Part shown: one piece after another, positions 1 through 64,000 of the stretch
Layout: the number at the start of each line of letters is the position of its first letter
Position numbering within the stretch: the first letter of the stretch is position 1
Source: an uncultured virus (IMG/VR IMGVR_UViG_3300044972_001024)
Taxonomy: Duplodnaviria; Heunggongvirae; Uroviricota; Caudoviricetes
Length of the DNA: 64,000 bases
IMG/VR virus record: IMGVR_UViG_3300044972_001024
Strand: one strand, 5' to 3'
Made by a program: the position numbers and the translations under genes
Notes under the pieces: generated by a model
Databases searched by the model: none
Seen by the model: only the letters and a program-made list of their open reading frames with translations
What the model was told of the DNA's origin: nothing

Positions 1-285
1 AACAAGTCTTTCACCCTTAACATATCCATTACTTTCACCAGCCTTTAAAAAAGCTTTTTCAAGATAACTTCCTTCTTCATCTGGATATTTATTATATGGA
101 GCATAGTTAAACATGTAAGCAAATGATGATGTATTCATTGCTCTCAGTTTTTCATATATCTCTGCCGTAGTATTAAGTTCAGAACATATAATAATTTCGT
201 CAGGTTTAAAAATGTTAATGTCATCATACATTTTATTAGACAATGTTATAAGTTTAGATTTTGGAATCTTAATAATTTTACCCAT
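1..285 (-). CDS. Hypothetical protein, runs off the window edge
   Basis: ATG at 285 directly after the uvsE stop; frame open to base 1 (MGKIIKIPKSKL...). Confidence 0.5.
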   Translation of the reverse strand, partial: MGKIIKIPKSKLITLSNKMYDDINIFKPDEIIICSELNTTAEIYEKLRAMNTSSFAYMFNYAPYNKYPDEEGSYLEKAFLKAGESNGYVKGERLV

Positions 286-286
286 T

Positions 287-1303
287 TTACTCATTTTTAA
301 TTCTCCTATATAATTCAAATGAAGCTAAGTTTTTACCTTTACTCTCACACATAATATCAGCCCATTTCCAATGACTCAATGCCCAATCATTCACAGCATT
401 ATTCCAATAAAAATTACTGTGAGCACGTAATTTTTGTTTGTTGATTTTACTCTCAACTAAACGATCACGATTAGGTAACGTATTAATACAATGATCTTTT
501 AACCAATCTTCGCGACTAACAGAATAATGGCAAGTAGGCCTGATACCACGCCAGCTATCCAACACCCGTAATATACGATCATCTTCAGATTGAATATATT
601 CCCCCGAATGTATCCAATGATGATGGATATCAACAACAATAGGAACGATATCTCTAATAGTAAGTACATCTTCTAATCCCCATGAGTTTTCTTCGTTTTC
701 GATTGTGATGCAATTTCTTGCCTCTGGCGATAAGCGTTTATATGCTAATCTAATACCTTCTGGTCCTCGTTTACCAGAGATATGTACATTAATTTTAAAA
801 TCTTGAAAAGTTTTTCCATATCCCATCCATCTAGCCATGTCTGCATGATATTCAAACTCCTCTATACTTCGTTGAACAATACCCTCATCAATACTAGCAA
901 GAACAACAAACTGACCAGGATGCATACTAAGCCTAACACCCATCTCGCGAGCAATATTTCCGATTTCCGCAAATCCTCTAGCGGCGGCATCTCGTATGAA
1001 TTGCTGTCTATAAAACCACGACCAGCTAGACTCAGTATATACAGGAAGTATATCGCTACTGAGTCGTACCATTCTAAGATTTTCATCTAATTTTCCTACC
1101 TTTTCTACAAGTTTACGAGTGGATTCGATGTTTTGAATCATCAAGTCCCACAATCGTTGTTCTGCTACGTCACGAGTTTGACGATTAAGCCAGGCTACAG
1201 TTGTTGTTCCAGTTGTATACTTTTTAGCATCATCTTTAGGTTTGATACCATTGACTTGATCTGGAGTATCAATCCATTTACAAGCAAATCCAATTTTGTT
1301 CAT
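287..1303 (-). CDS. uvsE: UV damage endonuclease UvsE/UVDE
   Basis: IGFAC N-terminus, RLSSD, RLSMHPGQF, TIENEE, DIHHH, HYS, AHS and DIMCESK motifs of the UVDE TIM barrel. Confidence 0.9.
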   Translation of the reverse strand: MNKIGFACKWIDTPDQVNGIKPKDDAKKYTTGTTTVAWLNRQTRDVAEQRLWDLMIQNIESTRKLVEKVGKLDENLRMVRLSSDILPVYTESSWSWFYRQQFIRDAAARGFAEIGNIAREMGVRLSMHPGQFVVLASIDEGIVQRSIEEFEYHADMARWMGYGKTFQDFKINVHISGKRGPEGIRLAYKRLSPEARNCITIENEENSWGLEDVLTIRDIVPIVVDIHHHWIHSGEYIQSEDDRILRVLDSWRGIRPTCHYSVSREDWLKDHCINTLPNRDRLVESKINKQKLRAHSNFYWNNAVNDWALSHWKWADIMCESKGKNLASFELYRRIKNE

Positions 1304-1452
1304 AATAGATATTTAATTATTAATTGTTCAACGACAAGATAATATCCCCAAAATGGAAAAATTACGGCAAAAAATACTGACCAAAAACCTTTGGCCAAAT
1401 AAATTCCACCTAACCAAGCCACGAGTAAAATAAGTGATATAAATGATTTCAT
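1300..1452 (-). CDS. Small membrane protein (50 aa, not in ORF track)
   Basis: MKSFISLILLVAWLGGIYLAKGFWSVFFAVIFPFWGYYLVVEQLIIKYLL; two hydrophobic segments; ATGA overlap with uvsE start. Confidence 0.55.
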   Translation of the reverse strand: MKSFISLILLVAWLGGIYLAKGFWSVFFAVIFPFWGYYLVVEQLIIKYLL

Positions 1453-1473
1453 AATATGAGTATATCTTAATTG

Positions 1474-2004
1474 TTATTTGTTGTCAAATAATTTCGAGTT
1501 GATCAAATCTGACGAATGTTGCGGCAAACTAACAGATTTATCTTTGATCTTTAAATTTTCCAATCTGGTCACACGTTCACGTAATTCAGTAGAAGAATAT
1601 ATATGTTGACGAACATGATAATATAACTCAATATCATTGTTAAGACAATATTCTTTTCCAGTGAAGTCTCGTGATCTGTATTCATCTCCTAAAAATCTAA
1701 TATGAATCATTTGAGTTTTAAGTAGTTGTAATAAATCAAACTCAGTTTCATATACTAGAATTTCATCTACATATTTACAACCTTGAAGTTGTACATAACG
1801 TTCGTAGACACTTTGAACAGGTTTGTTCTTGATGCCAGGGCGATCAATAGTTGGATCAACTTGAAGTCCAACTATAAGATAATCACATAACTGCTTTTCC
1901 ATTTTAAGCATGGTTATGTGTCCAGGATGTAACATGTCAAAAGAAGAACAATTAAACCCAATTTTAAGTTTATTGTTCTTCTGTTCTATCAAAGAAATAG
2001 ACAT
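1474..2004 (-). CDS. Cytidylyltransferase, TagD/glycerol-3-phosphate CT-like
   Basis: FDMLHPGH (HxGH), KNKPVQS..ER, VDEI, R.H.YSSTELR; start moved to the TAATG-coupled ATG at 2004. Confidence 0.85.
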   Translation of the reverse strand: MSISLIEQKNNKLKIGFNCSSFDMLHPGHITMLKMEKQLCDYLIVGLQVDPTIDRPGIKNKPVQSVYERYVQLQGCKYVDEILVYETEFDLLQLLKTQMIHIRFLGDEYRSRDFTGKEYCLNNDIELYYHVRQHIYSSTELRERVTRLENLKIKDKSVSLPQHSSDLINSKLFDNK

Positions 2005-2237
2005 TACGAAAAGCGTTGTTCTTGTTGGGCAAATCTTCGTTGATCTTCCGTCCATTGATTCTTAAAGTTTTTATGACTACAAAACTTTGAATACTGTTGA
2101 TAAGCATAATTTCGCATGTTATAAAGACATGATTCATCAAACTTATATCCGAATTCTACACAGAAATCTTTGAACTTTTCCAAGTCATCAAAAATTTGGT
2201 TGACACGAGGATTAGATTGAATTTGTGGTTTTGCCAT
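2004..2237 (-). CDS. Hypothetical protein
   Basis: 77-aa ORF with GAGA SD, translationally coupled to the next gene. Confidence 0.7.
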   Translation of the reverse strand: MAKPQIQSNPRVNQIFDDLEKFKDFCVEFGYKFDESCLYNMRNYAYQQYSKFCSHKNFKNQWTEDQRRFAQQEQRFS

Positions 2238-2246
2238 GATGTTTCT

Positions 2247-2588
2247 CTATTGTTTAAAAAGATAAATGGTAGTAAATACCGGTTGATTAAAATTCATGAT
2301 ATCAATACGAATATCATGTGTGGTATAATAACTAGCAACATAATCATAAAGTAAATTGCTAACTACTATTAGGTCCAACAAATTAGATTGTAACACATTG
2401 TCATCTATATTGTCAATGACATTGGACAACTCTAATTTGTCAAGATTGGATAAATCAGTATCATTGGTTACTTGAACCCCAATGTTAATTTCATATTCTT
2501 TGAAATTAACTGGTAGCCAAAATATCCTAGTGGCATTAAATGAATTTTTAATTCTGCGTTCGGCCATTGCTGTCTGATGAGGATCCAT
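2247..2588 (-). CDS. Hypothetical protein (possibly degenerate T-fold/QueD-like)
   Basis: 113-aa ORF with AAGGA SD; family resemblance is weak and from memory. Confidence 0.55.
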   Translation of the reverse strand: MDPHQTAMAERRIKNSFNATRIFWLPVNFKEYEINIGVQVTNDTDLSNLDKLELSNVIDNIDDNVLQSNLLDLIVVSNLLYDYVASYYTTHDIRIDIMNFNQPVFTTIYLFKQ

Positions 2589-2601
2589 TATTAATCCTTA
2601 C

Positions 2602-3333
2602 TTATGGTTGTTGTGCTGGCATTAAATATTCATACTCAACAAGACCACTATCAACAGTGATTTTCATAGCACCAGCATCACCGATATACATCTTTTTGTC
2701 ACCATCAAGACCGAGAATAGCCAATACTTGAGTTACTGGCCATGCCCATGTACGCTGTAATGATCCAACAATGTTTTCTTCAAATACAAAATTGGCACTA
2801 TGTGTACTTACATCACCAAAATATACTTTAAGATTAGTACCATCAGTTTTGGTAGTAAATGTAGTTTGTTCACTATTAGCGCCTGACTGTTTCTTAAGAC
2901 GAAGAATGTTTACAACTTTAGGAACAAATTCTACGTTCCAAGCAGCACCAGCAAACTTAACTGGCTTGACTGTATCTTCAACAACTGACTTACCCATCAA
3001 ACGATAGTCATTGACAAAATCTCCAGTACTGGTTTCAAAGTGAATTGCCTCTGGAACATCTTCGCCATCACGAATTTTACGTGTCATGACAATAGTGGCA
3101 TTTTCATTATATTCATCAAATCCAAGAATGGTTTTGAGTTTAGGAAGATTTGGCATACCAAATATACCTTTAAAATCCGATTGTGGATTCTTAAACTTTG
3201 CAGAAACAATAACTGTTCTGTCTTCAGCCATAGCATTAATAATGGTTTCTTTATCAGTTCCAGTAATCTTAATAAGATTAATAAAACCTAATTGACTTGT
3301 GTGACTAATAATATCTGTTAGATAATCCTTCAT
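2602..3333 (-). CDS. DNA polymerase sliding clamp (T4 gp45-like)
   Basis: 243 aa, adjacent to PolB, beta-rich, ends VEYEYLMPA; the polymerase ends in a hydrophobic clamp-binding-like tail (TLFSFE). Confidence 0.65.
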   Translation of the reverse strand: MKDYLTDIISHTSQLGFINLIKITGTDKETIINAMAEDRTVIVSAKFKNPQSDFKGIFGMPNLPKLKTILGFDEYNENATIVMTRKIRDGEDVPEAIHFETSTGDFVNDYRLMGKSVVEDTVKPVKFAGAAWNVEFVPKVVNILRLKKQSGANSEQTTFTTKTDGTNLKVYFGDVSTHSANFVFEENIVGSLQRTWAWPVTQVLAILGLDGDKKMYIGDAGAMKITVDSGLVEYEYLMPAQQP

Positions 3334-3362
3334 TTTTTTCCTTTTATTTGCTCGTTAGTGTA

Positions 3363-3391
3363 ATAATACTGTATTTTGTATAGATTGTCAA
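3363..3391 (-). promoter_or_regulatory. sigma70-type promoter
   Basis: TTGACA-17bp-TATTAT upstream of the clamp gene. Confidence 0.7.
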
Positions 3392-3404
3392 ATCATTTGG
3401 ACAA

Positions 3405-6125
3405 CTATTCAAATGAAAACAATGTTCCAAATGTTGAATTAATATTGGTGTCTTGTCTAATATCCCATTCCAATACACCAATCATGTTTTCAATCTTTTC
3501 ATCTACTAAACTTCGTTCCATACCTTCATCATCAAATGGAAGTTCTTTGAACCAATCTGGCAATCGTAATTCATCAGTTGGATAAGCCACACTGGTCATA
3601 CCAAGCGGATTGGCTTTTAACTGACATACTACAATTTTCATACCATCTACAATTTGTTGTGAATAGTTATCACCATTCATTTTTCGTAAATAGTTCCAAT
3701 TGATACTGGCATTAACGTGACCTGGTGGACTGACTTTCTTGGCAGTTCTTTTACCATGACTTTCATTTTCTCTACGTAACATTTCTTCGTAATGAGTAAT
3801 CTTCTTAACACCCATTGGTCTACCCTTGGTCCAACTTTCATTCTTGGATAATTTAAGTTTGAATTCACGAATGTCAGCAATAACTTTTTCACGATCAGTG
3901 CCAAGAAGAACCATTTTAAGAATGTCATACAGAAATTCCTGTACATATTTTGGAGTATCGGCTCGTTTCAAATCCAAACCCATGGCTTTGATCTTACCAG
4001 TTTCACCATTAACATCCAATCGTTTACCTTCTTTATCATAGATGTTTACAGCATAACGTTTCTTACTCATAAAGATTCCACGATCAGCCACTAATTCACG
4101 ACCAGCGGCAATAATAGAACCATTCTTATGTGTAGTATGAAATGATCGTTCCATAAATTCAGGGAAACTGGCATTAACTGCCTCACCAAGATTGTCATAG
4201 ATTTCTACCGCTACATCTTTGTTCCAATTCTTACTCATCTCTGGATCTTTTCCTAGAATTGGCCAAGCACTGAAATAACATGAGTCAGTATCACCGTAAA
4301 TAATTGCATCACCGTTATGATCATATACTCCAGCAATTGCTTCATTAAGATAGGCACTCATATGTCTAACAATACAACGTCCATTTAGCGTAGTACTTTG
4401 TCCTAATCTTAAATCATAAAATCGTGAATGTGGATTTAACAAAGCCCCATATGCAGAGTTAAGTAGAATTTTTCTAACTAACTGTCGTTTGTCAAAGAAT
4501 TCTCTATCTTCTTTTGTAGTGGCAGATTTCAATTGCTTTTGAATATCTTTACGTTCACTATACCATTTAGTTAATAGACCTGGAATCACACCTTCTTTTT
4601 CATAGGTATAAATGGTTCCATTGGCCGATAACATCCATGGTTGATTACTATCAAAAATCATTTTCCAGATTTCTGCCGCACTAGCTTCTTCACTATTACC
4701 ACGTTCCCAATCAATGGTTAATATAGTGCCACGTTCTTGATTCATAACAGCAGTATATTCTAATGTACCAAACAATCCGTCCCATGCCTGAGCAAAAGTC
4801 ATTGCCTTAACTTTCTTACCGTTTATCACTTTATCAGTCATACGATCAGTGATATACTTATCGGTCATGTGTGGTCTGATTTGTCCAACGATGGTTTCTG
4901 GCGCCATGTTAAGAGCACGGATGACTGACGGGTAAAGCGAGTTGATGTCAACCGCCGCGATCCATTCATGGATTCCTTTTTTAGGCACAGCAACATAGGC
5001 ACCAGCTGCCGTTGGTTCGTCCGATAAATCATTACTTCTCCTTACTTTGTCAGGAACTATTAGACCACGAGAATGAGCTTCATTGACCACTGCTTGATCA
5101 ATCATGGCCACAGAACCCATGGCAGTTGCTATCAATACGCCGTTTTGATGAGCGATATCATTAGCGAGATTTAAGAATTTTAATTTGTCGTGAATCTTGA
5201 ACAACAACATTGTATCTTGACGATTGTATTCTAGAAACTTACGCCAATCTTTATTGTATAATTGATCCAATGAACCTTCATATTGAGTTTTGTTTTCACC
5301 AACTTCCATTTCACCAATATAATCAAGTTTATAACTATGACGACTTTCATAGTTATATTTCTTATATAGTTCAAGATAATCCATATGAACTCGTCCAAAC
5401 AAGTCATATGTCTCTTGTTCTTGATCAAACATGATATATGTTCTTGGTTTTGGTAATTGATTCCATAAACAAAATCTACGAGTATCATCCTTGGACATAA
5501 CTCTAGTAACACGATTAACCATGTATGGTATATCATACCCAGCTGAGTTCCAACCAGTTAATACATCTGAATCTTCTATCAAATCAAAAAACATATTGAA
5601 CATATCAATTTCATTATCAAATACAAAAGTATTTTCAAAATCTTTTGATATATCTTTGGCCATTTCTGAACTCATATGTTTTGGTGGAATACATAAGGTA
5701 ACCAATTGATCACACCAATCTAGATATAACGAAATTGCCGTAACTGGATTAAATGGATCAGTGGTTGGGGCAAAACCTTTTTTCGGATCAAAATCCGTTT
5801 CAATGTCAAAAAAACAAGTATGAAGTGGTGGACTATCTTTTCCAAGATAGTTATCAGCTAACATACGAAAGATAGGATTGATATCACTTTCAAAGATTTT
5901 CTTACCACTATGCATTTTGAGTTCTTTTTGAAACTCACTACGCTTACGAGTAGAGAATCTAGTTACCGTATCGTCATAAACAGTACGATATTTTCCTTTA
6001 GGATCGGAGTAATAGAAAGTGTAATTGGTTGGATATTGATCATAACGACGAGTACCGTCAGCATCACGTTCCACAACGTGAATAATATCCTTGTCTCTAT
6101 CTAATATAGCATCTACATATGACAT
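3405..6125 (-). CDS. Family B DNA polymerase (T4 gp43-like)
   Basis: Exo motifs DIETD, GWNSAGYD, YNRQD; polymerase motifs DINSLYPS, KILLNSAYG, YGDTDS, KKRY. Confidence 0.97.
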   Translation of the reverse strand: MSYVDAILDRDKDIIHVVERDADGTRRYDQYPTNYTFYYSDPKGKYRTVYDDTVTRFSTRKRSEFQKELKMHSGKKIFESDINPIFRMLADNYLGKDSPPLHTCFFDIETDFDPKKGFAPTTDPFNPVTAISLYLDWCDQLVTLCIPPKHMSSEMAKDISKDFENTFVFDNEIDMFNMFFDLIEDSDVLTGWNSAGYDIPYMVNRVTRVMSKDDTRRFCLWNQLPKPRTYIMFDQEQETYDLFGRVHMDYLELYKKYNYESRHSYKLDYIGEMEVGENKTQYEGSLDQLYNKDWRKFLEYNRQDTMLLFKIHDKLKFLNLANDIAHQNGVLIATAMGSVAMIDQAVVNEAHSRGLIVPDKVRRSNDLSDEPTAAGAYVAVPKKGIHEWIAAVDINSLYPSVIRALNMAPETIVGQIRPHMTDKYITDRMTDKVINGKKVKAMTFAQAWDGLFGTLEYTAVMNQERGTILTIDWERGNSEEASAAEIWKMIFDSNQPWMLSANGTIYTYEKEGVIPGLLTKWYSERKDIQKQLKSATTKEDREFFDKRQLVRKILLNSAYGALLNPHSRFYDLRLGQSTTLNGRCIVRHMSAYLNEAIAGVYDHNGDAIIYGDTDSCYFSAWPILGKDPEMSKNWNKDVAVEIYDNLGEAVNASFPEFMERSFHTTHKNGSIIAAGRELVADRGIFMSKKRYAVNIYDKEGKRLDVNGETGKIKAMGLDLKRADTPKYVQEFLYDILKMVLLGTDREKVIADIREFKLKLSKNESWTKGRPMGVKKITHYEEMLRRENESHGKRTAKKVSPPGHVNASINWNYLRKMNGDNYSQQIVDGMKIVVCQLKANPLGMTSVAYPTDELRLPDWFKELPFDDEGMERSLVDEKIENMIGVLEWDIRQDTNINSTFGTLFSFE

Positions 6126-6412
6126 TAAAGCGTTTTACCTACTGTTACCAATATATTTTCTAGTAATTCTTGTTCCTTTTGTGTTTTACCAAATTCCATT
6201 TTATGTGCGGTTCTGATTGCCTTTTTAAGCACAGTTGATTTGATATTCATTTCTTCAGCTACTGCCTTGATAGTATCTGATAAACCACTGTTGAGTGTTT
6301 CAACTTCATTCATTATCTGCATCCCTTCGTTGATCAACTGAGTGAGTTTAAGTTTTTGATCATTTGAGAAAATGGTTGTATCGTGCTCTTGATTGTCTTG
6401 TGTGTCTGACAT
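6125..6412 (-). CDS. Small helical dsDNA-binding protein (T4 DsbA/GapR-like)
   Basis: 95 aa coiled coil followed by IKAVAEEMNIKSTVLKKAIRTAHK pattern. Confidence 0.55.
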   Translation of the reverse strand: MSDTQDNQEHDTTIFSNDQKLKLTQLINEGMQIMNEVETLNSGLSDTIKAVAEEMNIKSTVLKKAIRTAHKMEFGKTQKEQELLENILVTVGKTL

Positions 6413-6436
6413 TGTAACTCCTTTAGTAGTCTACTT

Positions 6437-6464
6437 ATTATACAGGAGTTGCGCTATATGTCAA
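6437..6464 (-). promoter_or_regulatory. sigma70-type promoter for dsDNA-binding protein/polymerase operon
   Basis: TTGACA-16bp-TATAAT, then AAGGAG SD. Confidence 0.7.
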
Positions 6465-6479
6465 TACATTTTGGAAGAT

Positions 6480-7193
6480 TTACTGATGCATGATCCAAGT
6501 ATCTGGAATTTCTTTATATTTGGATGTCCACATGTCATGTAGTTTTTGTCCACTGATACCATGTGATTTGGATATACTAGTCATCATATCATCAATGATA
6601 TCATATACATCATCTTTATCGTTTTTAACTGATTTGATTTTATTTTTCTGAGCCAATAATGCCGCCTTCAATTGCGATACGGCTTGATCATCTTTACTAT
6701 GATCCATATTCTCGCGAACTCTTTGACCTATTTGCTTGCCCTTGTATTCAAATGCTTGATAAGTTGCTCGACTAGTATCATTGATGTTGACTTCTTTTTC
6801 TTCTGGATTTCCAGAGATATCAACCACATCATTGCTGATATTATTTGGACCAACTGTGGCTACTACAACATATGAGTTCTTTTTACCTTTGCCATAATTA
6901 GACCAAAGACTATCTAGATAATCGTCAATGTTATGTGATTCAGTTGTCCAGTGACTGCCAAGATCGTTCATTCTAATTTCTTCTGGACTATCAGCAAATA
7001 TTATTCGATATACTTTACCACCACGATGAATCAAACCATCAACAACATTTTTATAATCATCAAGTTCTGAACGAGCGCGATCTTCGTGACCGTAATATTT
7101 GGTCCAACTGTCAACACACGATTTATAATATTGCGGATCGTCTAGTCTATTGAGACTCTGAGCGGATTCTATAAGAAATTCACTGGCTCTCAT
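6480..7193 (-). CDS. Putative internal head protein with ADP-ribosyltransferase-like N-domain
   Basis: N-term MRASEFLIE; VYR...LGSHWT...EEKEV resembles the R-S-E ART triad; second helical domain after VRE. Confidence 0.5.
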   Translation of the reverse strand: MRASEFLIESAQSLNRLDDPQYYKSCVDSWTKYYGHEDRARSELDDYKNVVDGLIHRGGKVYRIIFADSPEEIRMNDLGSHWTTESHNIDDYLDSLWSNYGKGKKNSYVVVATVGPNNISNDVVDISGNPEEKEVNINDTSRATYQAFEYKGKQIGQRVRENMDHSKDDQAVSQLKAALLAQKNKIKSVKNDKDDVYDIIDDMMTSISKSHGISGQKLHDMWTSKYKEIPDTWIMHQ

Positions 7194-7596
7194 TTTAATT
7201 TATCTCTTGATCCAAATCTATATATTTAATTGATACATTATTTAATGCTGCCGCTAATGCTCTATGATTACCATCTATGATTCTATTGTTTGCTACTACT
7301 ATAATTGAATCAGATAAGTTTGGTGATGATCTATAGTCATTAATGATTTCAATTTGTTCATCTTTTAACATATCAACAATTTCATCAATATGTTCAACAC
7401 GATATTGGCTCAACAATAAAATATCTAGTTTCATTGGTGAGAGTTTTTCCACTTCAAATTTGATATTTAAATCTGAATTTGAAACATAATTCCAAAAAAT
7501 TTCATCATGATCTGGATAGTTGTCAGAATACAATTGACTTAGTGATATATCATTTTCAATTAGAAATTCATATGCTCTCATTTTAATTTATCTCTT
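7174..7596. repeat. 35-bp direct repeat (23 bp perfect) flanking the ParB-like gene
   Basis: 7174-7208 and 7562-7596: agaaattca-NNN-gctctcattttaatttatctctt. Confidence 0.85.
7195..7581 (-). CDS. ParB/Srx N-terminal-like domain protein
   Basis: IIVV...IIDGNHRALAA motif; N-term MRAYEFLIE. Confidence 0.7.
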   Translation of the reverse strand: MRAYEFLIENDISLSQLYSDNYPDHDEIFWNYVSNSDLNIKFEVEKLSPMKLDILLLSQYRVEHIDEIVDMLKDEQIEIINDYRSSPNLSDSIIVVANNRIIDGNHRALAAALNNVSIKYIDLDQEIN

Positions 7597-7607
7597 AATT
7601 TAAATTT

Positions 7608-8084
7608 TCATGATAATAAATTTGTTGATAGACTTATTCTGTAGTCCATTGATTCATTTGGCAATACACGATGATTTAATGTTCCTGGAAATATCAAAAC
7701 AAGACCGTTATATGGAGTTATTGAAAAGATTGTGTTGTTGTTAGATTTAAATTCAATATCTCCAGAATTTTCTGGAACTTTCACATATGCCACACAAACC
7801 AATCTATTTCTATGATGAATATGCCAATCATTATAATGTTTTGGACCATTTACGTTAAACCAAAATCTTGAAGTTTTAAGATTAGTGGATTTTTCAATCT
7901 GAGTTATTGTTTGTGCTACCCATGAAACATTTGTATTATTATCTATTACACCCTGCCAACCACCTTTATTACTCAATGTAACACCTTTTAAAGTTTTTTT
8001 CAACTCTAAAATATTATCAGCCAAATCTTGATTTAAATTCATTTCAAACTTTTGAATTTTGAATTTTTTTAAAAGATCATCCAT
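7608..8084 (-). CDS. 2OG-Fe(II) oxygenase family protein
   Basis: SNKGGWQ, WFNVN, HIH, IFPGTLNHRV, RISLSTN. Confidence 0.8.
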   Translation of the reverse strand: MDDLLKKFKIQKFEMNLNQDLADNILELKKTLKGVTLSNKGGWQGVIDNNTNVSWVAQTITQIEKSTNLKTSRFWFNVNGPKHYNDWHIHHRNRLVCVAYVKVPENSGDIEFKSNNNTIFSITPYNGLVLIFPGTLNHRVLPNESMDYRISLSTNLLS

Positions 8085-8086
8085 AT

Positions 8087-8263
8087 TTAATCCGATCCGA
8101 AAAACTTATTCATCAATGCTTTTTGTTTTTTTGGTTTGGCGCCCAATACTGGACTAATCTTGGCTACTTTATCTTTACCAGTAAGATATTTTGACTCATT
8201 ATCAATAACTTTTTCTTCGTTAGATTCTGATTTCATTTCGGATAATAGTTCGTTGATTTTCAT
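8087..8263 (-). CDS. Small hypothetical protein
   Basis: ATG at 8263, begins MKINELLSE, basic C-terminus. Confidence 0.6.
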   Translation of the reverse strand: MKINELLSEMKSESNEEKVIDNESKYLTGKDKVAKISPVLGAKPKKQKALMNKFFGSD

Positions 8264-8275
8264 AATAGTTTCCAA

Positions 8276-8354
8276 TGGTCACTTTATAGTATTGTGGTAG
8301 CGAATCACTAACTAGGGCAGCACCCGCCCACACCGGTCCTATGGTAGGTGTTCT
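8276..8354 (-). ncRNA. Candidate structured RNA (unassigned)
   Basis: GC-rich intergenic island with three hairpins (ACACC/GGTGT, GGGCGG/CTGCCC, TAGT..GTG/CAC..ACTA), no U-tract. Confidence 0.35.
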
Positions 8355-9527
8355 TTAATGTTTCAATAACAATGTTCCCAATACATCACTACGCTTGGCA
8401 CTGATGTCGCCCTGTCCAGGAACAATGATTACATTCCACTTTTTATCTTTACCTTCTGGTTTAGCCATCATCTCATCATAATCCAAAATAGTATCTTTAT
8501 CAATCTTGTATAAATTTGCAATACGATCTTTCAACTTGTTCATATCAGTGACAATCCAACCACCAGCATCAGTCTTCTCTAACTTACCTTCGTCATCTTT
8601 CTTCAATAGATCATTGAAGATTGGTGTGCCATCAGTCAACTTAGATGGAACAATTCTACTATGTTTGGTCGTTTGAAGTTTAGGATCTGCAAATTTGATT
8701 TGTTTCTCTTGACTTGTATGAGCGCCTTCACTCCAGTTAATATGAAAGTTACTTGGTAATCCACCTTGAGCAACCTTAGCGATTTTAGTATAGGCATAGA
8801 ATTGAGTATCTGGGAATGTTTTGGCAACATCAGCAGCCAAATCTACATATTCTGGACTAAAGAAATCACCAGCATCATGCCAACGAATAGTAACTTTGGC
8901 GCCCTGTTTAGCATATTTTTTATTTTCTTTGTCAATCTCGCTGATCAATTGTTTTTTGAATCCTTCTGGATCATTCAACAAATATGTTAAGATTCTAGCA
9001 TCACTGATCCATGGACCTTCAAACTGAACCTTACCACCACCACGAGCGAAACAATCTACTTTACAACTACCAGCACCTGGGCAAGTATTGACAATCTTAA
9101 ATTGATTTGTCTTTTCATCTAATGCCAATCCAGTTAGAGCAGCAAAACCAATGTTGAAGAATTGTTCTTTTTCACCATTGCTGTGTTCCATCTTTTCATT
9201 CTGTTTGAGTAAACGTTTTGGACGCTCACTGATGATGCCTTTCATTTTGTCTAGATCAAATTGTTTTCCTGATTCATCATAAAATTTCAATGCCGAACTA
9301 CGATGTACGTAGGGCATTTTGTAACGTTGACTAGCAGTTTTTGTTTTATCTACAGTTGTTCGTAGATACTTTTGCATTTCTGGATCTGAAAAGTCAGTTG
9401 TAGGAGCGCCTAATAAATCTGCCTCATCAAGTTCACTTTGTTCTTCTTGATTAGCAAATTGATCTAATGACATGATTTGAATGCCACCCGTTCGTTTCGC
9501 TTCTTTTAAAAATTCATAAAATCTCAT
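8355..9527 (-). CDS. GP88-like protein (Cys-motif, radical-SAM-related)
   Basis: TCPGAGSCKVDCFA, IRWHDAGDFFS, FYAYTK; N-term MRFYEFLKE. Confidence 0.75.
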   Translation of the reverse strand: MRFYEFLKEAKRTGGIQIMSLDQFANQEEQSELDEADLLGAPTTDFSDPEMQKYLRTTVDKTKTASQRYKMPYVHRSSALKFYDESGKQFDLDKMKGIISERPKRLLKQNEKMEHSNGEKEQFFNIGFAALTGLALDEKTNQFKIVNTCPGAGSCKVDCFARGGGKVQFEGPWISDARILTYLLNDPEGFKKQLISEIDKENKKYAKQGAKVTIRWHDAGDFFSPEYVDLAADVAKTFPDTQFYAYTKIAKVAQGGLPSNFHINWSEGAHTSQEKQIKFADPKLQTTKHSRIVPSKLTDGTPIFNDLLKKDDEGKLEKTDAGGWIVTDMNKLKDRIANLYKIDKDTILDYDEMMAKPEGKDKKWNVIIVPGQGDISAKRSDVLGTLLLKH

Positions 9528-9528
9528 A

Positions 9529-9969
9529 TTATGCTCTTTCTTTTTTCAATATACTACTAATCATCCAACGTTTTTTAGAATACAAATCTTGTAAATCGGC
9601 CATGAAATTGGAAATGCCCTGTTCTTTCATCTCAGTGGCAACATCAAATATCTGCTTAACTAACTCAATCATTTGCTCAGTATTGGTTAGCAGTTCAGCA
9701 AACATGAGTTCGGCACGAGGAATTTTAGTCTGTTCTTCAATGATGCTTAACTCTAACATTCTAGCCAAATTAACTGGAGTATAAGAATCTAATGATCTGA
9801 TATATTCTCCAATAGTATCAATAGTTTCATATGTATCTTCATAGAAAGATTTTAAGAATTTATGATATTGTGGGAAACTTGGCCCTTCAACATTAAAATG
9901 AAAGGTATGTATTTTTGTATATAATACAAATGTACTTCCAAGTAATACTTTTAAATCGTCAGATAACAT
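9529..9969 (-). CDS. dps: Dps/ferritin-like protein
   Basis: HTFHFNVEGPSFPQYH, D.IGEYIR, K.RWM. Confidence 0.9.
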   Translation of the reverse strand: MLSDDLKVLLGSTFVLYTKIHTFHFNVEGPSFPQYHKFLKSFYEDTYETIDTIGEYIRSLDSYTPVNLARMLELSIIEEQTKIPRAELMFAELLTNTEQMIELVKQIFDVATEMKEQGISNFMADLQDLYSKKRWMISSILKKERA

Positions 9970-12287
9970 TATTTCTTCCCATGTTTTTTATTGTAGTCTG
10001 CCCAGGCAGTTGCGTATAAAATATTTGTTCCTTTTTTATCGCCATATTCTTTTTTGAATCTGTCTTTGTTTGATTTAATCCAATCTTCTTTGCCAGGTGG
10101 AGCAACTTCATCTAGATCACCATAGTTAGAGGTTTCTTTAATCTGTTCAACTGCCATTAGATTTTTAACAAACTTAACAGATAGAATATTTGAACCTGGT
10201 ACATGTTTTTCAATTATATCTTTGGCTTGTTGTTCTGTTTCTGCTTTAACATTAAAAGCTTTAACATTAGAATCTTCATCTTGAATTTTTATTTTAAATA
10301 TTTTCTTCATTGCACCAGCGGTTGGCCCAAAATATTTGTCTTTCCAAGGGTCGTGAGACCAATTGTTTTCTGTCACATCTTTCTTTTTTATAAATGATGG
10401 TTTTTCTGGATAAATTGTACCTAATTTTTTACCACCATTCTTTATAACATGTTCGCGACCGTTTGAATTGCTAGTATGAACTACATCAAATCTACCACTG
10501 GGTAAAGACCATATTTCAATGCCGTCGAGCCAATCACGAAATGATTTTACTTTTTCTTTAGCGTATTCAATTGCTGTCTTTTTCGAAGAGTATTGACCTT
10601 GATACTCGCCTTCTGTGACATCTTCTTTTCCTGATAATTCAGCAGATTGCTTGAGTGCTTGCTGATACATTTGACTTTCCTTGTCTTTTCCAAGAGATGT
10701 TAGTTTTGATTTTACTGCAGAACTAAGATCAGCAAATTTGGGATTTGCATTGTTCAGCGACTGATAGTTCAGTATCTCTCCAACTACACGATCCACAAAA
10801 GTACCCCCGGTGTCTTTATAGCTGTGGGCCGCATCTTGCTCGGGCAATACAGGATCTACATGTTTACCCAATCGACTACGAATGTGATCTTTCTTGTCTT
10901 GAGTGGGAATAAGTTGTTGAACAGCACGTTTTCTGTCGCCTGGTTTCCAATCTTGAGGAGGATTGATTTTGTATGGTCGTCCTTTTTGTATTCCAAAAGT
11001 TTCAATATCGCTCTTTGGAAGTTTGGATCCAATTCCAATCACTGATTCCTCAGACATCTCGGATCGCAAATCATCTGCGCTCCAACTGATGTAAGATCGA
11101 CCATCGTCGTCTCCAGACATAACAACAAATACTCCAGGCTCATCGTCATAACCTTCGTCCTGTCCAATTTCCCAACCGGCTGCTGCCAATAACTGTTCTA
11201 CTCGGGGATCTTCGTCACCGTTAAACCATTGTGAGGCCAACTTACGCAATATGTCTTCATCAAATTCGCCGTCATCGCCACCGTCTCCATCACTAGGGGC
11301 GAATTCTTTTAGACGTTCCTTCATACCTTCTTTTGGAACACAATTAGGTACAGTCTTGCCTGCCTTCTTCTTTGTACCCACAGGCTTGTAGCCTTTCCAG
11401 CAGGGATTATCTTTAGGATCTTCTAGTCCCTCATTGATAGTAGCTAGTTGTTGTACACTTAATTGTTGTTCTGTACTTTCTTCAACACTTTCATCATAAT
11501 GATTTGGTTGTGCTTCACGTTCATCTTTACCGTGTTGCCACTCATTATATTCTTTAGTACCTTTAGAATATGGATTAGCATCATCGTATCTAGCACGCCA
11601 ACCTTTTTCAAAAGGATCATTTTTATCTGGGCCAATACTTTTATTATCTTCTCTCATAGCACCAGTACTTGGTTCAGTTTTTGATTGAATTCCACGATCT
11701 GATGATTTCTTACCTAGGTCACGATCTAAACCTTTCATAAACAAATCAAGTCTACGAGCCAATTCTTTGGCTAACAATTGTTCTTCTGAAATGTTTTCTT
11801 CTGCTAATTTTAATTGACGTTGACCAGAACCACAATCAAGTTCATTGACCTTTTTACTACGTATAATAGCCTTATCAATACCGTTGAATTCAGTATATCC
11901 ATTTTTACGTGTAGTTTTAACTGAAGCCAATCGTCTACCTAAATCTGCCAATTGTTCTTTAGTCCAGTTTTCATTATTATGACGAGCAGCCATTTTCTTT
12001 AATCCGCTCTGTACGGCTGGAGTATCCATTTCATTACGTTCTTCACTTTTGGATTCTGCCACTTTCTTAGATTTCTTCTTGTCACGTTGTTCAGCGCCAG
12101 CCAATACACTGTTTTTCCACAGTCCAAACTCTTTAGCTTTGGGAGCATCTGGCGCTTTTGTACCATCATCTGAATCTTCTTCTTGAACTCTACGTTGAGT
12201 ACCAAGACCAACTGCTGGGCCTGCAGCAATTGAACCACTAACAGTGGTTTCATTCATAATATCCAGTAATTTCTTCATGTTTGACAT
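9969..12287 (-). CDS. Mosaic, highly charged 772-aa protein (putative internal head polyprotein)
   Basis: Short unrelated modules separated by hydrophobic-X-E sites; ATAAATA upstream at 12310-12316. Confidence 0.6.
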   Translation of the reverse strand: MSNMKKLLDIMNETTVSGSIAAGPAVGLGTQRRVQEEDSDDGTKAPDAPKAKEFGLWKNSVLAGAEQRDKKKSKKVAESKSEERNEMDTPAVQSGLKKMAARHNNENWTKEQLADLGRRLASVKTTRKNGYTEFNGIDKAIIRSKKVNELDCGSGQRQLKLAEENISEEQLLAKELARRLDLFMKGLDRDLGKKSSDRGIQSKTEPSTGAMREDNKSIGPDKNDPFEKGWRARYDDANPYSKGTKEYNEWQHGKDEREAQPNHYDESVEESTEQQLSVQQLATINEGLEDPKDNPCWKGYKPVGTKKKAGKTVPNCVPKEGMKERLKEFAPSDGDGGDDGEFDEDILRKLASQWFNGDEDPRVEQLLAAAGWEIGQDEGYDDEPGVFVVMSGDDDGRSYISWSADDLRSEMSEESVIGIGSKLPKSDIETFGIQKGRPYKINPPQDWKPGDRKRAVQQLIPTQDKKDHIRSRLGKHVDPVLPEQDAAHSYKDTGGTFVDRVVGEILNYQSLNNANPKFADLSSAVKSKLTSLGKDKESQMYQQALKQSAELSGKEDVTEGEYQGQYSSKKTAIEYAKEKVKSFRDWLDGIEIWSLPSGRFDVVHTSNSNGREHVIKNGGKKLGTIYPEKPSFIKKKDVTENNWSHDPWKDKYFGPTAGAMKKIFKIKIQDEDSNVKAFNVKAETEQQAKDIIEKHVPGSNILSVKFVKNLMAVEQIKETSNYGDLDEVAPPGKEDWIKSNKDRFKKEYGDKKGTNILYATAWADYNKKHGKK

Positions 12288-12357
12288 TGTAATAATCCAA
12301 GTAATACTGTATTTATCTATCTCAAAATAAAAACTTGATTAAATTACTAGACAAAAA

Positions 12358-14103
12358 TTATGGAACCAATGCTATTTGACTGACAGCCAAGATAATACTT
12401 GGTGATGTTGGTACTGTAGTGCTAATTTTTGGTATTGAGATTAACGCACTGGTACCAAGGCGTGTGTACCACTTGACAGTTAATACTTGACCAGCAGTGA
12501 ATGCATAATACAATGTCACGGTTATGATAACGGTTCCAGGTTTACCAGCATGTGGTAGAAAAATAGTGGCATAGCTAGCAGTTTGAGGTACGTTAACTCC
12601 ATCAACAGCAATCCAAACTGCTACGTCATCATATGCATTTCCAAAGTTAGCCGCTTGTATACTGAAAGTGATATTATAAGTACCGGCATTTACTATAGTT
12701 ACTTGTCCAGTAGCATCATTTAAAGTAACTCCATTACTTAATTGGGTTATGTCTATCAACGCTATCTCTGCTACTCCAGCGGCTCCATCTTGAGCAAATC
12801 CAATTGATGCACCAGGATCATGTGCTGCTTTAGTACTGCTTGATACTCCACGAGTAATTCCGGTAAATGTATTACCTACAATTCCAGTATATCTTATAAG
12901 TTCTGATTCTATGTTAAGATATCCTGCCGATCTGAATCCCGCTGTACTCACCACCACTATAGGAGCAGTGCTATTAGTATTCATGGCATCTACTAACGTA
13001 GTATCAGAATCGGAGAAGAACGATCCATAATATAGACCCAATACGACTGGACCAGTAGCCCCTGTAAGACCAGTGGAACCAGTTGCGCCTGCACCCGTAC
13101 TTCCTATAAATCCAGTAGCACCCGTACTTCCTATAAATCCAGTAGCACCAGTTGATCCAGTAGCACCAGTAAATCCAGTAGCACCCGTACTTCCTATAAA
13201 TCCAGTAGCACCCGTACTTCCAGTAGCGCCAGTAAATCCAGTGGAACCAGTAAATCCAGTGGAACCAGTAAATCCAGTGGAACCAGTAAATCCAGTGGCA
13301 CCTGTACTTCCAGTAGCACCTGTACTTCCAGTAGCACCAGTAGCGCCGGTAAACCCAGTTGAACCTGTGAAACCAGTTGAACCTGTGAAACCAGTAGCAC
13401 CAGTACTTCCAGTAGCACCAGTAAACCCAGTAGCGCCAGCAATACCAACAGCACCATTAAGATTAATAGTCCATAATGAATAAGACCCTTCGCCAACAAT
13501 GTTATTAACATCTACTATCATGGCGCCTGTTACATAATCATACGATACTACCATACCTATCATATGATTACTCAAATCATATGCAATAATTACATCTTGA
13601 GCGGGTGTATAACCTAATCCAGTTCCGGCAGTAAATGACTGAAGTCCAGTTGATATTGTAAGTGTATTACTACTAGTAGTTGAAAAACGATCACCAGGAA
13701 GACCAGTTGCACCACTAGCGCCAGTAGCACCAGCACCAGTGGCCCCATCAAACCCAGTTGCGCCTGTTGATCCAGTAAATCCAGTAGCACCAGTTGATCC
13801 AGTAAATCCAGTAGCACCAGTTGATCCAATGAACCCAGTTGAACCAGTAACTCCAGTAGCACCACTTCCAGTAGCACCAGTACTTCCAGTAAATCCAGTA
13901 GCACCAGTACTTCCAGTAAATCCTTTTGGCCCAGTAGCACCAATACTACCTACTCCACCTACAGGTAATAAATATCCATTCTCATCACCAACCCATACAC
14001 TATGATTATCTAAATCAATAACAATCTCACCATTTCTAGCCTGACCATCATATTCAGCTTTAGATAATTTTGTATATTTGTTGTCATCTCTACGAATTGT
14101 CAT
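12358..14103 (-). CDS. Collagen-like (Gly-X-Thr) fibre protein with C-terminal BclA-C/C1q-like domain
   Basis: Two long GAT/GFT/GST triplet tracts; beta-rich C-terminus ([11 protein letters not shown]). Confidence 0.85.
13045..13945. repeat. 9/18/27-bp tandem coding repeats (collagen tracts)
   Basis: ccagtagca, ccagtaaat, ccagtggaa units at about 13045-13445 and 13690-13945. Confidence 0.9.
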
Positions 14104-14115
14104 GATTTACCTCAG

Positions 14116-14550
14116 TTATTTTATTGTTATTTCATTAATGGCATCACGTATATGTTTAGAAATTGATACAGATTCGTAAATTTCTTCATGTTCAGCACCA
14201 TAATCTCTCATCATTCGTCCAGCGATAGCATTAGCCTCGTCTTCAATTGATTGTGTTTGTTCTTTATTCATTCCATCATAAGCCGTACCAATTTCAAATT
14301 GTTTATGATGAATCAATTCATGACATAATGTTCGCATTGTATCAGCCGTGTTTCTATTGACAATATGTACCCATATTTGACCATCACTATTAGTACTTCC
14401 AAATGTTCTTTTTTGTTTTACATCAGATAAATCAGTACCAAACTTGACAGTAGGCATATTTTCAATGTCTAAACGATCACATGCCCAAGAAATAAATTTC
14501 TTAAGATCGTCTATCTTACTCTTTGATTGTTCAATTTCATTTAATCTCAT
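14116..14550 (-). CDS. HExxH zinc metallopeptidase-like protein
   Basis: TLCHELIHHKQ...EDEANA; N-term MRLNEI. Confidence 0.7.
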   Translation of the reverse strand: MRLNEIEQSKSKIDDLKKFISWACDRLDIENMPTVKFGTDLSDVKQKRTFGSTNSDGQIWVHIVNRNTADTMRTLCHELIHHKQFEIGTAYDGMNKEQTQSIEDEANAIAGRMMRDYGAEHEEIYESVSISKHIRDAINEITIK

Positions 14551-14556
14551 AAAGAG

Positions 14557-14583
14557 TATTTATCTTAATACTATCCATAAATA
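14557..14583. promoter_or_regulatory. Divergent T4-late-like promoters (ATAAATA)
   Basis: ATAAATA on minus strand at 14557-14563 and on plus strand at 14577-14583; same motif precedes many other genes. Confidence 0.55.
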
Positions 14584-14607
14584 AGACATAATAATAAGAA
14601 GAAATCT

Positions 14608-15408
14608 ATGAAAAAATATTTAATCATATTAACAATGTTGATGTCAACTAACGTATTTGCATGGAATCAACGTGTCCCAGAACCAGTTCAAAACTGTATT
14701 GCACATACACCATATGGATTCCCACAAACTTCTGGGGTTCAATCCATTTGTCGTCAAGGATACTTTGTTGGATATGATGCCACATCAAAATTACCAAAAT
14801 ATGTTACATATACTTTACATCCACAAAATGCTCTTGGTTGTGTGGTCAGAAGCGATGCTTTTGTCGCTGATAAAAGTGTTGCTAATGGTGCTACACCAAA
14901 CGATTATGTGAGTACTGGGTATGATAAGGGTCATGCTGTGCCAAATGGAGATCAAAGTTGGGATCAACAAGTAGAATATGAAAGTTTCTTAATGACTAAT
15001 ATGATACCACAAGCAGGATCATTAAATCGTGGTATTTGGAAATTGTTGGAAACTAGTATTCGAGGATGGGTCGTTCAATATAATAGACCATTTGTTATCT
15101 ATGTTGGGGGAATTTATAATGCAACCAATAAAAAAATTGGCAATAATGTAATTGTTCCACACGCCTACTATAAAATAGTAATTGACAATAACACAGGATC
15201 CGTAGCAGGATGGTTATTCCCGCATACAGCGCCTTATCCTAACTTGGGTAATGATTTAACTAAATTTCGTGTCCCAGTTTCAGAAATTATGAAATTATCT
15301 GGAGTTGTTTACTTTTTTCCATCAAATGCAAATGAATTACCCGCTGGTGGGGAATGGAAGGTTGATTTTGGTAAGTTAACTCAATCTAAAAGAGATAAAT
15401 GTAGATAA
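14608..15408 (+). CDS. DNA/RNA non-specific endonuclease (NucA/EndoG family) with signal peptide
   Basis: GYDKGH, ESFLMTNMIPQ, LNRGIWKLLE, VPHAYYK; Sec signal ending VFA. Confidence 0.9.
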   Translation: MKKYLIILTMLMSTNVFAWNQRVPEPVQNCIAHTPYGFPQTSGVQSICRQGYFVGYDATSKLPKYVTYTLHPQNALGCVVRSDAFVADKSVANGATPNDYVSTGYDKGHAVPNGDQSWDQQVEYESFLMTNMIPQAGSLNRGIWKLLETSIRGWVVQYNRPFVIYVGGIYNATNKKIGNNVIVPHAYYKIVIDNNTGSVAGWLFPHTAPYPNLGNDLTKFRVPVSEIMKLSGVVYFFPSNANELPAGGEWKVDFGKLTQSKRDKCR

Positions 15409-16374
15409 TTATATATTATTTTTCCAATATGAACTATTAGTAATCCAGTGATGATACAAAGAAAACCCATTATCAATATCAATCACTGGATTAAATCCAA
15501 AATCTTTCTTAGCCGCATCAATATTTAATGAACCACGACTTGGAAATGAATGATCTCGTTCTATTAGATTTACTGTACCTTTACCAGCAATTTTAACTAT
15601 CAATTCTGCTGCCTCTAATAAAGATATTGATTTACTTCTAGTTATATTATATGTTTTATTTTCAGTATTGTTACTTAATGTAGCGGCTACAATTCCATCT
15701 ACTACATCTTGAACATAAGTAAAATCCAATCGTTCATTTTCTCCACGAACTTCAAGAGTTTCATCTCTCAAAGCCGCTAACATGAACTTACTAATTACAC
15801 GATCTTCAACATCTAATTCACCATATACAGCACTTGGTCTAATAATAGTATGATTTAGTAGATTTCGTCTACTATAATCTTGAACAAGTTTTTCTCCCAT
15901 GTATTTCATTATGGCATATTGGCCCATGGGATCACAAATGGCATCTTCTTTAACATCGTCATTAAAGTTGCCGTATATCATACTACTACTGATATAAACA
16001 AATTTTGACACTTGATGATTGACTGATAGTTCTAGAATGTTAAGTAGTCCTTCACACATAACTCTACTACCCTGTTGTGGATTTTTATTAACTATTTTTT
16101 GTCGAGGAAAACTGGCTAAGTGTACAATAGTATCTGGTTGAAACATATCAAATACATATCTTAATACTTCGCTTTCTATATCAATTAGATGTGTAATGAC
16201 AGAAGATGGGATTTTCTTTTTACGCTCTGACATAATGTATTGAATTTCATCATATGAAATTACTCCATAATCAGTTTCGTTATCAACAATTCGTACATTA
16301 TGTCCTTTTGATGATAATTGTGCAGCAACATTATGTCCAATAAATCCACACCCACCAGTTATTAATATTTTCAT
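15409..16374 (-). CDS. NAD-dependent nucleotide-sugar epimerase/dehydratase
   Basis: ITGGCGFIG, HLAS, YISSS, YAIMK (YxxxK), DFTYVQD. Confidence 0.92.
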   Translation of the reverse strand: MKILITGGCGFIGHNVAAQLSSKGHNVRIVDNETDYGVISYDEIQYIMSERKKKIPSSVITHLIDIESEVLRYVFDMFQPDTIVHLASFPRQKIVNKNPQQGSRVMCEGLLNILELSVNHQVSKFVYISSSMIYGNFNDDVKEDAICDPMGQYAIMKYMGEKLVQDYSRRNLLNHTIIRPSAVYGELDVEDRVISKFMLAALRDETLEVRGENERLDFTYVQDVVDGIVAATLSNNTENKTYNITRSKSISLLEAAELIVKIAGKGTVNLIERDHSFPSRGSLNIDAAKKDFGFNPVIDIDNGFSLYHHWITNSSYWKNNI

Positions 16375-17045
16375 AGATCAGATATTAATGGAAATACTTT
16401 AGCAATAATTTTGGCACATTCAAGTGCAATTTCTCTATGTTCAAGTTGTGTGCTTTCATCGGCTCTAACATCAATATAATGAATCCAACTACGTAAAGTA
16501 CCATTAACATACAATCTACTCATAGTTAATCCTTCAGGTAACACAGAACGTGCTTGTTCTTTGGCAATACCTTTTGATATTGCCCAGACATATAAATCCT
16601 GTGCTTGTCTAGTAAGATTTAATTGACCCTGTTCCCATTGATAGGCAATGCGACGTTGATCATCGTTAGTCATATCTAGTGCAATACTATTTTGACGATT
16701 TTTTGTATCTTGAAGTCTGGCTTCACGAACAACAAAACTTAAATCTTTTGTTGGATCAGCATAACGTTGTGAAAATTCTTGAAATGAAAAACTACGATGC
16801 CGTAATAATTGACGACCAATATCTCTAGTGGTTTCTACTTCTAAACATACTGAAACCATTTCCATTGGAGACCAATGTTTATGTTTGATAAGATACTTAA
16901 TCAACTTTTCACTTGTTTCAGTGTTCATTTGATTACTTGGATTGGATACTCTAGCGCAAAATGCAACCAAGTCTTGAGCGTCTTTTAAGCCTTCTTCTAA
17001 GACTTCTTGACTTGGTTGTGAATAACTAATTAATTTTACTTTCAT
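16371..17045 (-). CDS. thyX: FAD-dependent thymidylate synthase
   Basis: HWSPMEM, RQLLRHRSFSFQEFSQRY, KEQARSVLP, TQLEHR. Confidence 0.96.
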   Translation of the reverse strand: MKVKLISYSQPSQEVLEEGLKDAQDLVAFCARVSNPSNQMNTETSEKLIKYLIKHKHWSPMEMVSVCLEVETTRDIGRQLLRHRSFSFQEFSQRYADPTKDLSFVVREARLQDTKNRQNSIALDMTNDDQRRIAYQWEQGQLNLTRQAQDLYVWAISKGIAKEQARSVLPEGLTMSRLYVNGTLRSWIHYIDVRADESTQLEHREIALECAKIIAKVFPLISDL

Positions 17046-17064
17046 TAATGTTCTCTAAAATTAG

Positions 17065-17093
17065 AGTATGACATACTGTTTTCAATATGTCAA
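17065..17093 (-). promoter_or_regulatory. sigma70-type promoter
   Basis: TTGACA-17bp-CATACT upstream of thyX. Confidence 0.65.
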
Positions 17094-17096
17094 CTT

Positions 17097-17396
17097 TTAC
17101 TTGACCGATTTTAATAGATCATCAATTTCAGGTTGAACAATTTCTGCAATACCTTCAATGTCCAATACAAATTCTATTCCAATCATTTCATCATCATATT
17201 CATCCAATTTACGACTAATAGCTTGTTCAATCTCATCACTTTCTAAACCTTGATTGAACAGAGATTTAATGTTTATTGTTCGTTGGCGTCTTCCGTTCAA
17301 CTTGATAACTAGTTTTTTAATAAACTCTAATGGTATCTTTGTTTTTTCAACACTGTCTACAATATGTTCCCACTTTGCGAAGACTTCGGGCGACAT
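17097..17396 (-). CDS. Hypothetical protein
   Basis: 99-aa ORF in operon context. Confidence 0.75.
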   Translation of the reverse strand: MSPEVFAKWEHIVDSVEKTKIPLEFIKKLVIKLNGRRQRTINIKSLFNQGLESDEIEQAISRKLDEYDDEMIGIEFVLDIEGIAEIVQPEIDDLLKSVK

Positions 17397-17402
17397 TGAT
17401 TA

Positions 17403-18137
17403 TTATCCTGTTACAGTTGCCTTACGTGGGCGTCCTGCCTTTTTAACTGTAGCGGATTCCAAGATTTGTTGAGGTGTTAATTCAACAGTTGCCTTTTTAG
17501 TAGTCTTTTTAGCTTTTGGTTGTACTGGATTCAATGATGGATCCATACCGTATGCTTCTTGTGCCAATCTTTCACTTTCGGCCAATAAACCACGAGCTTC
17601 AGCGGCCATTTTTTGAGCCTGTTGAAGACGTTGTTGAGCCAAATCTGTATCACCATATACATCTGGACTTGTCGCAGTTACCGCTGGTTTTGTACTGTCG
17701 CGCATTCTACGAGCAATATCTTTTGGATCTTGTAATCCACGACTATCATCGATTTCACGTAAACGTTTAACTGCCTCTTCACCCTTGGACATTTCATTTA
17801 AAATGTTGTTAAGTTCACTTAATTTAATTGCTTGATTTGGAGCAGGTGTCATTAAGACTTGAGCGGTTTGAACTTTTTTCATCATTCCTTCATGATGCAA
17901 AACTTGTAATAAAATTTTACCATCACGAGTATAATTCTTATTTAATGCCTCGGCAAGATTATCCTCTCGTTGAGCAGATTCACTGTCAATACATGAAATT
18001 AATGGGTCATGAATATTTTGATTAAGTAACTCCGTATATACGACCAGAGCCATATGTTCTTCACCGGGAATTTGTCTAAAAACAACAGCAACTTTACGAT
18101 CCCCTATTTTTCCAACGTGTTTGATAAATTTTGCCAC
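17403..18137 (-). CDS. Hypothetical protein with basic K/A/T-rich tail
   Basis: 244 aa, GTG start with AGGAG SD, CTAAATA upstream. Confidence 0.75.
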   Translation of the reverse strand: MAKFIKHVGKIGDRKVAVVFRQIPGEEHMALVVYTELLNQNIHDPLISCIDSESAQREDNLAEALNKNYTRDGKILLQVLHHEGMMKKVQTAQVLMTPAPNQAIKLSELNNILNEMSKGEEAVKRLREIDDSRGLQDPKDIARRMRDSTKPAVTATSPDVYGDTDLAQQRLQQAQKMAAEARGLLAESERLAQEAYGMDPSLNPVQPKAKKTTKKATVELTPQQILESATVKKAGRPRKATVTG

Positions 18138-18199
18138 GATACTCTCCTAAAAATGAGTTATTAATAATATTTAGTAGTGAGATACGTTGACGATTTTTT

Positions 18200-19033
18200 T
18201 TATTTTATAACATCAGAATTAAACAAACTTCTAATAGTAATACTATTATATTGATTAAAGGCGTTAACAACCTCAGTATAGTCACCGATATTATTTTTTA
18301 TCATCAATTTTTTACGTGAGCAACCGCTATAAAATTTCTCTTTTGTTAACACCTCATCTCCGTCAATTGCTCGGATACTAAATGCCACTCTGTCTACGCT
18401 TGATTTCTGAGTACGATGAATTACGTCTCCTTTTAGTAATAGCAAATCACCTGGCATAACAGATGGTGTCACACCATATTCGTTGATGTCAAAATCTAAT
18501 ATGATCTCATCTCCAGTTTCATCGTCGTACAATACGGTTTTTCTCTGTTGTACTCGCAGTCTTTTTGCCCCATTGTTTAATATTCGTTCTTCAAATACAT
18601 CTGGCGCAAGACTTTGAAAAACATCATGAGGTATAATTGTAAGACCGCTAGTTGTACTCGTTGACTTAACCACCGGAAACCAAAAATTCAGCACACTATT
18701 AGTGTGCTGATACTTATAATATGTTTCATGATCTATGTGCCAGTCAAAATTTATCAACGATGAATCAAAATACGTAATACGTTTTGAAAAAAACATATCA
18801 GTTTTAAGATTGGTTAATTTGGAAATGTTATACAAGTGTTCTTTTAATTGATTGTATAAATTATCTTTAATAGTTCCAAGTAATAATTTGTAGTTTTTGT
18901 TTGAGGCACCTTCTGATTCAAATCTCTGTTTGATAGATTTATAATCATTTCGTATCCATTCTAAATCTTCAATATTCAGAATATTGGAAATAACAAGATA
19001 TCCTTTAGTATTAAGAGTTGAATAATCTATCAT
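18200..19033 (-). CDS. Phytanoyl-CoA dioxygenase-like 2OG-Fe(II) oxygenase
   Basis: WHIDHE, LNFWFPV, PGDLLL, HRT, RVAFSIR; TATAAATA 8 nt upstream of ATG 19033. Confidence 0.75.
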   Translation of the reverse strand: MIDYSTLNTKGYLVISNILNIEDLEWIRNDYKSIKQRFESEGASNKNYKLLLGTIKDNLYNQLKEHLYNISKLTNLKTDMFFSKRITYFDSSLINFDWHIDHETYYKYQHTNSVLNFWFPVVKSTSTTSGLTIIPHDVFQSLAPDVFEERILNNGAKRLRVQQRKTVLYDDETGDEIILDFDINEYGVTPSVMPGDLLLLKGDVIHRTQKSSVDRVAFSIRAIDGDEVLTKEKFYSGCSRKKLMIKNNIGDYTEVVNAFNQYNSITIRSLFNSDVIK

Positions 19034-19050
19034 AGTAATAGTATTTATAA

Positions 19051-20316
19051 TCAATCAAAATATGCATGTGTCCCAAATGGAGGAACGATAGTGTCATTGC
19101 CATGAATAATCCAAGTTGTGTCTGTAAAATCTTCATCACCCCACGAACCAAATGGCATACCATCAGTAAATACAATTAATCGTTTGGTATCTTCGCCACG
19201 TTCTTTAAGATAATCAAAAATTACAGTAAAGTCAGTTCCACCACCACCCATAGGTTCATAATCACTCATAGTATCCAAGTTATCACTAGTAAAGGATTGA
19301 GGATTATAAATGTTAGTGTCAAAACAAAATACATGAATTTTGAAACCATCAAACATTTGCATCATTCCCGACACTTCACCGAGAAACATTTGAGCTTGTG
19401 TATTACTAATACTACCTGACATATCAATAGCAACAACAACATCAATTTCTTCACCCGGAGTTGTTCCAGGCATAATAGCATCTAAGTGCCAACCGCGACG
19501 ATTAGGACGAGAGAATGAATAATCAGTTTTAATAGATGATGTTAAATTAGTTTGAATTAATTCGCGCCATGGCATTTTTGGATTGGTGACATCATCCAAT
19601 AATCGTTTAACGCCAGCTGGTAATTGTCCGGCCTCAGCACCTTTGGCGGCATTAATAATGTTTTGTTTAATTTCTTGACGAAGAGCATCACGTTCTTCCT
19701 GAGTCATTGTCTTTGGACGTCCTTTACCTTCACCTTCACCATCCGAATCATCTTCAGAATCCATATGTTCATCTAACATCTTGTCAATAAGATCATCAAG
19801 ATTAATCTTAGTAACATCTTTCATTAAATCATCATAGATATATTCTGAATATTTACCATCATATTTTGCTTCATACAAACAGGGAACACTGGTAATAAAT
19901 TCACCAACTTTATGACGTTTCAAATCGGCATTGACTGCATAATCATTGGCAATGTTCCACATTTGTGGATCACGATTATCACGCCGACCCATATGATCAT
20001 ATACAACATGAAGTACTTCATGTCCAACAAGAAATTCAACTTCTTTTGGTTTTAATAAACAGATAAATTTACTATTGTAATAAAAATTACGTCCATCAGT
20101 AGCTGCCGTTGAACACCATTCATCTGCATTTATTAATTTAAGACGAGTAGCCAAATTACCAAAAAATGAATGACGAATCAACAAACCAACACGAGCAGTA
20201 ATCAATAGATCACGAGCACGGTCATCAATTTTTGAATCTGTAACACCAATAAGATTATCAAATTTATTAGTTTTGTTTTTACTTTTCTTTTTGGACTTAT
20301 TAATTACATCACTCAT
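19051..20316 (-). CDS. Metallopeptidase-like + vWA domain protein (MoxR partner)
   Basis: TAATDG, HEVLH, NIANDYAVN, DMSGS MIDAS, GGGGTDF, VFTDG; start corrected to 20316 (GGAG SD). Confidence 0.9.
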   Translation of the reverse strand: MSDVINKSKKKSKNKTNKFDNLIGVTDSKIDDRARDLLITARVGLLIRHSFFGNLATRLKLINADEWCSTAATDGRNFYYNSKFICLLKPKEVEFLVGHEVLHVVYDHMGRRDNRDPQMWNIANDYAVNADLKRHKVGEFITSVPCLYEAKYDGKYSEYIYDDLMKDVTKINLDDLIDKMLDEHMDSEDDSDGEGEGKGRPKTMTQEERDALRQEIKQNIINAAKGAEAGQLPAGVKRLLDDVTNPKMPWRELIQTNLTSSIKTDYSFSRPNRRGWHLDAIMPGTTPGEEIDVVVAIDMSGSISNTQAQMFLGEVSGMMQMFDGFKIHVFCFDTNIYNPQSFTSDNLDTMSDYEPMGGGGTDFTVIFDYLKERGEDTKRLIVFTDGMPFGSWGDEDFTDTTWIIHGNDTIVPPFGTHAYFD

Positions 20317-20338
20317 AAAATTCTCCAGTTTATATTGT

Positions 20339-20367
20339 ATTGTAACATATGATAGATTTATTGTCAA
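20339..20367 (-). promoter_or_regulatory. sigma70-type promoter
   Basis: TTGACA(ATAAAT)-17bp-TACAAT. Confidence 0.75.
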
Positions 20368-20371
20368 GTTT

Positions 20372-20400
20372 AAAAAAAGGATAATGAAAATTCATTATCC
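20372..20400 (-). terminator. Intrinsic terminator after AAA+ ATPase
   Basis: GGATAATGA-ATTT-TCATTATCC followed by T7. Confidence 0.7.
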
Positions 20401-20427
20401 CTTAAATGGCATCATCCATTTTAAATT

Positions 20428-21531
20428 TTACTTAACGGCATCCAATACATATTTACCAAACTTCTTGTGAAATTCCTCAAAATGTTTGAGTTTTGTTGGA
20501 TCCATATCCAAGTTATATGTCTTGAGAGCAATTTTGGCGCCCAAGATAACCAATTCAGTTTCAAAGTTGGTCATCATATAAGACAGAAAATTATCAAAAA
20601 TAGGATTGAAATCTTTGATCGATACTCGTTTATTATCAATCATGTCTTTCATTTCATAACACATACTAATGGTCAATGAATACATAGCCGATACTTCTTT
20701 AATATCTAATGTTGTTACGATGCCATTCAAAATATCGGATGGATTTGGAAGTTTACCTGAAATTTTACGATGAGCGGAAAATTTTGCGGCCAATCCCTCA
20801 CCTACACAACCAGCAACCAATGTAAATAATGTATCAGTATCACTATTGTCATCATAATCTTTCAAGATATCTGATACAAATACCCAACTACGAGGAGTAG
20901 CAAATGCATGACTAGAAGATTTTGCATCAAAATCGTACAAATCATTTTTGGCAAATGACAAATATGACACAACGTCTTTATGAATACCATTAAGAACTGC
21001 CCATGTTTGCCATGTATTAAAGTCAGACCGCATTTCAATATGTAAGAAACGATTGGCTAATGGCATTGGCATACGATAAGTAACACCCTTGTCTGATTCA
21101 CGATTACCACCGGCAATCAGATCAACATTAGATGGCAAGACATATTTACCAATTCGGCGATTCAAAATCAATTGATAGGCTGCCGCTTGAACCGTTGGCG
21201 GGGCACTATTCATTTCATCCATAAACAATACAATACGTTTATATTTACTAGCCATTTCTTCATCTGGCAATTCAATCGGAGGTGCCCAATCCATTTTTCC
21301 TAAATCTTTGTTATAAAACGGAATACCACGAATGTCGGTTGGTTCCATTTGAGCCATACGCAAATCAATCAAATGTCCGCCAAGTTCTTTAGTGATTTCT
21401 TCTACAATTTCTGATTTACCAATTCCTGGTGGACCCCAAATAAATGTTGGGCGTTTGGATTTAAATGATTGTAAAATTGCTTTACGTGCCTGTACAGCGG
21501 TTACTGTATACGATTCTGGTTTTGATGCCAT
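20428..21531 (-). CDS. MoxR-type AAA+ ATPase
   Basis: GPPGIGKS Walker A, LFMDE Walker B, AGGNR, LANRF, TPRSW. Confidence 0.92.
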   Translation of the reverse strand: MASKPESYTVTAVQARKAILQSFKSKRPTFIWGPPGIGKSEIVEEITKELGGHLIDLRMAQMEPTDIRGIPFYNKDLGKMDWAPPIELPDEEMASKYKRIVLFMDEMNSAPPTVQAAAYQLILNRRIGKYVLPSNVDLIAGGNRESDKGVTYRMPMPLANRFLHIEMRSDFNTWQTWAVLNGIHKDVVSYLSFAKNDLYDFDAKSSSHAFATPRSWVFVSDILKDYDDNSDTDTLFTLVAGCVGEGLAAKFSAHRKISGKLPNPSDILNGIVTTLDIKEVSAMYSLTISMCYEMKDMIDNKRVSIKDFNPIFDNFLSYMMTNFETELVILGAKIALKTYNLDMDPTKLKHFEEFHKKFGKYVLDAVK

Positions 21532-21566
21532 TTGGAAAACTCCGTTAAAATTAATATTGAAAAGAT

Positions 21567-21595
21567 AGTATAGACGATAATCGATTTATTGTCAA
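21567..21595 (-). promoter_or_regulatory. sigma70-type promoter
   Basis: TTGACA(ATAAAT)-17bp-TATACT. Confidence 0.8.
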
Positions 21596-21708
21596 GAAAT
21601 AATCTGAACAATACAATAAATCATAGGTCCGATTATTAAACTTTCAGCCACAAACATCAGTACTATAGTAACAATATCGTAACTGAGTTTTGCCGGATGA
21701 GATTTCAT
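21592..21708 (-). CDS. Small hydrophobic protein (38 aa)
   Basis: MKSHPAKLSYDIVTIVLMFVAESLIIGPMIYCIVQIIS; ATGA overlap with upstream gene. Confidence 0.4.
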   Translation of the reverse strand: MKSHPAKLSYDIVTIVLMFVAESLIIGPMIYCIVQIIS

Positions 21709-21935
21709 TTTTCCAATTTACCAATTAGAGTGTTTAATTTTTCTTGTACTTCACCAATTGTAAGAAAATACTTATACACTGTATGAGATATAATAGTTAG
21801 TGCCACAATCAATAAACTCATGGCAATTACCATTGGGGGTACATACATAATAATCAATGTAGTCACAAGTGAAGATACAATTGCAACACCGAATACTGCT
21901 AGAGTTTTTAAACCCGCTTTTACTTTTAAATTCAT
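21705..21935 (-). CDS. Two-TM membrane protein
   Basis: 76 aa, two hydrophobic helices, AAGGA SD. Confidence 0.7.
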   Translation of the reverse strand: MNLKVKAGLKTLAVFGVAIVSSLVTTLIIMYVPPMVIAMSLLIVALTIISHTVYKYFLTIGEVQEKLNTLIGKLEK

Positions 21936-21956
21936 AAATTTCCTTATTAAGTTAAA

Positions 21957-22400
21957 TTACCAACTTGCACGATAGTAAAAATCCCAATCCTTTTGATCGG
22001 ATGATAGAATCTTTTCTAAAAGTTCTTTTGTATATTCTAAATCTTGAATATAATATTCATCAATTTCGGTTGATCCGAAAAAGAATCCATCTGATGGAGG
22101 CAATAATTCGCCCGCAGTACTATTATCGGCTAACACAGTGTTTACCGTTTCTAACAATGATTCCATATTCTTACGAGTAAGATAAGTTTCTTGACATTCA
22201 TCAATTCCGTTTTGACAATTAGTCACAAACCATTTATGAATGGCATTAGCTTTTCGCCAATAACCAGCTTCCACCGACACTTCATTAACAGTGCCAAATG
22301 GACTACCAATAGAGACAGTAATTGATTCTCGCATTTCTTTAACTTCTTTGTTATATTCTGGCAAATAACGTTTTGCCGTCAAATACATATCTAAACCCAT
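21957..22400 (-). CDS. Phage hypothetical protein (MGLDMYL...YWRKANAIHKWF...GFFFG...Y.ASW type)
   Basis: Motif set typical of a widespread uncharacterised phage family. Confidence 0.8.
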   Translation of the reverse strand: MGLDMYLTAKRYLPEYNKEVKEMRESITVSIGSPFGTVNEVSVEAGYWRKANAIHKWFVTNCQNGIDECQETYLTRKNMESLLETVNTVLADNSTAGELLPPSDGFFFGSTEIDEYYIQDLEYTKELLEKILSSDQKDWDFYYRASW

Positions 22401-22402
22401 GA

Positions 22403-22684
22403 TTAATCCTCTACAGTTAACATTGAAGCTGGTACTCGGTAAATTCCAAGAGTGGTATTGACGATAACGTTTTTGACTTTGATGCCAGTAACATTACCCA
22501 AATATTTTCTACCACCACGATCAACAAAGCTGACTTTGGATCCAATAGTTAAACTATTCTTGGTAGTTTTGGCCAATTCAGTACGGCGAAATTTAATCGC
22601 CTGTGCAACATTATTCAATTCATCATTGGTCAAATCACCAAACATAATTGATCTGACCACTTCTGACAGAGTAGTATTACTCAT
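22403..22684 (-). CDS. Hypothetical protein, SH3/KOW-like C-terminus
   Basis: LTIGSKVSF...GNVTGIKVKNVIV...YRVPASML. Confidence 0.7.
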   Translation of the reverse strand: MSNTTLSEVVRSIMFGDLTNDELNNVAQAIKFRRTELAKTTKNSLTIGSKVSFVDRGGRKYLGNVTGIKVKNVIVNTTLGIYRVPASMLTVED

Positions 22685-22699
22685 TGACAATTCTCCCGA

Positions 22700-22888
22700 T
22701 TATAATACAAGAACGTAACTTTTGTTCAGTGCTTTTCTATCAGTACGAACAAGTTTAACCCCTCTACTAGCACAGGCAGTAGTAGGAATATCCATTTTAT
22801 ATGGCACTTCAAAAATAGTTCCAGATTTTGCAGTTAAAAACACATACATTTTTGGAGTGATTCGTTTGAGTGATTTAGGTTTACACAT
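22700..22888 (-). CDS. Hypothetical protein
   Basis: 62 aa, GGAGG SD. Confidence 0.6.
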   Translation of the reverse strand: MCKPKSLKRITPKMYVFLTAKSGTIFEVPYKMDIPTTACASRGVKLVRTDRKALNKSYVLVL

Positions 22889-22890
22889 TT

Positions 22891-23217
22891 TTATTCCTCC
22901 GAAACCAATTCATCTAACGAACGGCGAGTAACGCTATCAACTACTGATTGAGCAGATTGATACTGCCCATACTTACGAATACGTGATTCGCGATCAGTGC
23001 GACGAGTAACGAATACAACTTTTTGACCCTTGGCTTCCATGGCTTTCATGAACACGGTCATATCAGAATCTTCTTCAAGATAAACATATTCAGTACGTTG
23101 GTACGAGAAAGATGAAATCTTATTGGCAATACCCAATTTCTTGAGCATTTTCAGAGGGACACGTAACCAAGAATGACCCGGATCCACATAGTGTAACAAC
23201 TTAACGGCTTCTTTCAT
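22891..23217 (-). CDS. Hypothetical protein (DPGHSWL...YLEEDSD type)
   Basis: Start corrected to ATG 23217 behind AAGGA SD. Confidence 0.75.
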   Translation of the reverse strand: MKEAVKLLHYVDPGHSWLRVPLKMLKKLGIANKISSFSYQRTEYVYLEEDSDMTVFMKAMEAKGQKVVFVTRRTDRESRIRKYGQYQSAQSVVDSVTRRSLDELVSEE

Positions 23218-23248
23218 TTTTAATTCCTTTTTGTGAGTGTGTGTAATA

Positions 23249-23301
23249 ATTATAACTGAAATGGGATTTATTGTCAACAAATTTGTTGTAAAAATACAAC
23301 T
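23249..23301 (-). promoter_or_regulatory. sigma70 promoter with upstream 18-bp palindrome
   Basis: TTGACA-17bp-TATAAT (23249-23277); TGTTGTA-AAAA-TACAACT (23284-23301). Confidence 0.85.
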
Positions 23302-23671
23302 ACTGGTTATTTTTAAAATAACCGTATTCTACGCCGAGTAGAAAACAGAGATATTCCATATCCCCGCCGGCATCTTCCGCCTCACTGATCCAGCGAATAG
23401 CCATTGCACGATCTTTGGCACCCATGGTGAGTAATTCAGAAATACGAGCCTCCAACTTGCGAGCTTTGTAAGATTCTTCTTCTTTACGAGCAAGTGCGTT
23501 TGCCTTACAAACCTTGGCGAGTTCCTCAAATACCACTTCGAATTCTTCCACAGTCCAACTGGAAGTGTCCAGACGGGGGCGATACCCGTATGCGTCCTTA
23601 TAAAAATCAGAGTACTCGCAAGCGAGTTGTTCTAATTCTGACATTTCTTCCCAGCTTTTGAATTCGTTCAT
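23300..23671 (-). CDS. Hypothetical protein (YSDFYKDAYGYRPR type)
   Basis: Start corrected to ATG 23671. Confidence 0.75.
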   Translation of the reverse strand: MNEFKSWEEMSELEQLACEYSDFYKDAYGYRPRLDTSSWTVEEFEVVFEELAKVCKANALARKEEESYKARKLEARISELLTMGAKDRAMAIRWISEAEDAGGDMEYLCFLLGVEYGYFKNNQ

Positions 23672-23702
23672 TTTCGTATCCGTTTTCTCAGTGTATGTGT
23701 AT

Positions 23703-23756
23703 ATTATATCAGATAATGGATTTATTGTCAAATTATAATGTTGTATTAAAACAACA
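23703..23756 (-). promoter_or_regulatory. sigma70 promoter with upstream 18-bp palindrome
   Basis: TTGACA-17bp-TATAAT (23703-23731); TGTTGTA-TTAA-AACAACA (23739-23756). Confidence 0.85.
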
Positions 23757-23761
23757 GTATT

Positions 23762-23833
23762 TTAGAAAAAAAGTTTGATTAAAACGATCTGAATTACAGC
23801 ACAAATAGCGAGATAAACGATGATTTCTAACAT
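23762..23833 (-). CDS. 23-aa hydrophobic micro-protein
   Basis: MLEIIVYLAICAVIQIVLIKLFF; AAGGA SD; has its own promoter. Confidence 0.5.
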   Translation of the reverse strand: MLEIIVYLAICAVIQIVLIKLFF

Positions 23834-23863
23834 TTTTAGTTCCTTTTATCAGTGTATGTGATA

Positions 23864-23918
23864 ATTATATACTAATATTGATTAAATGTCAAGAGATTTT
23901 TGTTGTAATTTTACAACA
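23864..23918 (-). promoter_or_regulatory. sigma70 promoter with upstream 18-bp palindrome
   Basis: TTGACA-17bp-TATAAT (23864-23892); TGTTGTA-ATTT-TACAACA (23901-23918). Confidence 0.85.
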
Positions 23919-23921
23919 CTT

Positions 23922-24134
23922 TTAACGACAAATTTTAACGTTTCTATACGTTCTATTATATCTGTCCCATTGAGTAACCCACGTACAACGTGGTTGTATA
24001 TATACTGGACGTGGTACATATACTGGTTGTGGTTGATAATATACTGGTCGTGACTGATAATATGGATCATATGCCACGCAACCTGATAATAGAGTAATGA
24101 TTCCAAATATAACTGCCAATACAACTTTTTTCAT
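23922..24134 (-). CDS. Small Pro/Tyr-rich lipoprotein
   Basis: MKK + hydrophobic stretch + LSGC lipobox; PVY repeats. Confidence 0.7.
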   Translation of the reverse strand: MKKVVLAVIFGIITLLSGCVAYDPYYQSRPVYYQPQPVYVPRPVYIQPRCTWVTQWDRYNRTYRNVKICR

Positions 24135-24147
24135 GATTAGTATCCAA

Positions 24148-24300
24148 TTAATTGACTAAAGCCGGCCCACTTTGTAAATTGTCACCGTAGGTGTTTTTTA
24201 GTATTTGTAAGGCATTGTATGGGGTATCAGCCTGAATTGTAACTTTGATAAAGTTCCCAGTTCCAGCTTTTACAAATGCCCAATAAGTTTTCATTTCCAT
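24148..24300 (-). CDS. Hypothetical protein (50 aa, not in ORF track)
   Basis: MEMKTYWAFVKAGTGNFIKVTIQADTPYNALQILKNTYG...; GGAG SD; ATAAATA upstream. Confidence 0.6.
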   Translation of the reverse strand: MEMKTYWAFVKAGTGNFIKVTIQADTPYNALQILKNTYGDNLQSGPALVN

Positions 24301-24324
24301 GATGTCTTTCTCCATATGTATTTA

Positions 24325-24579
24325 TTACTGGCTTAAGATCAACATCAAGATCCATTTTTCTAGATTATTAATCGCTTGATTAATCTCACAAATTTGTGGT
24401 TCCAAATACTTAAAGTTATTGATTCTTCTGGCAGTAACTTCAGCTTTGTTTAATTCAACCACCATAACTGTAATATTATCTTTCATCTTGTAAAGATCAC
24501 TATTATAATTCATTGACTTCAATTGAGTTTTTAATTCTTGTTCAATTGCCCACCAATCAGCAGAAGTTTTTATTTCCAT
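24325..24579 (-). CDS. Hypothetical helical protein
   Basis: 84 aa; CTAAATA 7 nt upstream. Confidence 0.7.
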   Translation of the reverse strand: MEIKTSADWWAIEQELKTQLKSMNYNSDLYKMKDNITVMVVELNKAEVTARRINNFKYLEPQICEINQAINNLEKWILMLILSQ

Positions 24580-24597
24580 GATTAGATATTTAGTGTT

Positions 24598-24626
24598 AAT
24601 AAAATAGGGACCCGAAAGTCCCTATT
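24598..24626 (-). terminator. Intrinsic terminator ending the tmRNA precursor
   Basis: AATAGGGAC-TTTCGG-GTCCCTATT followed by TTATT. Confidence 0.85.
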
Positions 24627-24787
24627 GGTATTTTCTGTTACGAGGTATTTCCTACCCTAAGCAACTTTTTCAAGCGGCTAATGCCCAATTTTCATCGTTA
24701 GCATTTATTGGTTGTTTAGTTTTTACGTCTATCGCTGACGAGTTGTCCATTCCGTTACTTGTTGCCCAATCGAATCCTTTCAGCCCC
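24627..24787 (-). ncRNA. ssrA: tmRNA, coding piece of a permuted two-piece gene
   Basis: 5' GGGGCTGAAAGGATTCGA; ATAAAT-GCT resume site; tag ANDENWALAA-TGA at 24670-24702; stop codon in a hairpin loop. Confidence 0.93.
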
Positions 24788-24916
24788 ATCATAAAGAGAC
24801 TTTCTAATAGTGGCTAACATTTTATTAGCTTCTTTAAGCGACATTTTAGATACATCTTTTGTGTAATGTACTGTTCTGCCGTTTTCAAGCACTATAGTAT
24901 TGTCAATGTAATTCAT
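24755..24916 (-). CDS. Putative 53-aa protein encoded in the tmRNA intervening segment
   Basis: AAGGGA SD 4 nt before ATG; MNYIDNTIVLENGRTVHYTKDVSKMSLKEANKMLATIRKSLYDGAERIRLGNK. Confidence 0.45.
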   Translation of the reverse strand: MNYIDNTIVLENGRTVHYTKDVSKMSLKEANKMLATIRKSLYDGAERIRLGNK

Positions 24917-24928
24917 GTAATCCCTTTA

Positions 24929-25015
24929 TGGTGGAGCTGGCGGTATACGATAACCGCGTCTTGAACACTTTTCTCTTTACTTCTGTCCTGATTACTCAGG
25001 GTTTACAACAATTCT
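24929..25015 (-). ncRNA. ssrA: tmRNA, acceptor piece (upstream of coding piece; 5' end approximate)
   Basis: TGTTCAA-GAC-GCGGT-TATCGTAT-ACCGC-CAGCTCC-A-CCA; pairs with GGGGCTG giving G3:U70. Confidence 0.9.
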
Positions 25016-25141
25016 TTAAAATATGTCATCGCCCATACTTTTAATATCTTCATTATGATTAGACCAATCATAAGTTATAATTTTATAACATGTGTATCCA
25101 ATTATCGGAATCATAATCAATATGAGAAATAATTTATCCAT
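25016..25141 (-). CDS. Small single-TM protein (41 aa)
   Basis: MDKLFLILIMIPIIGYTCYKIITYDWSNHNEDIKSMGDDIF. Confidence 0.45.
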   Translation of the reverse strand: MDKLFLILIMIPIIGYTCYKIITYDWSNHNEDIKSMGDDIF

Positions 25142-25186
25142 TTAGTTCTGTATCCAAATACTGTCTGAAAATTGTAGTAGTCATTA

Positions 25187-25567
25187 TTAATCTTGAATTA
25201 AAACTCGTCTATAACAATTACAGTTACCATCAAATATTGTTTCGTAATGGTATCCGTAAGGAATCTGAGGATTAACGTATACAGGATCCGGCGCTACATA
25301 TACTGGGTCAGGTCTCGTGACACCATAAATCATGGAACCCACGATTGCTCCACCAATAAGTGCGGGAGCTATCCAATTATTATTATACCCACGATTGTAA
25401 TTATGATTATGACCACGATTATATCCATGATTATAATTATGATTATGATTATGACCACGATTATATCCATGATCCTGTGGGTGTTTACGTCCACGTCCAT
25501 CCGCTAATACTGAGGATGATAACAATAAACTTACGGTCAATAATACTAATTTTGATTTGATAAACAT
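25187..25567 (-). CDS. Exported/membrane protein with His/Asn/Tyr repeats
   Basis: Signal peptide ending VLA; HGYNRGHNHN repeats; glycine-rich hydrophobic helix; AAGGAG SD. Confidence 0.75.
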   Translation of the reverse strand: MFIKSKLVLLTVSLLLSSSVLADGRGRKHPQDHGYNRGHNHNHNYNHGYNRGHNHNYNRGYNNNWIAPALIGGAIVGSMIYGVTRPDPVYVAPDPVYVNPQIPYGYHYETIFDGNCNCYRRVLIQD

Positions 25568-25665
25568 ACGATCTCCTTTGATCGACTTTTAACTATAATA
25601 CTACTATTTATGTTTATAGTCAACTAAATTCGGATTAGATATATCTTTAATTGTTTCAATCTGTT

Positions 25666-26775
25666 TCAGTCTAAAAACTTAAAACTGTATGTTTTAACGT
25701 CCATTCTTCCGTTTCTACCTTTTCCTGACCATATGTTGTGTACGTTTCTACTGACATCTCGTAATTCCCATCGTTCATTTCTCTTTAATAAATTAGCCAT
25801 ACTAGCACTACTTAACTTAATTTGAACATCAAATCCTAATTCATGTTTCATATAATCAGCGGTAATATCAGTCATTCTACCACCTAATCCAAATCCACAA
25901 TAATCAGGATGAACTACAATTCTATTGGCATGCATTACCATTGGTATACCAGCATCTTTATGTTCTTGTTTCCACATAACATAATTACTATAGGCAATAA
26001 ATCCTATTTGAATATCTTCATGAAACAACCCAAACATATAGGTTTTTCCTGGTGGTAAACTATCACTTAGATAGTGATATTTGCTAAAGACTTTCCAACT
26101 TTTTGAGTCTGTAAGCTGTCTAATCCCAAAAACAAGCTCTTCGGATCTGGTATGCCTTGGACAAAGTAACCTCCGATCAATATAGTCTTGAGTATTACAG
26201 TCAATGATCCAATCTGGGTTAAGCCAGTCTACGATATCATAATGACAACTCAATAAAACTATTTGTTTACCTGTTTTTCTAGCATGTTTTTGAATACTAT
26301 GTGACATAGCTTTAGCCACTGAACGATCCACTACCGAAGTCCATTCATCAATAACAATAAACTGTCCATCTAATCTTGCCATTTGTAAGGCACATTCAGC
26401 CCTGGCTTGTTGACCATTACTTAGAGTTTTGGCTGGTGCAATCCATGTAACTGGTGATCCTAAACCAACTCCACTTAAGAATGATACGCGTTCATCATAA
26501 CTATAACTATCATCAAATTGACTGATAACAGCCTGATCCGGTTTCAATAATGTATCAAAACAATTATCACCCCAAATATGTTTGGCTAATGTGGTTTTAC
26601 CTGATCCACTATTACCAATAATCAGACCAATATTATATTGACTTTCAATATCAGCACGTATTTTGATATGATGTGTCAGTTTCTTTTCTACATCTAGGTC
26701 AACACTATTGGCTGCTTTAATAACGTAAAAGTCTTCTGGAGCATCACATTTAAGTGTTAATTCATAAGTTTGCAC
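25666..26775 (-). CDS. ABC-type ATPase fused to GNAT acetyltransferase
   Basis: GNSGSGKTT, LSNGQ, IVIDE, SCH; C-domain RIVVHPDYCGFGLG (acetyl-CoA motif A). Confidence 0.85.
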   Translation of the reverse strand: MQTYELTLKCDAPEDFYVIKAANSVDLDVEKKLTHHIKIRADIESQYNIGLIIGNSGSGKTTLAKHIWGDNCFDTLLKPDQAVISQFDDSYSYDERVSFLSGVGLGSPVTWIAPAKTLSNGQQARAECALQMARLDGQFIVIDEWTSVVDRSVAKAMSHSIQKHARKTGKQIVLLSCHYDIVDWLNPDWIIDCNTQDYIDRRLLCPRHTRSEELVFGIRQLTDSKSWKVFSKYHYLSDSLPPGKTYMFGLFHEDIQIGFIAYSNYVMWKQEHKDAGIPMVMHANRIVVHPDYCGFGLGGRMTDITADYMKHELGFDVQIKLSSASMANLLKRNERWELRDVSRNVHNIWSGKGRNGRMDVKTYSFKFLD

Positions 26776-26942
26776 TTGAATCCTCTTTCAGTAAGTTCTT
26801 CATATATCTTCTTAAGTTTCATTTCACCATCTTTAGTTCCTGGCAATTCTAGAATTAAGATATTTCTAACATCATCAACCACTTCTTTTTTCTTTTTTGG
26901 TGGTGGTAAACCAGTAAAATCAAAAATGTTTTCTTCGCTCAT
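26757..26942 (-). CDS. Small hypothetical protein, overlapping partner of ATPase-GNAT
   Basis: 61 aa; TTGACT-17bp-GATAAT promoter upstream. Confidence 0.6.
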   Translation of the reverse strand: MSEENIFDFTGLPPPKKKKEVVDDVRNILILELPGTKDGEMKLKKIYEELTERGFKCKLMN

Positions 26943-27001
26943 TTAATGATTATCTCATAATTATACATAACAGTCAAGAGATTTTGGATAAATACTATAT
27001 C

Positions 27002-27649
27002 ATGAAAATCAATCAAATTATCAATGAAGAAAGTCACATAGATCCAGGTATTATTGATGCTCTCAAGAAAAAAGGTTATAAACAGAAAGGTCGTGGAGAT
27101 GATGCGATTGCATTCTTAGAACCAGGAACTGGACAAATTCTCAAAATATTTGGAACTGGAGACGGGGCAGATGTTGTGAAAAAGAATGGCAAACCACAGA
27201 CCAATTTTAATGAACATCAAAAGATGGCATATTATTGGTCTAAGTATTGCGATATGCATTCTGATAATAAATTTCTACCAAAGTTTTCAGGCATTGAAAG
27301 TTTTCATTGGGGCAGTTCAGTCTATCTACAGATTCGTCAAGAACGATTATATGACTTGGAAAAAGATCAAAAAAGAACAATAGAATCCATGGCCATGATG
27401 GCCAGACGCAAAGTTCCGTTTGAGACAATGGACGAAAAGTACACTAATAATAATTATGCTGACACCAGAGCATCATGGAAACAAATAAAAGAGAAAATAG
27501 ATGACAAAGACTTGAGATTGTTCTATCAGACAATGATAGATATTGCCAATATTGCGAATCAAAAAAACTGGGCCTATGATCTTCACGGTGACAACATCAT
27601 GATGCGTCGAGATGGCACACCAGTTATTCTTGATCCATGGGCTCTATAA
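27002..27649 (+). CDS. Protein kinase-like fold protein, paralog 1
   Basis: KGRGDDA Gly loop, ILKIF, DLHGDNIM catalytic loop, ILDP; begins MKINQIINEE; ATAAATA 7 nt upstream. Confidence 0.75.
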   Translation: MKINQIINEESHIDPGIIDALKKKGYKQKGRGDDAIAFLEPGTGQILKIFGTGDGADVVKKNGKPQTNFNEHQKMAYYWSKYCDMHSDNKFLPKFSGIESFHWGSSVYLQIRQERLYDLEKDQKRTIESMAMMARRKVPFETMDEKYTNNNYADTRASWKQIKEKIDDKDLRLFYQTMIDIANIANQKNWAYDLHGDNIMMRRDGTPVILDPWAL

Positions 27650-27723
27650 TATGAAAATAAATGAAACTTCTTTTTTAACAAAAAATTGAATAAATACTTG
27701 TATCATTTTTAAAAGGAAATAAA

Positions 27724-28017
27724 ATGGCTATCTTAGGTACACAATCATTAACTAATGAAGTAGTTTTATCAGAAAGACAAGTAACAAATGAGTTTAGAAT
27801 TCGTGAAATTCAAGAAGAAATTGAAAATCGTAAAGTTCATGTTAGAGTTGAATTGGGACCATTTATTACCGAAGAACGTCCAAATGGAGAAACTGAAACT
27901 CGTGGGTCATCCACTCGCGGCGTAACTGTTTGGGAAAATGATGAATATGATGCTATTCGTGATACATGGGCAAACGCCGATTTAATCGCTAAAGTAACAT
28001 CAATCTTAAACGGTTAA
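27724..28017 (+). CDS. Hypothetical protein
   Basis: 97 aa, AAGGA SD, ATAAATA at 27690. Confidence 0.7.
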   Translation: MAILGTQSLTNEVVLSERQVTNEFRIREIQEEIENRKVHVRVELGPFITEERPNGETETRGSSTRGVTVWENDEYDAIRDTWANADLIAKVTSILNG

Positions 28018-28018
28018 T

Positions 28019-28660
28019 ATGAAATATCAAGAATTTATACCCGAACAAGAACTGGAAGAATACAGTCAAACAGACGTTGGTATTAGACGTGCTCTTGAAA
28101 AGAAAGGATATAAATTCTTGAAAGCGGGTGTTGATCAAAGTGCCTACTTAGAACCAGGAACTAATATGGTTTTAAAAGTATTTGGAACACAAAAAGATAG
28201 TGATAGTTTTAGTGAAGATCATCTGATGTTTTTCAAATGGGCTAAGTTTTGCGATAAAAATAAAGACAATCCATTTTTACCAAAATTTTATGGGTATGAC
28301 AGTTTCATATTTAAAGGTCATCGTTATTTACAAATACGTCAAGAATTCTTATTTCAACTTGATCAGGGAACTGGTGATTTATTAGCGGGTATGGCTGATG
28401 ATGTTGAAGAAAACGGTGATTTTGAAACATTTATAAAATTAATACCAGTAGAATATGGTTCAAATATTCAAATGGCCTTTGAAGATTTAGATAAATTAGT
28501 TGGGCCCGCGGGTGTAGATAAATTATATAAAACTATTAAAAAGTTAAATAAAATTGGAAATACCAAGGATTGGGTTTTGGATCTTCATGATCAAAACTTT
28601 ATGAAAAGAGATGATGGCACTCCAGTTATCGTTGATCCTTGGGTTGTTCCTCATTTCTAA
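28019..28660 (+). CDS. Protein kinase-like fold protein, paralog 2
   Basis: VLKVF, YLQIRQE, DLHDQNFM, IVDPW; begins MKYQEFIPE. Confidence 0.75.
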   Translation: MKYQEFIPEQELEEYSQTDVGIRRALEKKGYKFLKAGVDQSAYLEPGTNMVLKVFGTQKDSDSFSEDHLMFFKWAKFCDKNKDNPFLPKFYGYDSFIFKGHRYLQIRQEFLFQLDQGTGDLLAGMADDVEENGDFETFIKLIPVEYGSNIQMAFEDLDKLVGPAGVDKLYKTIKKLNKIGNTKDWVLDLHDQNFMKRDDGTPVIVDPWVVPHF

Positions 28661-28663
28661 TAA

Positions 28664-31513
28664 TTAACTATACTTACTATCGTAAAGTTTTTTCAACATT
28701 GCCCAATCATAAGATTTCATTAATTCTGACAATTCACCATTAACTGATTCATAGTACTCCATGGCATCATATGCCCCACCAGTACTCCATTGTCCATTTT
28801 TACCATCACCAACAGTTAACCAAGTATTCAAACGATCCAAGTTCTGTTGATTGTCATTGACAACACTATAATGTTTGAGTTTAATACATTCTCTAAATGC
28901 AGTTCTCCAAGTAGTCCAACTATCAGTATTATAAATAGCAACTCCAGAATTCATATCTACAACTTCATGTGCACTATCCATTGTAAAGTCTAGACCACGA
29001 ACGTCAGTTAATAATGTCAATCGTTTATTGTTTGCTACAATAGCCTGATGACCGTATTCTAAATGATTAACTGGGTTTGTTGCCATGAAGATGTAGTGTT
29101 TTGATCTCTGTAATCTATCTGGTTGCCATGAAAAATCAAATTTTGGATTTACTTTGAGTTTACCGTTAACTAAAAAATACCAACTAGTATTACTGACATT
29201 GGCCGCGGCATGTTGACTGGCAACTCGTCCAACTACATCTTTAACTCTGACTACTCTATTAGATAAACTTTGATCTGATACTATTTTCAGTATTTGATCA
29301 TAGTTTTCATCAGCATTTGGCTCTCCATTACTAAAGAATACAATGTCCAATGATTTGGATTCATCTAATTGTTCAGACATCTTTATGTTTGGATAATCAT
29401 ATACTTCAGACTGTACTATATCAATTGATATATCAGGAACAAAAATTCGTGATGATCCCGTACTAGTAATAATTATCTGATGATCACGAGAATCCCACAT
29501 ATTAGGAACTACATTTTGCTTATTTTCAGAAGCAGAATTACCATTAATTAATTCATAGTACGGCCAATTTCTATTAGAAATTTTCATAATAGCATCTGCT
29601 TGACTATCATAATCATGTTCAATAACAGGATGTTTTAATCTGGGAACTGTTATATGTCCAATGTAATTTACAGATTTACTATAAGCTTCAAGCGAAGTTA
29701 AGTCTTCACTTTCTTTCTTGAACTCATTTATATTGATAAAGAATGTATCACCAAACTTTTGTCTTGAGTTTTCAAATTTACTTGAGAATACATGTACTTG
29801 ATTAAATTGAAATGGGTCTCCTACCCAAGTAAAATCAAAATTCTCGTAGTCACACAAACTAGAACAAACCCAAACATAATGTTCTTGTTTGATTTCATAT
29901 TCTGATTTACTATTGACCCACTTGGTCAATGTCTCAATATAACTATTATCATATGACAACACTGTTATTTGATGACCATCACATTTGTCTTGTAATTGAT
30001 ATAGTGAATCAGATTTATTTCCAAAATCAATATAAACAATGTCATGTAGACATTGTGATATCTTGGCTCGTCTACGTCTAACAAAATTAATATTCTTGAC
30101 ATGTTCTATCTGTTTTAGATATTTGGTATCTGTCTCAAATGATTCAGTATTAATCATATATGTATTTCCCCAATGTGACCACTGAGTACCAAATACATGA
30201 ATCATGTTGCGTTGCCAATGACTTGGATAAAAATCAAACTGAAACTCACTATAGTCTACTTCACTACTTAATATCCATATAAGTTTGGTGGATGATTTCT
30301 TTATACAACGATTGATAGTATCAATCCAGCTACTGGCATATCTGGTTTTTTGTAGTTGTGGGAATTGTAATTTCAATTGATCAAACTGATCTGAATTATT
30401 TCCACGATTGACATAGAACATATCTAGATCAGTAACAATATCAAGTTCATAGTCTATATAGTTAAGTTCTCTGAATCCTTTACTCCAAATTGGTCCATTA
30501 ATATAGTATGTGGCTACATCTTTACTCAATGAAGTTCCAAATACATTTATATGTCTGAAGTTATCTGATGTTGGTTTCCAATTGAAATCAAACTTATCAT
30601 AATTCAAATCACGGTTCAATGCCCAGAATACTTCTGTTGAATGTTGTTCGATCAAATCTTCTAATGTAGTTGTAACATAATATTTGGCAATAATGTCATT
30701 AGAATCTTCTCTAGTCATATAAACAATTTCAGTAGCATTTGGAACAGTATATACTGGACCATTATTTTCCCATTGATAGATTTGAGGTGGACTAAATGGA
30801 TTTGGTCTCCAACTAAAATCAAAACTACTATTATCTTCTGGATTTGATACAGTCCAATTATCTTTAGTAGGTTCTAAATTGGCAACTGAATCAGTTATAT
30901 ACTTACGATCAGTTGCTCCAGACATATGATATTCAACTGTTGGCTCAATAGTAGCATCATTCCATTTGTTACCCCAAACATATATATATGGAGGATCATA
31001 TGGATGTGGAGTCCAGTTAAAGTCAAATGTAGAATCAACAGGAATTAATACTCTCCAACACTGAGGATCTCCAATAATTCTGGCAGAAACATCAGTGACA
31101 AATTTTCTTTCAGTGGCTCCAGTAACATGATATTCAACAGTTGGCATTTCAGATGAACTTAAATGTTGATTGCCAAATACCCAAATAAATGGAGGTTCTG
31201 TATTATCTGGATGCCAACTATAATCAAATTCTATATTATCATCAACTAGAACTTTAAAGTTACTAGGAATTATTTTGCTTTGTATCTTTTTGGACTGTTG
31301 TTCAGTACGATATTTTATTCCTTCATATTCAGGAACTACAAATCTTGGCCCGCCCGTGCGTTGCCATTGAGTTCCAAATTCGTGAACATATGGACGATCA
31401 TACGGGTATGGACGCCAGTTAAAATCAAATTTATCGCAGTCTATATCATCTGGAATTTCCCAAAATCCTTGTTCCCACAATTTACGTCTACGTTCTAACT
31501 CATTATTATCCAT
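28664..31513 (-). CDS. Repeat protein with C-terminal glycosyltransferase-like domains
   Basis: About 8 FDFxWxP motifs; C-terminal domain paralogous to 44068-45012; start likely ATG 31513. Confidence 0.65.
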   Translation of the reverse strand: MDNNELERRRKLWEQGFWEIPDDIDCDKFDFNWRPYPYDRPYVHEFGTQWQRTGGPRFVVPEYEGIKYRTEQQSKKIQSKIIPSNFKVLVDDNIEFDYSWHPDNTEPPFIWVFGNQHLSSSEMPTVEYHVTGATERKFVTDVSARIIGDPQCWRVLIPVDSTFDFNWTPHPYDPPYIYVWGNKWNDATIEPTVEYHMSGATDRKYITDSVANLEPTKDNWTVSNPEDNSSFDFSWRPNPFSPPQIYQWENNGPVYTVPNATEIVYMTREDSNDIIAKYYVTTTLEDLIEQHSTEVFWALNRDLNYDKFDFNWKPTSDNFRHINVFGTSLSKDVATYYINGPIWSKGFRELNYIDYELDIVTDLDMFYVNRGNNSDQFDQLKLQFPQLQKTRYASSWIDTINRCIKKSSTKLIWILSSEVDYSEFQFDFYPSHWQRNMIHVFGTQWSHWGNTYMINTESFETDTKYLKQIEHVKNINFVRRRRAKISQCLHDIVYIDFGNKSDSLYQLQDKCDGHQITVLSYDNSYIETLTKWVNSKSEYEIKQEHYVWVCSSLCDYENFDFTWVGDPFQFNQVHVFSSKFENSRQKFGDTFFININEFKKESEDLTSLEAYSKSVNYIGHITVPRLKHPVIEHDYDSQADAIMKISNRNWPYYELINGNSASENKQNVVPNMWDSRDHQIIITSTGSSRIFVPDISIDIVQSEVYDYPNIKMSEQLDESKSLDIVFFSNGEPNADENYDQILKIVSDQSLSNRVVRVKDVVGRVASQHAAANVSNTSWYFLVNGKLKVNPKFDFSWQPDRLQRSKHYIFMATNPVNHLEYGHQAIVANNKRLTLLTDVRGLDFTMDSAHEVVDMNSGVAIYNTDSWTTWRTAFRECIKLKHYSVVNDNQQNLDRLNTWLTVGDGKNGQWSTGGAYDAMEYYESVNGELSELMKSYDWAMLKKLYDSKYS

Positions 31514-31559
31514 GTTAATATTTACTTTATAATACATGTAACCAAAAATAAATATATAT

Positions 31560-32189
31560 ATGACAAGTCAATCACTCACCATCAATACCAATGATTTGAT
31601 ATATTGGTTTAATGCTATTAGAAATCTACCAGACGACGAACGTACTCGCGCTCTAGACGCTACTTGGTCCGGACAACTTCAGAGTAAAGCCTGGTTAGTA
31701 AACACATTAAAACAATATATGAATCAACCAAGTAATGTATATATATTTGGAGGATGGATTGGAATATTGGCCAGTATGATGTTTCAACATTTGCCAGTTA
31801 AAAAGATTCGTAGCATTGATCTGGATCCATGGTGTGAGTCAATAGCAGATATGATCAATAAACCATATGAAATGGATGAGTGGAGATTCAAGGCTATTAC
31901 CAATGATATGAAATCATATGATTATGATTGGGGTATTACCAGTGATGTAGTAATCAATACTAGTAGTGAACATGTAGATCAATTTACTTATGATCACTGG
32001 TTTAACATGATCTGTCCAGGAAGTTTAATAGTGGTTCAAGGCAATAACTTTTTTGATTGTTCAGAACATATTAGATGTAGTCAAAGTTTAAATGACTTTG
32101 AGAATATGAACAATGTATATAATCCATTATTTTCAGGACAATTTCATACTGATCAATATACCAGATACATGAGTATCTGGCGTAAGTAA
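31560..32189 (+). CDS. Class I SAM-dependent methyltransferase-like protein
   Basis: IFGGWIG motif I, SIDLD, VVINTSSEH. Confidence 0.7.
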   Translation: MTSQSLTINTNDLIYWFNAIRNLPDDERTRALDATWSGQLQSKAWLVNTLKQYMNQPSNVYIFGGWIGILASMMFQHLPVKKIRSIDLDPWCESIADMINKPYEMDEWRFKAITNDMKSYDYDWGITSDVVINTSSEHVDQFTYDHWFNMICPGSLIVVQGNNFFDCSEHIRCSQSLNDFENMNNVYNPLFSGQFHTDQYTRYMSIWRK

Positions 32190-32194
32190 AAGTT

Positions 32195-33136
32195 TTAAAG
32201 TTTGATAGTAATATGTTTAACTGAATTCCATTGATAATTACGTATACGATTTTTAGTATGATATAATACTGAACCAATACCACTACTTTCATCACCCGGA
32301 TTCGGCAATGACCATATATATTTCCACATTGGTTCTACAATGTCTTTATTCGTTTTACTGTTCATAGCACAACCTCCCATGTAAACTAATGAATCTGCAT
32401 CAGTTAACTGTTTGGCTTTTATCATAACTGATTCAATTTGAATTTCAAATACTTGTTGAACAGATGCAGCAATGTCACATTTATCTTGCAAATTTTTAAT
32501 CTCGTGAGGCCAATCAGATATACCACGATGAAGATTCTTCTGAGAATGAATCAGACCATTCATATATGTTAATACGAGATTATAATATCTGGTAGAATCT
32601 CCCAATTCTGCCATGTTTTGTAATAAGTATTCGTCTTTGATTGGTGTATGTCCCACTAACTTAGTAAATGCACTATAAAATAATCCTAAACTATGTGGAT
32701 AATTGCGACTCCATACTTTATGTAATTCACCGTGTTTAGCTTGCCAAATTGTAGCACATTCAAATTCTCCTATTGCATCAAGAACCACAATTGCACAGTT
32801 ACTAAATGGACTTGTATAATATCCAGCCGCCGCATGACTAGAATGATGTGAAGTATACGTAATAGGCGCTGATGTATATAGATTCATATAATTTTTTGGT
32901 AATACACTAAAATCAAATGCCCTATTATATTGACCAGCATATATTTGCCGAGCCTTTTTTATCCAAGGATTTTCATACCAAAAAATTCGGTCAGGAGTTC
33001 CGTGTTCAAGTGCTAAATCAATGTTTAAACTTGATATTTGATCATGTTGACCAACATAATTGTCAATAAATTTATCATCTTTAAATACGGCAATACCATG
33101 TCCGTGGTTTAATGCGTTTACTCCCCAATGTATCAT
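32195..33136 (-). CDS. Carbamoyltransferase N-terminal (Kae1-like) domain only
   Basis: HHSSHAAAGYYTSPF, VLDAIGE, SLGLFYS, GGCAMN, PNPGD (NodU/CmcH family). Confidence 0.85.
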   Translation of the reverse strand: MIHWGVNALNHGHGIAVFKDDKFIDNYVGQHDQISSLNIDLALEHGTPDRIFWYENPWIKKARQIYAGQYNRAFDFSVLPKNYMNLYTSAPITYTSHHSSHAAAGYYTSPFSNCAIVVLDAIGEFECATIWQAKHGELHKVWSRNYPHSLGLFYSAFTKLVGHTPIKDEYLLQNMAELGDSTRYYNLVLTYMNGLIHSQKNLHRGISDWPHEIKNLQDKCDIAASVQQVFEIQIESVMIKAKQLTDADSLVYMGGCAMNSKTNKDIVEPMWKYIWSLPNPGDESSGIGSVLYHTKNRIRNYQWNSVKHITIKL

Positions 33137-33231
33137 TTGTATATAAATGGATCTTTTTCACGTAATTCTTTTAGACGTTTTTTAAATCTATATTCTCTGA
33201 TCAGACGTTTGAAAAATTTGACTATAAACAT
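33133..33231 (-). CDS. Small basic protein (32 aa)
   Basis: MFIVKFFKRLIREYRFKKRLKELREKDPFIYK; GGAG SD; ATGA-coupled to carbamoyltransferase. Confidence 0.6.
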   Translation of the reverse strand: MFIVKFFKRLIREYRFKKRLKELREKDPFIYK

Positions 33232-33333
33232 AATATTACTCCATGTGATATATTTATTAATATAAATACATTCTGGAGAATCAGAATCTATCAATAGTAT
33301 GAATGAACGGTAATACACAAAAGTCATTATAAT

Positions 33334-34506
33334 TCATAGTATAGTTTTATAATCAGAATTTCTGAATCGATCAGTTTCTTGAAGTTTATAAATTATCTGT
33401 TCAAATTTTATGGAATTATCTTTACTCATCATATAATTGATCAACCCACGACAACGATCTATATAATCATAATCATGATTGTTTTCAGTTAGCCATAGTA
33501 TATAACTTTCCCATCGTTCTACAATCTGATTTTTTTTATCCAATGGTAAAACCGTGGGATCCATATTTTCTGGTTGATGAGCAATACTATACATAATATC
33601 TTTGGCGGAACATATATGTGTTGACAATAGATTCTGTCCCAAGTCAGGAAGAGACAACATACTCATTACACTAGCCACACTATTTATTTTTATTTTGACA
33701 TGTGGCGTCTGTTGCTTTACTGTCAAAATATTATTAATAACTGAATCATAATCAGATCCATATCTGATATAATCATTGACATGTTTATAACCATCCAAAC
33801 TAACAATTACAGTAATATTAGTAAATTTGTTCCATAGATCAGTCAACTGCTTATCTCTATATTGAATGTTTGTCAAATTAGTATTATAGGTTAAACTTGG
33901 ATCTAATTCATGTTCTATTAAGATATTCAGTAGATTATAGTTTTCTTCAGTTATCAGTGGTTCACCACCAGCCAAATATATTTCTTTAACCTGAACTAGA
34001 TCATTAAAAATTTCGTCTATAATCTCATGATCTAATCTATGTAGAGTTTTATTTTTTCTATTATGTATTTTATTGAATTCAACCGCAATGCTACTGCTAA
34101 AAGTAGGACTGCATGTTAAACATTTTAAATTACATAAATTTCCAAATCTTATATCCAAGTACAATGGTTCAAAATGTTCAACTGTTCCATCTTGTAGTAT
34201 TTCAATTGGTTTATCAGAAGACTCAGCAATATTATTTATTTTTTGTTTATAAGGAGTCATATTCATTTTCATCTGAGACTCACATTTGTAACAGCCTGCA
34301 GGAATTTTATGTTGTATAAATTCCGATCTAATTTGAATCATTCTTGGATGATTCATTGATTCTAAAATTGAATGAGTATTATTTAATACTGAAAATTCAT
34401 GATTCTTATCCTCATACAAACAACATGGCAATAATCTACTATCTGGATTAACATATAAATGAGTCCAAGGAGCGTAACAAAATAGATCAGATGATTTGTT
34501 ATTCAT
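33334..34506 (-). CDS. Radical SAM protein with N-terminal SPASM/twitch-like Cys domain
   Basis: CNLKCLTC, AGGEP; N-term FC..PW, PCC, CYKC. Confidence 0.9.
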   Translation of the reverse strand: MNNKSSDLFCYAPWTHLYVNPDSRLLPCCLYEDKNHEFSVLNNTHSILESMNHPRMIQIRSEFIQHKIPAGCYKCESQMKMNMTPYKQKINNIAESSDKPIEILQDGTVEHFEPLYLDIRFGNLCNLKCLTCSPTFSSSIAVEFNKIHNRKNKTLHRLDHEIIDEIFNDLVQVKEIYLAGGEPLITEENYNLLNILIEHELDPSLTYNTNLTNIQYRDKQLTDLWNKFTNITVIVSLDGYKHVNDYIRYGSDYDSVINNILTVKQQTPHVKIKINSVASVMSMLSLPDLGQNLLSTHICSAKDIMYSIAHQPENMDPTVLPLDKKNQIVERWESYILWLTENNHDYDYIDRCRGLINYMMSKDNSIKFEQIIYKLQETDRFRNSDYKTIL

Positions 34507-35755
34507 TATTCATTAGTAATTGATTAAGTTCTGGAAATGTTTCTGAAAAGTTAGTTTTTCTAATTGTATCTAAATGTGTCACATACTCAGTAATGGCTTC
34601 AATATTAGTATTAGAAGATTCTAAAATCCAACTAAGATTGCTTTTCAGTGACGTAAAATAATATTCAGGAAATTTGTCATTGACTTCAAGTAAAAATTCC
34701 TGTATTTTCTGTTCAATTTTATTCTTAACATTTTTTGGAAGAATCTGTGGATTTAAATATGTTGGATTGTATACTCTTCCCAAAACAATAGGATATCTAG
34801 TAGTATTTTTATAGTCTAATTTCATCCACCAGCGATATAATTCTACTAAATCTAAAACATTAAGAGCATGTATACTGGTTAAGATCATTGTTTTTGCACC
34901 ACTAGCAATGCTAAGATTAACATTATGTTCTATCTCAGACCATTGAGCAGGATATCTGACATAGTAATTTTTATCATCATATCCATCTATAGAGAACATC
35001 AATTCTATTTCTTTAAATTTTGGAATCAATGACCAAAACGAAGTGGGTATTTGAGTTCCATTAGTATGAAATCTAATTTTAATATGTTCACTATGTCCAG
35101 TATCTACCATGTACTGTATTAAATTATTAATGCTTTTTGATAAGAACGGTTCGCCCCCGCCAAATATTATTTCTTGTAGTTCTGGAACTAATATTTCAAA
35201 TTCTTTCCAAAATTCTGGTTTTTCAACCCACGTAAACTGACCAATGTCAATCATTGAGTTACTAGTCCATATGGATTTCAGTGATGGATTTTGACTGATT
35301 TCACTTAATAGTTTACTATCAGCCAACCATTTAGAACTTTCATTTGGACGACACATTATACATTTTAGATTACATGTATTTCCGGCTCTAATATCTAGTG
35401 TAAATGGATCAATACTACTATGTCCGAATTCATCTACTGATTCTAAAGCTAAATCAAGTTTTTCTGAGTATTTAGATGAATAAAACTTATTTGATTTAAG
35501 TCTATGACTTTCTATACCATACTCTTCATCGAAATAGCATTGTTTACAATTTTTAACTGGCTGATCTGCCATCATTGCCAATCGTATACTTTTCATGTCA
35601 TTGCTGTTCCATGCCTGCTTTATAGTCATTGAATTTAAATTATCAGATGTTCCGGCGGCAATACAACATGGAGTGACATTGCCATTGGTCAACGTTGCCA
35701 TGTGAATAAATGGGTATACACAAAAAGTTTTAGATTCTTTTAAATTAAATTTCAT
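34499..35755 (-). CDS. Radical SAM protein with N-terminal SPASM/twitch-like Cys domain
   Basis: CNLKCIMC, GGGEP; FC, PCC, CKQC. Confidence 0.9.
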   Translation of the reverse strand: MKFNLKESKTFCVYPFIHMATLTNGNVTPCCIAAGTSDNLNSMTIKQAWNSNDMKSIRLAMMADQPVKNCKQCYFDEEYGIESHRLKSNKFYSSKYSEKLDLALESVDEFGHSSIDPFTLDIRAGNTCNLKCIMCRPNESSKWLADSKLLSEISQNPSLKSIWTSNSMIDIGQFTWVEKPEFWKEFEILVPELQEIIFGGGEPFLSKSINNLIQYMVDTGHSEHIKIRFHTNGTQIPTSFWSLIPKFKEIELMFSIDGYDDKNYYVRYPAQWSEIEHNVNLSIASGAKTMILTSIHALNVLDLVELYRWWMKLDYKNTTRYPIVLGRVYNPTYLNPQILPKNVKNKIEQKIQEFLLEVNDKFPEYYFTSLKSNLSWILESSNTNIEAITEYVTHLDTIRKTNFSETFPELNQLLMNNE

Positions 35756-36666
35756 ATGACCTTGTTTAGTTTGGGAAAAACTATATCAAAATTAGTATTA
35801 CGCTTTTTATCCATACTAATAATAAAATTACGAAGTAATACATTTTGTCTTTGATCTTTATGTTGCCACATAAAATCTAAACATCCTTTGAGAGAATTAA
35901 TTAATAATTTGTGACAGTCATCTTGATTGCATTGGCCAATAAAGTCCCAAATTATTTGATTTATATATTCTTTAGTATGTTGTTCAACAAATCTTACATC
36001 CATCCAAGTTGGTCTATGAACATATTTAAAAGTTAAAGGATTATAATCCAAGTTTAAATTTAAACTGAATATCCACTTAATTATATCAGGAAAACAACTT
36101 AAGCTTAATGAATGAACCGATAGAGCGAAATATATTTTAACATTTGAATATGACATTGATTTTTTTACATTATCAACTACGGATTCCCATCTAATTGGCC
36201 ATCTAAGATATTCGGCTTGTTCTTCAGTAGCATCAATGCTGAATGTTATAATGACCTGATTAAATTTTTCTAATATTTCAAAAAACCAATCAGGAATTGA
36301 CATTCCACTAGTAAATATTTTTAATGTTATCTTACTGGCATGATCATGATTACTTAAATCTTTTATTAATTTTAATGTGTTTTCACTTTGTAATGGTTCA
36401 CCACCATTCAAACTAATCTCAGTCAATTGAGTTAAATTTTGCCAAAAATTATCCCAATATACAGAATTTTTAATTTCAGATTTTTCTGTGAATGCATTTT
36501 TAGCTCTGGTTCTATAAAATGCTTTGATTACTCTATGATCAGTAATTTGAGTTAAAGAATCAGATTCATTTCTATAGAAATCACTATATGATGGCGAGCA
36601 ATGAATACACATTGCCTGACAATTTGTATCTAATGCCAATTCTATTGATGTATTTAAATTGTTCAT
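35752..36666 (-). CDS. Radical SAM protein (no N-terminal Cys domain)
   Basis: CQAMCIHC, NGGEP, SIDA. Confidence 0.85.
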   Translation of the reverse strand: MNNLNTSIELALDTNCQAMCIHCSPSYSDFYRNESDSLTQITDHRVIKAFYRTRAKNAFTEKSEIKNSVYWDNFWQNLTQLTEISLNGGEPLQSENTLKLIKDLSNHDHASKITLKIFTSGMSIPDWFFEILEKFNQVIITFSIDATEEQAEYLRWPIRWESVVDNVKKSMSYSNVKIYFALSVHSLSLSCFPDIIKWIFSLNLNLDYNPLTFKYVHRPTWMDVRFVEQHTKEYINQIIWDFIGQCNQDDCHKLLINSLKGCLDFMWQHKDQRQNVLLRNFIISMDKKRNTNFDIVFPKLNKVI

Positions 36667-37946
36667 AGTTTTGAAATCAATTGATATAATTCCGGATTAA
36701 CAGTGTTTAAACTCTGTTCTCTATGCTGATCCAGAAGCAGTGTAAACTCTTTAAATTTTATAAGTTCTGTCTCATTATACATGTCTTTATTACATTTGTC
36801 AACTATTACATTAATTCTACCCACAAAATGAGGATTTAATGATGATCTAGATGTTTTCAAAAACTCGTTAAGTTTAATCAATGCTCGTTGTTTCATATCA
36901 TATGGGAGAATTTCAAACGTCAAGTGAGTGGGAAATGTTAATACTATAGGTAAAATGTTTACTCTATTAAATCCATATTCTTCATTTATTGAATCAATCC
37001 ATTTAAAGAATTCAGTGATCTGACTGAGATTAACCGACTGAACAACTGGAGTGCAATGTATAGTTATTCTATGTGGATCCATTTTTGCCAATTTACGAAT
37101 GTTGGTTTCAAATACCGACCACTTGGCTGGATATCTAAGATACTCATGAACATTACCATATCCCTCACAACTTGCCAAAAATGTCACACTCTTAAACTGA
37201 TTTATTAAATCCAAAAACTTAGGTTGAATGTTTGTCATGTTAGTACTAAAAATTAATGACACAGACTGTGATCGTCCAGTTTCAACCAATCTATTCAATA
37301 TTGCATAGTTTTGTTCAATAATAGTTGGTTCACCACCAGTAAAATATAGTTGTTCTACGTTGTCTTCTTGAGATACAAAATTTTCCCAAAATTCAGATGT
37401 TTGATACCAATCATTGATATTGTCAACTTTTTTATCATTGAACAAAAAATATTTTCTTATTTCCGGATTATTAATCTGTATTTCTCTTGACTCTTTTAAC
37501 AATTGTACACTATTAACAGGACCACAACTTCTACATTTTAGATTACACATATTGCCAAATCTCAAATCAAAATATTTAATATCTGGTTCAATTTGATAAT
37601 CTTGTAATTCACTGTCTAGTATCTTTTGAGTTAGTTCTGGGTCTTTTTCAAACCATCCTTTAGTATATGTCTGTCGCTGACTAATACCGCCAGAAGATTC
37701 TTCATCGTAACATGTCTGACATGTAGTTGGGCGAACGTCTGTCATCATATCTTTTCTCAGTGATTTCATATAATCGCTGTTGAAAAATGTTTCAATTTTA
37801 TCATACCCTAAATTATATGGCTTGCCAGTTGCATCCACATTTCTATTTCTTGTCAGACAGCATGGTTTAATTTCCCCACCAGGATCTGCAGCCACATGAA
37901 TGAATGGCAAAACACAGAAACTAGAATTTTTTATTTTATTAGACAT
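36663..37946 (-). CDS. Radical SAM protein with N-terminal SPASM/twitch-like Cys domain
   Basis: CNLKCRSC, TGGEP; FC, PCC, CQTC. Confidence 0.9.
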   Translation of the reverse strand: MSNKIKNSSFCVLPFIHVAADPGGEIKPCCLTRNRNVDATGKPYNLGYDKIETFFNSDYMKSLRKDMMTDVRPTTCQTCYDEESSGGISQRQTYTKGWFEKDPELTQKILDSELQDYQIEPDIKYFDLRFGNMCNLKCRSCGPVNSVQLLKESREIQINNPEIRKYFLFNDKKVDNINDWYQTSEFWENFVSQEDNVEQLYFTGGEPTIIEQNYAILNRLVETGRSQSVSLIFSTNMTNIQPKFLDLINQFKSVTFLASCEGYGNVHEYLRYPAKWSVFETNIRKLAKMDPHRITIHCTPVVQSVNLSQITEFFKWIDSINEEYGFNRVNILPIVLTFPTHLTFEILPYDMKQRALIKLNEFLKTSRSSLNPHFVGRINVIVDKCNKDMYNETELIKFKEFTLLLDQHREQSLNTVNPELYQLISKL

Positions 37947-39201
37947 TGATATCTTCTTGATTATAATAATTTAAATAATATTCGGCAACTTCCGGTATAT
38001 TGACACGAAAATCTTGATTTCTTTCTTTATCAGTAACTTTGGTAAAATACAAAAATTCTTGAAATGTATTAACATCTGAACTAAGATTAATAGTCTCAAT
38101 AATATTGGTCAATCGGCCCTTGAGCCAATGACTATTTTTAAAGTTATTAACCAAATCACTGTTCATCAATTCATTCAACCGTTTGAGAGCCTCAATTTTC
38201 ATTTCATCTGGCATATTATTAACTGCTAAAAATTTTGGATTACTAAGCATACAGAGTACTGGAGTAATATTTAATTCAGATATAGTCCATTCTAGAATTT
38301 CTTTTAAATATAACACATTTAGATTTTGAACAGTAGTATTAGTGGTCAAGTAAAAATTTTCATTTAAATATGGACGTAATTTAATTAAATTTTCCTCAAT
38401 AGTAGTCCAAGATAATCCACTTCTAATATATTCATGAACTTGTTTATATCCATCTAAACTAATATCAATGTTAACGGTTTTAAATGTACTTAAATCTTCT
38501 AACAATTGTACAGTGATTTTAGTAAAATTAGTATTGACATACAGATCAATATGTTTACTATGGCCAGATTTTGCTGCTTCGGATATCAAGTGATTAGTTG
38601 ATTCATTTAAAAATGGTTCTCCTCCACTGAATCTTAATACTTCAATGTTTTCAAAATTTTTAATAGTTTCTAAAAAATACTTGTCATGTATTACAGTACT
38701 ACTGCCTGAGCCAAAACTTAATTTATGCCATCCTGGTTCAGTTTTTTGTATTTTGTTATACTCTTTTTCAATAAGTATACTACATGATGGGTAACACATA
38801 CGACATTTTAGATTACATATGCTACCGGTTCTAACTTCAACACTGACTGGTCCAGTCATGGTTGTTTCACTGAGATATTCATCATACATTTTCTGAAATT
38901 CTGGTCTTTTTGGACCATTATACCAATATGACAATAGATCCAATCTCAGACTACTACCACCCTTGTCTTCCGCTTTATAACAGACTTGACACTGTGGTAA
39001 TTTTACATCATTGATCATTTTTTTACGAACATTGTTAAGTTCATTACAGTTCCATACTTCAGTCATATTTGCACTGTCACTACTGAACAATTTTCCATCA
39101 TTGTCTTTTATTCCGTCATTGATCAGACAACAATATTTAATTTTACTGTCGGTGCTATTAGTCAGATATATAAATGGATTGGGACAAAATGAAGAATTCA
39201 T
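37939..39201 (-). CDS. Radical SAM protein with N-terminal SPASM/twitch-like Cys domain
   Basis: CNLKCRMC, SGGEP; FC, YCC, CQVC. Confidence 0.9.
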   Translation of the reverse strand: MNSSFCPNPFIYLTNSTDSKIKYCCLINDGIKDNDGKLFSSDSANMTEVWNCNELNNVRKKMINDVKLPQCQVCYKAEDKGGSSLRLDLLSYWYNGPKRPEFQKMYDEYLSETTMTGPVSVEVRTGSICNLKCRMCYPSCSILIEKEYNKIQKTEPGWHKLSFGSGSSTVIHDKYFLETIKNFENIEVLRFSGGEPFLNESTNHLISEAAKSGHSKHIDLYVNTNFTKITVQLLEDLSTFKTVNIDISLDGYKQVHEYIRSGLSWTTIEENLIKLRPYLNENFYLTTNTTVQNLNVLYLKEILEWTISELNITPVLCMLSNPKFLAVNNMPDEMKIEALKRLNELMNSDLVNNFKNSHWLKGRLTNIIETINLSSDVNTFQEFLYFTKVTDKERNQDFRVNIPEVAEYYLNYYNQEDINV

Positions 39202-40172
39202 TAATACTTACTCACTTCTATATCAACTGAACAAGCACATCTTTCCTTATTGCAAATCACTGGATCAATAGGAAGATCAAAATCATCATCTAATAGATTT
39301 GCTATTTTACCACCCACATGACAGTAACCTCTATAAACATCTTCAAATTCTAATATTAATCCTTCCAAGCCAATATTACATGTCAGACCATTAAATTTAT
39401 TTAAATCTTTAGCGATAAGAGTCTTATAATCAAGTCTTTCAGTTGTTTGATCATCATATGTTACAGTAGCTGGCCCACGCCCAATTTTTCCACCACTTTG
39501 AGCTAGTTTATGTTTTGGTATATCATGAGATCCATAAAAATTAGGAGGATTTGCTAAAAATTGTCTTTGCTCTTCAGTATAAGAATATAGTAGACCTTCA
39601 TTAGTAGTTCCAAAATTTTGTTGAATTGGAAGATGAATTACACCTACATTTCTCTTGAGTTTTTTAAATTCATTTGCATATCCTATTAGTTCGTCCCAAT
39701 GATCTGGATCCATCATGATATCAACATTGATCCAACAGTGTTGGCTTAGATACTCAACTTTTTCATAGAACTTGTCAAATTTAGTAAATTCTGGATGATA
39801 ACTGAATACCATATGAGTAAGATATGGTTCTATTTCTTTCCACCATTCTAAACCACGACCACTATTACTAGTCATAGTTACTTCACATCCATTCTCTCTG
39901 AGATATTTAACTATCTCTATGAATTCTGGATGTAATGTTGGTTCACCACCACTAAAGGCAATAATTATTTTAGTATCTGAACTCAATTTACTTTTTAAAT
40001 TAGTATATAACTTTTTTACATGTTCAAATGTAATATGTCGTCTATTACCACCATTGAGTCCTGGTGGACAATAACTACATCTATAATTACAAAAATCATG
40101 CAGAGTCCAACATATAAAAAATGTTTTTCTGTTTACTGAATCCAATTGTCTTTCTATCTTGATTACTTTCAT
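39201..40172 (-). CDS. Radical SAM protein with C-terminal Cys cluster
   Basis: CNYRCSYC, SGGEPT; C-term C..C..C.C cluster (TCNIG, YCHV, ICNKERCAC). Confidence 0.9.
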   Translation of the reverse strand: MKVIKIERQLDSVNRKTFFICWTLHDFCNYRCSYCPPGLNGGNRRHITFEHVKKLYTNLKSKLSSDTKIIIAFSGGEPTLHPEFIEIVKYLRENGCEVTMTSNSGRGLEWWKEIEPYLTHMVFSYHPEFTKFDKFYEKVEYLSQHCWINVDIMMDPDHWDELIGYANEFKKLKRNVGVIHLPIQQNFGTTNEGLLYSYTEEQRQFLANPPNFYGSHDIPKHKLAQSGGKIGRGPATVTYDDQTTERLDYKTLIAKDLNKFNGLTCNIGLEGLILEFEDVYRGYCHVGGKIANLLDDDFDLPIDPVICNKERCACSVDIEVSKY

Positions 40173-40177
40173 TTATA

Positions 40178-41275
40178 TTAATCCGTGTTTTTACAAAATG
40201 ATTTAAAAGTTTCGAATAATTCTGATTTCTGTGAAGATTCAAAATCAACTTTGTTCCAATGATAATCATATATTGATTCAATTATAGTAACATCATTATC
40301 ATCAATCACTGATATTTTAAAAATATCCAAATATTTACTAAGATATTGTTCAATTTCCAGAGGAGACATGTTCGTATATGGAGTTAAATCAACCGTTGCT
40401 ACATGTAACCACCCATGAGCCAAATATTTATCGTCGATTGAAAGTCCATTCAATTCTAGCCATTTAGCATATTTGTCAATATTATTTTGATGATGAAGTC
40501 TATTATCAGTTCCGGCACCAAAATCTATAGTTATTTCCCCACTAACATATCGTAAACCACTGATACCAGAATCGTGAATATCTTGATCTCCATCTACATA
40601 TGCTTCCCAATGAATCTTTCCAATTTGACAATAACCTAGAAACACTCTACCAGCGCCACGTTGAAGAGTAAAATGATCATGATCTTCAGGCTCTAACAAT
40701 TCTCTTGGGCCATTTATAAATGCTATAATAGCTGATGGATTAATTCCATCTGGGTATACATTCTTTGCTCGAATCTGCTTGATTAAAATTTCCATTTCAT
40801 GACAATGATTGTTTAATTGTCTGATAGCATATCTAGTTTCATTATCGGCATTTATAAACCAATCACTGATATTCCAAACTTGACCCTGAAGTATTTCAAA
40901 ATGATGATGTAATTTATTAAACAAATCATGATTCACTTGAAAATCCGATGTCATAACATTTGACTCATTGAATACTTCTGTTATAATATATTTTTCTGTC
41001 CATAGACATTTTGGACTGTCATTATAATTATTAATCACATTAATAAATTTCATAAGATTGTTCGTCAAATATTTTAAATCACGAGATCCATCTGGCCAAC
41101 CTACCCAACAATAATTTTTCTCTAGTTTAAGATTCTCTGTCAGACAGTGTGTTAGTTTTTCGATCCATTTTTTACCAATTGGGGCATCTTTTGGTATAAT
41201 ATATACATCATGAGTTTCTGACTCATTTAATGGATTTCTTAATGTTAACTTAACTTTCATGTTAGTCCTTGACAT
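40178..41275 (-). CDS. Hypothetical protein embedded in radical SAM array
   Basis: No CxxxCxxC; paired NKLHHHFE and LNNHCHEME helices. Confidence 0.75.
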   Translation of the reverse strand: MSRTNMKVKLTLRNPLNESETHDVYIIPKDAPIGKKWIEKLTHCLTENLKLEKNYCWVGWPDGSRDLKYLTNNLMKFINVINNYNDSPKCLWTEKYIITEVFNESNVMTSDFQVNHDLFNKLHHHFEILQGQVWNISDWFINADNETRYAIRQLNNHCHEMEILIKQIRAKNVYPDGINPSAIIAFINGPRELLEPEDHDHFTLQRGAGRVFLGYCQIGKIHWEAYVDGDQDIHDSGISGLRYVSGEITIDFGAGTDNRLHHQNNIDKYAKWLELNGLSIDDKYLAHGWLHVATVDLTPYTNMSPLEIEQYLSKYLDIFKISVIDDNDVTIIESIYDYHWNKVDFESSQKSELFETFKSFCKNTD

Positions 41276-42669
41276 AGTTTATAAAATTCTTCATACTCTG
41301 GAAATGTTTTTAAAAAATTAGTATCTCGACGACGATCATGTTCGTCTACGAAAATAACAAAATCTTTTCTATATATATTCAATTGATCATCTATCAATGC
41401 ATCTTTATGTAACATAAATGCTTGCAATCTTTTAACTTTATCTATTTCAAGTTGTGTGAATCCGAAAGGTACATTTTTATGTTGTTCCATATATAATTCA
41501 GTTTCTTTCAAATATTTTACAAACTCATTAGGAAGTATGTTAATACATTGATGTGGAGGATATCTCAGATATGGATTATCATATGTAACTATTTTGCCCT
41601 GAGGATGAAATTCTTTTCGTAACTCATGAAAAAATTTAATTAAATTAGGAAAATCAGGCACTGAAAATATATTGAAAGTTACTGTGAAACCTATTCTACA
41701 GTTGTCAACAGTGTTTAAGTACTTGTAAACATTTCTTTTAAATTGTTCCCAATCAAGTCCATCTCTTCCATATTCTGCTTGTTTACCAGTAGCATCAATA
41801 CTAAGAAATAATTTAAAATTTTGAATAACATTAGCATTTTCTATCTCAATTGCCGCTTCTAAAATCTTATCAATGAGTGAATCAGGTACACATAAATTAC
41901 TGTTGACAACCATTTCTAAATTTTTATTTTCATGAGTTTTAACATAGTCAAGTAATTTAAAAGTATGCTTACTCATTAGCGGCTCGCCGCCAGTCACTCT
42001 GAGAACTTTAACATGAGGATACATTTTAGGTAAGTAATCCCAAAAAGCGTCAATATACGGATTGTCATCTGACTCTTTGATATATGGTAATGCTTGTCCT
42101 TTTAGACCAAAATTATTAAATTTTGTACTAGTATTATATCCTCCATACTTCTGAATTTCTTCTAACCACTTAGAACTAACTCCTGGATTACAGTAACTAC
42201 ATTTTAAATTGCAGGTAGTAGAAAAACTAAGTTCAACGTGTCTAGGATAAACATTTTCATCACCTGTCATATTTTTAAAATCTGCTAAATCATACTTGGT
42301 CCATTTCTCATCGTTTCTGATAATTCTGTCACTGATGTGACCCAAATCTTCCATGTTCCAGCAGTATTGACATTCTTTAGGTCTTTCTCCATTTAACATC
42401 AATTTTCGTTGACTCTTTTTATATTCAGTATTATGAATAGCACCAGAATCTTTTTTTAATTCTTCAAGTGGAATTTTGTGAGTCCATGGATGATAACAAC
42501 TATGAGTTTCACCATGAGCCAAATGTATAGTAGTCATGTACCATTTTGCAGCACAAAAAGTCGGACTAATTTCATTTGCCTGATCATAGCTTTTTATATC
42601 ACTACTAGCCTGAATATTTTTTCTTGGAATAATATTAATAATTTTAGATTTATTCACTAGTTTGCCCAT
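41257..42669 (-). CDS. Radical SAM protein (FCAAKW/SCYH subtype)
   Basis: CNLKCSYC, TGGEP; FC, SCYHP, CQYC. Confidence 0.9.
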   Translation of the reverse strand: MGKLVNKSKIINIIPRKNIQASSDIKSYDQANEISPTFCAAKWYMTTIHLAHGETHSCYHPWTHKIPLEELKKDSGAIHNTEYKKSQRKLMLNGERPKECQYCWNMEDLGHISDRIIRNDEKWTKYDLADFKNMTGDENVYPRHVELSFSTTCNLKCSYCNPGVSSKWLEEIQKYGGYNTSTKFNNFGLKGQALPYIKESDDNPYIDAFWDYLPKMYPHVKVLRVTGGEPLMSKHTFKLLDYVKTHENKNLEMVVNSNLCVPDSLIDKILEAAIEIENANVIQNFKLFLSIDATGKQAEYGRDGLDWEQFKRNVYKYLNTVDNCRIGFTVTFNIFSVPDFPNLIKFFHELRKEFHPQGKIVTYDNPYLRYPPHQCINILPNEFVKYLKETELYMEQHKNVPFGFTQLEIDKVKRLQAFMLHKDALIDDQLNIYRKDFVIFVDEHDRRRDTNFLKTFPEYEEFYKLCQGLT

Positions 42670-44068
42670 AATAATTTGAGTTCATCATATATTCCAATGT
42701 AGGGAAAGTTTTAATAAAACTTGTATTTCTGCGCTGATCACACGTATTGATAAAACTACGAAAATCATCATAATGAGTCTGACTTTCTGGTTTAGAAGTA
42801 ATCATATAGTCACATAATCTTTTTATCTGATCTAACTCTTCAACATAAAACGTATGAAAACTTTCATATTCTTCTGTAATTACAAAATCTTCAACAAAAC
42901 TTATCCATTCTTTAGCAAAATTTTGTTTATCTTTTAAAGATAATAAATTTAAACTTAAAAACTGAGGCCAACGTAAATAACTGATCATAGTTCTGACTCT
43001 AAAATCATGCCGATTAAGAAAATATTTTTCTCTCCATGTTTGAATTAATTCTAAAAAATTAATAAATGTTGGAGCACTCATAAGATTAACCGTAGTCATA
43101 ATATGAAGTCTAGAATTATTTGGTGTGTTTTTTAAAAAATATTCACAATTGTCTTTGAATTGATTGTATACCATTCCACTACGAGCATATTCTGCCTGAC
43201 TGTCAGTACTTTCAATACTAGTATATACATCAAAATCTTTAATTTGAGGGGCAATTATCTGTATATATTCTATTAATTTTTTGATTAAATTAACAGGAAC
43301 ATTCATATTAGTATTGATTGCCAGTGTCAGATCCGATCTTGGATTTTCTTTTATGTATTCCAATACAGCCCATGTATGTTTGCTAAGTAATGGTTCACCA
43401 CCAGTAATTCTAAATGTATGAAGTTTAGGATAAAGAGTTGGCCACCATTCCCAAAATGCATCAATATATGGATTTGGACTGTCTCTATGTATTGGCAATT
43501 TTCCTTTTTGTTTAAGCCAAACAACGTCATGAAGTTTATATCCAGTTACTGAAATTGGACCATGATGACTAACTTCTTCTTGCCATCTAGAACTACTTTC
43601 TGGACTACAATATAAGCATTTAAAATTACAGGTGTTTTCAAATGCAACTTCCATATATGTAGGATCAATATTTTTTCCAATTCCGCTTTTCTTTATTTCT
43701 TCTAAATGAGGCCAGGCCCAAGAATAACTTGATTTATAAATTCTATCACTAATATAATTATTATCTAAATTTTCAATGTTCCAACAGTAATCACATTCTT
43801 TGGTCTGTATACCATCTAACATTTCTTGTCTAGCTTTAAGTTTAACTTGAGTATTATGAATACCAGTTGGATTATCTTTAATGTCACTGAGTTGTATTTT
43901 ATGACGACTTGGATGATGACAACTGTGTGTTTCTCCATTATATAATAATATCGTACTTTGAACCCATTTTGCCGAACAAAAAGTAGGACTTACTTGATTG
44001 ATAATATCTCTTTTATTTTTAATTTCTATAATGGTTCTATCATATTTAATAGGTTGTTTATCAGTCAT
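42650..44068 (-). CDS. Radical SAM protein (FCSAKW/SCHH subtype)
   Basis: CNFKCLYC, TGGEP; FC, SCHHP, CDYC; TAATG-coupled start. Confidence 0.9.
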   Translation of the reverse strand: MTDKQPIKYDRTIIEIKNKRDIINQVSPTFCSAKWVQSTILLYNGETHSCHHPSRHKIQLSDIKDNPTGIHNTQVKLKARQEMLDGIQTKECDYCWNIENLDNNYISDRIYKSSYSWAWPHLEEIKKSGIGKNIDPTYMEVAFENTCNFKCLYCSPESSSRWQEEVSHHGPISVTGYKLHDVVWLKQKGKLPIHRDSPNPYIDAFWEWWPTLYPKLHTFRITGGEPLLSKHTWAVLEYIKENPRSDLTLAINTNMNVPVNLIKKLIEYIQIIAPQIKDFDVYTSIESTDSQAEYARSGMVYNQFKDNCEYFLKNTPNNSRLHIMTTVNLMSAPTFINFLELIQTWREKYFLNRHDFRVRTMISYLRWPQFLSLNLLSLKDKQNFAKEWISFVEDFVITEEYESFHTFYVEELDQIKRLCDYMITSKPESQTHYDDFRSFINTCDQRRNTSFIKTFPTLEYMMNSNYYGQTSE

Positions 44069-45012
44069 TACCATCCTTCTTGTGATCTAATTACTGACAT
44101 TTCAGTAATCATTGGACCAATATTGTGCCAATTTTTACTGATATATTCTTTGAAAAATAAACTTTGTTGTTCATCAAACTCTACAATGTTAGTTCCCAAA
44201 TGTGTGTTTAATTGCTTACCAATTTCAACACACTCCGCTGGTCCATCATTTTTATGTATTTCCCATAGCTCATCTAACTTATTAAAATCTCTTACGTCAG
44301 TATGATCCCATGAATCTTGTAACATAAGATAATGTGTGCCACATCTGGCCCCATGTATTGCCCAAAAACCATTATCTACATCACGTCCAATGGTATGCCA
44401 TATGCTTAAATTTCGTAAGTTACTAGGCCATACCCATTTTAAAAATTCTTGTTTACTAGATGGTATTACTCCCTGTCTAGTACACATCTTAACACCTTCT
44501 CTGAATCCCGCTCTCCATGCCTGTTTTGCAGTATGATTGATATAAGTAGTACTGTAGCAATCATGCATTGGCCAATAAAGTGGATCAAAACAAAACTCAA
44601 TATTAGTCTGATCTGTACCATCAGTATTCTCGTGAGTTTTCATGCTATTAACAAATGTTCTTGTCCAACTACTCATACCACCATTACCGTAGTACAATCC
44701 ATTTACATGATTCTTGGCTCTCCAACGAAATTGAGCGTTTTTGTTTTGTTCTGTAATCTCTAATGTTAAATCAAAAAATTTAGAATCTGGCATATTATCG
44801 CCATCTATTAGAATGAATCTCTCGGTATCTGATAATTCGGCTGCAGCCTTATGTGCAGCATCACTACCATAAACGCCATCTACTCGTTTTGCCCATGGTA
44901 TCATGTTCTTTATTTTTACCCAAAATTGCTCTTTCTGCGGCTCATCATAACTTAGATATATACAATCTAAGTCAGCAACATCTACATATTCTATAATTTT
45001 TTCAGTATTCAT
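44068..45012 (-). CDS. Glycosyltransferase-like (GT-A) protein
   Basis: RVDGVYGSDAAHKAAA, FILIDGDN (DxD), AWRAGFREGVKM. Confidence 0.6.
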   Translation of the reverse strand: MNTEKIIEYVDVADLDCIYLSYDEPQKEQFWVKIKNMIPWAKRVDGVYGSDAAHKAAAELSDTERFILIDGDNMPDSKFFDLTLEITEQNKNAQFRWRAKNHVNGLYYGNGGMSSWTRTFVNSMKTHENTDGTDQTNIEFCFDPLYWPMHDCYSTTYINHTAKQAWRAGFREGVKMCTRQGVIPSSKQEFLKWVWPSNLRNLSIWHTIGRDVDNGFWAIHGARCGTHYLMLQDSWDHTDVRDFNKLDELWEIHKNDGPAECVEIGKQLNTHLGTNIVEFDEQQSLFFKEYISKNWHNIGPMITEMSVIRSQEGW

Positions 45013-45021
45013 ACTGAATAT

Positions 45022-45318
45022 TTAGTTAGTGAATTTGTAGTCCCATAATTTGTATGATAAACTATTATTCACTATTATGGATATATCATCATAATCACAC
45101 ATTATACAGGTATCAGTTGACTCAGTTATCAATTGATATTTGGAAATACTATTCTCATATAAAGACTTTATTTTACCATCTACTACTTTGATGTCATATC
45201 TACTAGCCTCGAAAGTTTTTTGATCTACATCAATGTAATCTTCATCCAAATCTTCCATACTGTAGTATTTTGGTGTTCCATCTTGTTTATTATAATATAA
45301 TTTATATTTTGATGTCAT
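45022..45318 (-). CDS. Hypothetical protein
   Basis: 98-aa ORF overlapping the upstream gene. Confidence 0.65.
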   Translation of the reverse strand: MTSKYKLYYNKQDGTPKYYSMEDLDEDYIDVDQKTFEASRYDIKVVDGKIKSLYENSISKYQLITESTDTCIMCDYDDISIIVNNSLSYKLWDYKFTN

Positions 45319-46069
45319 ATGCCAATTCCAAATCTGATGCTAATGATTTAATATGATAATGTACTGGGTATAATTGACTAATAGTGTTTATTCTAAAGTC
45401 CGAGTCAATTAATTCCCAAATCATTTCTTTAGTCCAATCATCCATTAACCCATTGTGTATTCTCTGTTTCATATGAACAAATTGAATTGAACTGTTAGGT
45501 ATTGTACATTGTTCTATACCAATAATATTAGCCGCTATTGCATATACTGTATCAGTATCTCCATAGGTCAACTCACTTGAATATGATAAATTATTATTTA
45601 TTTCTTGCCAATTTTCAAATATTAGTTTTACAATGTCAAAGAATTGTTTTGACAATAATGATTTTTTAAAATAAGTTATTCCATTATATACATCTGGTAA
45701 ATTATTTTTATCAAATACTTGACGATAATACCTAGATTTAGATACATGTTGTTTGTAATCTCTACATCCAGTTGCAATATGCAAATCACGATTTTTCATT
45801 GAATTCCACCAACTATCCAATGATCTGGTAACTATCATATCTGCTTCTAATTTGAACGTTTCATCATATGGAGATTGTTCATATACTTGCCAATCATCTG
45901 CATATGGTCCATATGTTGCACTACTAACTTTATCATTAGATATATCAGTCAATATCGTAACAGGTCTTATATCACCCACCGCCCTTAATGATTTAACCAA
46001 TACTTGAGCACATGTTTGATAGTCTACAGTGTCGGTATTAATTGCTTGAATGATATATCCCTGTGTCAT
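45302..46069 (-). CDS. Glycosyltransferase-like (GT-A) protein
   Basis: SPYDETFKLEADM, YNGITYF, DTD, FVHMK. Confidence 0.65.
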   Translation of the reverse strand: MTQGYIIQAINTDTVDYQTCAQVLVKSLRAVGDIRPVTILTDISNDKVSSATYGPYADDWQVYEQSPYDETFKLEADMIVTRSLDSWWNSMKNRDLHIATGCRDYKQHVSKSRYYRQVFDKNNLPDVYNGITYFKKSLLSKQFFDIVKLIFENWQEINNNLSYSSELTYGDTDTVYAIAANIIGIEQCTIPNSSIQFVHMKQRIHNGLMDDWTKEMIWELIDSDFRINTISQLYPVHYHIKSLASDLELAYDIKI

Positions 46070-46872
46070 TTATCATTCTCAATAACAGAAAACAAAGAAT
46101 CTTTATTTAAAATATGCAAGTCTTGATTATATGTAGTGATTCTGTAGTCAGCAACTTTATTGTTTACTCGTTTATTAAATTTTAATTCCCAACTATGTGA
46201 ACTTTTCAGTAATACTTGTGTATTGAATTCTACATTTATTAAACTCCACGGAATTTCTACAGTGATTGGAATAGCATGCCCATATACAGTATTTAACGCA
46301 ATACTTAATGCGAAATCATTACGAAATGGATTTGATCTAAAACGATATAACTTACTGTAATGATCATAATTTTTCTGAATCATTTTCATCATATCAAATA
46401 CACATTTTGACTCATTACTTTTATCAAAATATATAACCGTTGCCCAGAACATTTCTAATTCTTTTCCAAAATATTCTATCTCAGAATAGATTTGACTACC
46501 TAGATATATTCTTCGTTTATGACACAAAAATGATTGATTAATATCAAACAATTTTAGTAGTTTGTTACTATGACATATGTAATCAGTATCAATTAAAATG
46601 GTTTGATCAAACGGACTTAAGTTATATGCCTGATATCTTTCAAAATTATTCCATTGTTCTTTTATACCCGTAGATTGTTGAACACGAGATTGAGGAGTTT
46701 CTGACTTGATATTAATCACATGATCAAAGATTGAGTCTTTGATATCTTTATCGGTTACTAATGCAACTGGCAAATTTAAATGTTCTTTTATTTTTTGTGC
46801 ACAATATTTTGCCATTGTGGTATATGATTTTGTTTCAGTATCAATTGCAAATAATAATATTCCTCTGGTCAT
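46066..46872 (-). CDS. Glycosyltransferase-like (GT-A) protein
   Basis: LSPFDQTILIDTDY (DxD), WATVIYF, RNDFALS, LHILNK; paralog of the downstream gene; start corrected to TAATG-coupled ATG. Confidence 0.7.
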   Translation of the reverse strand: MTRGILLFAIDTETKSYTTMAKYCAQKIKEHLNLPVALVTDKDIKDSIFDHVINIKSETPQSRVQQSTGIKEQWNNFERYQAYNLSPFDQTILIDTDYICHSNKLLKLFDINQSFLCHKRRIYLGSQIYSEIEYFGKELEMFWATVIYFDKSNESKCVFDMMKMIQKNYDHYSKLYRFRSNPFRNDFALSIALNTVYGHAIPITVEIPWSLINVEFNTQVLLKSSHSWELKFNKRVNNKVADYRITTYNQDLHILNKDSLFSVIENDK

Positions 46873-47180
46873 TATCGTTGTCCATTGATTTTTTCTGAAC
46901 ATTCGAGCCAACTTGACATAGTGGTTTTGTAGGATTCAATACACATGTCTAATAATATTAAACGATTAACACTTACTGGATTTTCATATATGTCCAATAA
47001 TATGACATTGTCTCCCATTTGTGTTATTGATAAAAAAGATATTAATTCTGGACTTGAGCGAAATGTCCCACCAGAAATAGTCACTAATAGTTGTGACTCA
47101 TGATTTTCTTTATTTGATATTTTGGCTAGACTGTGTAAGTACTTAGTTTTACTAGTCTGTTTGATAAGTTCTGTATTCAT
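46872..47180 (-). CDS. Hypothetical protein
   Basis: 102 aa, ATAAGTA 5 nt upstream. Confidence 0.7.
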   Translation of the reverse strand: MNTELIKQTSKTKYLHSLAKISNKENHESQLLVTISGGTFRSSPELISFLSITQMGDNVILLDIYENPVSVNRLILLDMCIESYKTTMSSWLECSEKINGQR

Positions 47181-47216
47181 GCAAATACTTATTCTATTTG
47201 CATAAGATTAGAAAAT

Positions 47217-48146
47217 TTAAGCTGGTGCTGTTACTGCTACGGTTGGAGTTCCCCAACTATTAGTAATATTAACAGTTGATGGAGGTCTTGCCACAGCAGT
47301 AACAGTTAAATTACCCGTCACAGTGTCGGCTGCTGTTCCGCTAGATACGTCTGTAAATATTACGCTGATAGTAACAATGTTTGAACTTACACTGAGATTC
47401 ATCGATAGATTATCACCAGTATATACTCCAGTATTGGAAAATTGTCGAAAATATGTAGTAGGAGTACCGGTTAAATTATAATATCCATTTCTTACATAAA
47501 TTGATGGGGCTGTTCCACCACCTCCGATTTTTGTAAATCCAGTGTAACTTGTACCCGCGATTGTCTGAGCAGTGCTAACTGCAGGTAATGCCAATGTGCC
47601 AATGTCAGTACATAACTGAGTCCATGCTAAATCTTGTGGGTTACCTGTTCCGGCGGATCTACTACAACTGATTCGTAATGTGCCGCCCGCATTAAAGAAA
47701 TATCTAGCGGTGTCGGTAGTAGAAAATGTAATAGTAATGGTACTAGTTACCACCGGTATTGAAACCGCAGTTCCCCAGTTGGCAGTTCTGGTTGCACTGG
47801 TCGTTATATCTGTTCCAACTGCCGCGGCATTTAATCTACCGTTATTAATGCTGGTCAAATTTGTACTTAACGCTGACAAATAAGCAATTGTATTTCCGGC
47901 TACTGGGGCGGTTATAGCAGTTATACTAGTACCTTGATGAGCCGCGGCGCTTGCCATGTTTGTTATCAAGGTGTTCCATGGATTGAATGATACTACGGTT
48001 CCAGCAGTGACTGTGCTTACAGCCGTCTGGCCCCAGCCGGAATTTCCAGATCCAATACTCCAAATATTATTAAAATTTGGAGATCCAGTGCTAACAAATC
48101 CGTTTAAGTCTGTTGATTGTATTAATCCGGCTGCTGAATAAGTCAT
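47217..48146 (-). CDS. Virion structural protein (tail-associated), paralog A
   Basis: Thr/Ser/Gly-rich beta protein, ARYFFNAGG motif, structural cluster. Confidence 0.65.
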   Translation of the reverse strand: MTYSAAGLIQSTDLNGFVSTGSPNFNNIWSIGSGNSGWGQTAVSTVTAGTVVSFNPWNTLITNMASAAAHQGTSITAITAPVAGNTIAYLSALSTNLTSINNGRLNAAAVGTDITTSATRTANWGTAVSIPVVTSTITITFSTTDTARYFFNAGGTLRISCSRSAGTGNPQDLAWTQLCTDIGTLALPAVSTAQTIAGTSYTGFTKIGGGGTAPSIYVRNGYYNLTGTPTTYFRQFSNTGVYTGDNLSMNLSVSSNIVTISVIFTDVSSGTAADTVTGNLTVTAVARPPSTVNITNSWGTPTVAVTAPA

Positions 48147-48166
48147 TTATCTAATGTTGTTCCTTA

Positions 48167-49087
48167 TTAGGCTGCAGCCGATACTGCTACAACCGGAGTT
48201 CCCCAACTATTAGTGATATAAGTAGTTGATGGAGGTCTTGCCACAGCAGTAACAGTTAAATTACCCGTTATATTTGTAGCATTGAGTGTGCCGTCATTGA
48301 ATGTCACTGTAATTGTCACCACACTTCCGCTTAAACTATATTCTATATCAATATTATCACTAGTATAGTAACTTCCCGCAAATTGTCTGAATAATATTTG
48401 TGGGGTAGATGTGAGATCATAAAAACCACTTCGTATGTAAATATCTGGAGTTTCTCCAGTACCGTTAAATTGTGTTAATCCTGTATATGATGCCGCGGCA
48501 ATCGATTGACTAGTACTTACTGCCGGTAATCCCAAAGTTCCTATATCGGTACACATTTGAGTCCATGTTAGATCCACTGCAGTACCATCTCCGCCAGTTC
48601 TACTACAACTAACAATAATAGTACCGCCCAAATTAAAGAAATATCTAGCCTGATCATATGATCCAAAAGTTACAGTTATTACACTACTTACTGTAGGTAT
48701 AGATGCATTTGTTCCCCAATCGGCGGTTCTTGTACCGCTATTAGTAATATCAGTTCCTACAGCCGCTGCATTTAATGAATTATTATAAACACTTGTTAAA
48801 CTTGATGATAACGTACTTTCGTATGAAATTTCGGCCATTGAAGTTGGAACGTCTATGGCAGTAATTGATGTTCCTTGATGTAATGCTGAATTATTAATAG
48901 CGTTTATTAGATTTGCCCAACTTAGCGCATATACCAATGAATTTTGAGCGACCGTGGATACTGCGGTCTGACCATATCCCAAACTTTCTGAACCAGTAGA
49001 CCAGAAACTATTTAAATTTGGAGACCCAGTACTAACAAACCCGTTAAAGTCTGTTGCCTGAATTCTTCCTCCCTGTTCGTAAGTCAT
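48167..49087 (-). CDS. Virion structural protein (tail-associated), paralog B
   Basis: Colinear paralog of the adjacent gene (ARYFFNLGG). Confidence 0.65.
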   Translation of the reverse strand: MTYEQGGRIQATDFNGFVSTGSPNLNSFWSTGSESLGYGQTAVSTVAQNSLVYALSWANLINAINNSALHQGTSITAIDVPTSMAEISYESTLSSSLTSVYNNSLNAAAVGTDITNSGTRTADWGTNASIPTVSSVITVTFGSYDQARYFFNLGGTIIVSCSRTGGDGTAVDLTWTQMCTDIGTLGLPAVSTSQSIAAASYTGLTQFNGTGETPDIYIRSGFYDLTSTPQILFRQFAGSYYTSDNIDIEYSLSGSVVTITVTFNDGTLNATNITGNLTVTAVARPPSTTYITNSWGTPVVAVSAAA

Positions 49088-49111
49088 TTATCTGCTCCGA
49101 GTATTTTTATA

Positions 49112-50236
49112 TTAAAGTTTAGCACTTACTGCGGCCAGAACTGTTCCTTCGCTGTTAGTTGTTTTATTTTCTAAACTACGACCTACTGTATTAAATGGTG
49201 TGGCTTCATTTTTCTTTGCTGCTCTTGCAAATCCTTGACCGGCACTAACTAATCTATCACCCTTTTTAATTATACCACGAACTTTTACTGGAACTCTTCC
49301 TGTCATTGCAATAATTGGATGAGTTGACGATGGACCCGCTGATCCGTTCATGATCATACCAGCCGATTCACTAACAACTCCAAATATAATATCACTTAAT
49401 TCATCACGAACGGCTGTAATTTCAGCGTCTCCGCCCAATTCCATTACAGTTCCGGCATCGTATTCGGCATCTGCCTCAAAACGTTCGCCTAAGTCAGCAT
49501 ATGTGGCATTTAACTGACTACCAGCTGTTAGTGTCCAATTACCAGTAATGTTGCCACCCGTTATATTTGATCCAGTGGTAATATTATCAGTAGTGAATGT
49601 TCCATTTGAAAAATTCATACTACTACCATTTGTTATCGACCAGGCTCCAGCCATAATTCCGACTGTTACATTTGACCCAGTGGTAATATTATCAGTAGTT
49701 AATGTTCCATCTGAAAAATTCATACTACTACCATTTGTTAACGACCAGCCACCTGTCAAAGCTCCAGCCGTTATATTTGATCCAGTAGTAATATTATCAG
49801 TGATGAATGTTCCATTTGAAAAATTCATAGTACTACCAGTTGTTAACGACCATAATCCGGTGATATTTCCAGGAATAGATGCACCACCAGTAGTTATATC
49901 AGTAACCGTTAACTCTCCGGTTATGATCAAATTACCAAAAGATACGTTGGCTGATCCGGTAGTTACTAAAGTTTCCCAATTAGGAGTGGATGTTGAACTG
50001 ATATTAACGTTAAATGTAACAGAATCAGAATCAAACCATGTTTGACCAGGAATAGGATTAGCCGGTCCTGTTACTGGATAGCTAGCAAAATTTTCTAATA
50101 GAGATACTTGATTCTGATCTACTGGTTGGCCATACCCTGCATAGTTTCTACCAGGCAAGGAAAGACTTGTCTGAGTGTTAAGTGTAGTGTCAATGACAGT
50201 TATTGTGCCAATTGAATATGTTAGAGTATATGCCAT
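49112..50236 (-). CDS. Tail/baseplate fibre-like protein with 35-aa repeats and C-terminal chaperone-like domain
   Basis: LPGRNYAGYG...LLENFA N-domain; ITTGSN repeats; YADLGERFEAD...GRVPVKV..GDRLV. Confidence 0.7.
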   Translation of the reverse strand: MAYTLTYSIGTITVIDTTLNTQTSLSLPGRNYAGYGQPVDQNQVSLLENFASYPVTGPANPIPGQTWFDSDSVTFNVNISSTSTPNWETLVTTGSANVSFGNLIITGELTVTDITTGGASIPGNITGLWSLTTGSTMNFSNGTFITDNITTGSNITAGALTGGWSLTNGSSMNFSDGTLTTDNITTGSNVTVGIMAGAWSITNGSSMNFSNGTFTTDNITTGSNITGGNITGNWTLTAGSQLNATYADLGERFEADAEYDAGTVMELGGDAEITAVRDELSDIIFGVVSESAGMIMNGSAGPSSTHPIIAMTGRVPVKVRGIIKKGDRLVSAGQGFARAAKKNEATPFNTVGRSLENKTTNSEGTVLAAVSAKL

Positions 50237-50276
50237 GATTTAATTAATCCTTTGAGTTCTGATATCTTTATTTATC

Positions 50277-50894
50277 TTAAATTGTAACCAAATTAGTCAG
50301 CGTTTGAATTCTGACCGTGTAATCGATTTGAATTTGACGATTTAATGATTTTTGTATTGGGGCAAAGACAACATGTGTCAATAATCTAGTAATAACATTG
50401 CCATCACCATCTAAACCATAATTAGCTAACAAACCCAATTCGTCAAATGTATATGTACTATCCGTATCTGTACCATTATCAAATGCAGCCTGACCACTTG
50501 GCTCACCATAATCTAATAAACATTGTACTAAAATATCAGTATAAAGTTCACCTACTATGTGATTTACAGTCATATTGTTTCTGGTTGGATCATTGTTTGA
50601 AATTAATGTATCATCAACAATTTTAGCGTATGTTTGATTATATAACGCAGCATTTTGACCAGTAGTATTGGGCGGTAGATATGTAATCAATCCAGTTGAG
50701 TCAATACTAGCAGCTCCGTTACCAAATGCCATTTGATAAATTGTACCTCTGCCACGATCAGCCAACGTATACGCCATGGCTTCTGACATTGTTTCGTAAT
50801 TTATTGCATTGTGATCGTCAAAAAATACTTCTCCAGATTTGGGATCATGTATTTTAAGAAAACCTTCAATTTCGAATGTAATATTTGTTTTCAT
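50277..50894 (-). CDS. Virion structural protein (baseplate/tail)
   Basis: MAFGNG, FDELGL, LLTHVVFAPIQKS..IDYTVRI; structural context. Confidence 0.65.
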   Translation of the reverse strand: MKTNITFEIEGFLKIHDPKSGEVFFDDHNAINYETMSEAMAYTLADRGRGTIYQMAFGNGAASIDSTGLITYLPPNTTGQNAALYNQTYAKIVDDTLISNNDPTRNNMTVNHIVGELYTDILVQCLLDYGEPSGQAAFDNGTDTDSTYTFDELGLLANYGLDGDGNVITRLLTHVVFAPIQKSLNRQIQIDYTVRIQTLTNLVTI

Positions 50895-50905
50895 AGTGAT
50901 ATCCG

Positions 50906-51073
50906 TTAATCGCATCTCATATGAAGTATTACTTTTCCAGTATTAGGATCAGTAATCTTCATTGAACTACTAAAGTGAAACCCTACTTGTTCGTTTGGTT
51001 TCTTAGTTGGTGAACTTTGTCTCTTATTCGAACTATGTTCGTCACTTATTTTAGATGCATTATTTGTGTTCAT
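50906..51073 (-). CDS. Small hypothetical protein
   Basis: C-terminus (KITDPNTGKV) echoes the N-terminus of the next gene (KIHDPKSGEV). Confidence 0.6.
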   Translation of the reverse strand: MNTNNASKISDEHSSNKRQSSPTKKPNEQVGFHFSSSMKITDPNTGKVILHMRCD

Positions 51074-51084
51074 GTTATATTTAG

Positions 51085-54000
51085 TCATGGCGCCGTTACT
51101 CTACGTAAGAAAAGTGCCGGGACTGTATTACTTTGACTTAAAGTTTGACTTACCGGTCCACTAATGTCATATTCATACCACCATTGATAGTAATATTCTT
51201 CAGGCAATTGATCTCTATTTAATACACTTTGAATTACTGTACCAGATTCAATTAATTGATTGGTAATTGAACCATTTCTACCACGTAATAGACCAGAAAC
51301 AGTATTAGTTGTCAAATCAATATTAGTAAATTGAATATATTCACTGTTGATCAACAACATATTACCTTCACTGATTGTAATCTCTACTAGTGTTGGACTA
51401 GTAATACCATTAATAGTTATCTTAATGTCATTATAATTAACATATTCAAGCGTAAACGTATTTGGTATACTTAATATTGGATAGGAAGTCATATATCGAG
51501 CAACGTTTAATATATATGCCACACCATCACTATCAGTAGTTACTATTTCTTGTAACGTACTTACTAATTTACTAGCATCGTTAACATGTAATACATCGCT
51601 TATACTATTAGTACTGACAAAATCTTGTGTCAAATATGTTTGAGTATATGGATTGGTATTATAAACTGAAGTGACATATTCATATGTTACATATGGATAT
51701 GTATTGGGATTATAAACTGAATTCTGACCAAATTGATCAACTTGAATTCTAAAATTCAAATAATTTCCTGGGCCTAATGTATCTGGATTTGTAGTAACAT
51801 TAAATTGTAAGAAATCAGTTACCAGACCAGGAATCAATTCTTCTGGTCCATATCCTTCATTGAATGATCCACCCTGAACATCATATGTAGTTGGGTTAGT
51901 CAATTGATTATAGTTAAAATCAGGAGATTGAAGATTTGTATCAAGTTCGGCCGTTGAATTAACATCATATGATGAATATTCAAAATTAACAGAATCATAC
52001 AACTGACCGTCATTATAATTAAATGGGGCGCCAATTGTAGTAGCATTTGGATAAACCACACCACTCATTAACTGTCTAAGATCACGTCCAGTCATGTTGG
52101 CAGTTGGCTCATAAAAGGCAGCAATTCTATCGGCCGCGTTCAATATTGAATTATTACTGTAAATTTGTTCCCACTTATCATAATCAAATATTGTATCATT
52201 ATTACTAACTATACATTGATATAATTTTCCAGCATATGTTACTAAACTTTTACTAAATGTAAATGGCTCTTCTAAAAATAATACATCATTTGAGGTATAA
52301 TTAAAGTTGGCAATTTTCACTGGAAAGTTAAATAATGGATCATAATATATTTCTACTAATGTCGTAGTCATAACTTTGACATAGTAACTAATCGGATTAG
52401 TCCATTCAGTAGAACTCACTTCATAAGCAATAATCTTCTGCCCATTCAATTGTCCAGGAGTTACGGGTGTATACCCATAATTTAATTCTACAAGTACTGC
52501 ACCATCATATGCATATGAGTTTCTCACTTGTACTATCGGAAATGATGCACCTTGAGCTGATGCTAATAAATCAGCGTCCCAATTTGTTCCAGTCCATGAC
52601 AAATATTCCCATGGACTACTTGATGATGTTAACAATGTTGAACTTGCAAGTTTACCAATATCAGTAAATTCTCCTGCATAAATTTGCCCACTATTCCATT
52701 CAGTGATTAAACTACCATAACTTGTTCTATCAAATTTAATAGTAGTCATTAATTCTCTAACTGGCTGACTTGAGGTTAATATTGCTGCTCTGGCAGTAAC
52801 CGCTAATGTATTTTCAGATCCAGAACCTTGTGTTTCTAATGAAACTCGTTCATAATCCATCAAACTAGTTTTGTCAATGTTATAAGCACCCTTAACTGAA
52901 TAATAAAGAGCAATAGTATTAACATCAATTACTCTAACATAATAGTAATTGTTATTGATCAAACCTGTTGGAGATACTGTATTCAATCCAATTGTATACT
53001 TAATTGAATCACCAGTAATAAAACTATGATTTATTATAGTGATAGTATTAAATACCGTATTAACGTCAGTACTGACAAATGTAGAGAATATTGAACTACT
53101 TTCAATTTCAATTATTGGTTGAGTAGCATAACCTGAACCTGAATTAATTACCTGAACTCCCAACAATGATTCATTTATCATAATCGGAACTAACTGAGCA
53201 ACAGTTCTTGGATTTGGATAATTACTATTATTGATTACAGTAATTACTGGTGGTTCTGAATATCCGCGAGCTTTATCTAATACAATTACAGCTGGCAATA
53301 TGGCACTAACTGTTGCATTTGGCATATGATCAGTTGGAGTTGAGTCAATACCACGTTGAATATCTGTCAATATATTTTGTAACTTATCGACATTACTATA
53401 AGAAATTTTCTCATCACCAATATATATAAATCCAGCATCAGGCATTCCATATGTATTTTTAACCGGAATAATTGTGGAACTTGAAGTAATATAGGCCGAT
53501 AATGATGTTAGATTATAAAGTCCGCGTTCATTAGTAATATTCAAACCATAATTTTCAAACCACTGTGTATATTCTGGATCTTGCCATACTGTACTAGTAG
53601 GTAAATATTCTGGGGAATATAAATTTGGTGTAGTATATACTAATTGTGGAGTTTCAAATTGTCCTATACTTGGTACATATTTTGCAGGTAAATCAAAGTC
53701 AGTTACATCTCCTAAGAATGTATCTTGTCCAGGATATACAAATAAGAAATCTTTAATCTTAACATGAAATGGCTTGATCTCATTCAAATATCCGCTTAAG
53801 AATTCTTGATTATCTCTTTGAAATTTCTTGTATGGTAACAATTCACGAACAGTATGAGTAACATCAATCAAACTTGTTTTATTAAGCCATGTTAGATAAT
53901 TTTGTTGTTCTAGTGATTCACTTTGAATATAATTAAACATTAATATCAAACTATTATTACGTTCAATCAACAAATCTTCTATATAAGCCTCTTCATTCAA

Positions 54001-57000
54001 CCAACGAATGATCCAATAAGTTTCTTCATATACTGTATCATCATATAATCCAATATCAAATCCACCAATATCCCAATTAACTGGAGTATTATACAATGAA
54101 TCTGATAATTGAATTGTTCCGTTTTGTAAACCAATTCTATCCCATCCAGTAGCCTCATACCAGGTCCACACTTCGCTATTACCCTGTGAATTGGCTTTTA
54201 CTTTGACAATAATTCCATCTTTTAATCCAATAACAATTTGTTCTGTTCCTGGAAGTATTTGATTTGGCTGAAGTGTTTGTAGATCAGTAACTGTGTTTAC
54301 TTCTAATACAATTTTTGTACTACTACTATATCCAGTGGCCCACCAATCAGTATATGTCCAATAATCTCTTGTATCATATCCAACTCCAACTTTGTTTAAG
54401 AAATATAAACTACGAGTTTCGGCAATAGGGAATTTAATTAGAACTTGATTGGCATAGTTAACATAATTTTGTAAAGCCAATGGGCGATCTATAAACATAC
54501 TTTGTGAATAATCAATACCATAACGAGTCAAAATTGGCAACTTTGAATTTGGTATATATAGTCCAAGACGATTTTGTCCAGCAAAACTATCTAGATATTT
54601 TGCATATAATCCAATTGGATCTTGTTGACTTTCTGTTGGAAATCCAGTTAAGAAATCAGTTGCATTATTTTCTTGAATCAATGTCCAACTTTCATGTTTT
54701 TGATCTAATGTGTTACCAATACGATAACCAATATGTAAAGCACTAGATGAAGAATTGATACTACTTTCACAATTAAATAATCCAACAATGTTAGTAGTAA
54801 TTGCTGCCAAGAAACTAATTCCACTATTAAGTGGGTTAAGTATATATTGACTTAAAGTCAACGGACTTAATGTTTTTCCTGGAGGTATAATATTATAATT
54901 CTTAACCCAGAAGAAATAATCAACAACAATTGCATTGGTTGAGCGATCTAAACTTTGAATCGTAGTATAACTATTAAAATCAACTACATATCCACTACCA
55001 TTATATTGAATTGGAGGAAATGAACTACCTACCCAAGTGTATATGTCGGCCGTACTTCCTGGAAATGCCTTACCCCAATTACTAGCGTTATATGTAGCAC
55101 TTGGTTGATTATAATTCAACATTCGAATACTTGTTGTATCAAGCCACGTAGAACCAATATGTTCAAAACTCCACACGATTCCATCAGAATATGTGGCTGG
55201 ATCAGTTGAACTTATATAATCTAAGTTTGTTTCAACTGCACCTAATAATTTTCCTTGTATTGGATCAATATAATCTAGATAATCTAATGTATTATTACTA
55301 ATAGTATCATAGATAGAAATATTATTTAATCGTTCAACAGAGACCATTGGTAATGGTTTCTTATCTATATACCAACTACTAGTTTGACAATAATTAACAT
55401 ATCCAAAAATTCTTCCAGTACCAGTACTGTACCAATTTGGAGCACCCACAACTATTACACCATCATTATCAACTACACTGGTTCCAAATTTTGGAGTGTT
55501 TGCTATTCCAGTTCTATCTATACTTTGAATATATTGACCAAATACATATTTTCCAGGATTTATAATACTTTCATCAGCCGCCGGTAGATAATCAAATTCA
55601 TATACTACACCAGTGTTTGCAAATGTGTCAATAAATGCTGTAGCTCCATGATCAAAAATAGTAAAATTATTAATTGATATAATAGGATTACAGACTGTTG
55701 GGTCAACTGTATTATAATCAAATGTTGTTTCAGCATATACTGTAGCAGTTGGGTCACTGACTACCAAACTGTCGCGAGTTCCCATAGATACTACAGTTCC
55801 AAAACTTCCAATTGTTGGTAAATTTGGATTAACCATTACTTGTGTATTAACATACAATGTTAATCCCAAATCAGCAAGATTAGATTCTGGTCCAGTAATA
55901 TCAATAATATTATTAATAGTTTCTACTGTATTGTTTATAACCCCAATTTGAAGTATATTACCACTAGCGGCAGCTATAATATTGGTTGGAGTTTGAGTAT
56001 TAATCGATTGAGCTATTTCACTAGCAGTTCCAGAATAACTTACTTTAAATCCATCAATGAAAAAATATCCACTAACTAACCCACTAACTGATCCAACTAT
56101 AGATCCATATTGTTGTCCGCCATTAGTAAAACGATAGACTGCGCCCTGTACGTTTGATACATTGTTTACAGTCTGTAATTCACTTGGACATCCAATTACT
56201 AGTTGAGCACCATATTTGTTAGTAGATACACTAGTACCAAAATTACCACCAACTATTGGATTACTACTCAATAATTTAGTAACGAGATTCATTTCACCAT
56301 AACTTACTTCAATAATACTACCATAGACTGGTATTATATTAAATATAATTCTGCCATCGGAATAGACAATTACATCACTAGTTAATACATCATCAATTAA
56401 TACATCAGCTATAGAATTAGGAATAGTTTCATTAACTGTATAGGTATCACTGATTCCATTAGCCATGAATCTTTGTACACTTCTAGTATATATATAAACA
56501 GCGCCAGATGCAGTCAATTGAGTTGATTCACTAGTTACTAAACTTTCTAATGGGGCACCTACAATTAATTTAACTCCATCTATACTAGTAGCGATTGAGG
56601 TTCCAAATCCGATTGCCGTACTTGGACCAGTAATAGTACTAACATAATCATAATTACCATTGGACATCAATGCCCAAACCGCTATTGTTTTATTAGTAAC
56701 GTTTGAAATATATAACCACTGTCTATCTTCACTAACTGTTATTTGTCCAGTAGTTTCTTGACTAATAGTCGTATATAAAGTAATATATTTACTTGGATAA
56801 ATTACTAGATATACATAAACAAGATTATTAAGTTCATCACTAACATACAAATAATCACCTACTGCAACCATTGCTGTACCAAATGTTGAATTGGTCTGAG
56901 ATATAGTTTGAGTTATTGATTGACTAGTAGTACTGTCAGTATAATAACGATAGATTGTTCCATCAATTGCACTAGCACCGACATATCCTATTTCTGTACT

Positions 57001-60000
57001 GTAAGCGACACTACTACCAAAATCTTGTAAATTTAATTCAGAAGAATCAATATTAATCTCAGTAAAGTTTGGACCACATGACCATACAGCCCATTGATTG
57101 TCTACATCTCTATCAATCCAAGATTTTTTATTATAGTATTCACTATTAAATACTGTACTGTATACTTGATCACTTGCTTGAGTAAATCTTCTAGATACTA
57201 ATTTAAAAGCTAAACCATTACCTTGTAATTGTAATACGGCAGTATCTAATACTTTTGCAATAATTACACTGGTTAATGAATTCACTGCTAAAACTTCGTA
57301 ATAACCATTTATTCTGGAGTCAAAATTAACAATAGCGATTGGATCATATTTTGCCAAATTTGGATTTTTTCCAAAGTTAACAGTAATTGTATTATTTAAA
57401 TTATTAATAATACTTATTACTTGTGTATTGACTGTTTGTGGAGTAAATACATTCCAACTTCCACGATATTTGGCAATCCAAATATTATCATTACGATACA
57501 ATGTATCTATGTTAGTTGTGTCAAATGTATTGTTTAAATCAGTAAGTTCAAAGGCTTTAAATTTTACATCATTTAGATTGACATATCCGGCGCTGGGTAA
57601 ACCACGCTCATATGAATAAACATCATTAAATGGCGGTAAGAAATTTGCAGAAATTGGTGGCATATTCCAGTTAATGATTTCATTCATCATTACTGTTTGT
57701 TGAACACCGCTTACAGACCCATTATCTGAGAATCCCAATAGTGTTGGATTACCAGTTAATTCATTCTGAATCAATAAACATTCAACAAAATTACTGTTAG
57801 ATACACTACCAAATACACTAGTTTTAACTGCCCAATTTTCTTTTACATTATAATCAATTTTACCTTGAGCCAAATTTGCACTCTTAAAAGCATTTGCTAT
57901 TAAGTTGGTTCCTTTTTCTTTAATGATGTTTTTATAAACACCAATTTGAGTAATATCGCTTAATTCTGCATCAGCGAGATATTGTCTTGGTCTATAACCG
58001 ATTAGACTAAATGATAATAGATCGGCATCTAGTTCAAAGTTTGCTCTAGTACTGTCATAATAATACAAACTTTCATATGCATTAGTGCTAGGATTAGGTA
58101 ATAATCCAGTTTTAATTTTATCGTATGTTGTTTGAGTCCATTGTTCATCAAAGAATTCTGATTGTGGTTGAATCAATTGATTAGCAACCCAATATTTATT
58201 TTTATAAGTTACAATTTTTCCACTGGCATACTTAATGTTTGGTAACCATTCTTGAATATTATCTTCATTAATAATAAATCCGCTGGCATTAACATAACCA
58301 TTCCATTCACCAGATTTGTAACCCTGTAATAATAATCTTTGTTGACGTAATCCAGTAACTAAATCATAAATTGTATCATTGAATACGGTATAATTATCAA
58401 ACACCACTGCATGTTCCATACTAGATAAATTAAGATTTGTAAGAGCAATACTATCCCCATCAGTTAATACACCAACAGTAAAACTTTCATTTTCTCTTAC
58501 AATACTAGCATTTTGACTTTGTAATGGTATTAGATTTTGATTTAAAATAAAATTATCTTGTTGAATTGTCAATGGCTGAACCACTAATCCAGGTCTATTA
58601 ACAGTAGCAATTTTAGCAGATGGATTTAAATTAATAGTACTACCAACTTCCCAACTTTGTTCTGCCCAATGCAAAAACTCACGAATCATTTGATCCCAAT
58701 TATATGTAATAGTATCAATTACATAACCAAAAATCATACCTTGATCTACTAGATATTGACCATATGCTTTAAGAAATTCACTAACTCCCTGAACAGTATA
58801 ATATAAATTACCATATGGAATTGTAGTGATTTTGTCTGTATAAAATTCATTATTAACTGTAACTGAAAGATTATTCACCGTTAATGTTTGTGTAAATCCG
58901 GCCTTGGGCACAGCCATATTAAAAAATGGATCACTTTGACTATTACCCCAAACTGTATAACCATCACTAGTACGTTGTACAATAACTGAACTATATACAA
59001 TTTTATCTTCTGATACATTGTCGTACAACAAGACGCTATAACTATTGTCAGGAATTAATAATGTTGTATTTTGAGTATTTGGTGTTGATTTTTCAATCAA
59101 AAATTTCAAGTAATTTTTACTACTAAATCCAGCTAGATTATATGTTAATCTGACATCTAGATTTTTTAATGTAGTAGTAACTTCAGTTGTACCATCAACA
59201 CCACGTTGATTAATGTAATCAACTACCCAATTGATATAACTAGCTTTACTTACACCATTGCCATATACTATAATATCTTGTGGATTTAAATGATAACGAT
59301 CATTATACAAATATTGATTGAATTCAGTATTATATTTGTACAAGTCACGATCAACATTTAAGTTAAAGAATTTTGCTGGTTTAGTTAATGCCAATATACG
59401 CATTAAATCAAATGGATATGAACTACTACGTAGATATGAAGTTTCAGCCGGTCCTTGATCGCCAACAATCCAATTACGATCAAATGTAAATGAATCATAG
59501 TTACCAACTACAGTTGGTAATGGTGATTGTAATGTTCCGGCCGAATTTACTGGCAATACTCTTAATAATTCTGGTCTAACTTTCAATGGATTAATATAAC
59601 TATCACCATTGTTCCATACATAACCTTCACTAATTTCTTGCCACATATATGTATTATCACTAGTATATGGGGCGGCACCATATCTATCAGTCCACCAACT
59701 TGGTTCACTGGTCAATCCTAACATTTCCCATGGGGCATCTGCTGGATTACTAGTATCATAGAACCAATTATATACACCTCTCCAATAACCTTGTTTTAAT
59801 ATTTCACTGTTAAGTATGTTTGTACTTTGATTGTAGTTATATGAAAACTGATTTGATCTATTATATTGTTGTGTTTTATAATCAATACGATTTAAACCAA
59901 CCCATTTTAAGAAATTGGTTCTATATATATCTAAAATTTCACTCTGTGAATATTCAGTGGTTCTAAATTGTCCTGGAATAACTTCATCAGCTGGTAATGG

Positions 60001-63000
60001 TATATCACCAACAACTTTTAAGTTATTATAAATTCTAGTTTCAAATTCTAATAAAACTTTATCACGAAAATCAGATAATTCTTCATCAATATAATCACCA
60101 TAAAGTTTTGTATAACTACCATCGTGTCCTAAAATAAAATAGGTTGGTGTAGTATAAGTATTGTCTAAAATAACACTCGGAATAAAACTTGGGTATAATC
60201 CTAATTTAGTTGGTGTATTGGGACAATATGTTCCATATGTTTGATTATATTCATTAATTGTAATAGTATCACCAACAACAATATCATATGTTATTGTTAA
60301 ATTTGGACTAATATCACTAACAATATAATCCACACCACGTATTAATTGATTAGTTACTGTCTGACCATTAACTGTTGTAGTAATATAAACACCCAACCCA
60401 TAATAGTTGGCTGATGTAAAATCATATGTTCTATACGTTGGTAAAGTAATAGTAGATAATGTAACATTAAATGGATAACTATTAGTTCTATATGGACTAC
60501 CAGTATATAACATGTCACTCCAGAAGAATGCATTTGTACTGTTTCTGGTACTTGAAATTTGATAAAGAATTGTATCCAACATTGTAGATGGAGTGGTATA
60601 TACTGTAAAATCGTTTTGATCAGTTAAATTAATCAACAATGTTTTAAAATTTGTATATTGATCACTGTTGAATTGTAATGCTTCAAATATATTATATCCA
60701 GGTTTACGTAAAAATACACCAGGTAATATCAAACTGGCACTATTTTGAATAATTGCCGTACCGTATCTGTTTAAGTTTCCTAGGTTATAAACATTATTAG
60801 GACCAAATACTGGTCCAATTACGCCAAACGTATTTTGAACTATTGAATCATATTGATTTTTAATATCACCAACGTTAACTGTGGTAATATTTGAATTGAA
60901 TGGATTATTTTGTAAATTACTTGGAATTTCATAATACCCAGTTTTACTAACTTGATCACTAAGCAATGTAATGGTAATTTTATCACCACTGACTGCCGCA
61001 GTTGTCAATGTAACGGTTGTTGTATTATTAAAACTATTAGTAGTAAAAGTATATTCAGAATCATCACTCAGTTCAACATCATTGACATATACATGATGTG
61101 GATCAACAATTGAATCAGTTTTTACTAACACATCACATTGAAAGGAACTTTGTGTTGGTTGAGTAACTGTAAATTGAAATACTTGATATTGAGAACTTTC
61201 AGTATATGCGGTTACCCATCCAGTTTTTTTAGTTGGTATATCAGCAGTGATATAGTCATATACATAACCAATATTAATGTTTGATTCAATAATATTATCG
61301 TTTTGTTGATAGCTAAATGTATCTTCATTTAGATTGACAGTGAAATTAATGTCACCAATACTAACCGAGCTTGAATAACTAATTGGAAAACCTAATATTG
61401 GATCATTTGGTCCTGTACCAACAGTGTACGAAAATAATTTTGTTCCCGCAAATGTTGAACCATTATAGTATAATTGATCACTAAGTGATATGTCATTTAT
61501 ATCATATATGTTAAATAATGGGGCCTGATTAACTGTTGATTTTTGTTGACATTGAATCCATCTAGAATCTACAGAATTAAATCTCCAACTTGTTGATTTC
61601 CATAATGTACCAGATATGATAGTAACTTGATTTTTATCTTGTGCAGTTTCTACAATATTAAGTGCAATTACATTTGAATTTCCTGTACCAACTGGTGCAA
61701 AAGAAACTTCATATATGTTTTGACGAACTAAATTATTAGTATCATGATTAAAAATAATTGTTTGACCAGAAACTAATGGTTGACCATCAATAGTATATGA
61801 TGATTGTCCAACTATTTGAGTAAAGGCATCAGTTGTTGTATTATCAAATAATGAAACGAAACCTAAAGATTTTGTTCCACTATTATAAAGACCAAGATTC
61901 CCATAAAATTCAATAATAGGACGTTGAGCACGAGTACTAGTATTTCCAGATATTAATGTTAATGTACCATTATAAGCGATAGTGGCATTAATAACTTGAA
62001 TATTAAACCAACGATTACTTCTAGACCAGGCATTTAAATCACGACTATTTCTATTGATTGTTATATAATCCGGATATAATGGTACCTCATTTGATTGATC
62101 CCATTCTTTATCGTCCCAATTATAATAATCCCAAGGATAATATGATCCTGGATCATCGCTTTCTACACTACGAAAATCATTAACTAATAATAGATTGATT
62201 GCAGTACCTACACCTTCAACATAATATTCATTATTTTGATATGTTGATGGGACTGTAGATCCTTCAAATATAACTTTAAGACCATTGATAAATGTAACAC
62301 CATTTGGACTTGTATAATTTGTCTTACCTAAAATTTGATCAATGTTAATACTATTAGTAGTATTATTTTCTATTAAATTAATAACACCAACATTAAGTGG
62401 ATTTGACCCATCTTGATAATATAATGTATCTAATACTGCCGAAAGATATGGTATCAATTGAATTGTACCGGTACCATCACGATAGAATGTTCTACCAACA
62501 TATGTAGTACCGCTAGTTACTGTAATTTTTTGAGAATCTGGAATTCCAGTACTTAATGTTAATGTAACGATATCAGTTATTGAATTTACTGATATTGAAT
62601 AAAAATTAATTTGTGAACTTGATTCACCATTATCATAGAACATTAATGTTCTACCATTTAACTGAGTTACACCATCAATATTTCCAATTGATGTCGATGT
62701 TTGACCGTTAATTTCTGCATATGTTAGTGTAGAAACAATATCAACTGTATTGTTTCCGGGCAAATCATATTGTGATTGAGCATCTTTTAATGGAACTTCA
62801 AACGTAACAGTGCCAATGGAATCTCCATTATTTAATACTCCTAATACATCTCTAGTACTAGTATTAGAACTTGCACCATATCCAGAAGTTCCTGGAACAC
62901 CTTGAATCCAGAATTGTGATGATTGATTTACTTCAAATGTATATGTACCACCACGTAACAATGTTATAGATGGATTTTTTTGTACTGAATCATTAATTGT

Positions 63001-63498
63001 ATATCCAGTATCACTGTAGGATACAATATAATTGTCTGATAGATAAATTGTGTTGGTTGATACAGTTACGGCATCTGGACCATATGGTAACCAATAATAT
63101 TGACTATAGTTAACAATCTTATCTAGATCAGCAAAACTATCCCAACTATAATATTCACTTTCAAATAATCTATTATTATTATCGGTAATTGCCCCATTAT
63201 TTTGTAAAGCATTTAACATACCAGGATAATTAATAAAATCTTTTGCAGTTTGAGTATCAGTTTTTAAGAATACAACACTTGGATTCAATTGATAATCATA
63301 GCGGATTTTTGATGGTTCAACTACATAACGATCAGTTGGGTTAATAGAATAGCCATATTTTTGACCAATAAATCCTTCAACTCTACGTAGATCAGGTTGT
63401 TGTACCAACTGATCTAATGTTGCGGCAAGAAACTGAGCATTACTGTCAGTTCTAAAAACTTCAGGAAGAAAATCAAGTGACCGAATTTTTGTTGCCAT
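51085..63498 (-). CDS. Giant virion structural protein (baseplate wedge-like, 4137 aa)
   Basis: Uninterrupted 12.4-kb ORF; FLPEVFRT N-terminus; FG-GAP-like repeats (FGTS..LIVGAP); ATAAATA at 63527-63533. Confidence 0.75.
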   Translation of the reverse strand: MATKIRSLDFLPEVFRTDSNAQFLAATLDQLVQQPDLRRVEGFIGQKYGYSINPTDRYVVEPSKIRYDYQLNPSVVFLKTDTQTAKDFINYPGMLNALQNNGAITDNNNRLFESEYYSWDSFADLDKIVNYSQYYWLPYGPDAVTVSTNTIYLSDNYIVSYSDTGYTINDSVQKNPSITLLRGGTYTFEVNQSSQFWIQGVPGTSGYGASSNTSTRDVLGVLNNGDSIGTVTFEVPLKDAQSQYDLPGNNTVDIVSTLTYAEINGQTSTSIGNIDGVTQLNGRTLMFYDNGESSSQINFYSISVNSITDIVTLTLSTGIPDSQKITVTSGTTYVGRTFYRDGTGTIQLIPYLSAVLDTLYYQDGSNPLNVGVINLIENNTTNSINIDQILGKTNYTSPNGVTFINGLKVIFEGSTVPSTYQNNEYYVEGVGTAINLLLVNDFRSVESDDPGSYYPWDYYNWDDKEWDQSNEVPLYPDYITINRNSRDLNAWSRSNRWFNIQVINATIAYNGTLTLISGNTSTRAQRPIIEFYGNLGLYNSGTKSLGFVSLFDNTTTDAFTQIVGQSSYTIDGQPLVSGQTIIFNHDTNNLVRQNIYEVSFAPVGTGNSNVIALNIVETAQDKNQVTIISGTLWKSTSWRFNSVDSRWIQCQQKSTVNQAPLFNIYDINDISLSDQLYYNGSTFAGTKLFSYTVGTGPNDPILGFPISYSSSVSIGDINFTVNLNEDTFSYQQNDNIIESNINIGYVYDYITADIPTKKTGWVTAYTESSQYQVFQFTVTQPTQSSFQCDVLVKTDSIVDPHHVYVNDVELSDDSEYTFTTNSFNNTTTVTLTTAAVSGDKITITLLSDQVSKTGYYEIPSNLQNNPFNSNITTVNVGDIKNQYDSIVQNTFGVIGPVFGPNNVYNLGNLNRYGTAIIQNSASLILPGVFLRKPGYNIFEALQFNSDQYTNFKTLLINLTDQNDFTVYTTPSTMLDTILYQISSTRNSTNAFFWSDMLYTGSPYRTNSYPFNVTLSTITLPTYRTYDFTSANYYGLGVYITTTVNGQTVTNQLIRGVDYIVSDISPNLTITYDIVVGDTITINEYNQTYGTYCPNTPTKLGLYPSFIPSVILDNTYTTPTYFILGHDGSYTKLYGDYIDEELSDFRDKVLLEFETRIYNNLKVVGDIPLPADEVIPGQFRTTEYSQSEILDIYRTNFLKWVGLNRIDYKTQQYNRSNQFSYNYNQSTNILNSEILKQGYWRGVYNWFYDTSNPADAPWEMLGLTSEPSWWTDRYGAAPYTSDNTYMWQEISEGYVWNNGDSYINPLKVRPELLRVLPVNSAGTLQSPLPTVVGNYDSFTFDRNWIVGDQGPAETSYLRSSSYPFDLMRILALTKPAKFFNLNVDRDLYKYNTEFNQYLYNDRYHLNPQDIIVYGNGVSKASYINWVVDYINQRGVDGTTEVTTTLKNLDVRLTYNLAGFSSKNYLKFLIEKSTPNTQNTTLLIPDNSYSVLLYDNVSEDKIVYSSVIVQRTSDGYTVWGNSQSDPFFNMAVPKAGFTQTLTVNNLSVTVNNEFYTDKITTIPYGNLYYTVQGVSEFLKAYGQYLVDQGMIFGYVIDTITYNWDQMIREFLHWAEQSWEVGSTINLNPSAKIATVNRPGLVVQPLTIQQDNFILNQNLIPLQSQNASIVRENESFTVGVLTDGDSIALTNLNLSSMEHAVVFDNYTVFNDTIYDLVTGLRQQRLLLQGYKSGEWNGYVNASGFIINEDNIQEWLPNIKYASGKIVTYKNKYWVANQLIQPQSEFFDEQWTQTTYDKIKTGLLPNPSTNAYESLYYYDSTRANFELDADLLSFSLIGYRPRQYLADAELSDITQIGVYKNIIKEKGTNLIANAFKSANLAQGKIDYNVKENWAVKTSVFGSVSNSNFVECLLIQNELTGNPTLLGFSDNGSVSGVQQTVMMNEIINWNMPPISANFLPPFNDVYSYERGLPSAGYVNLNDVKFKAFELTDLNNTFDTTNIDTLYRNDNIWIAKYRGSWNVFTPQTVNTQVISIINNLNNTITVNFGKNPNLAKYDPIAIVNFDSRINGYYEVLAVNSLTSVIIAKVLDTAVLQLQGNGLAFKLVSRRFTQASDQVYSTVFNSEYYNKKSWIDRDVDNQWAVWSCGPNFTEINIDSSELNLQDFGSSVAYSTEIGYVGASAIDGTIYRYYTDSTTSQSITQTISQTNSTFGTAMVAVGDYLYVSDELNNLVYVYLVIYPSKYITLYTTISQETTGQITVSEDRQWLYISNVTNKTIAVWALMSNGNYDYVSTITGPSTAIGFGTSIATSIDGVKLIVGAPLESLVTSESTQLTASGAVYIYTRSVQRFMANGISDTYTVNETIPNSIADVLIDDVLTSDVIVYSDGRIIFNIIPVYGSIIEVSYGEMNLVTKLLSSNPIVGGNFGTSVSTNKYGAQLVIGCPSELQTVNNVSNVQGAVYRFTNGGQQYGSIVGSVSGLVSGYFFIDGFKVSYSGTASEIAQSINTQTPTNIIAAASGNILQIGVINNTVETINNIIDITGPESNLADLGLTLYVNTQVMVNPNLPTIGSFGTVVSMGTRDSLVVSDPTATVYAETTFDYNTVDPTVCNPIISINNFTIFDHGATAFIDTFANTGVVYEFDYLPAADESIINPGKYVFGQYIQSIDRTGIANTPKFGTSVVDNDGVIVVGAPNWYSTGTGRIFGYVNYCQTSSWYIDKKPLPMVSVERLNNISIYDTISNNTLDYLDYIDPIQGKLLGAVETNLDYISSTDPATYSDGIVWSFEHIGSTWLDTTSIRMLNYNQPSATYNASNWGKAFPGSTADIYTWVGSSFPPIQYNGSGYVVDFNSYTTIQSLDRSTNAIVVDYFFWVKNYNIIPPGKTLSPLTLSQYILNPLNSGISFLAAITTNIVGLFNCESSINSSSSALHIGYRIGNTLDQKHESWTLIQENNATDFLTGFPTESQQDPIGLYAKYLDSFAGQNRLGLYIPNSKLPILTRYGIDYSQSMFIDRPLALQNYVNYANQVLIKFPIAETRSLYFLNKVGVGYDTRDYWTYTDWWATGYSSSTKIVLEVNTVTDLQTLQPNQILPGTEQIVIGLKDGIIVKVKANSQGNSEVWTWYEATGWDRIGLQNGTIQLSDSLYNTPVNWDIGGFDIGLYDDTVYEETYWIIRWLNEEAYIEDLLIERNNSLILMFNYIQSESLEQQNYLTWLNKTSLIDVTHTVRELLPYKKFQRDNQEFLSGYLNEIKPFHVKIKDFLFVYPGQDTFLGDVTDFDLPAKYVPSIGQFETPQLVYTTPNLYSPEYLPTSTVWQDPEYTQWFENYGLNITNERGLYNLTSLSAYITSSSTIIPVKNTYGMPDAGFIYIGDEKISYSNVDKLQNILTDIQRGIDSTPTDHMPNATVSAILPAVIVLDKARGYSEPPVITVINNSNYPNPRTVAQLVPIMINESLLGVQVINSGSGYATQPIIEIESSSIFSTFVSTDVNTVFNTITIINHSFITGDSIKYTIGLNTVSPTGLINNNYYYVRVIDVNTIALYYSVKGAYNIDKTSLMDYERVSLETQGSGSENTLAVTARAAILTSSQPVRELMTTIKFDRTSYGSLITEWNSGQIYAGEFTDIGKLASSTLLTSSSSPWEYLSWTGTNWDADLLASAQGASFPIVQVRNSYAYDGAVLVELNYGYTPVTPGQLNGQKIIAYEVSSTEWTNPISYYVKVMTTTLVEIYYDPLFNFPVKIANFNYTSNDVLFLEEPFTFSKSLVTYAGKLYQCIVSNNDTIFDYDKWEQIYSNNSILNAADRIAAFYEPTANMTGRDLRQLMSGVVYPNATTIGAPFNYNDGQLYDSVNFEYSSYDVNSTAELDTNLQSPDFNYNQLTNPTTYDVQGGSFNEGYGPEELIPGLVTDFLQFNVTTNPDTLGPGNYLNFRIQVDQFGQNSVYNPNTYPYVTYEYVTSVYNTNPYTQTYLTQDFVSTNSISDVLHVNDASKLVSTLQEIVTTDSDGVAYILNVARYMTSYPILSIPNTFTLEYVNYNDIKITINGITSPTLVEITISEGNMLLINSEYIQFTNIDLTTNTVSGLLRGRNGSITNQLIESGTVIQSVLNRDQLPEEYYYQWWYEYDISGPVSQTLSQSNTVPALFLRRVTAP

Positions 63499-63581
63499 TT
63501 TTTATATTATCCATTACTGTATCTACTATTTATCACTACAAAAAACGACTAATTTATCTATATCAGTCAGAAAAATTTAAA

Positions 63582-64000
63582 TTACATTGTTCTTTGTAAA
63601 GCCGATGGAGTCAATGCACTAATTACAATAATATCATTAGCCGTGGCACCGTTACAGAAAATTTCGCTTGGGCCGCTTAAAATCTCATATAAATCACCAA
63701 ATGATTGATTAGGATTAGCAGGTACTAATACTACTGAACTAATTAATGATCCCAATTGAACATGTAGATAGGCCGTAAGTTCACTGAAGTAGAAAGTATC
63801 ACCAAAATCCCAATTATTAATTGTAAAATAACTATTAAGCGCAGCCAAAACACTACTACGAATTTGACTATCACTAACAGTTGTTGTAGGATTTTTAATA
63901 ACTTTAATTGTTCCTCGTAATGCAGGAGCAGCTTTTGTTCCAAATAATGGTTTGAAGTTTACACTATTTAAAATCACACTATCACTGATCATTTTATAAC
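63582..64000 (-). CDS. C-terminal part of a baseplate wedge-like protein (5' truncated by window)
   Basis: Frame open to the window end; ALNSYF..NWDFGDTFYFSEL resembles baseplate wedge C-termini. Confidence 0.6.
   Translation of the reverse strand, partial: YKMISDSVILNSVNFKPLFGTKAAPALRGTIKVIKNPTTTVSDSQIRSSVLAALNSYFTINNWDFGDTFYFSELTAYLHVQLGSLISSVVLVPANPNQSFGDLYEILSGPSEIFCNGATANDIIVISALTPSALQRTM

Follow-up and report, generated by a model that had tools for sequence, protein, structure and literature searches.

A probable small-protein gene in the spacer of a permuted phage tmRNA, and evidence for the spacer as an exchangeable gene slot

The spacer that separates the two pieces of a circularly permuted tmRNA gene in a large uncultured lake-water phage probably carries a real gene for a small protein, and in the lineage of this tmRNA the spacer probably serves as a gene slot whose content is exchangeable while its frame is fixed. 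The tmRNA gene was found in a stretch of 64,000 nucleotides (hereafter the window, to which all positions refer) that also encodes a DNA polymerase, a tail fibre and a 4137-aa virion protein. It lies on the minus strand in the order acceptor piece, spacer, coding piece (Table 1).

Table 1. Parts of the permuted tmRNA locus and neighbouring features in the window
Feature	Position	Strand	Basis or remark
Whole permuted tmRNA gene	24600..25033	-	RF01850 and RF04321
Acceptor (3') piece	24929..24990	-	Direct reading and RF04321 alignment; 5' limit approximate
T-arm with unusual 8-nt loop	24957-24940	-	Direct reading
Acceptor 3' strand CAGCTCC	24939-24933	-	Complementarity
Discriminator A73	24932	-	Direct reading
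Encoded CCA	24931-24929	-	Direct reading
Spacer (intervening segment), 141 nt, starting TAAAGGGATTAC-ATG	24788..24928	-	Limits from acceptor complementarity
Closing helix, 5' strand CATAAAGGGAT (C75, A76 and spacer +1..+9)	24920..24930	-	Reading, MFE fold, covariation
SD-like AAAGGGA in closing-helix 5' strand	24927-24921	-	Direct reading
53-codon ORF (MNYIDN...), TAA stop at 24757-24755	24755..24916	-	Codons 1-43 in spacer, 44-53 in mature tmRNA 5' region
Closing helix, 3' strand GTCTCTTTATG, also encoding ORF residues K39-D43	24790..24800	-	Reading, fold, covariation
Mature 5' end and acceptor 5' strand GGGGCTG	24781..24787	-	Pairs with 24939-24933; Rfam alignment
Tag reading frame ANDENWALAA*	24670..24702	-	Rfam alignment
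Terminal GC-rich hairpin, then T run (TTTTATT)	24603..24626	-	Coding-piece 3' end or terminator; hairpin scan listed + strand
41-aa membrane-type ORF just upstream of tmRNA	25016..25141	-	Homologue of the ORF inside the L155 tmRNA spacer

The Rfam model RF04321 (tmRNA_permuted) matched the minus strand at 24988-24670 with 78.7 bits against a gathering score of 47, and RF01850 (beta_tmRNA) matched with 86 bits against 84. The acceptor strands form seven of seven pairs, including G3:U70, and CAGCTCC-ACCA is followed by the 141 nt and then by GGGGCTG. The tag frame GCT AAC GAT GAA AAT TGG GCA TTA GCC GCT TGA begins with an alanine resume codon and ends in ALAA and a stop. ARAGORN called no tmRNA gene on the window, where the T-arm has a 5-bp stem and the 8-nt loop TATCGTAT in place of the GTTCRANYC type; the same variant T-arm, with a compensatory change in the stem, was present in two related loci (L048 and L055). 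Among related loci a permuted tmRNA was called by ARAGORN in 31 of 35, with tags of the same type, and RF04321 reached at least its gathering score in 19 of the 20 that bear an ORF. The acceptor stems of the related tmRNAs covary. Where the spacer was long the tmRNA was missed altogether by ARAGORN. By analogy with known tmRNA and tRNA processing, the spacer would be removed by tRNA-type processing, with a presumed RNase P site between 24788 and 24787; processing of two-piece tmRNAs has reportedly been studied for the Caulobacter type (Keiler et al. 2000 and Sharkady & Williams 2004, as cited in PMC9004378 and PMC11915505).

Direct reading confirmed the anatomy described in a first-pass annotation of the window, which gave a 141-nt spacer opening with TAAAGGGATTAC-ATG and a frame of 53 codons that stops 33 nt into the coding piece. 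The CCA end is followed by 12 nt and then by the ATG, with AAAGGGA 4 nt upstream of the start codon. The first-pass annotation had also placed this SD-like motif under an 11-bp helix. CATAAAGGGAT indeed pairs with GTCTCTTTATG over 11 bp, two of them G:U, with an unpaired AT between the 3' strand and G1, and this closing helix extends the acceptor stem. Both the MFE and the centroid folds from ViennaRNA contained it, stacked on the acceptor stem (-46.6 kcal/mol, z -4.64). Over 63 related spacers the helix covaries, being 86% paired in register versus 46-52% in slid registers. TGAT forms the last four bases of the spacer in 46 of these 63 sequences, those without an ORF included. In a lake-metagenome contig 24790-24928 is replaced by 109 other letters between conserved flanks.

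A frame that spans the spacer from an ATG or GTG start arose in 405 of 20,000 shuffles of the interior (2%), and the decisive evidence against chance is comparative. Eleven further cluster representatives of the window ORF were found at 74-91% identity, with codons 1-44 free of indels, and an exhaustive profile search added the variants P0077 and P0078 as well as the distant P0082. Two other profile matches, P0079 and P0080 (E 4e-6 and 9e-5), are repeat proteins and were taken as matches of motif or composition, not as relatives. The frame is open in all 14 family variants, which were drawn from a protein database, so that broken copies could not appear among them. Over 132 nt these variants carry no indel while the flanking tmRNA has indels. 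All 14 read through the junction and continue for 9-26 codons into the tmRNA, and among the cluster representatives this tmRNA-encoded tail changes in both frame and length.

Outside any tmRNA, a 52-aa homologue is encoded directly after a tRNA on a GC-rich viral contig (L241). It is 52% identical to the window ORF over 33 residues (pairwise E 1e-7), P0082 matches it with E 2e-9, and it shares VHxDVSKMSLKxxxKxLxxIRKxxDG with the window family, written in other codons. At the junction the family has a conserved DG, which lines up with the DG of this free-standing homologue. AlphaFold2 predicted strands at residues 3-9 and 15-21 and a helix at 27-42, that is, a beta-hairpin and a helix ending at the spacer boundary. 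The mean pLDDT was 68.3, with 73-80 over about residues 1-43 and values below 50 for 44-53 (shallow alignment of 12 sequences), and the tail from residue 44 is accordingly predicted to be disordered. The product would be small and soluble, with about 43 residues in its folded core. This open frame, the homologue outside a tmRNA and the predicted fold bear out the earlier claim of a protein-coding ORF in the spacer, and indicate that the window ORF is most likely a real gene.

Other indications at the window itself were less telling. Between the window and the related locus L017 the ORF differs by three changes in all, two synonymous and one non-synonymous; the spacers are 97.9% identical and the two tmRNA pieces 89% and 93.7%. 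Evidence for selection within the window family is thin, with few changes to count, and one population variant shows 2 synonymous and 6 non-synonymous (conservative) changes among 8 listed of 14 differences. In codon usage 3.7% of shuffles without stops scored as high as the ORF, and so did 19% of non-coding frames without stops, and the support from this score is only modest; a version of this test in which 0 of 10,000 off-frame windows scored as high was discarded because stop codons had produced the result. An SD-like motif precedes only 10 of 39 window genes, and therefore the helix may account for the motif at the ORF as much as initiation does. When 14 spacer ORFs were run against Pfam and PHROGs, the window ORF had no significant match (best DUF3929, E 0.096), Foldseek against the PDB found no structural neighbour of its model (best E 0.94), the best cosine score in the ESM Atlas was an uninformative 0.78, and tblastn with the 44-aa core against 50,697 deposited phages returned no match.

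It might be argued that the spacer is an untranslated RNA, conserved for folding or processing, in which the open frame is incidental. The 2% of shuffles that give such a frame, the low use of SD motifs in the genome, the excess of non-synonymous changes in the population variant and an interior that folds somewhat better than its shuffles (z -2.08) are in line with this. However, the homologue in another context is conserved at the protein level with different codons, indels are confined to the flanking tmRNA, and the predicted fold ends at the spacer boundary; the statistics of the slot, set out below, and a ParB-fold cargo in a relative also argue for coding. GC content points the same way, since ORF-bearing interiors match the whole window (0.32) whereas ORF-less interiors stand at 0.45. 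We regard an untranslated spacer as very improbable. Relative to shuffles, ORF-bearing interiors folded with a median z of -1.74 and ORF-less ones with -0.37; this stronger folding speaks against the gene reading and is the opposite of what was expected, namely less structure in ORF-bearing interiors.

In this phage tmRNA lineage 140 distinct spacers were surveyed. A slot ORF was present in 26 of the 36 spacers of at least 100 nt, against 2.0 expected, the counts rising from 10/18 at 100-130 nt through 12/14 at 130-200 nt to 4/4 at 200 nt and above, for which shuffles gave 1.7, 0.3 and 0.0. Spacers below 100 nt had full-span frames in 45 of 104 cases against 29.6 expected, which is near chance, and 17 blastp families that lack an SD-like motif were excluded, their frames being probably due to chance. 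A pair of these short spacers (L139 and L154), encoding a 22-aa membrane-type peptide with its stop at -1, may hold a real gene despite the length. The slot ORFs fall into 25 unrelated families; the start is at +11 or +12 in 23 of them, and an SD-like motif lies upstream in 22. Among spacers of at least 80 nt the motif accompanies 29 of 41 with an ORF versus 1 of 36 others, an association that may come partly from shared ancestry of the helix type. Six families of spacer ORFs taken together have a pN/pS of 0.43 (binomial p 2e-4).

The stop codon lies 1 nt before the cleavage site in 16 of the 25 families and 12 nt before it in 4 more, and the junction is read through by the remaining 5. To end exactly at the -1 TGA would be expected of 1 ORF in 3 (p 0.0016 for 16/25); this suggests that the cargo is adapted to the frame, in a test that is weakened by the shared ancestry of the helix type. 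Within one slot family the stop codon varies in place between TGA, TAG and TAA. Membrane-type peptides make up 10 of the 25 cargo families. Spacers were found swapped on shared, near-identical tmRNA backbones. One cargo, the 118-aa L098 ORF, was matched by 64 homologues that share the motif FVMEGRHRMVA without variation, and none of 13 viral homologue loci lies inside a tmRNA. Its AlphaFold2 model (pLDDT 89.7) had ParB-N/sulfiredoxin as top folds, Pfam and PHROGs gave weak ParB-like matches only, and tblastn against the 50,697 deposited phages found no match; the family is predicted to be a ParB/sulfiredoxin-fold protein. The ORF just upstream of the window tmRNA is in turn related to the spacer ORF of L155 (BLASTP, 42% identity over 26 residues, pair E 5e-8). 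The idea of a cargo-gene slot, raised in the first-pass annotation, is by these comparisons strongly supported for at least 25 unrelated small-gene families.

What the slot means is less certain. The small genes may be selfish or neutral passengers: the tmRNA gene is conserved and prone to recombination, and the spacer would simply be its one place where insertions are tolerated. Small ORFs, each bringing an RBS, would collect there and be reshuffled as the conserved tmRNA halves recombine homologously, and there would be no functional coupling to maturation or rescue. This agrees with our preferred explanation on the status of the ORFs as genes and differs from it in their meaning. The cargo is unrelated between phages, the same family occurs in and out of the slot, the swaps begin and end at the conserved flanks, in many relatives the spacer is short and has no ORF (in some it is a hairpin of about 25 nt), and TGAT ends ORF-less spacers too, as passengers would have it. 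Against it stand the fixed position of the starts, an SD built into the helix and the excess of ORFs ending at the -1 TGA, the latter with the reservation on ancestry made above. We consider mere passengers possible, though rather doubtful.

Under the preferred reading the gene slot has a fixed frame. A closing helix of 11-13 bp lengthens the acceptor stem; its 5' strand provides an SD-like AAGGA or AAGGG, with the start codon 11-12 nt after CCA, and its 3' strand provides the last codons and, in most cases, a TGA stop that leaves 1 nt to the cleavage site. Between these the sequence is exchanged from phage to phage. During transcription the SD would emerge about 130 nt ahead of its complement, so that ribosomes could load the nascent precursor and translate the cargo. 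When helix and acceptor stem form, the SD would become sequestered, and tRNA-type processing would then free the two tmRNA pieces and discard the spacer. The order would presumably be to translate first and to process afterwards. Translation and maturation can reasonably be inferred to exclude each other on one precursor, as judged from the modelled helix.

In the window family the frame misses the TGA and enters the tmRNA, so that a complete protein with a normal stop could be made only from the uncleaved precursor. As all 14 variants cross the junction, 5' cleavage would leave a non-stop message in this family; to this extent the first-pass annotation was structurally right. It had gone on to suggest a self-regulating switch. 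In such a self-sensing arrangement RNase P would make the translated spacer non-stop, the tagged product would be degraded, and the level of cargo would report or regulate maturation and rescue capacity. The read-through in every window-family variant and in 5 of 25 families overall, the alignment of the junction DG with that of the free-standing homologue and a tag that ends in LAA are in its favour. On the other hand, 20 of 25 families stop before the cleavage site, by 1 or 12 nt, and the read-through tail, variable in frame and length and predicted to be disordered, looks like a by-product. As a general design the switch is not supported and, taken as a whole, we think it improbable; for the window family, which always reads through, it is possible.

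Alternatively, the excised spacer could itself be the messenger, a stem-closed small RNA with protected ends that persists and is translated at a low level. SD, ORF and stop are wholly contained in the spacer in 16 of 25 families, and the two ends of the excised RNA are held together by the closing helix, as this would require. However, its SD would be locked in the helix, the excised RNA of the window would be without a stop codon, and in one analogue, as described in the available part of PMC4990558, the excised rRNA spacer is rapidly degraded; a low probability is given to this explanation. A more elaborate form of the slot reading takes the pre-tmRNA as a kinetically gated bifunctional transcript, which would be a one-shot cargo messenger during about 130 nt of transcription and a tmRNA precursor after that. 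In read-through families RNase P cleavage in mid-translation would then create a non-stop complex that is resolved by the same tmRNA, and the yield of untagged cargo would report the balance of maturation and rescue capacity during infection. We put this forward as a speculation that is unlikely to be correct.

To find a host, 185,579 bacterial and archaeal species genomes were scanned with a sequence pattern; of the 5 matches none was a tmRNA, and by this pattern the lineage was not found there. Among deposited phages blastn with the locus returned one 97-nt match only, to Synechococcus phage BUCT-ZZ01, whose tmRNA spacer has no ORF. The RNA run X23 yielded one contig, which covers only 24957-25021 of a relative, outside the spacer.

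The window tmRNA has the gene order, G3:U70, encoded CCA and ALAA tag end in common with permuted two-piece tmRNAs (RF04321, and RF01850 of the betaproteobacterial type). In descriptions of these the spacer is an intervening sequence that is discarded, whereas in the window lineage it appears to hold protein genes with the RBS in the closing helix. The accessible text of PMC11915505 notes one tRNA-Ala gene and one repetitive element as the only spacer contents. It also describes group I introns with homing-endonuclease genes in the tmRNA T-loop, in which, as in the window, a nested protein gene is removed from the mature RNA; the window ORF differs in lying between CCA and G1 and in having a cargo that is not an endonuclease. 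A group I intron was rejected for the window, with no intron family among its Rfam matches. In the available part of PMC9004378, two-piece forms make up 53 of 133 unique phage tmRNA structures, and 50 of them are aquatic. OM43 phage Melnitz and pelagimyophages are presented there as aquatic myophages; a complete permuted ssrA is what they share with the aquatic phage of the window. The topics of that part are a glutamine riboswitch and host transition, and coding spacers are not among them. A further parallel is the 23S rRNA intervening sequence of Coxiella burnetii with its S23p ORF, which the text available of PMC4990558 treats as horizontally acquired and selfish. It too is a stem-closed, ORF-bearing spacer excised from a stable-RNA precursor. 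However, it concerns rRNA and RNase III instead of tmRNA and tRNA-end processing, and its single ORF family is, in the same text, decaying and apparently not made in vivo, in contrast to the many unrelated, selected ORFs with a built-in RBS of the window lineage. An RNase III-excised element of the S23p type was rejected as well, the host RNA being a tmRNA and Pfam and PHROGs having no family for the ORF. No publication describing protein genes in tmRNA spacers was found in the literature text searched.

If the preferred reading is right, a stable-RNA precursor doubles as an mRNA, and the linker of two-piece tmRNAs, so far treated as discarded, would be a standardised expression cassette that is filled with diverse small genes: the processing helix would supply a fixed RBS, the start position would be fixed, and so would the stop, at the cleavage site. 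Such genes fall inside an "RNA gene" in annotation. The locus would be a naturally occurring case of competition between RNA folding, RNase P processing and translation on a single molecule. It raises the question whether the phages tie an accessory protein to the capacity for ribosome rescue, and its fixed frame could be a compact scaffold for the co-expression of a peptide and a stable RNA. In hok-like fold-back-inhibited mRNAs, which encode small membrane peptides, long-range pairing between the 5' and 3' ends hides the SD of a very small ORF. The window lineage resembles them in the hiding of the SD by long-range pairing and in the membrane-type peptides of many of its cargo families. Unlike them, the window shows no antisense partner, its cargo is predicted to be soluble, and the pairing is the processing helix of a stable RNA.

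The first-pass annotation had described, from the sequence alone, a permuted tmRNA gene with a 141-nt spacer, an ORF begun in that spacer and a helix closing it, and its observation was right in every element. The features of the locus are collected in the table below. ARAGORN run on the window reported no tmRNA, probably because the T-arm is non-canonical, with a 5-bp stem and an 8-nt loop, TATCGTAT, that is not of the GTTCRA type. The same T-arm recurs in the related loci L048 and L055, where the stem change is compensatory. A 40-codon frame leads from an ATGATG at the spacer end across the tRNA-like domain, joins the tag frame and ends at the tag stop; relatives have open frames like it, and that of the window is probably incidental.

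Features of the window and of one related locus
Feature	Position	Strand	Basis
Permuted tmRNA, RF04321 match	24988-24670	-	Rfam, 78.7 bits (gathering score 47)
Permuted tmRNA, RF01850 match	25033-24600	-	Rfam, 86 bits (gathering score 84)
T-arm	24940-24957	-	
Acceptor 3' strand CAGCTCC	24939-24933	-	strand reading
A73	24932	-	strand reading
CCA	24931-24929	-	strand reading
Closing helix, first strand	24930-24920		
Spacer, 141 nt	24928-24788	-	strand reading
Window ORF, 53 codons	24916-24755	-	
Closing helix, second strand	24800-24790		
Mature 5' end GGGGCTG	24787-24781	-	7/7 pairs with upstream acceptor strand, G3:U70 included
40-codon frame into tag	24670-24792	-	
Tag frame ANDENWALAA and stop	24702-24670	-	strand reading
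41-aa membrane-type ORF	25141-25016	-	
Spacer ORF of L155, homologue of the 41-aa ORF	L155:716-838		
Radical-SAM-type genes, at least four in a row	33.3-42.7 kb		
4137-aa virion protein	51085-63498		

The window spacer opens with TAAAGGGATTAC-ATG. The frame runs past the mature 5' end into the coding piece, where its stop codon ends after 33 nt. CATAAAGGGAT is paired with GTCTCTTTATG. The MFE and centroid structures (-46.6 kcal/mol, z -4.64) both contain this closing helix and stack it on the acceptor stem. An open frame arose by chance in 405 of 20,000 shuffles of the spacer interior (2%), so that the open frame alone is only mildly unlikely. As far as sequence comparison can tell, a survey of the spacers of related tmRNAs changes the picture.

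Relatives were gathered without reference to the spacer, by one coding-piece pattern (36 viral and 74 metagenome stretches) and one acceptor-piece pattern (at least 121 stretches), and their CCA and 5' ends were located by acceptor complementarity. In the first set 88 of 111 were mapped, the 23 misses being 13 that were not tmRNA-like and 10 truncated or variant; in the second set, among the matches listed, 99 of 121 were mapped. Together these are at least 187 mapped loci with at least 142 distinct spacers; two tandem spacers were dropped and 140, from the matches listed, were counted. The independent callers agree with the mapped tmRNAs: of 35 relative loci given to ARAGORN, 31 were called as permuted tmRNAs, and RF04321 reached its gathering score in 19 of the 20 loci that carry an ORF, the remaining locus being truncated at a contig end.

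The spacer interior is hypervariable in content and in length (25-382 nt among the matches listed). A slot frame was counted where an ATG or GTG at +5 to +26, numbered from the base after CCA, opens a frame that continues to the spacer end.

Slot frames by spacer length, among the matches listed
Spacer length	Slot frame present	Expected from shuffles
<60 nt	7/14	7.2
60-80 nt	23/49	14.8
80-100 nt	15/41	7.6
100-130 nt	10/18	1.7
130-200 nt	12/14	0.3
>=200 nt	4/4	0.0

Among the matches listed, 59 ORFs of at least 20 codons fall into 42 BLASTP families, 25 of which either show an SD-like motif ahead of the start or lie in a spacer of at least 100 nt. In these 25 families, again from the matches listed, the start lies at +11 in 11, at +12 in 12, and once each at +9 and +24; an SD-like motif is present in 22, and 10 have the look of membrane peptides. 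In 16 families a conserved TGAT, whose TGA ends 1 nt short of the mature 5' end, supplies the stop; in four the stop lies 12 nt before the spacer end, and in five, that of the window included, it is reached by reading through the junction (matches listed). One in three would be expected to use this TGA (p 0.0016), the families being less than independent because the helix type has a shared ancestry. In the listed spacers of at least 80 nt, the SD-like motif occurs in 29 of 41 with an ORF versus 1 of 36 others. Median interior GC is 0.32 with an ORF, like the whole window, and 0.45 without. When folding was compared with shuffles, ORF-less interiors did no better (median z -0.37), and ORF-bearing ones had a median z of -1.74. 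Among the five members of the MKYIF family, one and the same position holds TGA, TAG or TAA as the stop. Thus slot ORFs, which the first-pass annotation had proposed to look for in homologous spacers, are present well above shuffle expectation at 100 nt and longer. It had also proposed a dN/dS comparison: pooled over one pair from each of six families, the 105.9 synonymous sites carry 29.5 changes and the 434.1 non-synonymous sites 51.5, a pN/pS of 0.43 (binomial p 2e-4). The window and its relative L017 differ by two synonymous changes and one non-synonymous change.

The helix, too, was followed across relatives. In the register C75:-3, A76:-4 and +i:-(i+4), with i from 1 to 11, pairing reaches 86% over 63 distinct sequences, versus 46-52% in registers slid by 1-2 positions, and at least four standard pair types occur at each of columns +4 to +11. 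TGAT forms the last four spacer bases in 46 of the 63. What is conserved at the spacer ends is thus structure.

For the window ORF itself, 12 cluster representatives, the window's own protein included, came out of a word-indexed search over 5.8 billion proteins; the other 11 are 53-70 aa long and 74-91% identical to it. Their alignment is free of indels over its first 44 columns, 30 of which are invariant; past G44, where the tmRNA starts, indels of the tmRNA split the sequences into diverging tails, AERIRLGNK and ADQVSIGQQVTEWTTRHR among them. When 1.84 billion representatives were searched exhaustively with a profile, six matched at E <=0.001: P0077 and P0078 join the family, their tails again tmRNA-encoded, P0082 is a distant 43-aa homologue with its own ending, and one is a fragment aligned solely to the tmRNA-encoded tail. 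The other two are repeat proteins and were discounted as relatives. All 14 variants of the family read through the junction, in a sample drawn from protein databases, where broken copies could not have appeared. Scanning viral contigs with the family alignment returned four known loci and L241, a GC-rich contig whose 52-aa ORF, beginning MKVVHVDVSKMSLKDRRKLLDRIRKQIDG, starts 21 nt past a tRNA (Rfam, 1131-1215). It is 52% identical to the window ORF over 33 residues (pairwise BLASTP E 1e-7) and matches P0082 at E 2e-9 (BLASTP), and the codons for the residues common to it and the window ORF differ. GAGGG precedes this start, so that at L241 (1131-1395) a small gene again lies right behind a processed RNA end. 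What is conserved is thus the protein, and in L241 it lies outside any tmRNA spacer. AlphaFold2, given the 12-sequence alignment, predicted a beta-beta-alpha fold (strands 3-9 and 15-21, helix 27-42; mean pLDDT 68.3) for this small, mildly basic protein. By blocks of ten residues pLDDT is 73, 75, 80, 74, 50 and 32, with residues 44-53 below 50; the fold prediction thus stops at the spacer boundary. Pfam, PHROG, structural-neighbour and Atlas searches with the ORF gave no family or lead. Weaker or mixed evidence for a gene comes from the L017 changes, from a variant contig of sequencing run X20 and from codon usage. The X20 contig has 14 differences, and of the eight listed two are synonymous and six non-synonymous but conservative (I37V, T36A, N31Y, K20Q, V16I and T15K, by our own assignment of codons). 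The codon-usage score of 9.5 is reached by 3.7% of stop-free shuffles and by 19% of the non-coding frames without stops that were taken from real genes.

Spacer cassettes are exchanged between related tmRNAs. The window and L017 share 97.9% of the spacer and 89% and 93.7% of the tmRNA pieces, and L014 and L092, whose acceptor piece is, as that of L017, 89% identical to the window's, have unrelated spacers of 74 and 80 nt. Spacers of 62, 88, 111 and 172 nt stand behind one and the same upstream flank. A contig of lake run X22 matches 24768-24789 and 24929-24965, but 24790-24928 is replaced there by 109 other letters, and in X20 a loose end at 24929 runs on into an MKYIF-type spacer. Since residue 45 varies among the protein variants (A, D, E, P, G, S), we infer that one cargo has been joined to several different acceptor stems. 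With 25 families in one slot and spacers swapped between related tmRNAs, the cargo-gene slot offered earlier as a possibility has held up. The 41-aa ORF directly upstream of the window tmRNA has a homologue in the spacer of L155 (E 5e-8); one small-gene family therefore occurs both in and out of the slot. In L098 a 382-nt spacer carries a 118-aa ORF. It has 64 homologues (41-95% identity, motif FVMEGRHRMVA invariant), of which, among those aligned, only the two closest share the helix-dictated ending ...SVSL. Its domain type is encoded at 13 viral loci, none in tmRNA context. Its AlphaFold2 model (pLDDT 89.7, pTM 0.80) has a recognisable predicted fold of ParB N-domain/sulfiredoxin type, all top Foldseek matches being one or the other (best E 5e-3, none passing 1e-3).

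Other arrangements were met among the relatives. L015, a viral contig, and L109 have tandem spacers of two closing-helix cassettes each, separated in L015 by a fused mini acceptor, GGTGGTG-CTCCACCA, and in L109 by an acceptor plus T-arm minihelix; these look like recombination products between tmRNAs of different spacers. A T-arm-like GGTTCGAAYCC lies inside one L015 cassette and in the L032 spacer. Unrelated sequence interrupts the T-loop right after GGTTCGAC or GACGCAAGGG in L122, L132/L190, L219 and L231, and may represent introns or insertions. A minimal form of the same lineage (L059, L108, L116, L120, L130, L206, L215 and L218) has a hairpin of about 25 nt as spacer, and the final A of its CCA is not encoded, as the 3' end reads CCACCT.

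The window has a GC content of about 32% and encodes a phage DNA polymerase, thymidylate synthase, tail-fibre proteins, a radical-SAM run and the large virion protein. Its closest viral record is G001, and lake-water metagenome contigs carry near-identical DNA (at least half of the sampled words in 22 listed runs, seven of which may be its source sample). An SD-like motif lies within 20 nt upstream of the start in only 10 of 39 examined window genes, which points to a host that depends only weakly on SD motifs.

The mechanism proposed builds on what the loci display, namely the gene order, an SD-like motif in a covarying helix, a fixed start and a conserved TGA co-opted as stop. Because the SD precedes its complement by about 130 nt in transcription, ribosomes could initiate on the nascent precursor. 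The completed precursor would fold, hiding the SD, and would then be processed like a tRNA, by analogy with known tmRNA and tRNA maturation. In the window ORF family a normally stopped protein would come only from uncleaved precursor, and cleavage during translation would yield a non-stop complex. The first-pass annotation had considered a self-regulating switch here. Such a regulatory use may exist, but the variable tail, predicted to be disordered, and the 20 of 25 families (matches listed) that stop before the cleavage site argue for read-through as a tolerated by-product.

Full-text searches on two-piece and permuted tmRNAs, on phage tmRNAs and on intervening sequences with ORFs listed no paper that describes protein genes in a tmRNA spacer. 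The spacer contents noted in PMC11915505 are a tRNA-Ala gene and a repetitive element, and the endonuclease genes it notes lie in introns of the T-loop. PMC9004378 deals with Melnitz-type phage tmRNAs, PMC4131195 lists ssrA-bearing phages, and PMC10117765 describes in S. meliloti a tag-containing sORF, not a spacer ORF. In the Synechococcus phage BUCT-ZZ01 (L247; ON615601.1, 116268-117764) ARAGORN calls a permuted tmRNA with the tag ANDETFSMALAA, a gene absent from the record's features. The annotated CDS UTS52133.1, probably spurious, overlaps its acceptor piece, and its spacer of about 111 nt is without a slot ORF. The nearest verifiable published analogue is the ORF-bearing intervening sequence of Coxiella 23S rRNA (PMC4990558, abstract). 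The permuted tmRNA gene is of a known kind; what sets it apart is its spacer as a standardised coding cassette.
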